Source: Octopus vulgaris (taxonomy: Eukaryota). From it: 64,000 nt of DNA. The notes beneath the pieces were generated by a model, which did no database searches, had not been told where the DNA came from, and worked only from the letters and a program-made list of their open reading frames with translations. Shown here piece by piece: positions 1 through 64,000 of the stretch. The first letter of the stretch is position 1, and each line of letters opens with the position of its first letter. The position numbers and the translations under genes were made by a program. Location of the stretch: NCBI GenBank assembly GCA_951406725.2, contig OX597830.1:54312001-54376000 (forward strand). Reading direction: 5' to 3'.

Positions 1-185
1 AACGCAAAACATTACATTCAAATACGAACGTGAAATGCTTGAGTTCCTGTTTAGATGAAATTGCCTAATCAGCTTTCGCTGCCATAACTACTTAGAGGAA
101 AAGAAAATAGGAGAAAAGAAAACTTATTCATCGTAAAGTATTTTTATGTTCATACATATACATACAGACAGATAGACAGAGACAC

Positions 186-236
<51 letters not shown>

Positions 237-379
237 AATAAAAACACACACCCATATATACAAATACACACACACATATATATGTACATATATAAATATA
301 TATACATACACATAAATATACATACGTAGATCCAGACATGCACATACATAAAGACAGATACACACACACACACACACAC

Positions 380-445
<66 letters not shown>

Positions 446-450
<5 letters not shown>

Positions 451-983
451 ACTAAATTTATCCAGCTATTGTGTATCTAGTGCACTCTTCGCCTTGAATG
501 TAATGATATATGTATAATATATGGCGTGTACTGGTACACCGGCGATTATAATTAATTTTATTGTATCGCATTTATCTTTGTTTACATATTCTCTCGATAA
601 ATTTCTGACCGTTAGACGATATACCACAATCCCCTATTTTGTCGGGTTTGTTCTGAGTCTGCGCAGTGTTTTGAATAGTTTAGAAAGAGCATTTCGATAG
701 ACGCACATGGGTCTATTGATATGGTCTTCCCATCATTAACAGGAATCTTACTGAAGAGCCAGCCTGAGTAAATAAATACTATTTTTATTACTGAATTTGG
801 CGAAACTGCAGTATAAGAAAAGTTAAGTTTGTAAAAGTTTTTAATTTTCATCTCACTAAATTTATCCAGCTATTGTGTATCTAGTGCACTCTTCGCCTTG
901 AATGTAATGATATATGTATAATATATGGCGTGTACTGGTACACCGGCGATTATAATTAATTTTATTGTATCGCATTTATCTTT

Positions 984-988
<5 letters not shown>
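446..988 (+). mobile_element. Retrozyme / Penelope-like non-autonomous element: 404-bp monomer plus 139-bp direct terminal redundancy
   Basis: 446-584 is identical to 850-988. It carries an internal hammerhead motif and is flanked on both sides by (TA)n. Confidence 0.7.
746..818 (+). ncRNA. Minimal type-I hammerhead ribozyme
   Basis: TCTTA-CTGAAGA-GCCA...TGGC-GAAA-CTGCAG-TA-TAAGA. Stem I TCTTA/TAAGA, complete core, palindromic stem III; predicted cleavage after 813. Confidence 0.8.
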
Positions 989-1029
<41 letters not shown>

Positions 1030-1031
<2 letters not shown>

Positions 1032-1700
1032 TCCTGGATTCTCAGAACTTTCCAGTCGAGAGATATCCACACCATTATCCTTCTCTTCTCCGCTTTTGCC
1101 CGACCCCACCTTGAATACTGTTGTCCACTGTGGTCTCCCCACACAATACAAGGTATCATAAAAGTTGAAGCACCTCAAAGGGCAATCACAAAAAAGATAG
1201 ATGGCATGACATGCCTCGACTATTGGGGTTGACTAGAAAAGCTAAAACTTTATTCTCTCCAACGTCGTCGTGAGCGCTACATCATCTGCATGATGTGGAA
1301 AATATTCCATCAGCATTGCCCAAATGATGTTGGCATCACCTTTAAGGTACATCCAAGGCTTGGGCCCCGTGCCATCCGCCCAAAACAAAAATCGCACTCT
1401 CATCTCATAACAACAATACGGCACAATTATTTCACCTCAATTGGCCCCGCTCTCTTTAACATTACACCAAAACACATTAAAACAGAAACTGACCCTATAG
1501 GGTTCAAGAAGTCTTTGGACAGATTCCTTCAAGAAATCCCGGATAAACCCCCTACACCCGGATATGTCTCTGTAAACAATAACTCTCTACTTGAGTGGGC
1601 CATAGTGCCCAAATTCTGACTTGAAAGACTTCACCAGGTGGTGCTATTAAGTTGGACATGGCCTGGGCCAATAATGGCCGAAACCTATCAAAGTATCAAA

Positions 1701-1703
<3 letters not shown>
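1030..1703 (+). mobile_element. 5'-truncated CR1/L2-group LINE (ORF2 C-terminus and 3' end)
   Basis: RPHLEYCCPLWSPH...LYSLQRRRERY...FKKSLDRFL with one internal stop. 3' stem-loop ggcca-ataa-tggcc and (atcaaagt)2 tail. Confidence 0.8.
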
Positions 1704-1782
<79 letters not shown>

Positions 1783-1844
1783 CTCTCTTCGATACTTCAT
1801 GAGTGTAGCCTCACCCCCTAGGATGTTTGGAAAACTCATGTGTT

Positions 1845-1931
1845 TTGGCTGATGAATACGGGACACTTGTATTTGCTGCAATATTTGCAGCTTTTAATAA
1901 AGCTGTTCTTCGTATGAAACAATTGTACTGA
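1845..1931 (+). ncRNA. Minimal type-I hammerhead ribozyme with branched stem II
   Basis: TTGG-CTGATGA-ATACG...CGTAT-GAAA-CAATTG-TA-CTGA. Palindromic stem III; stem I relies on G-U pairs. Confidence 0.75.
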
Positions 1932-2013
1932 ACAACTAATCCATTCTTGTTGCTTTTTTCTTGGTTATATATATATACACCTACATACATACATACATAC
2001 ATGCATACATACA

Positions 2014-2071
<58 letters not shown>

Positions 2072-2630
2072 ATACACATCCACGACACAGATATTCATAC
2101 ACGTATACATCCTTGACACCTACATATAGCTTCCTACAGAAGCAGGCACAACCACCCAGCCGCACACATGAACAAAATAAACAAAAACAAATTACACCAA
2201 CGTGTATAAACAGGAGATACAAATATTACAGGCACTCCCCCCACACACTAACTAAACATAGACACACATAGAGGTATACGCATGCGCAAATAAAGACACA
2301 TAAAATAGGAATATAAAATACAAAATGGCTGACCGTTAGTAAGGAGAGACACACAAATAAGAAAGAAGAAGGCAAAGGACCACTGATGAGGTCACAGAAG
2401 TGTGACGAAGGAACTCTGGCTGAAATAAGATTAAGATTATTGTAAAAAATAAATAAGGTTGAAGCAAATTAACACCAAATATATAGTGCATGTGTTTTTA
2501 TTGGCTAAACTGGCAAAATGACCATTCCGAAATATAACAATATAAATATCACTGAAGCAAAGTAACACCCAATATATAGTGCATGTGTTTTTATTGGCTA
2601 AACTGGCAAAATGACCATTCCTAAATACAG

Positions 2631-2662
<32 letters not shown>

Positions 2663-2690
2663 CAATTGGCGTGATTAATAAAAAATTCTC

Positions 2691-2757
<67 letters not shown>

Positions 2758-3305
2758 CATAATTGGCATGATTAATAAAAAAATTCTCGTATATATATAT
2801 ATATATACAACGACCTCAAACCCACAAGAGTAAACAAGAGAGACAGAGACAGGCAGAAACAAGGAAAATACCACTATACAAATATCATTTTAAAAGACTT
2901 TTTTGATTTTTCCAAAATTTAATTGTTTTCCACACTTACAGTTGAAAAAGTCTCAATGACTTAAACCGGTACTGAAATGTTTTTTATAAAATTATTTTAG
3001 TATTTTCTATCTTGACTTTTTTCCATATATATATTGTTGGATTTCGGGACGGTTATTGTTTTGTCAAATAAACACACTATATATTCGTTTTGCATTCGTT
3101 TATTACTGTTCTTATTCTAACTCATGTCAATTGTCCGGATATCTTTCGTCACACATCTGTGACCTCCTCATCGACAGTTTCCGTGTTTGTGTGTGCTCCT
3201 ACTCTTCTTATTCCATTCTGCTCTTCTATGATGTTTATCCTCACATACGCATGCGTCTGTGATAGTGTGAGTGTGTGTACATGTGTGTGCGTGTGTGTGT
3301 GTGCA

Positions 3306-3387
<82 letters not shown>

Positions 3388-3644
3388 CCATATACCATAT
3401 ACGGGTTGCAAATTCTGTTTGTTTGTGGAGACTTTTTTACTAGTAGGAGAAATGGTGACCTGTTTGGCTGCCATTTCTAATATTTTCGGTATGTGGTTTT
3501 GAGCAACTTGTTGCAATTAACCCTTTATTATAATTAATATAATCCTTACCAAATATAGTCTTTTCCATACCGATAAAACTACTAGGTGAAATTTATTAAT
3601 TTTATTAAATTAATTATATTTCACCCTTTTTATATATATATATG

Positions 3645-3704
<60 letters not shown>

Positions 3705-3708
<4 letters not shown>

Positions 3709-3862
3709 CGTATATTTTGCATAGACACACTTTCTGTGCCCTATTAGAGGGCGCAGAAAGTGTGTCTATAGTCAGCTGGAGGAGGTGTCCTCCTGGGGCT
3801 ACAGACTACAGTAGCATCCACCCTTAGGGGTTAGCCATATTTAAATGGCAAATATACGTCAC
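3705..3862. repeat. Small foldback/MITE-like element with internal 22-bp hairpin
   Basis: Terminal inverted match gtgacgtatattt(t)gc / gcaaatatacgtcac; 3721-3742 pairs with 3748-3769. Confidence 0.55.
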
Positions 3863-3911
3863 GATGTGTTGTAGCTACTGTTTATAACTCGCTCTGATAT
3901 TTATTATTGCT

Positions 3912-3966
<55 letters not shown>

Positions 3967-4090
3967 ATGCACGTATTTATGTATGTGTATATGCGTATGT
4001 GTATGTGTGTATATACATTGTAGACAAGATTTATTCTACTATGTAAGAGGAAAAGAGGATTCAATGCTCTTTTTACATCACTATATACGA

Positions 4091-4993
4091 TTAATTGAGT
4101 TCAGTTTTCTCATGCGACGGGTGATCTGTAGATTCTTTACATTTCCCTGGCCATAATTTCCGTACACTCTGTCTTATAGTGGCGTCGAAAAGCCATATAA
4201 ACGGCAAAAGCAGGAAGCATACAAAAAAAGTAATCCGATAATTGATGAACATCTGAACGCTAAAAATTGGGAAAATATTCAAAGCAAACAAGTTTCCTTG
4301 AAGACAAAAAATTAAAACGAAAATAAGAACAACGATTAAAGTTCTTAATGGTGATTTCATCATCTCACATTGTTTACCTCTAACGGCAATGTAGATCAGT
4401 ACGCCTATAAACACTAACAATGCTATCATCACAAATACTGAAAATATATTCATGATTGTTGTGAAACTATTCCCTAAGTAAATAAAACAACTAGATGGAT
4501 TTTCTTTTTTGAGCGTCAGAATCACTGCCAGATAAAGTACCCAGAGAAAGGCCCACAAAATCCCTGTCATTGCGTACTGGATAGTTAAAAACTTTTGACT
4601 TTCATATTTGCTTGGAAGAAAATATTTCACGATAAAATCACAGCAAATAGGGAATAAGAAATATTTTGACCCTTCTTCTAGAACATAATGAGTTATCACA
4701 AAAAATGCACAAGTTGAGGTTGGCAAATCTCGGAATCGATAGACATGAATATTCTGAAAATAAATGAACAAGGCAAACAATGCATAGTTCAACATATAGT
4801 TCAGCAATGATAGAGAGCGCGTTTTCCCGTGAGATTTACGATCTAGGAAAATGGCGATCATCAGAAATGCATTGGTCAGGATAACTAGAATGATCGAGAC
4901 ACACATAAATATATTCAACCGCCCGAAGGTATCATCCCCGAAGATTGAAGTGTCAGCGTCATTACTGGCTGTAGTCATTTGTAAATCTTCCAT
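4091..4993 (-). CDS. Orphan 7TM class A GPCR-like receptor, paralogue 1 (300 aa, single coding exon)
   Basis: Intact ORF with seven hydrophobic segments. TM1 Asn (ILTNAFL), TM3 Cys (TCAFF) plus ECL2 Cys (SSCFI), [15 protein letters not shown] in the register of the class A DRY...P..Y region, TM4 Trp, and TM7/helix 8 [19 protein letters not shown]. Four paralogues in the window. Confidence 0.9.
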
Positions 4994-4997
4994 AATT

Positions 4998-5025
4998 CTG
5001 AAATAGACAATAAAAGAAATAAAGT
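4998..5025 (-). promoter_or_regulatory. 3' splice acceptor of 5'-UTR intron, paralogue 1
   Basis: Minus strand reads tttcttttattgtctatttcag|AATT ATG; the motif is conserved in all five paralogues. Confidence 0.75.
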
Positions 5026-5589
5026 AACGAGTTAAATTGTATTTTCTTTATATAGTGATAATTTTAACTGAAATTTTTACAACTGTTATTTAGTTGAAAT
5101 TGTGCCAAAGATAGGATCTCTTGTTACAATAACGATGATGAGTGGGATCAATCACAACTATGCTGTACTGGCTTCTTCTCTATCCCAATAAAATCCCAAT
5201 AAACGATAGAAAACATCTCGGAAACCATACACTGCACAAATGTGTGTTGAAATAGTTTCCTTCATCTTCGGAAATGCATGAAAGTCAAAATATAACATTG
5301 AAGTCTCTCATAAAGCCAAATGTCACACGGCTTAGTAGAGGTAGAACGAAATTAGCCTTTAGAAAATAATGTTGTAGACGTAGTTGTGGATGATGAAGTA
5401 CAATTTATAGGGAGATTTGTTGTTTTAGAAAATCGATGAACGTAATGAAATTGACTGACTTCTTGTTTAAGGAGATTTTACAACTGAAATATGAAATAAA
5501 AAAGAGCCAGGCGAGTTAATTTTCTCGACAAGAATTATTTTTCTTTGCTTATGCACTCGCATATATAAAGTACCTTTTAGCATACGACG

Positions 5590-5637
<48 letters not shown>

Positions 5638-5861
5638 GAAGGTTGAAAAGGAACATACGAGTTGATATATATGAAAAAAAAAAACAAGTCAAGGTAGAAA
5701 ATGCTAAAATAGTTTTATAAAAACATTTCAGTACCGCCATTGAGACTTTTTCAACTGTAACTATGGAAAAGAATTAAATTTTGGAAAAATTGAAAGAAAA
5801 GTTTTTTAAAAGAATATTTGCATAGTGTTCAAATACAAGTGGCATTTTCCTTGTTTCTATC

Positions 5862-5924
<63 letters not shown>

Positions 5925-6145
5925 AGAGTAAACAAGACAGATAGAAACAGGCAGAAACAAGAACATAGGGATACCAAAAGTCCAAGCGAAGTTTAAAACC
6001 AAATAAAAAGAACAAACGTTATGAGTGGCAGGAGAAGGCTTTGCAGGGTAGATTCCCAAAGATAGTTGCAGCAAATTGTAGAAATGTTCAATTGGTACTT
6101 ATTTTATCGACCCCGAAAGGTTGAAAGGTAAAATCGACCTCGCCT

Positions 6146-6226
<81 letters not shown>

Positions 6227-6404
6227 CAAAGTGAAAATCTTAGCAGCAGACATCTAGCTGTTATCTCGCTCCCCGTCGTGTAGCAGATTCCCTTGTCGGT
6301 CATAGATGACTTCTCGTTAGGACGTTGGTTTGGCGGCCCGCTCTCACATACACAAATATGTGTTTATATACATAAACGCACACTCATTCTTTTATTCTTT
6401 CTTT

Positions 6405-6614
6405 CTTTTACTTGTTTCAGTCATTTGACTGCGGCCATGCTGGAGCACCACATTTAGTCGAGCAAGTCGACCCCGGGACTTATTCTTTGTAAGCCCAGTA
6501 CTTATTCTACCGGTCTCTTTTGCCGAACCGCTAAGTGACGGGGACGTAAACACACCAGCATCGGTTGTTAAGCAATGCTAGGGGGACAAACACACACACA
6601 CAAACACACACACA

Positions 6615-6686
<72 letters not shown>

Positions 6687-6856
6687 CATATATACACCAG
6701 GCTTCTTTCAGTTTCCGTCTACCAAATCCACTCACAAGGCTTTGGTCGGCCCGGGGCTATAGTAGAAGACACTTGCCCAAGATGCCACGCAGTGGGATTG
6801 AACCCGGAACCATGTGGTTGGTTAGCAAGCTACTTACCACACAGCCACTCCTGCAC
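6405..6856 (-). mobile_element. tRNA-derived SINE family A with internal (CA)n/(TA)n
   Basis: Pol III-like head (aggagtggctgtgtggtaag...ggttcaatccc). Homologous copies at 29500-29908 (+), 54640-55070 (-) and partial 37003-37150. Confidence 0.75.
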
Positions 6857-7230
6857 CTCATGTATACATTTAATACTTTTTTCTTGAAAAAACTCAGGTT
6901 GGAAATAGTGTTGGATAAATAGGTATCTCGTATGCATACATACATCATACACACTCACAAACACACACATACATACATACATACACATACATACATACAT
7001 ACATACATACATACATACATACATACATACATACATACATACACACATACATACATACATAAATACATACACACTCTCACACATACATACATACATACAT
7101 GCACACTCTCACACACACACATACATACACACACATACATACATACATACATACATACATACATACATAAATGCATACATTCATACATACATACATACAT
7201 ACATAGATACATACATATATCTATATCTAA

Positions 7231-7305
<75 letters not shown>

Positions 7306-7336
7306 AATATAGATATAGATATAGATATAGATATAG

Positions 7337-7368
<32 letters not shown>

Positions 7369-7399
7369 ATGTGTGTGTGAGTGTGTATGATATATGTAA

Positions 7400-8830
7400 T
7401 ACAGTAATACCTGTCGTTGATCGGGTAATTACTTTTCCTGTTTCTTGGGCCGGGACGCTAGAAAAATGGGTAATATCACATAAAAGAATAGCTTTACGGA
7501 ATCCAGATGACTGCGATGGCACTGAGCAGGCTACAGGCCAAGTGGAACATCACTGTTCCTATAGGAAAAGCATTGCACGACGTGCGTTTGTTTGGTGTTC
7601 ACTTTTTGACGATCTTTTTCTTTTTTAGTAGACATCTTTTTTATTAGGAATATCAGTAATAGTGAAGTGAATTTACAGATGCTGTGTCTTGTCAGTCAGA
7701 TTTAGGTTTACTCGTCCTGTACGTGTGTATTATATAAGAGAAAAGCATGTAATCATTGAAGTAGAAAAAAGATAGACTTCGTATACAAGCTTCTGTTTGT
7801 TCCTCAAGTTGCAGTCCAGCAACTTTTAGTGTTTGGCACTGAGTTTTATTAATGCCCATATCAGAACCGAGAAGCTAGAAAAATGGGTATATCATATAGA
7901 AGAATAGCTTTACGGAATCCAGGTGACTGCGATGTCACTGAAAAGGCTGCAGGTCAAGTGGAACATCTATTCCTCACTCTTCCTTTTGGCGTTTGAATAG
8001 GGGGTATATCGTGAATGAAGCTAGAAGGATAGCTATATCATATAGAAGAATAGCTTTAGGGAATCCAGGTGACTGTGCGATGTCGCTGGGAAGGCCACGG
8101 GTTAAGTGGAAGACCCATTTGTCATGGTTTCTTTTGACATATGAATAAGCCGTATGCCCGAGGAGATTTGAAAGATTCAGGTTCGAATCTGAACCAGGGT
8201 GAGACTACGACTACAAATTTAGGTTTGCGCGTGTCTCATCCTCGTTTCGTGCTGCACGTCGTGCGTTTGTTTGGTGATCGTTTTTTGACGGCCCTTTTTT
8301 AGTAGACATTTTTTGATTGGGAATATCAGTAAAAAATAGTGAAATGAAATTACAAATGCTGTGTCTTTTCAGTGTTAGTGGTGAAATTCCGACGCTATAT
8401 TACAAGCATGGAAAGCAAGGCAACAGTAAAGTCCGATGAAATTACAAATGCTGTGTCATGTCAGTCAGATTTAAGTTTACTAGTCTTGTATGAGTGTATT
8501 ATAGAAGAGAAAACATAATAATTGAAGCAGAAAAACGATGAATTTCATATACGAACTTCTGTTTGTTCTTCAAGTTGGCTGCAATCTAACAGCTGTAAGT
8601 GTTTGGCCCTGACTCTTATAAATGATCATGGCAAAAGAAAGTGGGATAGAAAATTGAAAGGGCTCAAATTTTAATGAGACATTAGATGTTATAACTGGTA
8701 TGCGAGGAACGATGGCGATGTTACATTCACCACAACCAGTGAGAATATTCGCTTCAATGCAGTTCGGCATAGGCTTGTGCACAACTAGTGTTGCCTCCAT
8801 TGAATCACTTGCTTTTATTTTTATGGGACA
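7400..8830 (-). mobile_element. Helitron remnant (PIF1-type helicase C-terminus plus internally duplicated 3' region)
   Basis: IEANILTG...VPRIP...FQFSIPLSFAMIIYKSQGQTL at ~8570-8800. A ~95-bp block is repeated three times (7457, 7874, 8019), and 7670-7850 is duplicated at 8440-8615. Confidence 0.7.
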
Positions 8831-8857
8831 AACAAACACAAAAATAGAGAGAATCTG

Positions 8858-8926
<69 letters not shown>

Positions 8927-9358
8927 TATATGTGCATATATGCACATATATACATGTATATGCATATACGTATTTCCGCATGGTATAATGCACTCATATA
9001 TATGCATGTAGGTATTTACATGAGAACATGTTTGCACGTGTATGTATGATGCACTCTAAAATCAAAATCAAAACAAAAAAAAAATCAAAAAGGAAAACCA
9101 ACAAACAATAAGAAATTTCAGGTATGCGCAAATATAACTAATTTTTATTAGATAATGAGTGTCAGCAAAGATTGTACCCAGTCTAGTTGCGCTGAATTCC
9201 CTCGGCGCATATCAATTTCAAATAGCAGCATAGTTTCGTACTGTTTCACATACATACATGCATACACACAAACATACATACATGCATACAAACTTACGTA
9301 CATACATACTTACACGCTTGTATGTATGTATATGTATCTATATATATGTATACGCATG

Positions 9359-9413
<55 letters not shown>

Positions 9414-9577
9414 TTTTATATTTGTATGTTTTAAAATAAACATACTAATTCCCACACGAAAGCACGTAATCTATGCCCTAGGCACGTAACTTCAACCGTG
9501 TTTTTTCTGATGTGAATTTGCTACCCATGTATCGGTTAATTCGAATTATCCTTAATAAGATAATTCATTCAACTACT

Positions 9578-9621
<44 letters not shown>

Positions 9622-10892
9622 CGAGGGGCGTTCAATAAGCAATGCCCCTGACCTACTTCCCATAGCAGTAGAGCAACGACACTTGGCACAGTTATTAGTC
9701 TTTTCCTACATAGGAACTACCCTAGAGTTATGCATTTCTCCCATCGTTTGATACAGCTCTGGATACCGTTTTTGTAGAAGACCCCAGCTTGGTCCTCCAA
9801 CCACGACGTGACTTCAGAAATCAAGGCTGCATCATCTGGGAAACGCTTTCCTTTCAAAATCAACTTCATGGCTGGGAAGAGGTGAAAATCAGAGGGTGCA
9901 AGGGGAGGAGTTCATAGCTGCACGCCTGTGCTTCTGATCTGGCGACACGCGAGTTGTGGACCGGAGCGTTGTCCTGCAGGAGGAGGATGCCTTTGCTGAT
10001 CTTGCCCCGCATCTTGATTTTGATAGCTTCTCTTAATTTCCTCAAAAGTGAAGCATAATAGGCTCTTGTAATTGTGGTACCCTTTGCCAGGAAATCTGTC
10101 ATCACTACTCCGTCCTGGTCCCAGAAGACTGTGAGCATAACCTTGTCAGCGGAGGACTGCACCCTTGCCTTCTTTGGAGGAGGTGAGTCACGGTGCTTTC
10201 ACTGCATTGACTGGGCTTTGGTCTATGGATCATAGTGATGGACCCAGGTTTTATCCTGTGTGATCAGTCTTTTGAAAAATTTTGACTCATCTTCTTGGCA
10301 CATCTCCAAATTCATCCTAGAGCACTCAACGCGTTCTTGCTTCTGGCAAGGTGTGAGCAACCTGGAAATCCATCTGGCAGATACCTTTTGCATATGCAAA
10401 TGGTCATGAATGATAGTTTCCACAGACCCGGTACTAATCTTGACCTTATGGGCTATTTGGCGAATAGTTATGCGTTGACCTTCCAAAATGGCAGCCTCAA
10501 CTTGACGGACAGACGTCTCATCAACGGCAGAAGGGGGCGACCAGATCTGGGAGCTGTTTCCACAGAGTTCCGACTATGTTTGAATTCACAATGCCAGCGT
10601 TTTACAAGGTCATATGATGGGGCATCATCACCATAAGTTACTTTCATTTCATCAAAAGTCTCCCGTGGTATGCGTCCTTTCAAATACAAAAACCAGATCA
10701 CTGCCCGACACTCAACAGGCTCCATTTCACACTTGACTCAGTTCAAACACCTGTAAATTAGAAACCACATTTAGTTCAGAGCTGTAATTCGCTACTTAAT
10801 CCATAGAGGTATAAATAAGTGCACATGCAAAATTTCAGTTAGATCAAACAACTGCAAGTGGGTCAGGGGCATTACTTATTGAACGCCCCTCG
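9622..10892 (-). mobile_element. Full-length mariner (Tc1/mariner, irritans-like) with frameshifted transposase
   Basis: ~32-bp TIRs cgaggggcgttcaataag(c/t)aatgcccctgacc with TA target duplication at both ends. Transposase fragments WISRLLT, WVHHYDP, KVMLTVFWD, LLQDNAPVH in three ORF pieces. Confidence 0.95.
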
Positions 10893-10937
10893 TACATATA
10901 GTTTCACATAATTTTAGTTAATATATATATGTATATT

Positions 10938-11026
<89 letters not shown>

Positions 11027-11089
11027 TGAGTACCGCTGCCAATTTTTTTTTCCTCTGTCTTCCCTTCTCGGGATCTTTCCTTCTCCTAT

Positions 11090-11124
11090 GTTTCCGACGA
11101 AGAGCTCCGCTCGAAACGTTAAAC
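11090..11124 (+). ncRNA. Ultra-minimal hammerhead-like motif
   Basis: GTTT-CCGACGA-A-GAGC tcc GCTC-GAAA-CG-TT-AAAC. U4->C core variant with ACGT palindromic stem III, inside a ~200-bp island between (TA)n tracts. Confidence 0.6.
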
Positions 11125-11218
11125 CCTCATTCTTTCCTTCTTTCCTGAGCGTCCAATAATACTATATTTGTTCCATGTCCTCGCGTTGTTGTGTTTCTTT
11201 GTGCTTTCTTGTTTGGAT

Positions 11219-11273
<55 letters not shown>

Positions 11274-11389
11274 GTCTATATGTATGAATGTATGTATATA
11301 GATATATACTATTTTTACATGACTATATATAATTAGTTTAGTTCAGTTACATCATGTGACGAGTGATCTGTAGATTCTTTACATTTTTT

Positions 11390-12250
11390 TTAGCATAATT
11401 TCCGTGCACTTTGTCTTATTGTGGCATCAAGAAGCCACAAAAACGACATCACCAGGAAGCTGACAAAATGAGAGTAATGATAAATGAGGAACGTCTGATC
11501 ATCGAATGAGGGAAAAACTCCCAGTTCAAATAAGTTTTGTTGAAGATAAGAAATGAAAGCCAAAATAACAACAATAATTAATGTTCTTAAAGGCGATTTC
11601 ATCATCTCACATTGTCTACCTTTGATAGCAATATAGATCAACAAGCCTATATACACTAGCATTGTTATCATCATCAATATTGAGAATGTAGCCATGATTG
11701 TTATGAAATTACTATTTATACTAATATTGCATCTCCCCGGACTAAAAACGGAACATGCCAGAAACATTACCAATCCTTTTACCCAGAGAAAGGCCCACAA
11801 AATCCCTGTCACTGCGTACTGGATAATTAAAAACTTCCGATTTCCATATTTGCTTGGTTGAAAGTATTTCACGATAAAATCACAGCAAATAGGGAATAAG
11901 AAATATTTAGACCCTTCATCTAGAACACTATGAGTCATAAATATAAATGCACAAGCTGAAGTTGGGAAATATAGGAATAGCTGGAGATGTATATTCTGAA
12001 AATAAACGAACAAGGTAAACAATGCATAGTTCAACATATAGTTCAGCAATGACAGAGAGCGCGTTTTCCCGTGAGATTTACGATCTAGGAAAATGGCGAT
12101 CATTAGAAATGCATTGGTCAGGATAACTAGAATGATCGAGGCACACAAAATTATATTCGACCGCCCGAATATATTATCTCCGAAGACTGAAAATTTTGGG
12201 GTATAATCGTAGTCGTAGTTATAATCTAGAGTCACTTGTAAATCTTCCAT
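11390..12250 (-). CDS. Orphan 7TM GPCR-like receptor, paralogue 2 (286 aa, C-tail truncated by premature TAA)
   Basis: Closest to paralogue 1, with all seven TMs intact. The stop at 11392-11390 is followed in frame by [18 protein letters not shown] ending at 11333. Confidence 0.85.
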   Translation of the reverse strand: MEDLQVTLDYNYDYDYTPKFSVFGDNIFGRSNIILCASIILVILTNAFLMIAIFLDRKSHGKTRSLSLLNYMLNYALFTLFVYFQNIHLQLFLYFPTSACAFIFMTHSVLDEGSKYFLFPICCDFIVKYFQPSKYGNRKFLIIQYAVTGILWAFLWVKGLVMFLACSVFSPGRCNISINSNFITIMATFSILMMITMLVYIGLLIYIAIKGRQCEMMKSPLRTLIIVVILAFISYLQQNLFELGVFPSFDDQTFLIYHYSHFVSFLVMSFLWLLDATIRQSARKLC

Positions 12251-12283
12251 CTTGTGTTTTGAGTATTTTGAATTGTCTCAATT

Positions 12284-12310
12284 CTGAAATGGAGATAATA
12301 AGATAAATAA
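12284..12310 (-). promoter_or_regulatory. 3' splice acceptor of 5'-UTR intron, paralogue 2
   Basis: tattatctccatttcag| lies 33 nt before the ATG, with an in-frame TGA between. Confidence 0.75.
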
Positions 12311-12520
12311 TGAAACCAACAGGCTAATTTTTTTCTTTATATATCAGTAGCTGTAACTATAATTTTAGAGAGATACTAAGGAATAATAAATAGTAGGAAC
12401 CGTGCCAAACGTAGGATCTGTTATTACAATAACGATGTATGTATGAAGCCAATCACAACTGTATTGTTCTGCCTTCCTTTCCATCTCAATAAATGATAGA
12501 AAACATGCACTGCGAAAATG

Positions 12521-12560
<40 letters not shown>

Positions 12561-12585
12561 AAGTGGTCATGGGCTAACAAGTATT

Positions 12586-12648
12586 TGGGATCTGACGATA
12601 CACCATAAAGCTAAACCTTTTATTGACAGGAAACCTAAGGTAATCCCA
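12586..12648 (+). ncRNA. Hammerhead ribozyme motif, stem II partly decayed
   Basis: TGGGAT-CTGACGA-...-GAAA-CCTAAGG-TA-ATCCCA. Perfect 6-bp stem I and intact core; the base of stem II is mismatched. Confidence 0.6.
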
Positions 12649-12669
12649 TAAACTGGCCTTCCCCATTTT

Positions 12670-12735
<66 letters not shown>

Positions 12736-13705
12736 GTATGAGTAAGTATTTTTTTTATTTCTTACATATTTATCGCTGACGAGGAGAAAATTCTTATAAA
12801 TTAACTCTGAAATTGGGACCGATACGATAATAACGGAATTTTTTTGAAATTTCTGTCGGCTTGCTTCGAGACGTGTGTTTATAGTGATAAATTATATGGT
12901 TATTGACAATTTGTCTATTTTCGGCATATTTGGCATTAGAATTTTTTTCTTTTGCCCTTGTTTATAAGTTGTTTATACACCCCCACACACACACACACAA
13001 AAGAGAAGAGTATTTCGAATCTCTTCTCACACCATTCGTTACTCTGAAAGAGAATTAAATTAATTATATATTATCTGAAAACCAAAGGTTAAAAATAGCT
13101 GGTGGTATTGATTATGAATAACACGTGACGCAAATTTAATTTAATAGCGTAGGATTTTATACCCTTAAGTGAACCGCTTGTCAAAGTTTTAACTCTGCCA
13201 ACAACATAATACCTAATCTGATATTAAGAATCTGATATTAAGTTATCATACTCACAACGGAATCCCTTTGTTACTTGATTATCCTTCCTGGATACAAAAT
13301 AAGACGAAATGTTTGATCTTTTGGTTGGGAGCATAAGAAGGGGACGGAATAATAAAAACAATTAACTGAATTTGTATTTTGAAGTATTGTCATCAAATAT
13401 TTTCTACCGTTCAAAAATGTTTCTGTGGAGATGAATGACCTATAGTATTGTATAACAAGAATATTCAAGAAATATATTCGGATCTTGACGACAACTTTTC
13501 AATATAACGTCTTTGTAACAATAAACTTAGTAACGAATAACATTCAAGTTCAGTTCGTTGCACAAATAACTTTACTTTAGGATAACTTTTCCGCTAATTG
13601 CACTCTTGTGACTTCGCGTGAAGGGAGATTTTTTTCATTTTTACAGTAAAACGCAATTTTCCATGCTTATACACTCGCAAAAGCTTTCCTTTTTGCATAA
13701 AACAC

Positions 13706-13771
<66 letters not shown>

Positions 13772-14377
13772 ATATATGATGTATTTATAAATGCATATAT
13801 ACATACATATATATATATATATATGTGTGTGTATAAAACCAAAGAAACGCACGCACTATATATTCGTTCTTCACTCGTTTTTTATTGTTCCTATTCAAAC
13901 TCATGTCCATTGTCCGGAAATTTTTCGACACACAACATGACTAACAATGACAACAGCAACAGCGGTGACAACGATGGCAATAACAACAACAAGCACGATG
14001 GCAGCAGCGCTGGTAAACAAACACACAAACACACAGAGGGATACAGGAACTGTACCAAATGTCGTATCCTACGACAGCAGCAGCGACAGCGGGGGAGGGC
14101 ATTGGGCTGAGGGAAGGTCATGGTGCTACTAAGAACAATTACACACACATACACACACACACACACACACAAGCAAACACGAATCCAAAAACTTACGTAT
14201 ATAACGATACGCATCATATAAGAACAGAATGAAATAAGAAGAGCAAGAGCACACACGGAAACGAAAATTGTCGCTGAAGAGGTGACAGATGTGCGACGGA
14301 AGATTTCAGGACAATGGACATGAATTAGAGTAAGGACAGTAATAAACGATTGAAGAACGAATATATAATGAAAATAT

Positions 14378-14449
<72 letters not shown>

Positions 14450-14450
14450 A

Positions 14451-14518
<68 letters not shown>

Positions 14519-14674
14519 TAATAATAAATGACCATCCTGAAATACGGCAGTATCTGTTTCAATAAACGATTTCACATCAGAGATCTTGCAGCACACATTC
14601 ATATATATATAGAGTGGTGCTCCAGTATGGCTGCAGTCGAATGATTGAAATAAGTAAAAGAATAAAAACATATG

Positions 14675-14758
<84 letters not shown>

Positions 14759-14764
14759 TATATG

Positions 14765-14796
<32 letters not shown>

Positions 14797-14844
14797 ATCT
14801 CTCTCTCTCTATATATATATACATATATATATACATATACATAT

Positions 14845-14916
<72 letters not shown>

Positions 14917-14924
14917 GTGTGTGA

Positions 14925-14979
<55 letters not shown>

Positions 14980-15990
14980 ACAGAATTAGGTAAGTGCTTT
15001 AAGAACTTTAAATTATGTTACCTGTTTATACCGGAGTTTCAAAAGCCGAGTTTTTCAAGCTGAAATAGAATAAAAATAAAATGAAGAGAAATTTAACTGA
15101 ATTAATATTTTACTCCTAGAAGTTAATACTTTTCTTTTACAAAACTTACATAGTACTAAAATTTGGTTTCCATCTGATTCTCGTTGAGATGCTTTAGTTG
15201 CAGATGCAACCGTAGTGTCTGTTCGTTGAAGGCTCAGTTGTCACGTTTGGTGGTGACAGCGGAAACAATGATATTGGCTCTAGCCGTTGTATTAATGGCG
15301 GCTTCAGTAAATTTTACAGTAGAATTACAGGTATGTTCTTGTTGATGCTTTGCTGTTGTGTTGTGTAGCTGCGAAATAGATATGGTGGAAAATGGTAAAA
15401 TTTGACTCTTTCTCACTTGCAAATGTTCATGATTCTTTTTTGTGTGTATGCTCATATTTCAATATGTGATCTATAAAATTGTGCATCGTCTTAAGGATAC
15501 TCCAGCTTGTCCTATATAATGTTCTTTACATCCTGAGCATGTGATTGCGTAGTATTACATAAAAAGATATCAAATAATTTTTTATTTCCCCAAAGAGTGA
15601 TATCTCCGAGAGCTATTCAGAGCAATTCACACAGCACATACCTTGCACCAGTCCTTGCCCGCTGATTTTCACCAATATATGAAACTGTATAAAACAAACC
15701 TTAATTTTTTCTTCTCTGTCAATGGTTAATAAAGGATAAAATCCGATATAAAGATAAATCTTACTATTGTATATCCTCAAATGCATAATTCCTATATTTC
15801 TTCATCTAGTAAAGAATAAAATTTAAGGTGTGATGTTTTAAACAGTAGATTAACAGCGAAAAACAGCATCTTATCCATTGCCAATATATATCGTGTTGAG
15901 TCAAAAGTTTTGCAATATTTTGATATCTTATTTGCTTTATTCATGAAGTCACAACAAAAGTAGCCTAGCATTCAAAACATGGCCTATCGT
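14980..15990 (-). mobile_element. Penelope-like retroelement remnant (GIY-YIG endonuclease)
   Basis: Minus strand 15552-15484 reads YAITCSGCKEHYIGQAGVSLRRC, matching the GIY-YIG pattern with CxxC typical of PLEs. Boundaries are approximate. Confidence 0.6.
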
Positions 15991-15999
15991 ATTGTACTG

Positions 16000-16540
16000 T
16001 ATGAAGCCACCTTTCTGCTAGTTCTTTGATACCATGTTGATACCAGTTTTTGCCCCTTGAAGCGAAGAACTCCTTTACTGAAGCTTCGATCTCCTCTTGG
16101 TTTATGTAGCGTCGCAAGTACAGGAGTTACATAGATCGGAGCAAGTAAGAATCCGAGCGAGCTAGGTCCGGACTATATGTTGTGTGTGGCATCAGTTCGC
16201 TTACCTCAATTTCCTGGAAATTATTCCGGGTCGTTCGAGCTGTATGAGGTCTTGCGTTGTTTTGCTGCAGAATAGATCACTTTCTAGTAATAAATGCCGG
16301 GTATTTTTGATGTACAATAGTCTACATCCACTCCAGATGCTCGGAGTACAGGATGGCATCGATCATTCAACCGTCTGGAACGAATTTATAGTGAATTAAC
16401 CCGCCATAATTCCACCAGACGCAAGTGTCACCCTGTTTCGAAACGCCCATTTTTGGCAACAGGTTCCGGAAGCTGGCGCTTGCTTAAACACTGCTTATGC
16501 AATGACTGTAGTAAAAAATCCCCTTTGGATTATTACTTGT
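16000..16540 (-). mobile_element. Degenerate mariner transposase fragment
   Basis: Minus strand near 16130-16178 reads YSPDLARSDSYLLRSM, the YSPDLAPSD motif. Confidence 0.65.
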
Positions 16541-17159
16541 GTTCAGTTTCCAAGTAGCCCTGCACCACTACCCTAATGCTATTAGAAGAAAAAAAGTGGG
16601 TAACAGAACTGCAGGTAGAAGAGATCGCATGAGAACTAAAAAAGAAGGAACAAGAAGTAGAACAGCCAAACAACATGAGTGATAGAGTTCAACCAAAAGA
16701 AGACCCTACAAGAAAAATAACATTACCAATAAAGAACGGAAAACTGACTTAGATGATACAGCTTTGGGGAAAGTTAATATCAAGGCAGGAAGTTTCCGCA
16801 GAGACTCGTAATCTCCTTTAAAATTTGTGTTATTTTTAATACACCCCAACAGTTTTGTATTAAGAAAAGTAAAAGTTTAGAGATAATAAAGGAAAAATCA
16901 ACCATTTGCTCAAAATGGATGAGCTGAAAGTTTTAATAAGAATAACATATATATATATAAACAGGGATAGATTTCTTAATACAGACTCTAAGGCTCTTCA
17001 GCAAAGATATCTGTATGGAACTTGGCATAGATAAGTGCGCAATAGTAGTCATAAAATAGTTACAGGTATTCTGTCGTGAAGACTTTCAATTAGCCAGTTC
17101 AACTTTCACGACGTCCGGAGTCACTCCGAACACGTCATCATACTTTCCTACCACTAATC

Positions 17160-20100
17160 TTTATGTAGCTAAAGTGGAATATCCACCGATCCTATTGCCC
17201 GACTGGTAGAGGACAGTGAGTGCCTGGCGATATTATAGGTGCCAGGCGCCCAGTCTTGGTCTATCCTTTACTCAAAACTGCAACACCGTGAAAGAGACGA
17301 GTTGCGGAAAGACCTGCTTTACAAACGAAGCCCATACACGTTCACCTGAGTGCATGTCTGCACATCAAAAGCCACGGCACTTCTAAGCCATCATGCAGAG
17401 GGACCTGGCAGCAGACCAACCACTTGACTATTGGAATGCCTCCATTCCAGAACAAAATGAACACGAGACACTTCAACTTGATCAAGTAATAAATGGAGTA
17501 ATGCACGACGGTCAAACGATAAATGATGGCGGAGGTGATGTAGATATTCGTCACCTCCACCCTACCTTTCAAGAATAGCTTTCTCTCTGCCCACTCCTGG
17601 GTAAGTCCGGCCACCCTGTTCGTCACTTCATCCCAGAGCTTATTCAGGTGGAAGTCGGGACCGAACCAGATCCCGAGCAATTTAACTGGTCCGTCGGTCC
17701 AGCGTTCGACGACACCGTCACACGGCATCGACCTACCTCCCCAGGTGCCCAGTCGTAATCCCACCGACTTGGCATTAATTTTGGTCCCTGCAACCGATTC
17801 ATATTCCCTAACAATGGAGCAGACCGATTCCACTTCGGAGGCGTCGGTCAACATGAAGGTGACGTCGTCCGTGTATACCGTCACTACTTCCCGTGTCTCA
17901 GTTCGATAGGGATGACCCTCAATAGTTCTATCTTCCTCAGCAGTGGCTCGAGAGTCAGCACGTACAGAAGAGGTGACAGCAGGCAGCCCTAACGGACTGA
18001 ACATGCGATGATAAACGTTTACTTTGACCACCGAGCAGGTGCCGCTGTGTATTGCAGCGATCCAGTTTCTGAAAACAGGTCACTTTAAGGATAGCTTCCA
18101 AGTCGACCCTATCGAATGCCTTCGATTGATCCAAATTGTTCAGGGCCCATCGAAGCCAGCTTTAATCCCATCCCTCTCTATGATGTATCGCATAAGGTGG
18201 AGGTTGTCGTGGATAGACCTGTTTGGATTGCGCATGTTTGTGCTTTCCCTACTAGACTACCAACGACAAACGCCTAAATTTTTGTTAACACTTTGGCTAA
18301 AATCTTAAACTCCGCGTTCAGCAGAGTTATGGGCCGAAACTTCCCTAGCGCATACTCACTGTCGACGTCCTTCTTCAGCAGTGTCACCGCACCCTAAATA
18401 ACAACACTAAGAATTCTACTGTTATCTTGCCAGTCGCGATGGACGTCTGCCAATAGGTCGCCAAACAAATCTGCCATGAATACTTAGAAATCATAGGGTA
18501 GACAATCTAAACCTGGCAGTTTAGTTCCTTCATGTTTTAGCCTTAACTCTGACAACACTTCCTTCGTGTTTTACCTAAAAAGATATGGTCAAGAGCCATT
18601 CTCGCTGCTCACGCGTTAGTTGTGATGCCTTTACTAATCGCTTCTTCTAGTTTGCTAACTGTTTCTCCCTCTAATCAATTTCTTTCTATTGCCAACTCTT
18701 TGCTAAATGCTATCGATTCTGCTCTAATCACTCTCTTCAGGGCTGTCCACTACCGGTTGATGACGATTGCCCTCGTCAACCACCGCTTAACTAGTTCGCT
18801 AATCCGGTCCCTATAGTTTTTGCGTTTTGGAAAGGACGCGTTTAACTTTCAGTAATCAGGTCCCTCTCTACGACTTCTATCTAAATCGACTGTGCATATC
18901 ACAAATTTGTGGTCTGTGTAGCCGGCCAATTCGAATTGTAGAGACACTCTATGCTATCCCTATCCGCAGACCTAACAAATACTCTATCTAAATACGATCT
19001 GGATGACCCATTGTGGTTGCTCCATGTCCACACTGGCATATCAGGTAAATCCAGTCGATACCTGCCAGACAGCTTAAAGTTTCAGAGTAGGTTTTCGAGG
19101 CTTTTACCTCCGCTTCTTCTATGTACAATATCCACACAGTCCCTCACTAGTATTAAAGTGCGAGATGTTCCCAAGAATGCTTCTAGAAGCCTGAAGAGAT
19201 CTGTCTTTCCAACAGTTGTCGGGGCATGCACGGCTTCCAATCTAAAGGCACCACCTTTGCTGCCATTCACGTCTAGAACCACAAACCTCCGTCAGGGTCC
19301 AAAAAGACAGCCGTTATTTTGAGACCTAAGAATTTTCGGAATAACTCTACTACACCGCCACCCGCTCCCGACATATCACAGGATGAGAATATCTCGTAGT
19401 CTTCGAAAATGCATGCTAGAGCATGCTTTCTGGAAATTCTTGTCTCACTAATGGCTGTCACATCTAAATCAAGGTACTTGAGATCGTTGAGCAAGTGACT
19501 CCGCTATCCAAACCGAATTCAGGCCCCGAACACTTACACAGCCTACTCTCAGTGTAGCCATTTAACTCAGAGAGAAGGAAATGGAGTTACGTAAACTTGG
19601 TCGTCAGGGATGGCTGTTGACACAGTCTTATTTTTGATCGAGAAGGGAGTGAGGCAGGGATTTTCTGGAAAGTTTTTGTTTTGGTGGGGGCGCTCACTAA
19701 ACCGACAGTTGTCGGGGCATACACGTCTTCCAATCTAAAGGCACTGGAGGAATTTCTGTTTCAAATCCAGAAAGGTATCCATATCTGTCCGATGGAGTTT
19801 TCGGGAGGGGTTCCGCAAAATCTTCTCCACTTGTTACAATGTTTTTGCTATTGATTACTTCTTCAATCAGTTGAATGGTATGAATGTGTTTGTAAAATGG
19901 CTTTTCTTGTGATGAAGGTGTTCATGTTGGTGTTGATTTGTTTTTTAATTGGGGTTATAAGGGATTTAGTTTTTTACTGTCATGTTTCAGGGCCTTCAAT
20001 TTGGGTCGGTCTCTGTTTGCTTCAGATTCAGTTTTTCTCTTATCCCCGGCAGAGGCCTTTTGTTGCAATGTCAACGAGGTCTTTGTTTTTGTGAGGCCTG

Positions 20101-20960
20101 AGTCGGAGGAAAGAGGCAGATGTAGTTTTTTTCGCTTCTTGAGGATTCGGTAGTAATTGTGGAGAGCTTCGTGCTTTCTCCGCTGCGAGCCAAGGGGCTT
20201 TGACGTGGTTCGTATTCCCACACACAAAACACTTTGTTATTTTCCCTTCTATATAAACGGGCATCTGTTCGCATTTCCCGAAGCAGAAAAAATCGGGAAT
20301 TCGATTTATTTCCTCTGGATAAAGTAGTATCTGAAATTCCATAAGAATTCCAGTCCTATTGAGTTGTGAGGCACACCTCCAATCTCCTCACGCTCCTCCA
20401 GAATTGCTAAAACTCTCACTGGATCACGGTGAACCAGTACGCCTTTGACTCAAATTCGAGTCAACATTTTACCCATGTAATGAGGAATTATCACTAACGC
20501 CTGGGACTTGCAAGATATAGCAGCCATTCTTATGGCTTCTTGCTCACTGCTGCATATAGCAGCTGCTGTCTCGTACCTTTGCATATGTGTAGCACTGAGG
20601 CACACACTCATGAAGACATTTTTCGGTCTCTGCAATAAAGACATTTGTAGACAATCGTAAGTCATTCGGAGGCTTTTTCCCCCTTCCTCTTGAGGCACAC
20701 AACAAGGATACGAAATGTCACTTTTGTATTTGAGTGATTTATTTTTTCAAATCTTGAACCGAACGCTCGGTGCACTGGTTAACTGCCTTCGAAAAAGATA
20801 TAGCGTTGTTGTGGTTGTTTATGCTATCGTTGTTGCTGCTACTGTTGTTGTTTTTGTTGTTGTAGCCACTGCGGTCACCATTGATAACTGTAGTGTTCGA
20901 TTCGCCGTTGTTGTTTTTACTCATGTTGTTCATGTTGCCTTTGTTGTTTTCGATCTTGTT
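17160..20960 (-). mobile_element. Decayed L1/Tx1-clade LINE (ORF1, APE endonuclease, RT)
   Basis: EN-like LDVTAISETR...GGGV (19273-19494), RT-like YTDDVT...KINAKS...VKLLGIWF (17342-18031) and ORF1 CFVCGNTNH. Multiple stops and frameshifts. Confidence 0.8.
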
Positions 20961-21039
20961 CATGTTGTTGATACAATTGCTATTATTGTTATTTGTACCA
21001 TTCGTGCTGCTGCAGTTGCTGTTGAGCGAACGGTCTTCG

Positions 21040-21370
21040 TCCCAGAGCTCGCAAGATGGGTGAAGTCCGAAACGTGGTCCTTTGCAATTCGTAAGACCCG
21101 CAAAAGAGAAACCAGGTCAACCCCCCAACGCCGAGAGCATCGACGGATGGATGAATGCGCATCCAGGCTCAGCGGTTGCGTAGGAAGTCGGGGACAAGAA
21201 ACAGGAAGAAAGAGTGAGAGAAAGTTGGAGCGAAAGAGTACAACAGGGGTCGCCACCACTCCCTGCCGGAGCCTCGTGGAGCTTTAGGTGTTTTCGCTCA
21301 ATAAACACACACAACGCCCGGTCTGGGAATCGAAACCGCGATCCTCCGACCGCGAGCCCGCTGCCTTGAC
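21040..21370 (-). mobile_element. tRNA-derived SINE family B
   Basis: Reverse complement of the 29018-29325 head and body (ggatcgcggtttcgattcccagaccgggcgttgtgtgtg). Confidence 0.7.
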
Positions 21371-21578
21371 CTCCTGCTGTTGCTGCTGTTCACATTGTCA
21401 CTACTGCTCTTGTCGTCATCGTCGTTGCTGTTATTATTTTCACTATTATTATTCTTATTGTGTCGGATTCTGACATATTTAAAAAATAGGAACTGAGATG
21501 ATTTCTTGTTTTCCCGAGTATACTGGGCTTCATATATTCTACCCTAGTGTCACTTTGATGACATGCACTGCTCTCTCA

Positions 21579-21624
<46 letters not shown>

Positions 21625-21628
<4 letters not shown>

Positions 21629-22293
21629 GACATGACAGAGTTGGCTAATAAGATATGACAGAGTTGGCCAATATCTACACTGGCTAATAAGTCGGCATTA
21701 CAATATCAAAACTGCCGACAAGTGGTATAATCACCACCCTGAGGCTGTAACTGAAGGAGAAAATGTAACCATTCTGTGGGACTTTCCAGTACATACAGAC
21801 CGAACTATCAAAGCCAATAAACCAGATATTGTTGTGAAAGACCAAAACAATAAAGTTTGCTTATTGATCGACATGAGCATCCCCTGTGATCATAATATCT
21901 CGGCGAAAGAGTTTAACAAGCTCAGAAAATATAAAGACCTGCTCATTGAAATTGAGAAAATGTGGTATCTCAAGGCGGTTACAATACCAGTGATCGTAGG
22001 AGCACTAGGAATGATCAAGAAGGGAACCGAAAATTATATGAGAATGATCCCTGGCTTACCATCCCTGCAAGAAGTGCAAAAGATTGTCTTAACTGGTACA
22101 TCACACGTATTGAGAAGAGCATTGTCGATGTGAGAACTATTACTACCCATGTATTTTAATTTAACTTAAAAAAAATGAACGAACTAGTGAGTTTAGTTTA
22201 ATGGCCTACCAATGTATACTATGAGTTTCTTTGCCCTAGGAGTCGGGAAGACACTCGGCAAGAAATGGAAGCAAATTTGAAAGAAGAAAAAAG

Positions 22294-22295
<2 letters not shown>
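21625..22295 (+). mobile_element. R4/Dong-like non-LTR retrotransposon 3' fragment (restriction-like endonuclease)
   Basis: RHDRVG...ILWDFPVHTDRTIKANKPDIVV...IPVIVGALG, embedded in (TAA)n on both sides. Confidence 0.8.
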
Positions 22296-22343
<48 letters not shown>

Positions 22344-22347
22344 TATA

Positions 22348-22387
<40 letters not shown>

Positions 22388-22884
22388 CAACAATCCTTTC
22401 TACTATAGACACAAGGCCCGAAATTATTGAGGAGGACAGTAGTCTATATCGATCCCCATGCTTTACTGGTAATCAATTCATCGATCCCAAAAGGACGAAG
22501 AGCTCCTGACGGGCTAACGCTTCTATGACTTAATAGCCTTAATAATGCTAACATTAACATTACTACTAATAATAGATATAACAACAAAACGGCAGTGTGA
22601 AGCTGAAGTCGTTAGGGCCTAGAATACAAATGTTTTGTAGCTTTTGTAGTTGATTATCAAGGAAATTCCCAGGGGCCGTGCATCGATTTTTGAAGAAAGG
22701 TAAAAGTGAGAAAACAGCTTGAATGACAAGACTCAATATAATTATGGTTATAATAAAATTTTCTTTATTAATCCCAAGAACAGCTTGAATATAAAACTAT
22801 TGGAGTAGATTAAAATTCGTAAACATGTTTTAGAGGGGTTTTGTATGCGTATTTGTATATATACACATGTGTTTGTGTGTGTGC

Positions 22885-22937
<53 letters not shown>

Positions 22938-24801
22938 AGATAGAGAGAGAGTACGTTCATATACATGATAATTTTGTATATATATCTTTCTATGTATTTA
23001 TCTATAAATACGTAGATGTGAGTGTGTATATATATGCATATATATGTACATATATGCGTGTGTGTGTGTGTGTGTGGTGTGTATGTATCTGTTTGTGTGT
23101 ATGTGTATTTCATATATATGTATATATACATACACACACAAACACACACATACAGACAAGTACTTATACACCTATATATGAAAATGTGAGTGAATGTATA
23201 GAGTACATATATACAAAAAGTTTAACCAATATATCGGAAAGGGGGACAGAACCCCCAAAAGACTATCAATCTTACTACAACCATATTCCACTCAACAGTT
23301 TGTATCTCGCGATTTCCACCATCAATGGGACTTGAAACAGTCATTTGAAGTGCCAAAGATAACGGCCAAATCTACACCAAATAATGCCCCATCCTTAAAA
23401 GTTTTACACATTCATTATCATAGACCAGACTACTCTATGTCTAAAAAACTTAAGTCGAGATCTCTTTTGACCCAATACTTTTATAACCAGAGCCGATCTG
23501 AAACTAAATATCAACAACAGCAATAACTGAAGGATTAATTTCTGTCATCATAGCAGAAATGTAGTATTCTTTTGTCATTCTCACCTTTTCTTAAAGAAGT
23601 TGATGATTTCATTGAGAAGGGGAAAGCTCATCTCGCAGGTATTTCAGTTATGTTTCGAAATAGAACTGTTTTTCCCAGAGTTACTAGACTGATGAAAGCA
23701 TTTGGCCCTCCTTATTTAGAGATTGTGGTAGAGTATGATTTCTTCAAAACGAATTCATGCAATTAGAGATAATAACCATTAGAAATAATTTCGCGGAACA
23801 GGAACCTCTAAATACTAAACGGTTGCATAGAGAGTCACCATTCTTCCTTCATACCGGATGTCATTGGCTGACGATATGATAGCGCAGCGTGCAGAATCTC
23901 GTAAGAGTCGTATATTTACCAAACAAATTAAAGTCTATCTATAATTTCCGACTTGAAACATTGCCAGAAAAGATTTTCAAATCAATCTCATGGATGCCAA
24001 GAAGACCCCGCAGATTCGCTTTGTCATTTATTCCTAACTAACCCTCAAGAACAAGCATAAAAGATTGACTATATTTCCTTACGTATTTGACGAAAGACGA
24101 CCACAGCTTCTCTTCGATAAAAACAAATCTATGAATGTAATTCAACTACAGAGCAGGTTTATGTATCATCAATTGTAGCATTCGTAGTTCCAAACCGTGT
24201 GTTGCATGCAAATCGATTTTATTCAGTTAAGTATATACTCTAGATATTTCTAGAAGAAGCATGAAATTGATAAAAATATCTAAGCCTGAAATCAAATATC
24301 TTATGAATAAATTTCTACATAATAGTTCCTACATTTTGAATAAAGTCACGGTATTCAGAATATATAAAATAAATCTATCTACCGTACCTAATTGAGGTTT
24401 ATTTCATCAAAACTTTTGTAGAATAAAACGCACTGTCGTGTTCAGTTGGATGTGAGCTCGGAAAATTAAGGGAGATAACTACTTAATTTAAAGACACTCG
24501 GACGCCTTACAGTTTCGACCATGCTTCACGAACAATGAATATTAAAACCCTGTAGCCTAGTTGAAGATCCGAAGATATCAGTATGTACCTGTAGATGAAT
24601 CCAAAAGTTTACTAAGTTCCAGTTGATTGACTCTTGTAAATCCCTTCGAAATCTACATTTACATGTTTCTCCAGTATTTATATGTTGGTCTGTGAAATAG
24701 TTGATGATTCATCTATGCAACTTCAAAAGATTCTTGAACGAAACCATTTCAACTTATTTGTATCGATTATGATATCCAGAACAGATATATGTATGTGTGA
24801 G

Positions 24802-24900
<99 letters not shown>

Positions 24901-24993
24901 ATATATACATATATACACACAAGAATGTGTTATAGAGCAGTATGACAGCAGTATATAAAAGATATAATGCTATTTTCAAATCTCTATATAATG

Positions 24994-25896
24994 TTAATTT
25001 AGTTCTGTAGTTAATTCAAGAGATGGGGTAGCTACCGTTTTTTTACGTTTCCCTGAACATAATTTCCGAATACTTCGTCTTATAGTGGCATCAAAAAACC
25101 ACAAAAACGGCAAAAGCAAGAAGCCAACAAAATGTACGAGCTTGTAAGTGAAGAATATGTTATAAGTTATTGCCCCCCAAAGTCCAACATAAAATAAAGT
25201 TTTTCCAAGATGTAAAATAACTACCAAAATAACAAAAATTACAAAAGTTATTAATGGTGATTTCATCATCTCACATTCTTTGCCCTTGATAGCAATGTAG
25301 ATCAACAAGCCTATAAACACTAACATTGCAATCGTCAACAGAATTGCGATTACAAATGCGGCAAGCTTGGAATTTATATGTAAATGAACAGAACATCCGT
25401 ATGCACCAGGTTCCGAGAAAGCTAGAATGATTACCAATTCTTTGATCAATACAAAGGCCCAAAATATTCCTATTAATATGAACTGTGTACGTAGAAAACT
25501 TTTATTTTCGTATTTACTCGGTTTAAAATATTTCACAATAAAATCAATGCAAACTGGGAATAAGGAATATTTATGTCCTTCCTTTAGAAAGGCATATGAT
25601 AGAATGATAAACAGACAGCTAGACTGAGATAAATCTCGGGTTACACGAGCATGCACGTTCTGGAAATAATAGAGTAAAGCAAACAGAGCGTAGTTCAACA
25701 TGTAGTTCAATAATGACAAAGTGCGTGTTTTCCCGTGAGATTTTCGATCTAGGAAAATGGCGGCAATAAGAAATACGTTCAACAGGAATATTAGAATGGT
25801 TACAACACGGACAAAGAAATTCAACCATTCATCAGCTTCATATCTGAAGAGTGAAATGTTGGAATCACAGTCAGCTGTCATTTGAATATCTTCCAT
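24994..25896 (-). CDS. Orphan 7TM GPCR-like receptor, paralogue 3 (300 aa)
   Basis: Intact ORF sharing [55 protein letters not shown] and C-terminal TELN. Confidence 0.9.
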   Translation of the reverse strand: MEDIQMTADCDSNISLFRYEADEWLNFFVRVVTILIFLLNVFLIAAIFLDRKSHGKTRTLSLLNYMLNYALFALLYYFQNVHARVTRDLSQSSCLFIILSYAFLKEGHKYSLFPVCIDFIVKYFKPSKYENKSFLRTQFILIGIFWAFVLIKELVIILAFSEPGAYGCSVHLHINSKLAAFVIAILLTIAMLVFIGLLIYIAIKGKECEMMKSPLITFVIFVILVVILHLGKTLFYVGLWGAITYNIFFTYKLVHFVGFLLLPFLWFFDATIRRSIRKLCSGKRKKTVATPSLELTTELN

Positions 25897-25922
25897 ATTG
25901 GGTGGTCAGAATTGTCTCAAGT

Positions 25923-25950
25923 CTGAAATGGAGACAATAAAGGAGATGAA
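25923..25950 (-). promoter_or_regulatory. 3' splice acceptor of 5'-UTR intron, paralogue 3
   Basis: ttattgtctccatttcag| lies 26 nt before the ATG. Confidence 0.75.
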
Positions 25951-26789
25951 GAAATCAACGATGGTAATTGAATTGTTATAATTATTTTTAATATAGTAAA
26001 ATATTGAGAGATTGTGATTAGTAATAACTAGTTATCCTTGCGTCAAATTAAAGACTTAATCACAACTTCGTTGCTATGACTTCTTGCCCATACAAATACA
26101 CGATGGAAATCATTCCATCGTTAATACTCTTAGGAAATGTATGAACTTCAAGACATATAACTGAATGATGTGCCATGTAGTTCAGGGGTAGAATATGAAA
26201 AGTCAGCATTTGGAAAATAATGTAAGAAGCGGTTGAAGATGATGAAGTACAATTTGTAGTCTCGTTTGACCAAATGTAATTCTGTGATCTGATGTCTCAA
26301 AAATATTTATTAACGTAATGAAAACGAAATGAGAAGCTATTTTATAATACCTTATGGACATTATAGAAAAGAAAGTCAATCTCTTCGAATTAATGAAGTA
26401 AACATGACAGAGACTGATGATGTTTCTACGGCACAGTTTCTAGTCTCGCATGGCGAAAAATTAAATTTTTTCCTGTCAGGAAACCAATTAACATAATAGA
26501 AACATTACGGAAAAGTTCTTGGCTATGTACAATTGACAAGGCAAATATTTTCGATGAATGCATATCTGAAACTTATATAGATAATAGGGGTGAAAAAATA
26601 ATAGAGGAATAAAAAGATCCCCACCCACAAATATACTGGAACCGCAGAATGTTAAGAAGCTCTATACTAGGTTTCAAATACCTTTAAACAAGAATTTAAC
26701 ATTTTGTGCATTTGTTTTTTAAGACCTCGTATTTTTGGAGAAAACCATTTATGCCTTTAGCAAAAATACATGCAGCATATTATTATCTT

Positions 26790-27030
26790 ATGCAATTAAT
26801 AATATTTACAAAAACAATCTGATCCTAAAACGTATTTTGGGTTGTTTTTGAACATGTTTTTGTCTTTTTCATACCTTGCTATGCGGGCAGCTTTAGCGTA
26901 TACCTTTTCCTTGATAGTTTCTATGGTGGTATCAATGTCAAGTATGGTTTTCATATATTTTTTCTTTAATTTTTCGGATTTTTGTTGGTTTGATAGTCTT
27001 TTCAAACTTAACGTTTTTCTTAAACATTCT
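26790..27030 (-). mobile_element. R4/Dong-like ORF fragment
   Basis: IETIKEKVYAKAARIARYEK...NMFKNNPK resembles the pre-RT region of this clade. Confidence 0.45.
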
Positions 27031-27945
27031 ATGTCAGACCCAAGTAGCTGAGTTTGGTGTTGAATACGCTCTTGCCAAGTAGGCTTTTGTGGGAATGTTG
27101 TTGTTTTCTAGTCTTTTCACCACATAGAATCGTTGAGATTTTCTCGAATGCATTGTACAGGTGGTGACACGGGCGACGGTCACTTTGGGTTGTATTATGC
27201 TTTGTTATCAATGCGGCATGACGAGCTTGGACGTAGACTTTAGGGGACGGATATGCCTGTTTAGGGTTAATTTTTGGAGAAAACACCGCTTCCGAGTTCT
27301 CTGAATGAAAACATTGCTCGTAACGTAGCTTCTTAAGGCTAACAACAGATCTGCATTCGTCTGTAAATTTTTGTTGTTGATAGATTTATCTCCGGGAATA
27401 GTTTTTGTGGTGCTTTTAAACTTATGAATTGTTCACTTTGTCTGTGTTAGTTCGAAAAATTATAAATCGTTTTGTTTTGTTTTTCTTGCTTCGTTTGTGA
27501 CGCGCGTTTTCATATGCGTGTATGTGTGTTCTGTAAATTTCAGGTAGTTGTGTAAACATTGGGATATATGTGTAGTCCTATGGGTATTAAAATGTATATA
27601 TGATTGTGCAGACATTCGAGTGTATGCGTAATTAATCAATTTATGTACTTACTGTTTTGTTCCGTCTATATTTTATAATTTGTAAACTTTCCGATATTCA
27701 TTTCGCGTGTGTGTTTCGCACATGTTTCACTGAGAAATTGTGCATAGGAGAAACTGTGCTTTGTGTGGCAGTAAAATTTCGGTTTTTTTTGTTTATTTTC
27801 GTTAAAAGGCCGCTTCCTTCAAGTCTTCCACAGATTCCTTTATCCCATTCCACCGATGTTATTAAATTAGATTTGTTTTTGAATGGAGAGCCCAGTGTAG
27901 CACATCCATGTTGTTATTCAGCAGTGAGCTGAAGCTTCTATTATT

Positions 27946-28040
<95 letters not shown>

Positions 28041-29017
28041 TCTGCGCGCGTAAGCGAAAACAGGTTATTGTAATCACTCGTTTTCGTCTGCTTGTCTGTG
28101 AGTTCGCAAAATTACTGGAAAATGGCTAAAAGGCTTTGGTCGAAATACTCATTTGGTAAGTAGCTCGAAATGATGAAAATTTGGTTTGATTACCTTCAAA
28201 CATACATAAATATCTATATAGATATGCAACTGTGTGTGTGTAAGTGTGTGTGTGTGTGTGTGAGTGCGTGTGTCTACAATGATGGATTCGAGGGTTTCGT
28301 TTATTTACGAGTTGATTTCTTAATTTCACCTTTGTTAGATTTTCAATCCTCTTTTACTCAAACACTGACAAAGCTTAATTCAGTCCAATTAAAAAGCATG
28401 GGTAAGCAACGCATTGTAAACTACACTATAATTTGCGAAAAAATTTATCTGCTCGTAGAGTATGCATCACCCCTCCAATGCCTTTTGTTTTCATTATTAT
28501 TGTAGTTGTTATTTTGTTTGAAGTTATTGAACTGTATCACTGCAATTTAGGCCAAAAAAAAAACATATATAAGAAGCTGTACATAATGTTATATACAGCA
28601 GTTTTACATAGTATATGTAATGTAGAATACCTTCACAGTACTCTATTGATCGACATAGAGCTGCGTTGCAGTAATACCACATAAAGCGGTGAAATTTTAC
28701 TACATAATCTGGTATGTTTTAGGATACAAAATAAGGATGTTAGCTGACGGAACGGCGTTACAGTTATTTACAATACATTAGCCAATATAATACAGTTTCT
28801 ATAGCCCTATCCAATATAAAGCAATTTTCTAGTACTATATATAATACAACATTAGCTGATATAACGAAGGTAGTGTTATAGTTCTGAATAAACTGAAGCA
28901 ACTCAGTTACACAAACTGATATGTATCGGTAGATTTGTAGTACCATATAAATTTATGTAATGAACAATAATACTGTATAAATTTATATAATGTTTATAGC
29001 ACTATATAAAGTACCAT

Positions 29018-29325
29018 GTGGAGGCGCAATGGCCCAGTGGTTAGGGTAGCGAACTCGCGGTCGGAGGATCGCGGTTTCGATTTCCAGACCGGGCGTTGTG
29101 TGTGTTTATTGAGCGAAAACACCTTAAAGCTCCACGAGGCTCCGGCAGGGGGTGGTGATCCCTGCTGTACTCTTTCACCACTGTTGTTTCTCCCACTGTT
29201 TCCTCTGTTAGCCTGCTCACTTAGCCAGCGAGGTGGCGTCATTCAAAGGCTAAAACAATGCGAACGCATTGTGACCAGCGATGTGTAACAACATCTGATG
29301 GTCGGGTCGGTCACGTGATCACGTG
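29018..29325 (+). mobile_element. Complete tRNA-derived SINE family B with 12-bp TSD
   Basis: A/B-box-like head (tggcccagtggttagg...ggtttcgatttcc) and (tcacgtga)2 tail. TSD ATAAAGTACCAT at 29006-29017 and 29326-29337. Confidence 0.9.
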
Positions 29326-29499
29326 ATAAAGTACCATACAAGCTGATATAAAACAGGTAGATTTATAGTAGGTTGTAAATCTTAATCGTGGTAGCAAATT
29401 AATTTAGAGGCTTCTGTACAACATTTTTTCGGATTTTTGACTTCAATTTAAATATTAGCATTGAAAACAATTTTAGATGTAAAATTACTATAAACATAG

Positions 29500-29669
29500 G
29501 CGCAGGAGTGGTTGTGTGGTAAGTAGCTTGCTTATTAGCAACATGGTTCCGGGTTCAGTCCCACTGCGTGGCACCTCGGACAAGTGTCTTCTACTATAGC
29601 CTCGGGCCGACCAGAGCCTTGTGAGTGGATTTAGTAGACGGAAACTGAAAGAAACCTGTCGTATATATG

Positions 29670-29702
<33 letters not shown>

Positions 29703-29908
29703 TTGTGTGCCTGTGTTTGTCCCCCCCCCCCCCAAATCGCTTGACAACTGATGCTGGTGTGTTTACGTCCCCATTACTTAGCGGTTCGGCAAAAGAGACC
29801 GATAGAATAAGTACTAGGCTTACAAAGAATAATTCCTGGGGTCGATTTACTTGACTAAAGGCGGTGCTCCAGCATGGCCACAGTCAAATGACTAAAACAA
29901 GTAAAAGA
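29500..29908 (+). mobile_element. tRNA-derived SINE family A
   Basis: Homologous to 6405-6856. Confidence 0.75.
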
Positions 29909-30587
29909 TGTATTATTGTAACAATGAGAATAACAAAAATAACGGCAACATCAACAATAAAAACAGACTTATTTTCAAAAATATTTTCAATTTTTTTTTA
30001 TTATATGTCAGAATCATCTGGAAATACAAGCAGTCGAAATATAGTTTCGACATTCCATATAATATTGATAAATGAATTACATGCAAGTAGTATTTTAATG
30101 GTGATCAACCAATCGGCAGCCAGATTTTGTACTGTAGTTGATATTAGTAGATCATAAGGAAGAAAATAATTGAAGAACTGTTAGTTTAAACAAGGAGACG
30201 ATAGCTCGGGTAGCATAAATGAACAATATCTGATTTATGCTTGAAAAGACGTACATCAGCCATTAATGTGTGATTATAATCTTTACATTGATTTAAAGAA
30301 ATTCGAAACAATTAAAAAAAATGTATTGATATTAAAAGTTTTTTGTTTGCAAGGTAGCTCGCTGTCTTAATGATAATAATTCTTTCTTTTACAGGCACAA
30401 TTTTGGGGGAAAGGGAAAGTTGATCACATCGACCCCAGTACTTGACTGGCACTTAATTTATCGACTCCGAAAGGATGAAAGCTCGGTCGACCTCGGAGGA
30501 ACTTGAACTCAGAGCGTAAAGACAGACGAAATACCGCTAAGCATTTCACTCGGTGTGCTAACGATTTTGCCAGTTCATCGCCTTATA

Positions 30588-30622
<35 letters not shown>

Positions 30623-30714
30623 GAAGAAGAAGAAGAAGAAGAAGAAGAAGAAGAAGAAGAAGAAGAAGAAGAAGAAGAAGAAGAAGAAGAAGAAGAAGAA
30701 GAAGAAGGTTGGAC

Positions 30715-33700
30715 AGCATGATGGAAGTGCAGCAACTGTAGTTACAAAGAAGGTGAAATCAATAGCAAAGCAAAATGCGTTTGAGCAAGTGGCTGATAGG
30801 TGGGAACAAAAACCCCTGCACGGTTTGTAGCAAACAAGCTGATGTAGACTAGAAGCGCATCCTCACCGACTACGGAGCTCAGAGCTAATGGCAGAGAGTG
30901 AGGGCTTTATCTTGGCTGCCCAACATCAGAGCTTATTGATCCAGAACTATCAAGCCAATGTGATGAAAAATGATGTAAACTCAAAGTGCCGATTTTGCAA
31001 CGATGAGCTAGAAACAGTGGACCACTATGTCCTGGATGTCAGGCAAACACTCGCGCACGGTAGGCAAGGAGTTTCTGATCAAGCCCCTGAAGGTCGTTGT
31101 CAAGCCTTTGATCAGGACCAGAATCAAAATGAAATGGGAAAAAAGAGGTAAACAAGAATGTGATTGGATGTTAGCTGAAAGGTGACCGAAGTAAAGGAGA
31201 TCTTAGGATACAATGAAAAGAAGATGGGACGAAAAGGGTGTCCTTGAATTTTCTGCCCGATGATTGATAGACTAAGCAAGGGCAATTCGTATAAATGATT
31301 GGCTTGCAGAATTAGAGATTAAAGAAATTCAGAGAAGAATAGAAAAACATAAGCAAGAAGTGTGTGAAACAACTGTAGCAGAAAGTGGTAATGAAGGAGT
31401 AAGAGATAAAAAAAAAGAAAAAGAAAGGAATCACTGTGTGCCTGAGAATCCTGTTGAAGTAAATAGTGAACATGATCAAGCTGGCAGTAAATGCTGCACA
31501 GGACTTGAACAATGAAGTGAAGTGGGTTCTAGAAATGCTGTTAGGTAAAATATGTGGCGCGAACAATGAAATGTCCTCAAATATAAGGTATATTTTTTTT
31601 CTCTTTATTGCCCACAAGGGGCTAAACATAGAGGGGACAAACAAGGACAGACAAAGGGATTGAGTCGATTACATCGACCCCAGTGCGTAACTGGTACTTT
31701 ATTTATCGACCCCGAAGGGATGAAAGGCAAAGTCGACCTCGGCGGAATTTGAACTCAGAACGTAACGACAGACGAAATACGGCTACGCATTTCACCCGGC
31801 GTGCTAACGTTTCTGGCAGCTCGCCGCCTTACGTTTCTGCCAGCTCGCCGCCTTAATATAAGGTATATGGACAGAGGAAAAGTAAGGAGAGCCACAGGCA
31901 AAGTAAATGATGTTTTGAGCTTTGTTAAAAACAAGGAATATCAGTGAAACAAACCAGTTAATCATAGCTGCTACTAATGTTGTAGCTGAGACAATTGTAT
32001 ACAAGCAGAAGAGTGATGAAGAAAAGAAGGGGAATGAAAAGCAAGAATCAAATGGGGGGGGGGGAGAATAGTATGAATAAAGTTGGAAAAAATATGAAAA
32101 GAACCGGGATAATTGAATAGGATAATGAGAACTCAAGAATAAATTAGTAATCAGAAAATTGAATTGTCAATACAGGTTAGAAGAGAAGGAAAGTAAACGG
32201 TACTTGAAGAATTGTCACAAATGGTGACAACTTTAAAGGCCAAATTAAAAAGATATGGTGCTGGATACAAAGATTTTGAACAGAATAGATTGTTTCAAGC
32301 AAATAGAACGCGTCTTTTTGATAATATAGAGAGGAACAACATCAGGAAGGGATTCTTGATGCAGAAGTAAGTAAGGGGTTTTGGGGGAGAATTCTGGAAT
32401 AGGTCAGTGAGACATATAGAAAGCGCAGAGAGGCTAACATAGGTCGGGAGACAACATGCAAATGTACCAAAACAAAAAGACGTCAGAAGTGATCAGCGTT
32501 CAGTGATACTCAAGTAAAAAAAAAAAAAGTAGCGAATTGGAAAGGATCCTACTCGGGTGGTGTATAAGGTTATTGACTGAAGAAATTTATAGTTGAATGA
32601 AAGGATTGCTGCACACCTGGATGAATACCCGAAGTAGGGTCACTCCTTATCTGGATGAGAAGTGGACGAACGTCCTTATGTCTCAAGGAAAGGCATAATA
32701 GCGTATTGAAAGGTAAACTGGTATCAAATTTTCTACCTATAACCTTTTTATCACTTATATGGAAGCTTATGGCCAGTGTAGTGGCGGAAAAGTTATATAA
32801 TCACCTGGAAAGCAACAATCTACTTTCAGGAGAACAAAAAGAATGCAGTAAGGAAAGCAGGGGAAAATGATCATTTAATTGATAAAATGATAACCAGAAA
32901 TTGTAGACACAGATTGGCAGTATTGAGTGTAGCATGGTTGGATTACAGAAAAGCATAGAGCATGGTACCACACAGTTGGATAAGTAAATCAATGAACATG
33001 CTTTGAGTGGAATAAAATATAGAGAAAATAGTAAATGAAAGTATAAAAAATTGAAATACTGAATTGGTAGGAGCAAAACAAAGACTTGGGAAAGCGAACA
33101 TCAGACATGGACTATTTCAAGATGATAGCTTATCTCCATTGCTATTTATATTGGTCAGAAGCGTTAGCGCGCCAGGCGAAATGCTTAGCGGTATTTCGTT
33201 TGTCGTTATGTTCTGAGTTCAAATTCCACCGAGGTCGACTTTGCCTTTCATCCTTTCAGGGTCGATAAATAAAGTACCAGTTTCGCACTGGGGTCGATAT
33301 AATCGACTTAATCCCTTTGTCTTTCCTTGTGTGTCCCCTCTGTGTTTAGCCCCTTGTGGGCAGTAAAGAAATATATTTATATTGGCCATGATACCACTCA
33401 GTTTTATATTATGATGAGTTAAAATAGCTTATGATTTTGGGAAAGGATATGATCAGATAAATCTCCCTTTTATAGATGATATAAAAGCTTTATGTGACAA
33501 ATGAGAAGCAGCTTGAAAGTCTTGTATATATTCTTCGCATTTTCTCAAATAATGTCTATATGGAATTTGGGATTGAAAGTGCACTGTATTGATAATGAAA
33601 CGAGGAAAATTTGAAGAACGACAAGAAATTGAAATTCCAAATGGGCGAACAATGAAAGCAGTTGGTGAAGGACAGTGGTAAAAGTATTTGGGAATAATGG

Positions 33701-33820
33701 AGGCAGATAAAATAAAACATGAAGGGATGAGCCAATTGCCAGTAAAATGAGGAAAATATTATAAAGCTGAATTAAAAAAATGTTATTGAAGCAATAAATT
33801 GATAAAATATTTAAAGGGCT
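30715..33820 (+). mobile_element. Heavily decayed R4/Dong-like retrotransposon(s) with nested SINEs
   Basis: AESEGFILAAQHQSL...CRFCNDELETVDH (30888-31030) and GRTSL...SNFLPITFL..IWKL (32655-32870). SINE insertions at 31595-31855 and 33160-33372. Confidence 0.65.
31595..31855 (-). mobile_element. SINE family C (Meta-domain-like core)
   Basis: Core gaggtcgactttgcctttcatcc(t/c)ttcggggtcgataaa. Other copies at 22395-22500, 30380-30583, 33160-33372, 47903-48115, 48793-49010, 49030-49230, 49578-49778, 50790-51005, 60679-60915 and 63075-63260. Confidence 0.8.
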
Positions 33821-33898
33821 ATAGAAGCTGATATATTGCAAGTAGATTTACGAGATACTCGTAAGTAGATATAATACTTTTTTTTACACTTTATGTGA

Positions 33899-34822
33899 TT
33901 AATTAAGTTCAATAGTAAACTCATGCGACGGAGGGTCTGTAGGTTTTTTACATTTCCCTGAATATAATTTCCGAATACTTCGTCTTATAGTGACATCAGA
34001 AAGCAATAGAAATGGCACTATTACATATCTTACCATATTTAATAATTGGGGTGCGTAAAAGATAGTACTTTGTCTCACTCCATACAGTGCAACAAACGCA
34101 ACGGTTTCAGCAGAGTATAAGATTATGACGAATATAACAATAGCAATCATAGTTATTAATGAAATTTTCATCGTATCATTTTCTCTACTTTTCACTGCGA
34201 TGTAGATCAGTAGACATACAAATACCAGCATTGTAATAAGATACAAGCTTTCTATGGCTAAATGGATTAAAACGTAAATTAAATATAAAAGTATATAGCA
34301 TTGGTCAGCTCCGTGATCTGAGAAAGCCAGGATCATTAATAATTCTTTAATCCAGATAAAAACCCACAAAACAATTGTGAATATGATCTGGATACGCAGA
34401 AAGCTTTCACTTTCATATTTGCTTGGTTTAAAGTATTTCACAATAAAATCACAGCAAATAGGAAGTATGAAATACAAAGCACCTTCGTTAGTAATGGAAT
34501 ATAGTGTAATGATAAACAAGCAGGTAGACTGAAGTAAATCTCCGAATATATGAGTATGTACGTTGTGGAAATAAAAGAACAAGGCAAAGAGTGTGTAGTT
34601 AAACATATAGTTCAGTAATAAGAAAGCGCGTGTTTTCTCAAAGGCTCCACGATCTAAAAAAATGGCAGTCGTTAACAATGCGCTGAACAGGAATATTACG
34701 ATGGTTGCAACACAGGCAGATACATTCATCCAGATTAATGAAGAGGATTCAGGGAATGAAGCGGGTTCAGGGAATGTAACATTGGACCCATAATAATAAT
34801 AATCCTCTTGATAGCTTTCCAT
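33899..34822 (-). CDS. Orphan 7TM GPCR-like receptor, paralogue 4 (307 aa)
   Basis: Intact ORF with the same family motifs ([29 protein letters not shown]-terminal IELN) and an N-terminal NVT sequon. Confidence 0.9.
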   Translation of the reverse strand: MESYQEDYYYYGSNVTFPEPASFPESSSLIWMNVSACVATIVIFLFSALLTTAIFLDRGAFEKTRAFLLLNYMFNYTLFALFFYFHNVHTHIFGDLLQSTCLFIITLYSITNEGALYFILPICCDFIVKYFKPSKYESESFLRIQIIFTIVLWVFIWIKELLMILAFSDHGADQCYILLYLIYVLIHLAIESLYLITMLVFVCLLIYIAVKSRENDTMKISLITMIAIVIFVIILYSAETVAFVALYGVRQSTIFYAPQLLNMVRYVIVPFLLLSDVTIRRSIRKLYSGKCKKPTDPPSHEFTIELN

Positions 34823-34849
34823 GTTGCATTGGCCAGAACTGCTTCAAAC

Positions 34850-34875
34850 CTGAAATGGAGACAGATTTCAATAAA
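34850..34875 (-). promoter_or_regulatory. 3' splice acceptor of 5'-UTR intron, paralogue 4
   Basis: tctgtctccatttcag| lies 27 nt before the ATG. Confidence 0.75.
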
Positions 34876-36325
34876 AGGGATCATGAAATCATTTCCTTGA
34901 AACTAATTTGAAATATTTCAACCTATCGTGGTTCATTTTAATTACGAGTTACAGTTTAAATTCCTAATTAGAATCTTTTGAAATATTTAGGTTCCTCATC
35001 TTCTGTATTACAGTTTGGAAGATATTTAAAAATTTCCGTCAAATAACTAACATATCCTTCAACTACAGTAGTAGTTGAATAACATTCTTAAGGCCACAGT
35101 TTACTCACACGCAGCATCTTCAGAGCTTTGTTGCTAATTTAGTTCTTTAAAAAAACTGACAACTGTTAACATTTTTGAAGAGAACTGGTCCCTAGCTACA
35201 TTTTGGCATAAATAATTAAGATTTGGTCCAGTAGAAAAAAGTTTACATCAAACTTTGCAACAAAGTTATACGAAAGTGAGTAACGCCTCCAGTTTAGATC
35301 TAAATAACTTTTTTGTATTTTAAACGCAAAATATATTATCTTAGCTTCAATGATAGAAAAAAAAAACATGAGGAATTTCATACATTTGGTCTCATGCAAC
35401 AAAAATTTGTATCAAAAAGTTGTGAGGTAAAATATTACGAAAAAATATAAGTAAGGCAAAAAATTGGATTAACTTATTTTATTTTAAAAACAAACTATAT
35501 TTTAATTAAGCTTAAATGATAGAGCTAAATTCGAGGAATTTCATGGTATCAATTTCAAGCAATGAAGTTTTAAAAGAAAGAAGTTATGAGTGTTTGTTTC
35601 TCAAATTTGAGGGTGATATAATAGTTCTATACTTTTTTTATGAATATAGTTCTATAAGGGGACTTTTAATATATGTCAACGGTATCATTGAGGTAAGAAA
35701 AAAATTATCATCGACACCGCTCATTTTCAATTAGTTTAATTACGTCATCTATATTAATTTATGCAATTATATCATGTAAATAATGTAAACATAGTTCCGT
35801 AAAATCTGAGACGAGAAAGAAGTTTTAAAAGAAAAACGTTATGAGTTTATTTCTCAAATTTGAGGGTGCTTTTTTATGAATATAGTTCTAAAAGGGGACT
35901 TTCAATATATGTCACCGGCATCATTGAGGTAATTTTCAATAATGTAAAATCTTAAATTATTAATTAACACATTATTAATTAGCATAATACCACAGCCTGG
36001 AAAAAAACATGTATTACATGGAAAAATGCTAGCAAAAGAAATAATATTCTTAAGATTATAAACCTAGAAAAGTACAGGACAAGTTATTACATCTGGTAAG
36101 GTACACAACAAGAAAATTTTTACTTAAAATATTGCAGCTAAAGATAAAATTTGAATATTAAAAATATTGATTTTAATTTACAAAGTAACATTATAATTAA
36201 AAACAGGTACCATCATTTTGTAAAAATACTGACACGCTAGAATACTTAAAAAATGAGAGCCAGAAGTACTAATATAGCTGAAGTTTTATGTAGAGTAGAA
36301 TAGTATATTGTTGTTGTTGTTTGTT

Positions 36326-36602
36326 CCTTCTCGAGCCATGTCTGGGTCATAAGAGGCGGTTACCCGGTTTCATTGGCTTATAGGTTCCCCACCTGGACGG
36401 GACGACGGTCCGTCGCAGGTGAGCTTCTAAATGCAGGAAGAAAGAGTGAGAGAAAGTTGTGACGAAAGAATCAGCAGAAGTTCGTCATTACCCCCTGTCA
36501 GAGCCCCGTGGAGCTTAGGTGCTTCGCTCATAAACGCACACATCACCCGGTCTCAGATTCGAACCCACGATCCCCTAACCGCAAGTCCGCTGCTCTAACC
36601 CT
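36326..36602 (-). mobile_element. tRNA-derived SINE (family B-related)
   Basis: Head homologous to the 29018 element; 3' part shared with 55428-55663; (aac)n tail. Confidence 0.65.
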
Positions 36603-37199
36603 CACAGAATAGTATATATGGTAGGCAAATTCATTATGTAAAATGTAAGCATTGGGTCAAGACTAAAAATGTGAAGACTTGGCAATAACTTAGGCAATAA
36701 CTCAAGCAAATCTTACTGTGAATTTGTTGTTATAGGGAGATTTTACGATAATATATCACTAATTTTTGTATTATTCTATTTACTGTAGTAGCTAATTATG
36801 TACTACTATTATTTTTATAACCTACTTTCAAATTTCTAATTATTAATAAATAATTAAAAAAGTGAATTTTTTAAAGTGCAAAAAATATTTTGGGCTATTT
36901 CTTAATTTTTAACTGAAGTAACAAGAAATGACAAATAGAAGTAACTAGTAGAGATACCCGGCGTTGCTCGGGATTAAAATGGCATAGTTTTTTTTTATTG
37001 TTTTACTTGTTTCGGTCATGTGACTACGGCCATGCTGGAACAAAGCATTTAGTCAAAGAAATCGACCCCAGGATTTATTCTTTGTAAGCCTAGTACTTAT
37101 TCTATCGGTGTATTTTGTCAAACGGCCAAGTTACGTGGACCTAGAGACAGCAATATACATCTATATACACATACATACATGCATACATACATACATACA

Positions 37200-37261
<62 letters not shown>

Positions 37262-37338
37262 TATATACATATGTATATATAAATATATATACGTGCATGT
37301 ATACATATATATGTATACATACATATACATATATATAT

Positions 37339-37371
<33 letters not shown>

Positions 37372-37910
37372 TATATATGTATGTATATGTACATATATAC
37401 ATATGTATATACACACACACATATATATGTATATATACATTATATATATGTACATATATATATATATATATAATAAAAATGGTAAATAATTTTCCTGTGG
37501 TTTTTCATGTAACCAGAGCCGCAAGGGCCTTCGTTTTTGGAATCTCCACTTATAGAAATGGAAAAAACGGTCTTTGACTGCCATTTCTAATTCCTTCGGT
37601 ATGAGGCGAAACAGCTTGCTGCTAGCCAACTTATTTTTCTTTACTATATATATATATAGATACACAAGATAAGAAAATGGAGAAATACATCTAAATCAAA
37701 TATCAATTACCAGATAATACTCAATCACATACTTTATTAAACCACCACATAAGAGACTGTAGGGTTAAACATAAAAAAGCAGAACAAATCAGTGTACATA
37801 AAGGAATGTACATAAAAAAGTGTACATAAAAGAGTAATGTTGTATAATAAGTAGAATATATATAAAAAAGAGAATATAAATATAAGTAAATATAAATATA
37901 AGTATAGATT

Positions 37911-38041
37911 ACATCTTACAGCTGTTTCGGCCATGTAGATAAGTATGTCTCATTTTACCAATGTTAGCCTTTTATGGTAGGTCAATATATAGATATAAAT
38001 GAGACATTTATAAAAATATCATAAGGCCTCTTCGGAGATAT
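37911..38041 (-). ncRNA. Minimal type-I hammerhead ribozyme (minus strand)
   Basis: Minus strand TATCT-CCGAAGA-GGCC...GGCC-GAAA-CAGCTG-TA-AGATG. Long stem II (atgtctcattt/aaatgagacat) and palindromic stem III. Confidence 0.7.
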
Positions 38042-39084
38042 ACATATACATATGAGTGCATATACTCACACTCCTATACATATAAAAATATACATATACA
38101 TAATGATGTAAATAAATAATATAAATTAGTAAACATATATATGTTCCACATTCAATGTTTCAGTTTTTCAACTTAATATTGTGATAATAAACATACACAT
38201 ATTAGTACCTAGATGCAAATATACATAGTCAATAGTACATTATATTACTTCCTACTAATTTCTAAAGTGTCTTTAAAGATAGCATCATTATCGTTGTCAA
38301 TACCATTAATGCTACCATTATTATCATTCATAATATTATTAATAACGCTTACATTAGGATCCAAGGTGGTACATATGTATGTCCGGGTTCCAGTTAGTAA
38401 TTTTCCTTATGACATAAATACACTATTGGATTTGAATTTAAATTATCATTGTCTTCCTCACGGTTGGTCCGCCGAGAGCCGCCAGACCTCCACCACACCG
38501 CACAAGAAAAACATACACATCCACATCCAACCCTAAACCCACACATCCACATAAAAACTCACACACACATGCACACACACATGAATACACCCCGACACAT
38601 CCCTACACATTCACTAAATTGCAGAGTGTATGTCTGTCATCGCATGGCTTATAGACAAATCAGTACAGGCAGCAGTGTCTATACACTAACACACACACTC
38701 ACACGCACATCCGCATATACCCATAAATATTAATACACTCTCATATACTGTGTCAGGGAACATTCGCACACACACATCTATACATATTTAAATATATATC
38801 TGCGCACTCACACGTACAAATAAAACCTATACTTATATTCACCCATGAATAAATATTCGCATATACATATATACATATCCAAATACGCACCTGCGTACTC
38901 ATATGTATAAGAAAAACATACATCCGTACATCCACCCTCGAACATACCTATACGTACATAAACTTACATACGTACACATACACAAAAAGTAAACAGAAGT
39001 TACTATTAATTTAGATATAAGTTCATTAATTATAAATTAAATTAATTATAAGTTAGTAAGTGCCAAATAAACAAAAATAAATAA

Positions 39085-39126
<42 letters not shown>

Positions 39127-39415
39127 ATGTATAGATAAATAGATAACTAAAATGGAATACAAATTAAGAAGAGCACAAAGATAAACCTAATATAGTAAAT
39201 ATAAGTGGATACGCCGAAATGCACCCACATGCACATACATGTGCATGCACGCCCCCGCACAGACACGCTAATTCATGGCTCAGCACACACGCATACGTCC
39301 CTCCCGCACGCACGATCACCGAGATGCACACCAGAACACGCGTACAAGTACACGCGAATGTCCGCAAGCACAGCGCGCGAGAGTGCACACGTTGATGCAC
39401 ATACGCCGACGCGCT

Positions 39416-39457
<42 letters not shown>

Positions 39458-39582
39458 TGTATATATACATTTGTATATATATGTATATATGTGTATATAT
39501 TTTTATTTAAATTATTTAAAATTATTCAAAAACGTTTCAGCTTGAAAGTTGCGGTCATGCTGGGGCACAACCTTTGACTGAG

Positions 39583-40700
39583 CTACACTATTATTTGAAA
39601 CCTCCTCTGGTCAATAAGGGTATTTGATGCTGCTGCTCTCATCTGTGTTTCCTGCTGTGAAGTAGGCTCGTCTCGAACCCTTGACTGGAAGAGATCCAGT
39701 TTTCTTTTAAAGACATTTGCATCGTCACCATGCAGATCTCTCAGGCATTTTGGAAGGATATTACAAAGCTGTGGGCCCTCGAAGCCCAATCTGTTGCAGT
39801 ATCGGGACCTGTATTTTGATGGCGATGCTGGGATCTTTAACACTATGCAGTGACGCCCCGTTCTGCAGTTTGAGTAACTTTCAATCCCAAAGTTTGGTAA
39901 AGGCCCTCTAGGATTTTCCAAATATATATCACTGCATATCTCTTCCGCCTTGGTTGCAGGGAGAAGAGTTTTACATCTTCCAGTCTTTCCCAGTTGCTGA
40001 TACGTTGCATCGAGACGATTTTCTTAGTGTAGCTTCGTTGAATTGCTTCGAGTTCCACCGTGGATTTTATATTGTGTGGTGACCATTGCTGGGAGCAGTA
40101 GTCCAAAAGGCTGAGAATGTATGTTCTCCAGATGATCATCAATGTCTCCTTTTCTCTTGTTTTGAAAGTTCGGAGATTACATCCATCTAGCCGTCTGCAT
40201 TTTATTACCAAATTGGTAATATGCACTTGAAAAGATGCATCATTGCTCATGTCAATGCTCAGGTCAAGCACTGATTTTGATTCACGTATTTCAATTCCTC
40301 CTGGACCAGTGTATCCTGTCTGTATGTCGTTTAACTTTGTGTGCTAGTAGCGTAGGGCCTGGAATTTTCCTGCATTAAACTGCATGTTGTCCTCAGCCCA
40401 CCTGTATATTGCGTCCAACTCCCGTTGCAGATGTGCAATACTTCCAGGATTTTGTATTGTCTGAGAGACTTTTGTATGATCTGCATAGCTAGCAAAGGTG
40501 GCTCTATGAGCAGCCGAGGGCATATCTGAGAGGGCCACTATGAGAGAGCCCGAAGACAGTGATCTCTGAAGCATCACTTGCTATTTGTGTTTCCTTGGAG
40601 GTGGCTCCGCTGGCCACTACTGCCTGACATGCATCGTTTTGAGTAGGAGCGCTGGAAATCCATCCGGGCCAGCATCTGAGTTTGTGTCAATCTCATCTAT
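39583..40700 (-). mobile_element. Decayed CR1/L2-group LINE (RT and C-terminus)
   Basis: FASYADHTKV...FNAGKFQALRY, LLDYCSQQWSPH and FKRKLDLF; same clade as 1030-1703. Confidence 0.8.
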
Positions 40701-40773
40701 GGCCAGTATTACATCTTCTTCAATGTTTATGCATAATATATGTACGCATATATATACATATATATACATGCAT

Positions 40774-40818
<45 letters not shown>

Positions 40819-40942
40819 CATATATATATACACATAAATATATATATATATGTATGTATACATAAATATAGATATGCATAAATATATATATACATATATA
40901 CATACACATATATACACATATGCATACATATATATGCATACA

Positions 40943-41011
<69 letters not shown>

Positions 41012-41160
41012 TAGGTTATAAAATGAGATAGGGGTTGAAAAATTCAACCCACCATGGGATAACATATATCCAATATACTGCTAGATAGGTACCCAACAAG
41101 ACTAATACACAGATGTTAAAAATTGCCAAGCAATTAGTTCATCTATTGTATTATATTGTA

Positions 41161-41230
<70 letters not shown>

Positions 41231-41233
41231 AAA

Positions 41234-41324
41234 TCCAGGCTACATATGTTTCCAAGCTTGCAGAACCTCTGAAGTAATAATTACTCAACGAAGGGTACTC
41301 CACTAGCTATTCATCAGGCTGAAG
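41234..41324 (-). ncRNA. Hammerhead ribozyme motif (minus strand), slightly decayed
   Basis: Minus strand CAGC-CTGATGA-atAGCT...AGCTtg-GAAA-CATATG-TA-GCCTG. Palindromic stem III, with two mismatches at the base of stem II. Confidence 0.6.
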
Positions 41325-41742
41325 ATACCTTAGTTAAATGAAGGTTAATTTGTTGTCAGGGAATCCCAAGGTTAACTCGCAAGGAATTGAGCCTTCCGAC
41401 CGTTTGCGATATCAATGATTGAACAGTCACGCTTTTCCTTAAGCCATTCAGGGTGGAATTTGATTGGCATGCGTTGACTAGATACCTGTTAATGATGATG
41501 CACATGTACGCTATCGCGTTATCTAGCAGTTCCACTACGCGTGTCAGTCGATTCTCTTCTGCTAACAATATGTGCGCGGTTTTAGCACCATACGTCTATA
41601 CGCAAGAATGTCTCAAGACAGTGTTATGATGTGCTAACAGTACAACTTCTATAAGTAGAATATAGATTGCTATTAATACTGCTTTCATTGCCGATATTAA
41701 GTTTGGTGTTGGAATTTGGCTGGCATGTGGTGAACGGAAGCT

Positions 41743-41787
41743 TGTTACTGATGAAAGCCATATACACTGAAACCACGTGATCTAGCA
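41743..41787 (+). ncRNA. Hammerhead ribozyme motif, slightly decayed
   Basis: TGTTA-CTGATGA-aAG...CT-GAAA-cCACGTGa-TC-TAGCA. Stem I extends via ggaa/ttcc and ctggcatg/catgccag. Confidence 0.55.
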
Positions 41788-41968
41788 GTTCCGCAAATCA
41801 TGCCAGACGACTTTCCCCGGCTAAAGTTATACATATGGTTTTAGCACTGTGCATCTATATAAGAGGAGCTCCCAAGGCGAATACTGAAGCAATAAGGCGT
41901 TCTCAAAATACATCCCACGTTAAACCGAATATTAAGACTGCTAGTCGGTGTTAATACTGTTTCCGTTG

Positions 41969-42038
<70 letters not shown>

Positions 42039-42399
42039 GACATACGTTTATACATACATATACACACACACGTGTGTAAATATAAATACGTTATCACAAG
42101 TATACATCGATGTGTATGTTCAGTATCATAATTAAAGCGCAACCAAGTTGATATTATTGCTAGCCGTCACGAGAGATAAAATATGCTCCGTTGGGAAAGT
42201 TAATGTGGGGAAAAAGAATGCCGGAGAAAGATGAAACATTAACCGCAGACGATGGTTCCAAGAACCCAGCAGCCAGAATAGACTTTTAGTTTCATAACCA
42301 TCATCGTTGAAACCAAAAGATGCGAACAGCTCGTCTGGGTAAAAGCAGGATGTAAATGAGGCTCCTGAGTACAGTACATCACTTATGTGCTCCATATAG

Positions 42400-42585
42400 T
42401 CGTCATATGGGTCCGCAGGTCGTCGGCCTGCGCCGATGAAATCGTGACTGGCTCGCTATCTCCAGTGAACTGGCGCAGGACCGTCGTGCGTGGGCTGTCA
42501 CAGTTCGAGATGCCTCGAGGGTGGTAGAAGAAGCCGACTCAACCCGCCCAGGGCGAATGTCTCCACAAGTACAAGTACAAGTAAG
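42400..42585 (+). mobile_element. RTE-type LINE 3' end
   Basis: ELAQDRRAW motif and (caagta)3 tail. Confidence 0.6.
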
Positions 42586-42849
42586 CAAGTATATAGTCGT
42601 CATATCTGTGAGATTAACAATCTTCTTGAAGTTCTGAAGATTTACAAGGAGAAAAATGAAAAGAACAAGACACCATTATTTTGCTTAATTTTTATTATTA
42701 TTGTTATTATAGTTTTACTTCTCAGAGCACCCGGTCTTGTTTGCTCTAGTTGATTATGTGAGAGCAAACGGCAGCCTGTTGTCAGAGGTTTCACAGGGTC
42801 TCTTTCTGCGCATTGTAGGCTTTGATACTTGGTTGTTCATTATCATGGA

Positions 42850-43345
42850 AGACATTCAACATCCAAATATCAATCTCGAAATCTTAACTGTTTCCAGCAG
42901 AGCAGTTTTGGCTTGCTCTGCTCTCATGTCAATTCCGATTTCTCTCACATATTTCTCGAACTTGGTTGTTAGTGCTCAAACTACAGGGATGACAGACAGT
43001 CTCCTTGTAGTCAACATTCTTGCAATTTCCTTTTTCAGTAGTCTGTACTTTTCAATCTTTTCTAGTTCTTTGTCATTTATGTGTGCATCTCCTGGTATTG
43101 CAATATCGTTAATCTTGGTTTCTGTTTTTCGTTTATCTATCACAATATCTGGTCTCCGAGCATCGGTTAGAGAGATGCTATTCCTGTCCCACATTCTTAT
43201 TATTATTATATGAAAATCCACAGCTTATTTTGCTAGGAGGTATGATGGTAAGTGTCAGCTGTCCACAGCCAGCATACTAAGGTCACGTTTACTGGTCATG
43301 CTTCAAGAACCCTGCGAATTGTTGCAGTTCCAAGCAATACTGATT
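42850..43345 (-). mobile_element. R4/Dong-like RLE 3' fragments
   Basis: WDRNSISLTDARRPDIVI...INDIAIPGD...EKIEKY...VIPVV, adjacent to (TAA)n. Confidence 0.7.
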
Positions 43346-43369
43346 TTTGTTGTTGTTGCTGTTGTTGTA

Positions 43370-43441
<72 letters not shown>

Positions 43442-43442
43442 G

Positions 43443-43990
43443 CTGACCTGTGGGTTTATGTCACGTGTAGGTCGGATCCGGCTATCAACTGAATCCATAG
43501 CGAGGATTGCCTCGCCATCCTCATTTGGCCGGGAGGGACAGGCAATTTTTCTTTGTCTGGTGGATATAGCGAAAGAGGTAGTACGGTGGACTCGTTTGAA
43601 GGAGCTAAAATCAGGCACTTTCCTCTTTGGTCAAGCCCTCATCAACTTCTTCAAGTTTCATTTGAAAACGAAATTGAGGGTGGAGAGGGAAGTGTTGTCT
43701 TGTAGCAAGTTTGTTGAAAGGTGGGCGAATGTCGGAAGAATGGCCAATGTGAAAGGACCAATTCTGAGCTTACACCTGTGTAGAAATAAAAGGAAAAGGG
43801 CTCTTGCCCTGCTCTTACCCGTGGCTTTTGTGGTATTTTCCACGAGGAACCTTAAAGCGCCTCCCCCTATTGGGAGATTTTATTGCTTAATTATTATTTT
43901 TTATTGTTTACACGCGTTAAAAAACTCTTCGTATCGTCTTGTATGTTGTGTCATGTCATTTTATGCAGATTTTGTTGAGCTAGTGGCCAA
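43443..43990 (+). mobile_element. L1/Tx1-like 3' fragment
   Basis: FLCLVDIAKEVVRWTR...ALINFFKFHLK; homologous to 61845-62230. Confidence 0.6.
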
Positions 43991-44092
43991 CAAAAGAATG
44001 AATTATTATTATTATTGTTCTTGCCTGTTTCATCCGTGTGTTACTCTTACGTCATCAAAGGAAGTTATAACTCGAATGTAAAAATGTATATA

Positions 44093-44194
<102 letters not shown>

Positions 44195-44384
44195 TAGAAA
44201 GGGAGACAAAGAAAGAGACGAAATGGGAATTGTTGAATCAGTGAAAAAATAGAAAGGGAAAACACAAAAAAAAGAAAGAGAGGGAGAGAGAGAGAGAGAA
44301 GGAGAGAGAGGGGTGAGAGATAAGGTCTATATTATTAGAGAGTGAGAAGGTCTGTATTATTCTGCATTTGTGTGTTTAAAACGA

Positions 44385-46595
44385 AGGCACTATCAAAATG
44401 TTTAATATAACTCAAGTCTGCATGATTTTTGATGTTTGAATGTCTGCATAACGTTTGAAGCAATTTTTGTACTCTGATTTCAAATCTGCTGTTAGTTTTA
44501 CTCCACCACGTCTAGTTTTTCTGTAATAAAACTTTGTTTTTTTTCTGTATTATGTTATCAGAAAATCAGATGGCAGTGATTATCTGATATATTTTGCTCA
44601 ACAAAATAGATTGATACAAACCAATGCTGACCTAATATTAGTAAAAGTAAAACAGTACTTATAAACTCCATTTAAAATGAATATATATATTCTGTTACAT
44701 TTGTAGTAGAGATGTTGTTAAGTTGAGATAAAAATCAACTGATCTTGTAAAAGATCTATACTTCACTTATTTTGGTGTTAAACTCAGTGATTAAGACCTT
44801 GGCTCCACACAAAGTATGTCACATTTGTGTTGAAGGGCTGAAACTCCGGAGAGCCGGTAAGAAAAAAGAAATGCCCCTTGGAATACCAGTGGTGTGACGA
44901 GAGCCGAATAACCACGCTGATTATTGTTAGTTCTACATTACCAACGTTGGTGGGTACAGTGAAAAAAAAAATAAACATAAAATTTTGTATCATTATATTC
45001 CCTCGGTTATACGGCACATGGGGTTGACATTTCGGTTCCTCTCCTCTCACTTGCTTTGAAAAATGTTACATCAGATAGTGATGAAGACAAATGTGAAGAC
45101 GAAGGTAATGACTACACTCCTGACAAAATCGAAAATCCGCAGTTATTTACACAGGAAGAGCTCAATGATTTGGTGAGAAACCTGAACCTACCAAAGGACG
45201 CAGCGGAACTTGTTGGCTCTAGGCTAAAAGTGAAAAAAACTTTTGTTACCTGGAACCTTCTCTTTGTATCATTACAGGAGTTGTTACCATTCTTCGCTGT
45301 GGGTGTTTTGCTATAATATTCTAAACCTGCTGAACTATTTGGAGATCAAGAAAAAACCCTCAGAATGGAGGCTGTTCATTGATTCCTCCAAAAGGAGTTT
45401 GAAGGCTGTCTTGCTACAGAATGGAAATAAGTAGTCATCCATTCCAGTGAAACATTCTGTACAACTAAAGGAGACGTATGAAAATGTAAAAATACTTTTG
45501 TTAAATATAAAGTTTGCAGAATACCACTGGCAAATGCGTGGAGATTTAAAAATTATAGGCATGCTTTTAGGCCTGCGGGTAGGCTACACAAATATGCCAT
45601 GCTTCTTATTTGAATTGGATAGCAGAGCTAAAAAAGCACTGGATGGTTAAAATCTGGCTACAAAGGAGAAGTTTGTTATCTGGATCCAAAAACATTCTGC
45701 ACAAGCCCTTGATTGAACCTACAAAAGAACCGCTACCACCTTTGCACATCAAGCTGGGTTTAATGAAACAGTTCATTGAATCTTTGCCTGCAGATGGACC
45801 ATGTTTGCAGTATCTCTAAAAGAAATGCTCAAATAAAACCAGTGAGAAAATTACAGCATGAATATTTGTTGGTCCAGATTATGAGATATCTATGAATGAA
45901 TCTCAAAAACAGGCATGCAGGAACTTCAAGAGTATTGTCGAGAACTTTTTTGGGAAACAATAAGTGTACAAATTACAAAGTCATAGTTGATACCATGTTG
46001 CAAAACTTTAAAATGCTTGGGTGCCACATGAATGTTAAAAGGCACTTCCTTCACTCACACCTCGACTATTTCCCGGTGTCCCATAGCAATCTACGCGAAG
46101 AGCACAGTGAGAGATTTCATTAGGACATTAAGGAAATGGAGGCGAGGTACCGGTGGAGGTGGAATGTAAACATGATGGCGGATTACTGCTGGATCCTAAA
46201 GAGAAACTGCAAGCAACTACCAAAAGCTGAAAGGAAATCAAAGTAAAGGAAGTTTGAAAAGGAGTAAATTACTTTAAAGCCATGATATGTACATTAAAAA
46301 TATATATTTAGCCAATATATAGGCCTACATGCAATTCAGTTATTTTTTATTAGTGTTCTAGTCATTTGTTCTTGATTTCATCATAATCCTGTTTAAAAGT
46401 CTGTCACAAAAAGGAATGAATAACAAGAAAAAATCATCATATTTTTGGCAGCCATTTGTGCAAAATCTACTTGATAGGCAAAAACTAAAAACATGTTTGA
46501 AATTAGTATTAAAAACTGCTTCAGAATCACCTATAAGTAGACAATCATCATTCACTTCGTCTGAAAATGCAAACTTGTGTAACGAAACAATGTCA
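44385..46595 (+). mobile_element. Chapaev-type (CMC superfamily) DNA transposon, transposase pseudogene
   Basis: Fragments YFGVKL, EWRLFIDSSKRSLKAVLL, GDLKIIGMLLGL..GYT..PCFL, PPLHIKLGLMKQF and HFLHSHLDYFP, with many stops. The superfamily assignment is from recalled motifs. Confidence 0.7.
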
Positions 46596-47521
46596 TGAAG
46601 ATCTCTAAATTGACACTGTAAAGTGAAATTAACTTAGCAAATAGCTGTGGAAGTTACACTTTTATATCTTTTACATGTTCCAGACCAAAACCTGTGGCCA
46701 TGCTGAGGCAACGCTTGGATTAATTAAAAAAAATTATTTGGTTTAAATGCTTATTATGATTATGATAGTAAACAGATACATCGGCAGAACGGAAAGTAGA
46801 TATGATAGTTACTTAGGCAGACAGGCAGGTAGGTAGGTAAGTTTACCGATATATCAAATGTTATGCAAATAGAGATACATATCAATCGATATACAAATAG
46901 ATAGAAAGCTGAACTGAAGTGGAATGAAAAGAAATGAAAATGGTTTCAATTGGTAAATAACTTAGACTGAGCCTCGTTGGTGGTTTTACAGCGAACAGTG
47001 TAGTTTGTTTACATATTTTTAGTTTTCATTTCGGAATGGAATGTAAGGTTGTTCTATTCTCTCACAATAAGGCACATGGACAGAAATTTAACAAGATTAG
47101 AATATATTTGCCACATCCTCTGTTCAGCCATGAGCAAATATATATGTGGCATTTTCTAGGGCCAGGAAATTATCTGATGCGACAGAAAGAGTAGTTGAGA
47201 CTAAAAGACATGTCAAACAAGAAAAGTTATACAAAAAGCAATTGCTGTGATAGTAAATGTAGAATTTTATTAATCTTATGTACATGTACGCCATTCATAT
47301 TACATTTAGTTCATAGAATCTGTAAAGTTTTTTATATTTTATTATACCTATTTCATACACATCTAAATTAGTTCATCTTTTGTATTTCCGTTTATATAAT
47401 ATGGATGTCACATACAAGTTGTATAGTCCAGTTTGTAATATAGAATGCTTGATTCTGATTCAGGGAGTCAGCTCAGAGCTTCTTCCTACGTACATATCAC
47501 AATCATATGAAATATAGTTTA

Positions 47522-47552
<31 letters not shown>

Positions 47553-47854
47553 TTTTATATATGCAATAAAGATTGTAAATAATAAGCATTTATTCAATAT
47601 ATATATATACGTTTTGTCCTTTTAATTCATCTTTTATTTCCTTAAATTATAAAGCACATCATATCTGTCAAAATATAACAAGGCGGTAAATAAACAATAT
47701 CTTCGAAATTTATTTCAATTATATTTGAAAAGTACTGTTTGGATTAAATGGTAGAATATCAAAAGAATTTTTTAAAAAATTCTTGCTTGTGTTTAATATA
47801 TTAATATAATGTTCTCAAATATGTAGATTTACACTACAGAATTCCCACGGGTCC

Positions 47855-47903
<49 letters not shown>

Positions 47904-48131
47904 GACGGTGAGCTGGGATGATCATTAGCACGCCGGGTGAAATGCTTAGCGGCATTTCGTCTGCCACTACGTTCTGAGTTCAAATTCCGCCGAGGTCGAC
48001 TGTGACTTTCATCCTTTCGGGGTCGATAAATTAAGTACTAGTTGAAAACTGCGATCGATGTAATCGACTGTTCCCCACTCCCCAAATTCCAGGCCTTGTG
48101 CCTTTAGTAGAAAGGATTATTATCATCATCA

Positions 48132-48204
<73 letters not shown>

Positions 48205-48205
<1 letters not shown>

Positions 48206-48645
48206 TAGTTTTATTTTTATAGCGTGCTTTCACTTCACTACCGAGCGCAGCTCTGTGTGCCTTGGGTATGTGCTGTGATTTGTTGTGGTGCTCTGATGGT
48301 TATTGTATGGAAAGTGTTCTGCGTAGGATGTGTGCAGTGCCTAGTAGTGCAATTTTCTGTATGTTATATGTGTTTGTAAGTCCTGGTGTTTTTGTTATGT
48401 ATTTGTCTGAATATTTTTTTATCATGCCTAATGCACCTACTATGATAGGAATTGTTTCTGTTTTCAGATTTCACATTCTAGTTACCTCTATTTCCAGGTC
48501 TTTGTATTTTGAGAGTTTCTCCATTTCATTTAGAGACACGTTGTCATCAGCCGGTATTGATACATCAATTAGAAAGCATTTTTTTTCTTCATGATCTCTG
48601 ACAACTATATCTGGTCTGTTGGCCTTAATTTCTCTATCTGTCTGT
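48205..48645 (-). mobile_element. R4/Dong-like RLE 3' fragment
   Basis: Minus strand DREIKANRPDIVV...LIDVSIPADDNV...KYKDLEIE...IPIIVGALG, between (TAA)n tracts. Confidence 0.75.
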
Positions 48646-48648
48646 CTC

Positions 48649-48791
<143 letters not shown>

Positions 48792-49779
48792 AAGGCGGCG
48801 ATCTTGCATAATCGTTAGCGCGCCGGGCGAGATGCATAGCGGTATTTCGTCTGCCGCTATGTTCTGAGTTCAAATTCCACTGAGGACGATTTTGCCTTGT
48901 ATCCTTTCGGGATCGATAAATTAAGTACCATTCAAGCACTGGGGTCGAAGTAATCGAATTCCCCCACCCCCAAATTTCAGGCCTTGTGTCTAAATTTCTA
49001 CTAAAGTAGAAAAGATTATCATTATTATTAAGGCAGCGAGCTCACAAAATCGTAAGTACGCTGGGCAAAATGCTTAGTGGTATTACGTCTGTCTGTAATT
49101 CTTCCGAGGTTTACTTTGAGTCTCATGCTTTCAGGTTTGATAAAATAAGTACCAGTTAAGCACTGTAGTTGATGTAACTGACTTGGACCCTTCCCCAAAA
49201 CTGCTGGCCTTGTGCCAAAATTTTTAACCATTCTTCTTTTTCTTCTTCTTCTTATTACTATTATTTAAGAGTAGAATCGTTAGCACACTGGACAAAATGG
49301 TCCAAGGAATCAGAACTACGAAAAATTGTTCTCGTGGGTATGCCCATATCCTTAGAAAAATATCAACTTGAAAACATCTGATCCTCTTAAAACACTATGA
49401 AAACTGAAATTAAAAATTTAACAGAACCTTAGTTCTCAGATTCTGGCTTCCTTCGCGTACACTATAGTCATAAAGAATACCTATTGTAAAACGTCCAACT
49501 TGCAGTTAATTGGGGTCTCTGGATAAAATTCTGAAAAGCTCGTATACAAAAAAGCAACAGTAATGTAAATAATAATAATCCTTTCTACTGAAGGCACAAG
49601 GCCTGAAATTTTTGGGGAGGGGACTAGTCGATTACATTGATCCTAGAGTTTCAATGGTACTTGAATTATCGATCCCGAAAGGATGAAAGCCAAAGTTGAT
49701 CTCGGAACGTAGCGATGGGCGAAATACCGCTAAGCAATTTTTCCGGCGTGCTAACGATTCAGCCAGCTCGCCGCCTTAC

Positions 49780-49874
<95 letters not shown>

Positions 49875-49989
49875 ATGTAATAAAGACTGAAAATAACAAA
49901 GATTTAATCAATATACATAAGTTTTGTCCATTTAATTTCTCTGAAGATGTATGTAAAATAAAATCCTGGGCTTGGTTTAAAAAGGGACA

Positions 49990-50780
49990 GTTAAAAAAAG
50001 AAACAGAGTTTAATTGTAGCAGCCCAAGATCAAGCGATAAAAGCAAATAATTTCAGAAAAAATATATATGAAGAGAATGTACCTGAAAAATGTATAGCCT
50101 GTGGAATTTGGGACGAGACAGTGGCACACATTGTAGCAGAATGTCCCAAGTTGACACAGGAAGAATATAAGAAATGGAGGCACGACCAGGTTGTAAAAGC
50201 TATACACTAGAAACTGTGCCAGAAATGGGGATTTGAAGCTGGAACCACATGGCACAATCATTGAGTAGAAAGAGTATTGGAGTCGGAGAGATGTAAGTTT
50301 TAGTGGGACTTCCCTGTTCAAACGGACAAGAAATTAGAAAATAATAGACGGACACAACAATAAGATAAGGAAAAGCAAAGATGCTTACTAATCGACCCAT
50401 CATGCCCGTTTGATTCCAGGATTGTAAAGAAAGAGAACAAAAAACAAAACAAAAAAAAAAAAAACAAAAAAATACAATCCCTTAAAATTTGAAATAGGAA
50501 GAATTTCGAGTATGAGAAGTGTAAAGGTTGTGCCTATAATAATTGGTGCGCTGGGAACAGTAAACAAAGATATAGACAAATGGCTGAAAGAGAGTGGAAT
50601 AGAATGCCCGGTAGAGCTCCTACAGAAAGTTTGTCTCTTAGGTAACTCGGGGATCATTAAAAGGGTTCTAAGCACTTGAAAGACTACTGAAAACTTGTGG
50701 ATACCTAAGGTTACAGGTAGTAGTCGCTACCCACATAAATCCTACCAGGAATAAAACTGTACCCGAGTCAAACCAAATAA
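49990..50780 (+). mobile_element. R4/Dong-like 3' fragment (CCHC and RLE)
   Basis: ETVAHIVAECPKL..EEYKKWRHDQV...VVPIIIGALGTV read across frameshifts. Confidence 0.7.
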
Positions 50781-51348
50781 TAATGATTTCAAATTTTGGC
50801 TCGAGGCCAGTAAGTTCGGGAGAGAGGTAAGTCGATTACATTGACCCCCCCCCCCCAGTGTACAACTGGTACTTATTCTTATCAACGCCGTAAGGGTGAA
50901 AGGCAGTCAACCTCGGTGGAACTTGAATTGAGAATGTAAACCTGGACGAAATGCCGCAAAGCATTTCGCGACGACGTACTAACGATACAGCCAGTTCACC
51001 GCTTTAAAATATTAATATTAATAATAATAATTACCATCATCCAAATCTTTAATATTATTATCATCATCATTATTTTGGCAATTGTAATTGTCACTTGCAT
51101 CTAGCTCTTAGTGATGTACATTTTTATTAGTATTATTACAGTAAAAAAAATGCATATGTCATATAGCCCTATATTACAGCTCTATGTGTAATTTATACTT
51201 CGATTAATGTACGATATAAGCTAATTTATAAGCTATACACACAAGAATAATGTTTAATAGTATTATATAAAGCATTGTATAAGCTGATATAATGCATGTA
51301 GATTTGTATGTAAGCAGATATAAAACATGTTTACATTACTTTATGTGA

Positions 51349-52236
51349 TTAGTTTAGTTTAGTTAACTCATTCGGTGAGAAGTCATCAGAACTTTGACAT
51401 TTTCTTGAACATAGTGTTCGAATACTTTGTTTTATAGTGGGATCAGAAAGCCACAAAAACGGTACCACTATAAATTTTATGAGAAATATTAAAAAGGCAC
51501 TGTAAAACAATTTAGCCATTAACCCTCCATACATTACAGCAAACAAAATGTTGTGAATAGCGTATAGTATCATCGTGACGAGAACAACAGCGATTATTGT
51601 TCTTAATGGTACAATTGTATCATCATTCCCTCTATTATTCACTGAAATGTTGATCAACATACCAAGATATACTAGTAATACTATAACATACAAAATTACT
51701 ATGGCAAAATGGAAATAGAGGGCACTTGCATCTAAGTCTATCTGACATGGATTGAGTTTGTGGGATGTGTATGCTAACATCATTACTAATACTTTTATCC
51801 AGATAAAAACCCACAAAACTACCGTTAGTATGATCTGGGGACACAGAAAACTTTGACTGTCGTGTTTGCTTGGATTAGTGTATTTCACAATAAAATCATA
51901 GCAAATAGGAATTAAGAAATACAGAGCACCGTCTTCAAAAACGGAACATAGTATAAAAATGGCATAGCAGCCAGACGCTTGTAAATCAGTGAATATTTTC
52001 ACATGTGCATAGCGGAAGTAAAATAGAAAGGCAAACAGTGTGTAATTAAACATATAGTTCAATAATAAGAAAGAGCGCGTTTTCTCATAGGCTTTTCGAT
52101 CTAGGAAAATGGCTATCGATAACAGTAGACTGAATACGGTTATTACAATGGCCGCAATACAAACACTTATAGTTATCCAGTTAATTTCAGGAGATGCAGT
52201 GAGAGTAGAATTAGTTTCATTTTTATAGCCTTCCAT
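51349..52236 (-). CDS. Orphan 7TM GPCR-like receptor, paralogue 5 (295 aa)
   Basis: Intact ORF, closest to paralogue 4. CYDFIVKYTNPSKH, PFLWLSDPTIKQSIRTL, C-terminal TKLN, and N-terminal NET/NST sequons. Confidence 0.9.
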   Translation of the reverse strand: MEGYKNETNSTLTASPEINWITISVCIAAIVITVFSLLLSIAIFLDRKAYEKTRSFLLLNYMFNYTLFAFLFYFRYAHVKIFTDLQASGCYAIFILCSVFEDGALYFLIPICYDFIVKYTNPSKHDSQSFLCPQIILTVVLWVFIWIKVLVMMLAYTSHKLNPCQIDLDASALYFHFAIVILYVIVLLVYLGMLINISVNNRGNDDTIVPLRTIIAVVLVTMILYAIHNILFAVMYGGLMAKLFYSAFLIFLIKFIVVPFLWLSDPTIKQSIRTLCSRKCQSSDDFSPNELTKLN

Positions 52237-52263
52237 CTTGCATTAACCAGAACTGTTTCAAAC

Positions 52264-52290
52264 CTGAAACGGAAATAGATTTCAATAAAA
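52264..52290 (-). promoter_or_regulatory. 3' splice acceptor of 5'-UTR intron, paralogue 5
   Basis: tctatttccgtttcag| lies 27 nt before the ATG. Confidence 0.75.
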
Positions 52291-52715
52291 TGGATCGTTA
52301 CAATCTATCATGTTTCGTTTTAATTAAGAGGAGCAATTTCCAATTCCTATTTAGAATCTTTTGGAAGATTTAGGTTCCTCATATTCTGCATCACAGTTGG
52401 GAAGGTATTTAACATTTTCCGACAAATAACTAACATCTATTAAAAATAAAAAGCTTTTTTCAATGAATATTGATTTCGTTTGTTTTAAGCTTGAAGTGCC
52501 GTTGCAATTCCTCATCAGAAGATTTTGACATGGTAACATGTTCTTACTGTCATGCATATGTTATTAACCCTTGGTCTTTATCCGTCGCTACGCTGCTGGT
52601 AAAGATATTTGTTAATCATGCACGTATCTTCTAATAGTAGACCGTTACCAATTACTATCTTCTTTTAATAGTAGACTGCTACTAGTTACTATGGTAACAA
52701 CAGTCTACCTATCTA

Positions 52716-52761
<46 letters not shown>

Positions 52762-53269
52762 TTTCTCTCTCAACAACAACATTTCAAAGTAATATTTTAA
52801 AGTGTGAGATGCGTTGTCTCTATGTTGAAAGACATACAGAAACACACACACACACAACACAACTATTTATATTCTTATATAATGAAAGTTTTTTGAAGTT
52901 ATGTTGCGTTGTGTTGACAGATTTGCACTTAAAATTCCTATATTTTAAATCAAAACTTGCTAGATATTATGGTGTCAATACTACGTATGGGTGTACCTAT
53001 CTATCTTTCACACAGCACGCACATGCAGACATACACACAGACACACACACAGACACACACACACACACACACTATCTCTCACACTCACGGTAATTCTCAC
53101 TCAACCTCCTCTCTTTCTTAAAATACATTGTGACGTATATTTTGATTTTTCTTTCCCCTATAATAGATGTGACTTACAGACAGACGGGGATCCGCTTCTA
53201 TTTTATAATATAAGATTTTATAATATAAAATTAGTTTCAAATTTTGGCACAAGGCCAGAAATAGATACA

Positions 53270-53409
53270 GCTGGACACGGTGCCACAGCAAGACATGTGC
53301 GTAAAAATGTAAACGACATGTAGCGCTGCGACAACCCTCTACAAAAATGTAAAATACAGGCGAATATGCAATGCTCCTATAAAAAATAAAACTGTGAGTA
53401 CAAGAATTA

Positions 53410-53485
<76 letters not shown>

Positions 53486-54086
53486 CATATATATATATAT
53501 ACATACACATATATATATAAATATATATGCATTCTCATTCCGGCGGAGGTTAGGTGTTTCATCTCAATCATACCCCCACCATTTTACTCTTTTTCCAAAA
53601 TTTTCTTCGGTTTCCTATGTTTTCAATATTGGAGATTAGGACTCTGACAAAAAAAAAAAAAAAAAAAAAAAAAAACACGTTTTCAAAATTTTTATTTCCA
53701 TGGATGTCTGGAAAACATTTTTTTCTTGTATCATTTTCATTTCACGGCTCTCTCATAGGATTTATGAAAGATAAATGACGTAATCACCCACTAAAGTCCT
53801 CAAATTTTAAGGGATTTTGTTTATTAATTCATTTTATCTAAGAACAGGTTTTTAAATCTGCTTATGATTTGCAAACTAAAAAAGTTGATTTCAATATTGC
53901 GCGTGCGCACGGCAAATGAAGATTTCCGGTGATTTTTTTTCTCTCTAAATCTCAACTCTCCATATTTATTTCAGTTGTGATGCCAAACTACAAATTATTT
54001 TCGTGTTGGATTCACATAGAAATAGCAAATAATTCACCCTGAAATTTTATCCGCAACGAAATTCTAAGTGCGTGCGTGCGTGCGTA

Positions 54087-54126
<40 letters not shown>

Positions 54127-54842
54127 ATCCGCGTAGTTTTCTTATGTGGGATCGTGCTGGGACGGATAGGGCCGGTGACTAAACTTGGAGTACTTTACGG
54201 GGATAAATCCGATAAATTAAAAGCAAAGTATAAAAAAGATAACATTTTGATCCGAAATTTCTATGTACGATTCTCAGAATGTTTGTTTTTGCCTCGGGCA
54301 CGCGCACACGCAGAGAGTTTCTTTGTAGATCGACATAGCTCAATACAATTGTGATTGGGTAAAGTTTCAGGACAAATTATTTGCTACTTCTATATAGACA
54401 CCACAATAAGGCGGAGTTTCGAATCAGTTGGATTTTCTCTGTTTTGACAGGGATATTTCCATTTTTTTCTTCACCACGGTATTCGAAATGATGGACAAGA
54501 TGAGGGAGAAATGCTTTTTACGAAAGAAATTTTGAAAATATATGATGTTTTTCACCCCTCCGCTCCCTTCACTCATCTGGACCAATTTCGGCCAATTTTA
54601 TGCACTTAAAATCGATAGAGAAGCCATACTTTTTTTACTATTTTACTTGTTTCAGTCATGTGACTGTGGCCATGCTGGAGTACCGCCTTTAGTCGAGCAA
54701 ATCGACCCCAGGACTTATTCTTTGGAAGCCTAGTACTTATTCTATCGATCTCTTTTGCCTAACCGCTAAGTTTCGGGGACGTAAACACACCAGCATCGGT
54801 TGTTAAGCCGGGGGACAAACACAGACACAGAAACATATACAC

Positions 54843-54910
<68 letters not shown>

Positions 54911-56935
54911 GACGGGCTTCTTTTCAGTTTCCGTCTACCAAATCCACTCACAAGGCTTTGGTCGGCCCGAGGCTATAGTAGAAGACATTTGCCCAAGGTG
55001 CCACGCAGTGGGACTGAACCCGGAACTATCTGGTTCGTAAGCAAGCTACTTAACACACAGCCACTCCTACGCCTTCTCGATTAAAAAAAAATTCGGATGA
55101 AAATATTTTCAGATGAAAGGGTGTGTGATTTAAGGGAAATTTAGTGGTTGTTTTTAGCACACCTCACGACTACTTGACACCCGCCTCGTTTCTTCCCCAC
55201 GATCCGGAACCAAGCGATTCCGGGCGTGTGTGCTCGTGTGTCTGTATGAAAGCATATTTTCTAACCGTAAAATATGGTAAAAAATGCATTTTATGGAGTG
55301 ATGATGCGAAAGTAACATAGGCGGTTCATTGCTGGGATTTAAGGAAAAAAAATGTGGTTTTAATTTTTAACCCCTCTCCCTACGAATCAAGCGATGCCGT
55401 GTGTGTGTATGTGTGTGTGCGTGCGAGTTCCTTCTCGAGCCATGCCAGGCTCATAAGGGCCGGTCTCCCCGTTTCAGTGGTGTAGAAATTCCTCACCTGG
55501 ATGGGACGCCGGTCCGTTACTCATTTTTGCCAGCTGAGTGGACTGGAGCAACGTGAAAATAAAGTGTTTTGTTCAAGAACACAACGCATCGCCCGGTCCA
55601 GGAATCGAAACCACAACCTTACGTTCATGAGTTCAACACCCTAACCACTAAGCCACGCGCCTCAGCGTGTCCTTGTGTGCATGAGTGCGTGTGCGTATGT
55701 GTAAGAAAAAAGAAACATTTTCTTTCAGAAAACTTTGCTATTAAAATAAATGATCTTTCACATCTCTTTTTAAAACCACGATAGATAAATCTCAACAATA
55801 ACCGTCTCATATTTGAAAATTGTAAATAGAAATAATCGGAGGGGGAGCGGGGTTGAAAAAAATCATAAATTTTCAATTTTTTTTTTTAATAGCATATTGA
55901 GCCCGTGAGAAAGAATCGAAGAATGTGGTCGTGGGAAGTGCTAGAAACAACAGCCAAATCTACCTTAAATCGTACACCTTTTCGTTTGAAAATATCTTCA
56001 TTTTTTTTTTTAACAAAAAATCTTGCCCCCACCATCGTTTCCAAGGCCGTGGTGGATAAAAAATTGGGAAAATTTCAGTCAAAATCGAGAAAATACAACT
56101 TATGTAGGCGTCCTGATCCATGACGCCACCAATTTTTTTTTCCCGACCATTTTTTAATTTAGTGTGGATAAACCCCAGCAATGACTTTCTCAGAGTCCCT
56201 AATATTTTAAAATTATAAACAGAAACAGACGGCGATGGGGCTGAAAAAAATCCCAAATCTTTCGAATTTTTTTTTGTTTTTAATAATAAACTTTTCTGTT
56301 AGCAAATATACTTCTCTCTCTCTCTCTCCCTCTCTCACGCACACACACACACATAGATTCCTTTGGGGGGGTGGGGAACAAAGAAGGTACAAGTAGTCTA
56401 GCATATCGAGTTTTCAGGGAGGGCTCGGTGTTTTTTCGTGTGCAGTTTCAGGAAATAGCTACCCATGTGTAATCATACCCAATACATAAAACACTAGTTT
56501 TGTGCCTTTGGAAAGCAGGAAGAGGTGGGGGAGAGGCAGCAGAGGATGTTTCTAAGAATAGAATTAAAGAAACAAATTTTGGCGGAATTCTGGTCTAAGT
56601 ACCCGCATATTTGAAAACGTGCTTTTTTTTTTTTTTTTTTGGCAAAATCGTAACCTGCAATATCGAAAACAGGAATCCGAAGAAATTTAAAAAAAAAAAA
56701 AAAGGAAACAAAATGAGAGTGGGGGGGGGGGTCAAGGTGCAAACACCCGACTTTCGCCGAAATGGGAATGCATATATGATTAATTCTTGTACTCACAGTT
56801 ATTTTTTAATTTTTTTTTTTTGTATAGAGACGTCGCATCTTCGCGCGGTGTTTACATTTTTGTATAGGGATGTCGGAGCTCCAAGAGTTGTTTACATTTT
56901 TACTCAGGTTTTGCGGATGACAGCGTGTCTGGCAA
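53270..56935. repeat. Long diverged inverted-repeat pair (foldback-like), arms ~53270-53690 and ~56608-56935
   Basis: aactgtgagtacaagaattaatcatatat (53390) matches atatatgattaattcttgtactcacagtt (56772). Colinear inverted similarity extends over more than 300 bp. Confidence 0.7.
54640..55070 (-). mobile_element. tRNA-derived SINE family A
   Basis: Homologous to 6405-6856. Confidence 0.75.
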
Positions 56936-57253
56936 GAACGATGTTTCATGCATGAGAGGAATATTTCAGTTTCCTGAAATGACTTACGTTAAAAGACAAT
57001 TTCGGTTCTTTTTAATTTTCTTCTTTTACCTTCTTTCTTTCTTTCTTTCTTTTCTTTTTTTTTCTTTAACGGTTTCTTAAACACTGTTTTAACGAAGATC
57101 TCAGATGCAACCCTTCCGCGCAGAGAGATTGACAATGTACGTCTACAAAGTTTGCTGTTCGCTGCTGAACTGATGTTCGCTATTCGGAGCTTCTGTTCGT
57201 TATTATTATTATTATTATTGTCGCTCGGTTTCTTGAAGGGAAAGGCGAAGAGC

Positions 57254-57568
57254 GAGAGAGAAAGGAGGAGAGAGAAAGGAGGAGAGAGAAAGGAGAGGAG
57301 AGAAAGGAGGAGAGAGAGAAAGGAGAGGAGAGAAAGGAGGAGAGAGAAAGGAGAGGAGAGAAAGGAGAGGAGAGAAAGGAGGGGAGAGAAAGGAGGAGAG
57401 AGAAAGGAGGGGAGAGAAAGGAGAGGAGAGAGAAAGGAGAAGAGAGACAGGAGAGGAGAGAAAGGAGAGGAGAGAAAGGAGGAGAGAGAAAGGAGAGGAG
57501 AGAAAGGAGGAGAGAGAAAGGAGAGGAGAGAAAGGAGGAGAGAGAAAGGAGGGAGAGGAGGAGAGAGG
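57254..57568 (+). repeat. Near-pure polypurine (GGA/GA) minisatellite
   Basis: Repeats of gagagaaaggag(g)ag with almost no pyrimidines; a second GA-rich tract lies at 57705-57895. Confidence 0.9.
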
Positions 57569-58071
57569 TGTCAACGACGTGAGGTAAGGCTAACGTAATA
57601 AATATACTAAGTTGTTAAAAAAAGTTTGTCGAAGAGTGACATGGAGAGAGTAAGAAATACAATGTTTAGCAGAGGGATGGTGTGGTGGTGCGGTTAAAGA
57701 AAGGCAAAGAGAGAGGGAGAGAGAGATGGAGAGAGGGAGAGGGAGAGAGGGAGATAGAGAGAGAGTGGGAGAGAGGGAGATAGAGAGAAAGGGAAAGAGA
57801 GGGAGGGAGATAGAGAGAAGGAGAGGGAGGGAGAGGGAGGGAGAGGGAGGGAGAGGGAGATAGATGGGTGGAGAGAGAGAGAGAGAGAGAGAGAGTAGTG
57901 GTCTTATTGCCAGCCTATCCATTTATATGGTTAGCGGAAGTGAGAGGAGAGAAAGAGAAAGAGAAAGAAAGAACGCAAGGTAGAGGGAAGGTAATATTTA
58001 TTACCTGGTTAAAAAGTTAGTTGAAAGAAGTTATATAGAGAAAGAAGTGGGGGTGATGAACTTCAAAAAGA

Positions 58072-58153
<82 letters not shown>

Positions 58154-58791
58154 CTTTATTCACCATAAGGTTGAGAAAAAGAGGGGACAAAACAAACGTT
58201 GGGGTCAGGGTATCGAATGAGACGAAACATGAATAAACAAACAATTAAAATATATACAATTAAATGAGAATGAGTGAATAACAAAAAAATGAAGCGGAGG
58301 ACACGGTTGACCCCACAAACCACATACTCATACTGAAGGCTTTGCTTTCTCCTTTTTCACATTCTTGATTAAACAGGTTCTTTCACTCGCAATAAACTTT
58401 GGTTGTCAAACAACTTTGACTGAGCTTTGTTATGGAAAACTATCATGGCGCTAGTGGTGATGTTGGCGGTGAAAGTGTAGTTTTTTAAAAAATTTTATTA
58501 CATTGAACTGAATTTTTTAATATCGTTTATCACTTAACACGTGCACATTAGTGCAGTTATCTGTCGTCTCCTCGCTTGAAAATTGATATGTTGTTACAAA
58601 TAATAAAACGCCCTGTGTCACGTTGTGCCACTGAGGAGTGTGGAGTGACAGTCGGAGTCACTAAAGACAGGCCAACTACATTCAAATGTTTTGCTCTGAA
58701 GACGCTGGTATTTTCTTCATGGTAAAACAGCAAATTTTTTACCGTAAATTTTATGTAGTTTATCAGTTTCACACACACACACACACACACA

Positions 58792-58851
<60 letters not shown>

Positions 58852-59149
58852 CACACACAAAAACGCACGCACACACATACACACACAAATATACGATGTG
58901 TGTGTGTGTGTGTAACAAACGAGGGAAAGAAAAGGCAATTCACGAGGTTCATTATTAATCACAACGATCGTTTCGACCACCTTGCATCGATCCCTTGCGG
59001 TTATGCTGCATCGTTTGATGTAGATGAGTCTCGTCAGGTGACTTACCAAAATGCATTTCGTTCAATAAACTTAGTTTCGCTTGGTTCGATTAAACAGCAT
59101 GTGGTTATTTGTCTGTATAATATCCGCTTGAAACAATATAGTAGGCCCA

Positions 59150-60660
59150 CGAGGTAATTATAGCAACTTTTAAAAATGCTTGCTTATGGCCCAGGTTAGT
59201 AGAAAATGACAGTGAGTTTGAAAACTCTAAGGAAGAACATTTAGAATGCCGTCATAACTTAGAGTAATATTCGCAATTATTTGTGCCTTTTGTAATCCTC
59301 ATAATGTTATTCACCTTTGGAACTTTTTGAAGAATAAATGATTGAAGATTTTTTTTAGGTAGAGGTTAGGAAAGAGAAGATGCCGAAAACTCCGCTCTTC
59401 ATCTCTTAAATAAAGTATAAATATATGGGAAACTACCACCTGTATCATCTCTTGTGAAAGGTAGAAGAGTCCAGTTTGCTGGACATTGTTGTTGAGCTGA
59501 AAACGAGGTAATTTCTACTCTTCTCCTCTGGAAGTCATCTGCTCGCGATGCCAGAGGGCGCACACCCTCCTACCTTGATATAATCTCCAGGGATACAGGC
59601 ATCCAGCAACAGGACCTCCGTAATGCTATGATGGACCGTGAAGTCTGGCGTAACATAGTAAATTCCATTTTCTCTACCACGGTCGAACAATGATGATGAT
59701 GATGAAATAAAGTTTTAATTGAAAACGAGACAGAATGTCAGAGAATAGGACTATCGCAACGTCAAGGAGAATGTAGGGATATAAATGAACAGGAACTTCA
59801 AGTATATTCTGTTAACTTATATAATCTGAATAAGGAACAAAGACTAATGGCTGATGTGGTAATATCTGCAGTTGCAAAGAAGAGAAAGGGAGAAATTCCA
59901 GAATGTAGTTGTTTTCATATCGATGTTCCTGGATGATGCTATAAAACTTTCTAAACATTATCATCTCTCATCTTAGGAACAACAATTTTAATACATAAGT
60001 GCTAGTAAATTATTGTTAGGTGGTAAAACTTCACATACTTTATGTAAATTACCAGTATCCTTAAGTGATATAAGCATTTGTAATATATCACCTGCATCTG
60101 AGCAAGTTCATTTCTTAAGAGATCAAGATTTAATTCACATTGATGAAGCATCTATGATACTAACATTTGCACATTCATGCCGTTCGTAGATGCCTTCAAA
60201 ATTACTAGTATCAATAGCATTTTTGGAGGAAAGATCATCTTATTGTGAGGGGATTATAGACAAGTGTTACCTATTTTTCCACTAGTAACAAAATATGACA
60301 TCGTAGTTGGATTGAAGGCTTGCGAGTCGGTGGGACTTTGGCGGGTAGGTGAGCATTGATACCTCGAGTTAAACTGATACCCAGCGAATCAGATTTACTT
60401 TTTATATTACAAAGGACTCAGTTTCCCATTAGATTATCTTATTTAATGACAATTAATAAAGCACGAGATGTAATATTCAATAGGATAGGGTTTTACATAC
60501 CCCAACCAGTACTTAGTCAGGGATAGTTATATATTGTATTTTTCAGGGCCAGGAAACTAAATGATATTGTTCTTAAAGTAGTAAATACCATTAGGAAAGG
60601 AAAACAAAAGAGGAAAAACAATCATAAAAAACACTGTAGATCAGGAAGTATTAAATTAAT
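59150..60660 (+). mobile_element. Helitron PIF1-helicase remnant
   Basis: Degenerate LNKEQR, LLLGGKTSH..CKLP, IDEASM, FGGKIILL.GDYRQVLP, RTQFPL and MTINKA read across frameshifts. Confidence 0.7.
59417..59704 (+). mobile_element. 5'-truncated RTE LINE inserted into the Helitron remnant
   Basis: RRVQFAGHC...LLLW...AMMDREVWR with a (tga)n tail. TSD AAATAAAGT at 59408-59416 and 59705-59713. Confidence 0.8.
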
Positions 60661-61844
60661 GATATCATGATAATGAAAGGCGGCGAGCTGGCAGAAACGC
60701 TAGCGCGCCGGGCGAAATGCGTAGCCATATTTCGTCTGCCGCTATATTCTGAGTTCAAATTCCGCCGAGGTCGACTTTGCCTTTCATCCTTTCATGGTCG
60801 ATAAATTAAGTACCTGTTACGCACTTGGGTCGATATAATCGACTTAATCCGTTTGTCTGTCCTTGTTTGTCCCCTCTGTGTGTGGCCCCTTGTGGCCCCT
60901 TGTGGGTAGTAAAGAATTAGATATTATGATAATGATAATTAATGGTTTCATGGTTTAAATGATACAATGACGTAATAATTATACTGGTATCTCAAACAAA
61001 AAAAAATAATTGCAATGTTATTAATTATTGATTTTTATTGATTTCTTTTGTAAATCATATTCATTATATAAATTGCATGTCAATGTTTATTTAAATGTAA
61101 ATAAATTCACGTGTATTTTAATAAATAATTACTTTTCCCTATCTCTCCAACCCTGAGTGATAACTTGCTTAATTTAAATAAATTACTTAAATTACATAAT
61201 GCGTGAATGCACAAATAAATGTAAAAGTTATTTATTGCCTTAGTTGCCTATGGTTGTAGAACTAGCATGGGTTCAGTTACAGCATACTGAAACAAAGTAA
61301 TTATATAGAAAATGTAAACATGTGCGAATTAGACAACAGTGACCATTGAGAACCTATATATTAATACGCCGTGGTTGAATGCGTTACGATATCGAGTGAT
61401 TAGTTGGAGGGGGGGGGTGAAGTGCGAGAGAAAAAAAGGAAGAGTGAGAAGTGTTAACAACATGACATAGAAAAGGAATAACAGTTATTACATTAAGACC
61501 GAATGTGTGACGCTGTCATGTGGTTAGTTTAAAAAAGGAGAGAGTAGAGTGTTATCGCTAAGAGGCAAATTACGTTTTGTGGTTAGTTGCGATTACGTTT
61601 TGTGGTTAGTTGAAGATAGAGGTCGAAAGTTGAAAGAGAGAGAGAGAGAGAGAGAGATATAAACATGTAAAGTGCAAAGGCATCAACTATGCAAGAGGCA
61701 TAGAAAGATAGGGAGGGGCAAAGAGAGTGTTGACAGAAATGAATGTGGGAGTGGAAATCTGTTGCATGATTTTAAACGAAGCACAGCAAAATATTGTGAC
61801 AGACAGTAAAAATAAAAGTCTAGTTGCTATTACAGGTTTTAATA

Positions 61845-62230
61845 TCAGCCGGTGGACCAATTTGAAAGGGTTAAAGACTGACATTTTCCTTTTTGGCCAA
61901 GCCCTCATCAACTTCTTCAAGTTTCCCTTGAAAAGGAAAATGAAGGAGGGAAGTGCTGCCTCCCAGCAAATTTGTTAAAAGATGAGTGAATGTAGCAGGA
62001 ATAGCCCGAATGAACGGGTCTGCTCTAAGCATGCGCCTCTAGATCGAGGAGTGGGCACTTTCCCTAATTGTTAGGGAGATCGTGGTTTTTGTGGGGTTTT
62101 CTCAAGCAGCCCTTAGAAGTCTCTTTCTTTTGAGGATTTAATTTATTAGAATTTATATTGTTATTTTTTGTTTACAAGTTTCAGTCGCACCCTATTCCCC
62201 CAGTCCCCAATCTTTTTATGTGAAGCTCCA
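61845..62230 (+). mobile_element. L1/Tx1-like 3' fragment
   Basis: RWTNLKGLK...FGQALINFFKF; homologous to 43443-43990. Confidence 0.55.
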
Positions 62231-62231
62231 G

Positions 62232-62304
<73 letters not shown>

Positions 62305-62464
62305 CATTATTATAGTGAGTTTTTCTTCTTTCTTCTGTCTGGGACTAAGAAGTTTATTTGATACATTGATAGACCATTAACATAAACACACCAGATTATT
62401 CATTTACAAAATCAAGTTATGTGAGAAAAATAAAAGGCAGAGAAAAAGAAAAAAGGAAAAAGGA

Positions 62465-62600
62465 AAACAAAGACCACATGGATTGTAATCGTTCTCACAG
62501 CATATATGCTCTTCTCAATACGTCTGACGTACCAGTTAAAATAATCTTTTGTACTTCTTGCACGGCTGGTAAGCCAAGGATCATTCTCAAATAATTTTCA
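62465..62600 (-). mobile_element. R4/Dong-like extreme 3' fragment
   Basis: ENYLRMILGLPAVQEVQKIILTGTSDVLRRA is nearly the same as the end of ORF 21834-22133. Confidence 0.75.
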
Positions 62601-62601
62601 A

Positions 62602-62693
<92 letters not shown>

Positions 62694-63281
62694 GTTAGTA
62701 TTATTTTTATTGTTGTTGTTGTTGTTGTCGGCGAGTGAAAACATGTTTCTTTTAGCTCCGGACGGCACAAAACTGCACGTCGTCGTAGAGGGCGGAAGGC
62801 CGATGTGTTACCTCTGTGGTGACAAAAACCACCTCTAGGTCTCTTGTCCCAAACAGAGAAAAAAAAAGGAGCGGCCAGCACTGCTACTAACACCAATGTT
62901 AGTGTCACCTTCAGCGCTGCAACAACAGCAGCAGCAGCAGGTGCAGCAGCAGCAAATACACCAAAGGCAGCACTAGCGCTATCACCACCACCACCACCAC
63001 CACCACCTGCAACAGCAACAGCGATGTTGCCTCCAGCAGTCACTGAGGCACAAACAACATCAACACCACCAACAGCAGAATCGTAAGCACACCGGGTAAA
63101 ATGCTTACCGTCATTTCGACCATCTTTATGTTCTGAACCGAGGCCGACTTTGTTTTCATCCTTTCGGAGTCGATGAAATAAGTACCAGTTACGCACTGGG
63201 ATCGACGTAATCGCTTAGCTCCCTCCCACAAAATTTCAGATCTTGTGCCTATAATAGTAAGGATTATTATAATTATTTTGA

Positions 63282-63778
63282 AGGCGGCGATCTAGCAGAA
63301 TCGTTAGCACGCCGGGAGAAATGCTTAGCGGTATTTCGTCTGCCGCTACGTTCTGAGTTCAAATTCCGCCGAGGTCGACTTTGCCTTTCATCTTTTCGGG
63401 GTCGATTAAATAAGTACCAGTTACGCACTGGGGTAGATGTAATCGACTTAATCCGTTTGTCTGTCCTTGTTTGTCCCCTCTGTGTTTAGCCCTTGTGGGT
63501 AGTAAAGAAATAGGTATTTCGTCTGCCGTTACGTTCTGAGCTCAAATTCCGCCGAGGTCTACTTTGCCTTTCATCCTTTCGGGGTCGATAAATTAAGTAC
63601 CAGTTGCGCACTGGGGTCGATATAATCGACTTAATCCGTTTGTCTGTCCTTGTTTGTACCCTCTGTGTGTAGCCCCTTGTGGGCAGTAAAGAAATAGGTA
63701 TTTTGTCTGCCGCTACGTTCTGAGTTCAAATTTCGCCGAGCTCGACTTGTTTCTTTCGGGTTAGATAAATTAAGTACC
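63282..63778 (+). mobile_element. Head-to-tail multimer of SINE family C
   Basis: One head followed by ~183-bp units starting gtattt(c/t)gtctgccg at 63331, 63514 and 63698. Confidence 0.8.
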
Positions 63779-64000
63779 TTGTGCCTTTAGTTGATACTCT
63801 GAACAGAAACACAGGCGAAGGCGAAATTAATTTCTCACCAAAGAGAAATAAAATTTCCCCTTGTTGCTACGACGACGACAGTAACAAGTGCAAGAATACC
63901 AGCAAAAACTATAATGACGGCGGCGACGACGACAGCAACAATGTGAACAGCGGCAGCACCACCACTGCCTACAACAACACCATGGACACCGTCGGAGGCA

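Follow-up and report, generated by a model that had tools for sequence, protein, structure and literature searches.

A tandem array of divergent receptors

Can a receptor with a rhodopsin-type fold still signal once the polar residues of the class A activation relay have been replaced, and through which partner? This question is raised by a 64-kb stretch of Octopus vulgaris DNA (contig OX597830.1, positions 54,312,001 to 54,376,000; 64,000 nt, hereafter the window), whose minus strand carries five receptor ORFs in tandem, each a single coding exon of 286-307 aa. By translation, these are copy 1 (4091..4993; P0001, 300 aa, an intact 7TM frame), copy 2 (11390..12250; P0002, 286 aa), copy 3 (24994..25896; P0003, 300 aa), copy 4 (33899..34822; P0004, 307 aa) and copy 5 (51349..52236; P0005, 295 aa). 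A tblastn search of the window with 16 family proteins as queries returned these five copies and no sixth. The window DNA is AT-rich, microsatellite-rich and animal, and none of its 14 other ORFs of 100-220 aa had a credible Pfam match. About 12 copies of a dispersed repeat of 150-300 nt, probably a SINE, lie at 30370-33380, 47850-51030 and 60650-63780.

Copy 1 is 96.7% identical to isoform X2 of Octopus sinensis LOC115220941, copy 2 is 98.6% identical to its RefSeq orthologue in that species, and copies 4 and 5 are 99.3% and 99.7% identical to isoforms X1 and X3 of O. sinensis LOC115220942. In copy 2, a stop codon (11390-11392, minus strand) right behind helix 8 cuts off the last 18 codons; the 18 in-frame codons beyond it match the tail kept by the O. 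sinensis orthologue, and the stop is an allele or an assembly error.

Predicted fold and class assignment

The preliminary description of this locus had treated the products as class A GPCRs, and structure prediction bears this out, AlphaFold giving a 7TM bundle plus helix 8 that finds its best matches among class A GPCRs. Both models, that of copy 1 (pLDDT 79.4, pTM 0.78) and that of the deepest relative, P0031 (pLDDT 81.0, pTM 0.78), show seven helices followed by helix 8, and in both ICL3 is very short, with ~4 residues separating helix TM5 from helix TM6. The top VIA match of copy 1 reached Z 21.8 (rmsd 3.7, 261 aligned) and that of P0031 Z 23.8 (rmsd 2.7, 257 aligned). Class A receptors predominate, at 8-21% identity, among the Foldseek and VIA matches listed (best 50 each), where the Z values are so much tied that no class A subfamily stands out as nearest; one class B chain stands at rank 40 among those listed for copy 1. 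The ESM Atlas neighbours are divergent rhodopsin-like GPCR clusters (0.94-0.96).

Profile searches gave a different picture. Neither Pfam 7tm_1 nor any other GPCR profile matched any of the 20 aligned members at E up to 1, five further members had no Pfam GPCR match at E 0.01, and a single-sequence search against PDB sequences returned nothing. Weak Pfam transmembrane matches (TgpA_N, E 1e-4; FixQ; plectrovirus TM) were rejected as composition. This silence of the 7tm profile, together with an E of just 0.009 for the closest solved GPCR by sequence, would suit a 7TM protein with no kinship to class A GPCRs, for which residue numbering would be meaningless. We consider that extremely improbable: the class A matches of the fold searches largely refute it, the language-model neighbours are rhodopsin-like clusters, and Cys3.25, acidic 3.49, Pro34.50, Trp4.50, the ECL2 Cys, Pro7.50 and helix 8 stand at class A spacing. 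The family is thus a divergent one with a predicted rhodopsin-type fold (7TM and helix 8).

Replacement of the activation motifs

All of the motifs first noticed by eye were recovered by translating and aligning the ORFs. DFIVKY replaces DRY in 5/5 copies (copy 1, 4622..4639, minus strand; positions 3.49-3.54 by alignment register, Phe120 being 3.50). TM7 reads LPFIW, MSFLW, LPFLW, VPFLL and VPFLW exactly as claimed, LPFIW of copy 1 (4193..4207, minus strand) corresponding in the same register to 7.49-7.53 with Trp267 at 7.53, and TM2 reads LLNYMxNY in 5/5 copies (LLNYMLNY in copy 1, 4784..4807, minus strand, the final Tyr, residue 70, likely being 2.50 on a weak alignment). As described, copies 4 and 5 have Ser instead of Asn1.50, the TM3-ECL2 Cys pair (Cys95/Cys169), TM4 Trp147 and ICL2 Pro127 are retained in all five copies, and TM6 lacks a CWxP-type Pro, its outer two thirds being Pro-free in all copies and in 25/25 family rows. 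Two details need amending. The charged EG reported inside TM3 is indeed an acidic-Gly pair (3.37 and 3.38 by alignment; copy 1, 4670..4675, minus strand), but copy 5 reads DG, hence E/D-G, with D/E in 24/25 rows; and the span 4130..4720 that was said to cover the motifs misses TM1 and TM2 (4784-4873).

Residue numbers were taken from sequence alignments and counting. This register places no Arg at 3.50. Counting 25 residues on from Cys95 (Cys3.25) gives Phe120, and in HMM alignments to HCAR1 and HCAR2 the stretch that begins at Cys3.25 and extends beyond Trp4.50 is free of gaps, with D-R-Y over D-F-I; these profile matches (E 0.14 and 0.009) are weak as searches and consistent in register. An alignment to alpha-2A (E 0.065) sets NPVIY over xPFLW and its helix 8 over D-x-x-I-R, and a less sure one to 5-HT1D (E 0.64, one gap) gives Asn41 as 1.50, Tyr70 as 2.50 and Gly197 as 5.58.

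Family-wide counts were made on 25 of 38 proteins, with near-duplicates (P0002, P0006, P0007, P0017, P0019, P0026, P0028 and P0034-P0038) and the fragment P0024 excluded and copy 2 represented by its orthologue P0008. Across these rows, position 3.50 is Phe in 17, Leu in three, Val in three, Tyr in one and Ile in one, and is thus always hydrophobic, with no Arg anywhere from 3.48 to 3.54 in the alignment; 7.53 is Trp in 21 and Leu in four and never Tyr; 5.58 is non-Tyr in 25/25; and 2.50 is Tyr in 25/25, in the register of the weak one-gap alignment. The earlier claim that the replacements are themselves conserved therefore holds to the letter at 2.50, whereas 3.50 and 7.53 keep their character and not their identity. 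Only the acidic 3.49 and Pro7.50 persist out of D/E-R-Y, NPxxY, CWxP and Asp2.50, and Pro5.50 and Asn7.49 are likewise absent.

Other positions are retained. The class A anchors Cys3.25 and the ECL2 Cys occur in all 25 rows, Trp4.50 in 24, the ICL2 Pro in 22 and Pro7.50 in 21. On the inner face, D/E3.49, Ile3.51, K/Q3.53 and Ser8.53 are kept in all 25, Asp8.47 in 24 and Pro34.50 in 22. ICL1 carries D-R-x4-K, its Asp invariant and its Arg and Lys at least 90% conserved, and helix 8 (copy 1, 4154..4186, minus strand, from the AlphaFold model and alignment) carries D-x-x-I-R-x-S, with the Ser in 25/25. Altogether ten columns are invariant over the 25 rows, down to 20% identity. The otherwise variable, low-confidence tail ends in E-L-T in 20/25 rows, down to ~22% identity, and in E-K-T in copy 1 (4094..4114, minus strand, by alignment). 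Position 34.51, where a bulky hydrophobe usually contacts G-alpha, is polar (S14, N2, K2, R1, E1 over 20 rows), and the family alignment has no conserved basic residue at the cytoplasmic start of TM6. TM3 also shows a Pro at 3.45 (23/25 rows) and a Cys at 3.47 (25/25), residues 115 and 117 of P0001, neither of them usual in class A receptors. Just ahead of them, at residue 112, TM3 is interrupted in the model of copy 1; in that of P0031, which has no Pro3.45, it is unbroken.

The 25-row pattern indicates that the polar relay was lost long ago and throughout the family, hydrophobicity being the conserved property at 3.50. The five copies are paralogues and hence record one event of motif loss, not five.

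Family members and selection

A profile built from 16 close members yielded 7 matches among 1.84 billion representatives (E up to 0.001), word-based protein searches yielded 12, 16 and 4 proteins, and a metagenome scan for family loci gave 100 pattern matches, none of them confirmed. All members that carry a species name are from O. sinensis, O. bimaculoides or Argonauta hians; the remainder are Logan or ENA records, which include the deepest branch (P0025 and P0031), ~22% identical to the Octopus copies. The family is named so far in octopods only. In a tree of 30 rows, the window copies pair with their O. sinensis orthologues and several duplications predate the sinensis-bimaculoides split, with one long-branch join unsure.

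The motif changes had been attributed to selection and not to decay, and the open frames, the O. sinensis orthologues (96.7-99.7%) and a core dN/dS below 1 in 10/10 paralogue pairs agree with this. Over 262 core codons of the five paralogues, dN/dS (all values reported are NG86) was 0.44-0.78 in 10/10 pairs, with 0.28-0.56 in the inner half and 0.52-1.11 in the outer half, and IQ-TREE tree lengths were 2.68 and 6.16, respectively. Mean column entropy over 20 rows was 1.25 bits inside vs 2.06 outside (nominal P 1.5e-15, rows and columns not being independent), and positions at least 90% conserved numbered 26/130 inside and 9/132 outside; TM4 showed no such contrast (1.60 vs 1.53). The dS was also lower in the inner half in 9/10 pairs and copies 1 and 2 have five identical runs of 32-50 nt in common, so the difference between the two halves may be exaggerated by gene conversion or by the way of counting. 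O. bimaculoides P0015 and P0016 are identical from TM2 to the start of TM4, where their O. sinensis orthologues differ, likely by gene conversion.

The opposing view, that these are duplicates in decay and that neutral drift explains the motif changes, could draw on the premature stop of copy 2, 18 codons from the end, and on an outer-half dN/dS of ~1.1 in the two closest pairs. It is nonetheless very improbable and already largely refuted: all five copies have full 7TM frames, intact orthologues exist in O. sinensis, O. bimaculoides and A. hians, the ten invariant columns hold across 25 rows down to 20% identity, and inner-half dN/dS is at most 0.56. A conserved inside and a variable outside would be expected of diversifying ligand pockets served by one cytoplasmic partner, and the sequences suggest that the paralogues likely bind different extracellular ligands.

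Candidate ligands and signalling partners

N-termini are acidic in every row (net charge -1 to -6, 25/25), have a Tyr no more than two residues away from D/E in 22/25 rows and contain 12.5% Tyr vs 5.0% elsewhere. The N-terminus of copy 1 is without Tyr, and the Tyr richness is partly short-repeat DNA, such as a TAT run in copy 4. Those of copies 2 and 4 (12180-12250 and 34780-34822) and of most relatives are acidic, Tyr-rich and sulfation-site-like; we take such N-termini to resemble the tyrosine-sulfation sites of chemokine and anaphylatoxin receptors. In our analysis, these features point to putative basic peptide or protein ligands.

The preliminary description had proposed either non-canonical coupling or G-protein-independent function. 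The former is reasonable because the fold is of rhodopsin type, 3.50 is Phe and the changes reflect selection rather than decay; the latter is not deducible, since receptors lacking Arg3.50 stand on both sides. According to the accessible parts of the respective sources, TAS2Rs, which are without DRY, CWxP and NPxxY, couple, and their Tyr3.50 contacts the G protein (PMC11646861); DP1 has an ECW motif and contacts Gs through Glu3.49 and TM1/ICL1 (PMC12146711); EHV2-ORF74 signals via Gi with a DTW motif (PMC3414077); and C5aR2, with Leu3.50, Phe7.53 and short TM5/TM6/ICL3, shows no G-protein activation, nor does ACKR1, another receptor without Arg3.50, couple (bioRxiv 10.1101/2025.11.01.685996). 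Motif loss therefore predicts uncoupling in neither direction.

Our preferred reading, which we hold with about even confidence, is that the family putatively signals via heterotrimeric G protein through non-standard contacts in place of Arg3.50. The polar relay (Asp2.50, Arg3.50, Tyr5.58, Tyr7.53 and CWxP) would have been exchanged in a single event that preceded the radiation of the family; with Tyr at 2.50, a hydrophobic residue at 3.50, a residue other than Tyr at 5.58 and Trp or Leu at 7.53 in its place, the sodium site and the ionic lock would be absent. The transducer would then be met via the retained acidic 3.49, Lys/Gln3.53, ICL1 D-R-x4-K, ICL2 P-x-x-Y-E and helix 8, with DP1 (via Glu3.49 and ICL1) and TAS2Rs (via an aromatic 3.50) as models for such contact. 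Ligands would be basic peptides or proteins in preference to volatile-type odorants, given the acidic Tyr-rich N-terminus, and the receptors may be switched off through the conserved E-L-T tail, as a kinase/arrestin or trafficking site. In our analysis, the retained acidic 3.49, K/Q3.53, ICL1, ICL2 and helix 8 fit such a DP1/TAS2R-like route, and the very short ICL3, polar 34.51, lack of a conserved basic TM6 end and E-L-T tail fit a C5aR2-like one. Against the preferred reading, a hydrophobic 3.50 with a non-Tyr 7.53 and a very short ICL3 is the combination found in C5aR2, which is uncoupled.

Signalling like that of C5aR2 would mean peptide or protein ligands and signalling or internalisation through GRK and arrestin only, with no G protein. 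This is possible, if on the doubtful side. A hydrophobic 3.50, a non-Tyr 7.53 and a non-Tyr 5.58, each in 25/25 rows, agree with it, as do the very short ICL3 of both models, the polar 34.51, the acidic Tyr-rich N-termini and the Thr-bearing acidic tail motif E-L-T, present in 20/25 rows and down to ~22% identity; the deepest branch even has D-L at 3.49-3.50, like C5aR2. However, the 19 full-length rows end in short tails that offer 2-7 Ser/Thr each, copy 2 has lost its tail entirely, motif loss fails to predict uncoupling either way, and the fold search singles out neither C5aR2 nor the ACKRs, ACKR3 standing at rank 34 and widely tied. Taken more broadly, G-independent signalling by the products, through arrestin or another non-G partner meeting the ICL1/helix 8 face and the E-L-T tail, is quite possible, though we would not call it probable.

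Distinctly unlikely, in our judgement, is that the products are non-signalling binders, whether ACKR1-like scavengers or transporters or heteromerising modulators of other receptors. Every polar relay residue is gone together, ACKR1 couples neither G protein nor arrestin (bioRxiv 10.1101/2025.11.01.685996), and the predicted TM3 break of copy 1 at residue 112, by Pro3.45 (23/25), recalls the TM3 kink of ACKR1. In contrast, the conserved half is the inner face, which argues for a common cytoplasmic partner, and TM3 is continuous in the model of the deepest relative, which has no Pro3.45.

A possible shared first exon

Upstream of its start codon, each of the five copies carries a conserved pyrimidine tract and TTTCAG, at a distance of 4-33 nt. 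The predicted acceptors lie on the minus strand at 4998..5003 in copy 1 (4 nt before the ATG), 12284..12289 in copy 2 (33 nt), 25923..25928 in copy 3 (26 nt), 34850..34855 in copy 4 (27 nt) and 52264..52269 in copy 5 (27 nt). With an acceptor just before each ATG, each copy would need an upstream untranslated exon. Copies 4 and 5 also carry an out-of-frame ATG between acceptor and start codon (34823-34850 and 52237-52264, minus strand).

Existing annotation groups whole receptors into single genes. RefSeq isoforms X1-X4 of O. bimaculoides LOC106869328 are four whole receptors, 33-69% identical, with a fifth, P0012, under an older annotation; isoforms X1-X3 of O. sinensis LOC115220942 are three receptors (49-62% identical) and X1-X2 of LOC115220941 are two (67% identical). 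These 'isoforms', known to us as RefSeq names and not as exon models, differ at both N- and C-termini. Misaligned spliced reads can create false chimeric models between close paralogues, as noted in the accessible part of PMC7055050; an identity of 33% between isoforms makes coding-exon mis-mapping unlikely as the cause. We therefore lean, on annotation and sequence, slightly towards the array sharing one untranslated first exon. Against this, the O. sinensis annotation divides the array into several genes.

A duplicated first exon was not recognised in the five spacers, a weak negative, other shared stretches there being microsatellites or dispersed repeats; same-strand homology between paralogues stops within ~200-420 nt upstream of the ATG, and a sequencing-run search listed no RNA sequencing runs carrying copy 4. 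The window contains no orthologue of LOC115220942 X2, and a shared exon may accordingly be located past position 64000. At ~56980-57250 (minus strand), an A-rich stretch past a long CT-rich tract has a consensus-like donor near 56987 and is a candidate untranslated exon.

A shared first exon, if real, would make the array a compact example of splicing used to choose a receptor. In mammalian olfactory receptor genes, an untranslated exon precedes the single coding exon, and at 7 loci in human and 7 in mouse the 5' UTR exon also serves a neighbouring gene (PMC7055050). The octopus layout is similar; sharing is, however, the exception among hundreds of olfactory receptor genes, whereas the octopus annotation puts up to four or five whole receptors of one array in a gene. 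Relative to the clustered protocadherins, the octopus array would be a mirror image, with receptor choice by 3' splice-site choice. That one untranslated first exon is spliced to any of at least seven whole-receptor exons of differing tuning and that the products also signal through arrestin or another non-G route is, as a joint proposition, unlikely.

Relation to earlier surveys

Cephalopod GPCR surveys start from profile searches and have reported strikingly few expanded families; with no GPCR Pfam match, the present family would escape profile-based surveys. The cephalopod expansions of Ritschard et al. 2019 (groups 1-4) were, in the accessible part of the paper, built on Pfam PF00001-3 and PF01534 hits (PMC6408891), and none of five UniProt ids of O. 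bimaculoides members occurs in its three supplementary files, although these contain other A0A0L8 ids 2,080 times. A Lophotrochozoa class A survey (Mol Biol Evol 2025; PMC11886862) used 110 profiles and described putative chemoreceptor lineage-specific expansions; its accessible text reports no conserved group-specific motifs beyond DRY and NPxxY, and RefSeq accession prefixes of members were found nowhere in the one supplement consulted.

In databases, members are uncharacterised or 'GPCR family 1 profile' entries, several O. bimaculoides members bearing the UniRef label 'G-protein coupled receptors family 1 profile domain-containing protein'. We found no publication on family members in a search mostly short of subscription titles, octopus genome papers among them. 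This is likely an overlooked family of working receptors. Joint loss of Asp2.50, Arg3.50, Tyr5.58, CWxP and Tyr7.53 under selection amounts to a natural experiment on the residues that rhodopsin-fold signalling needs.

Comparison with known receptors

With class A GPCRs (PF00001), the octopus family shares the predicted 7TM bundle and helix 8, the TM3-ECL2 Cys pair, acidic 3.49, Pro34.50, Trp4.50, Pro7.50 and the helix 8 pattern; it differs from them in having no Pfam match and in lacking Asp2.50, Arg3.50, Pro5.50, Tyr5.58, CWxP, Asn7.49 and Tyr7.53. The vertebrate orphan GPR160 is also reported to lack Arg3.50, and it was among the matches of none of our searches. TAS2R, C5aR2, ACKR1 and DP1 were all absent from the fold matches listed (best 50 per search).

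C5aR2 resembles the family in having a hydrophobic residue at 3.50, a residue other than Tyr at 7.53 and a short ICL3 (bioRxiv 10.1101/2025.11.01.685996). C5aR2/GPR77 (C5L2) and the atypical chemokine receptors also have an acidic Tyr-rich N-terminus. However, C5aR2 keeps NPxx and is the lone paralogue of a canonical receptor. Unlike the octopus family, ACKR3, which is G-uncoupled with DRY and NPxxY intact (bioRxiv 10.1101/2025.11.01.685996), and GPR182, which retains DRY (PMC10405735), keep Arg3.50 in the accessible parts of these sources.

DP1, in the available part of its source (PMC12146711), combines a non-Arg 3.50 with an acidic 3.49 touching G-alpha and with ICL1 contacts, and in the octopus family acidic 3.49 and ICL1 are conserved; DP1 differs in being a single conserved vertebrate lipid receptor, and we found no sequence link between the two.

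TAS2R receptors were absent from the sequence-search matches listed. Their genes form tandem intronless arrays with variable pockets. In the accessible part of PMC11646861, TAS2Rs share with the octopus receptors the missing DRY, CWxP and NPxxY, an aromatic 3.50 and a Lys three residues on, whereas the octopus family has acidic 3.49, the TM3-ECL2 Cys pair and Pro7.50. The TAS2R motifs FYxxK (TM3) and HSxxL (TM7), as given in the source material available, are absent from it, octopus TM3 reading D-F-I-V-K and TM7 x-P-F-L-W. We read the likeness to TAS2Rs as probable analogy rather than kinship. Receptors without DRY are already well documented, and it is as a family that the octopus receptors are new.
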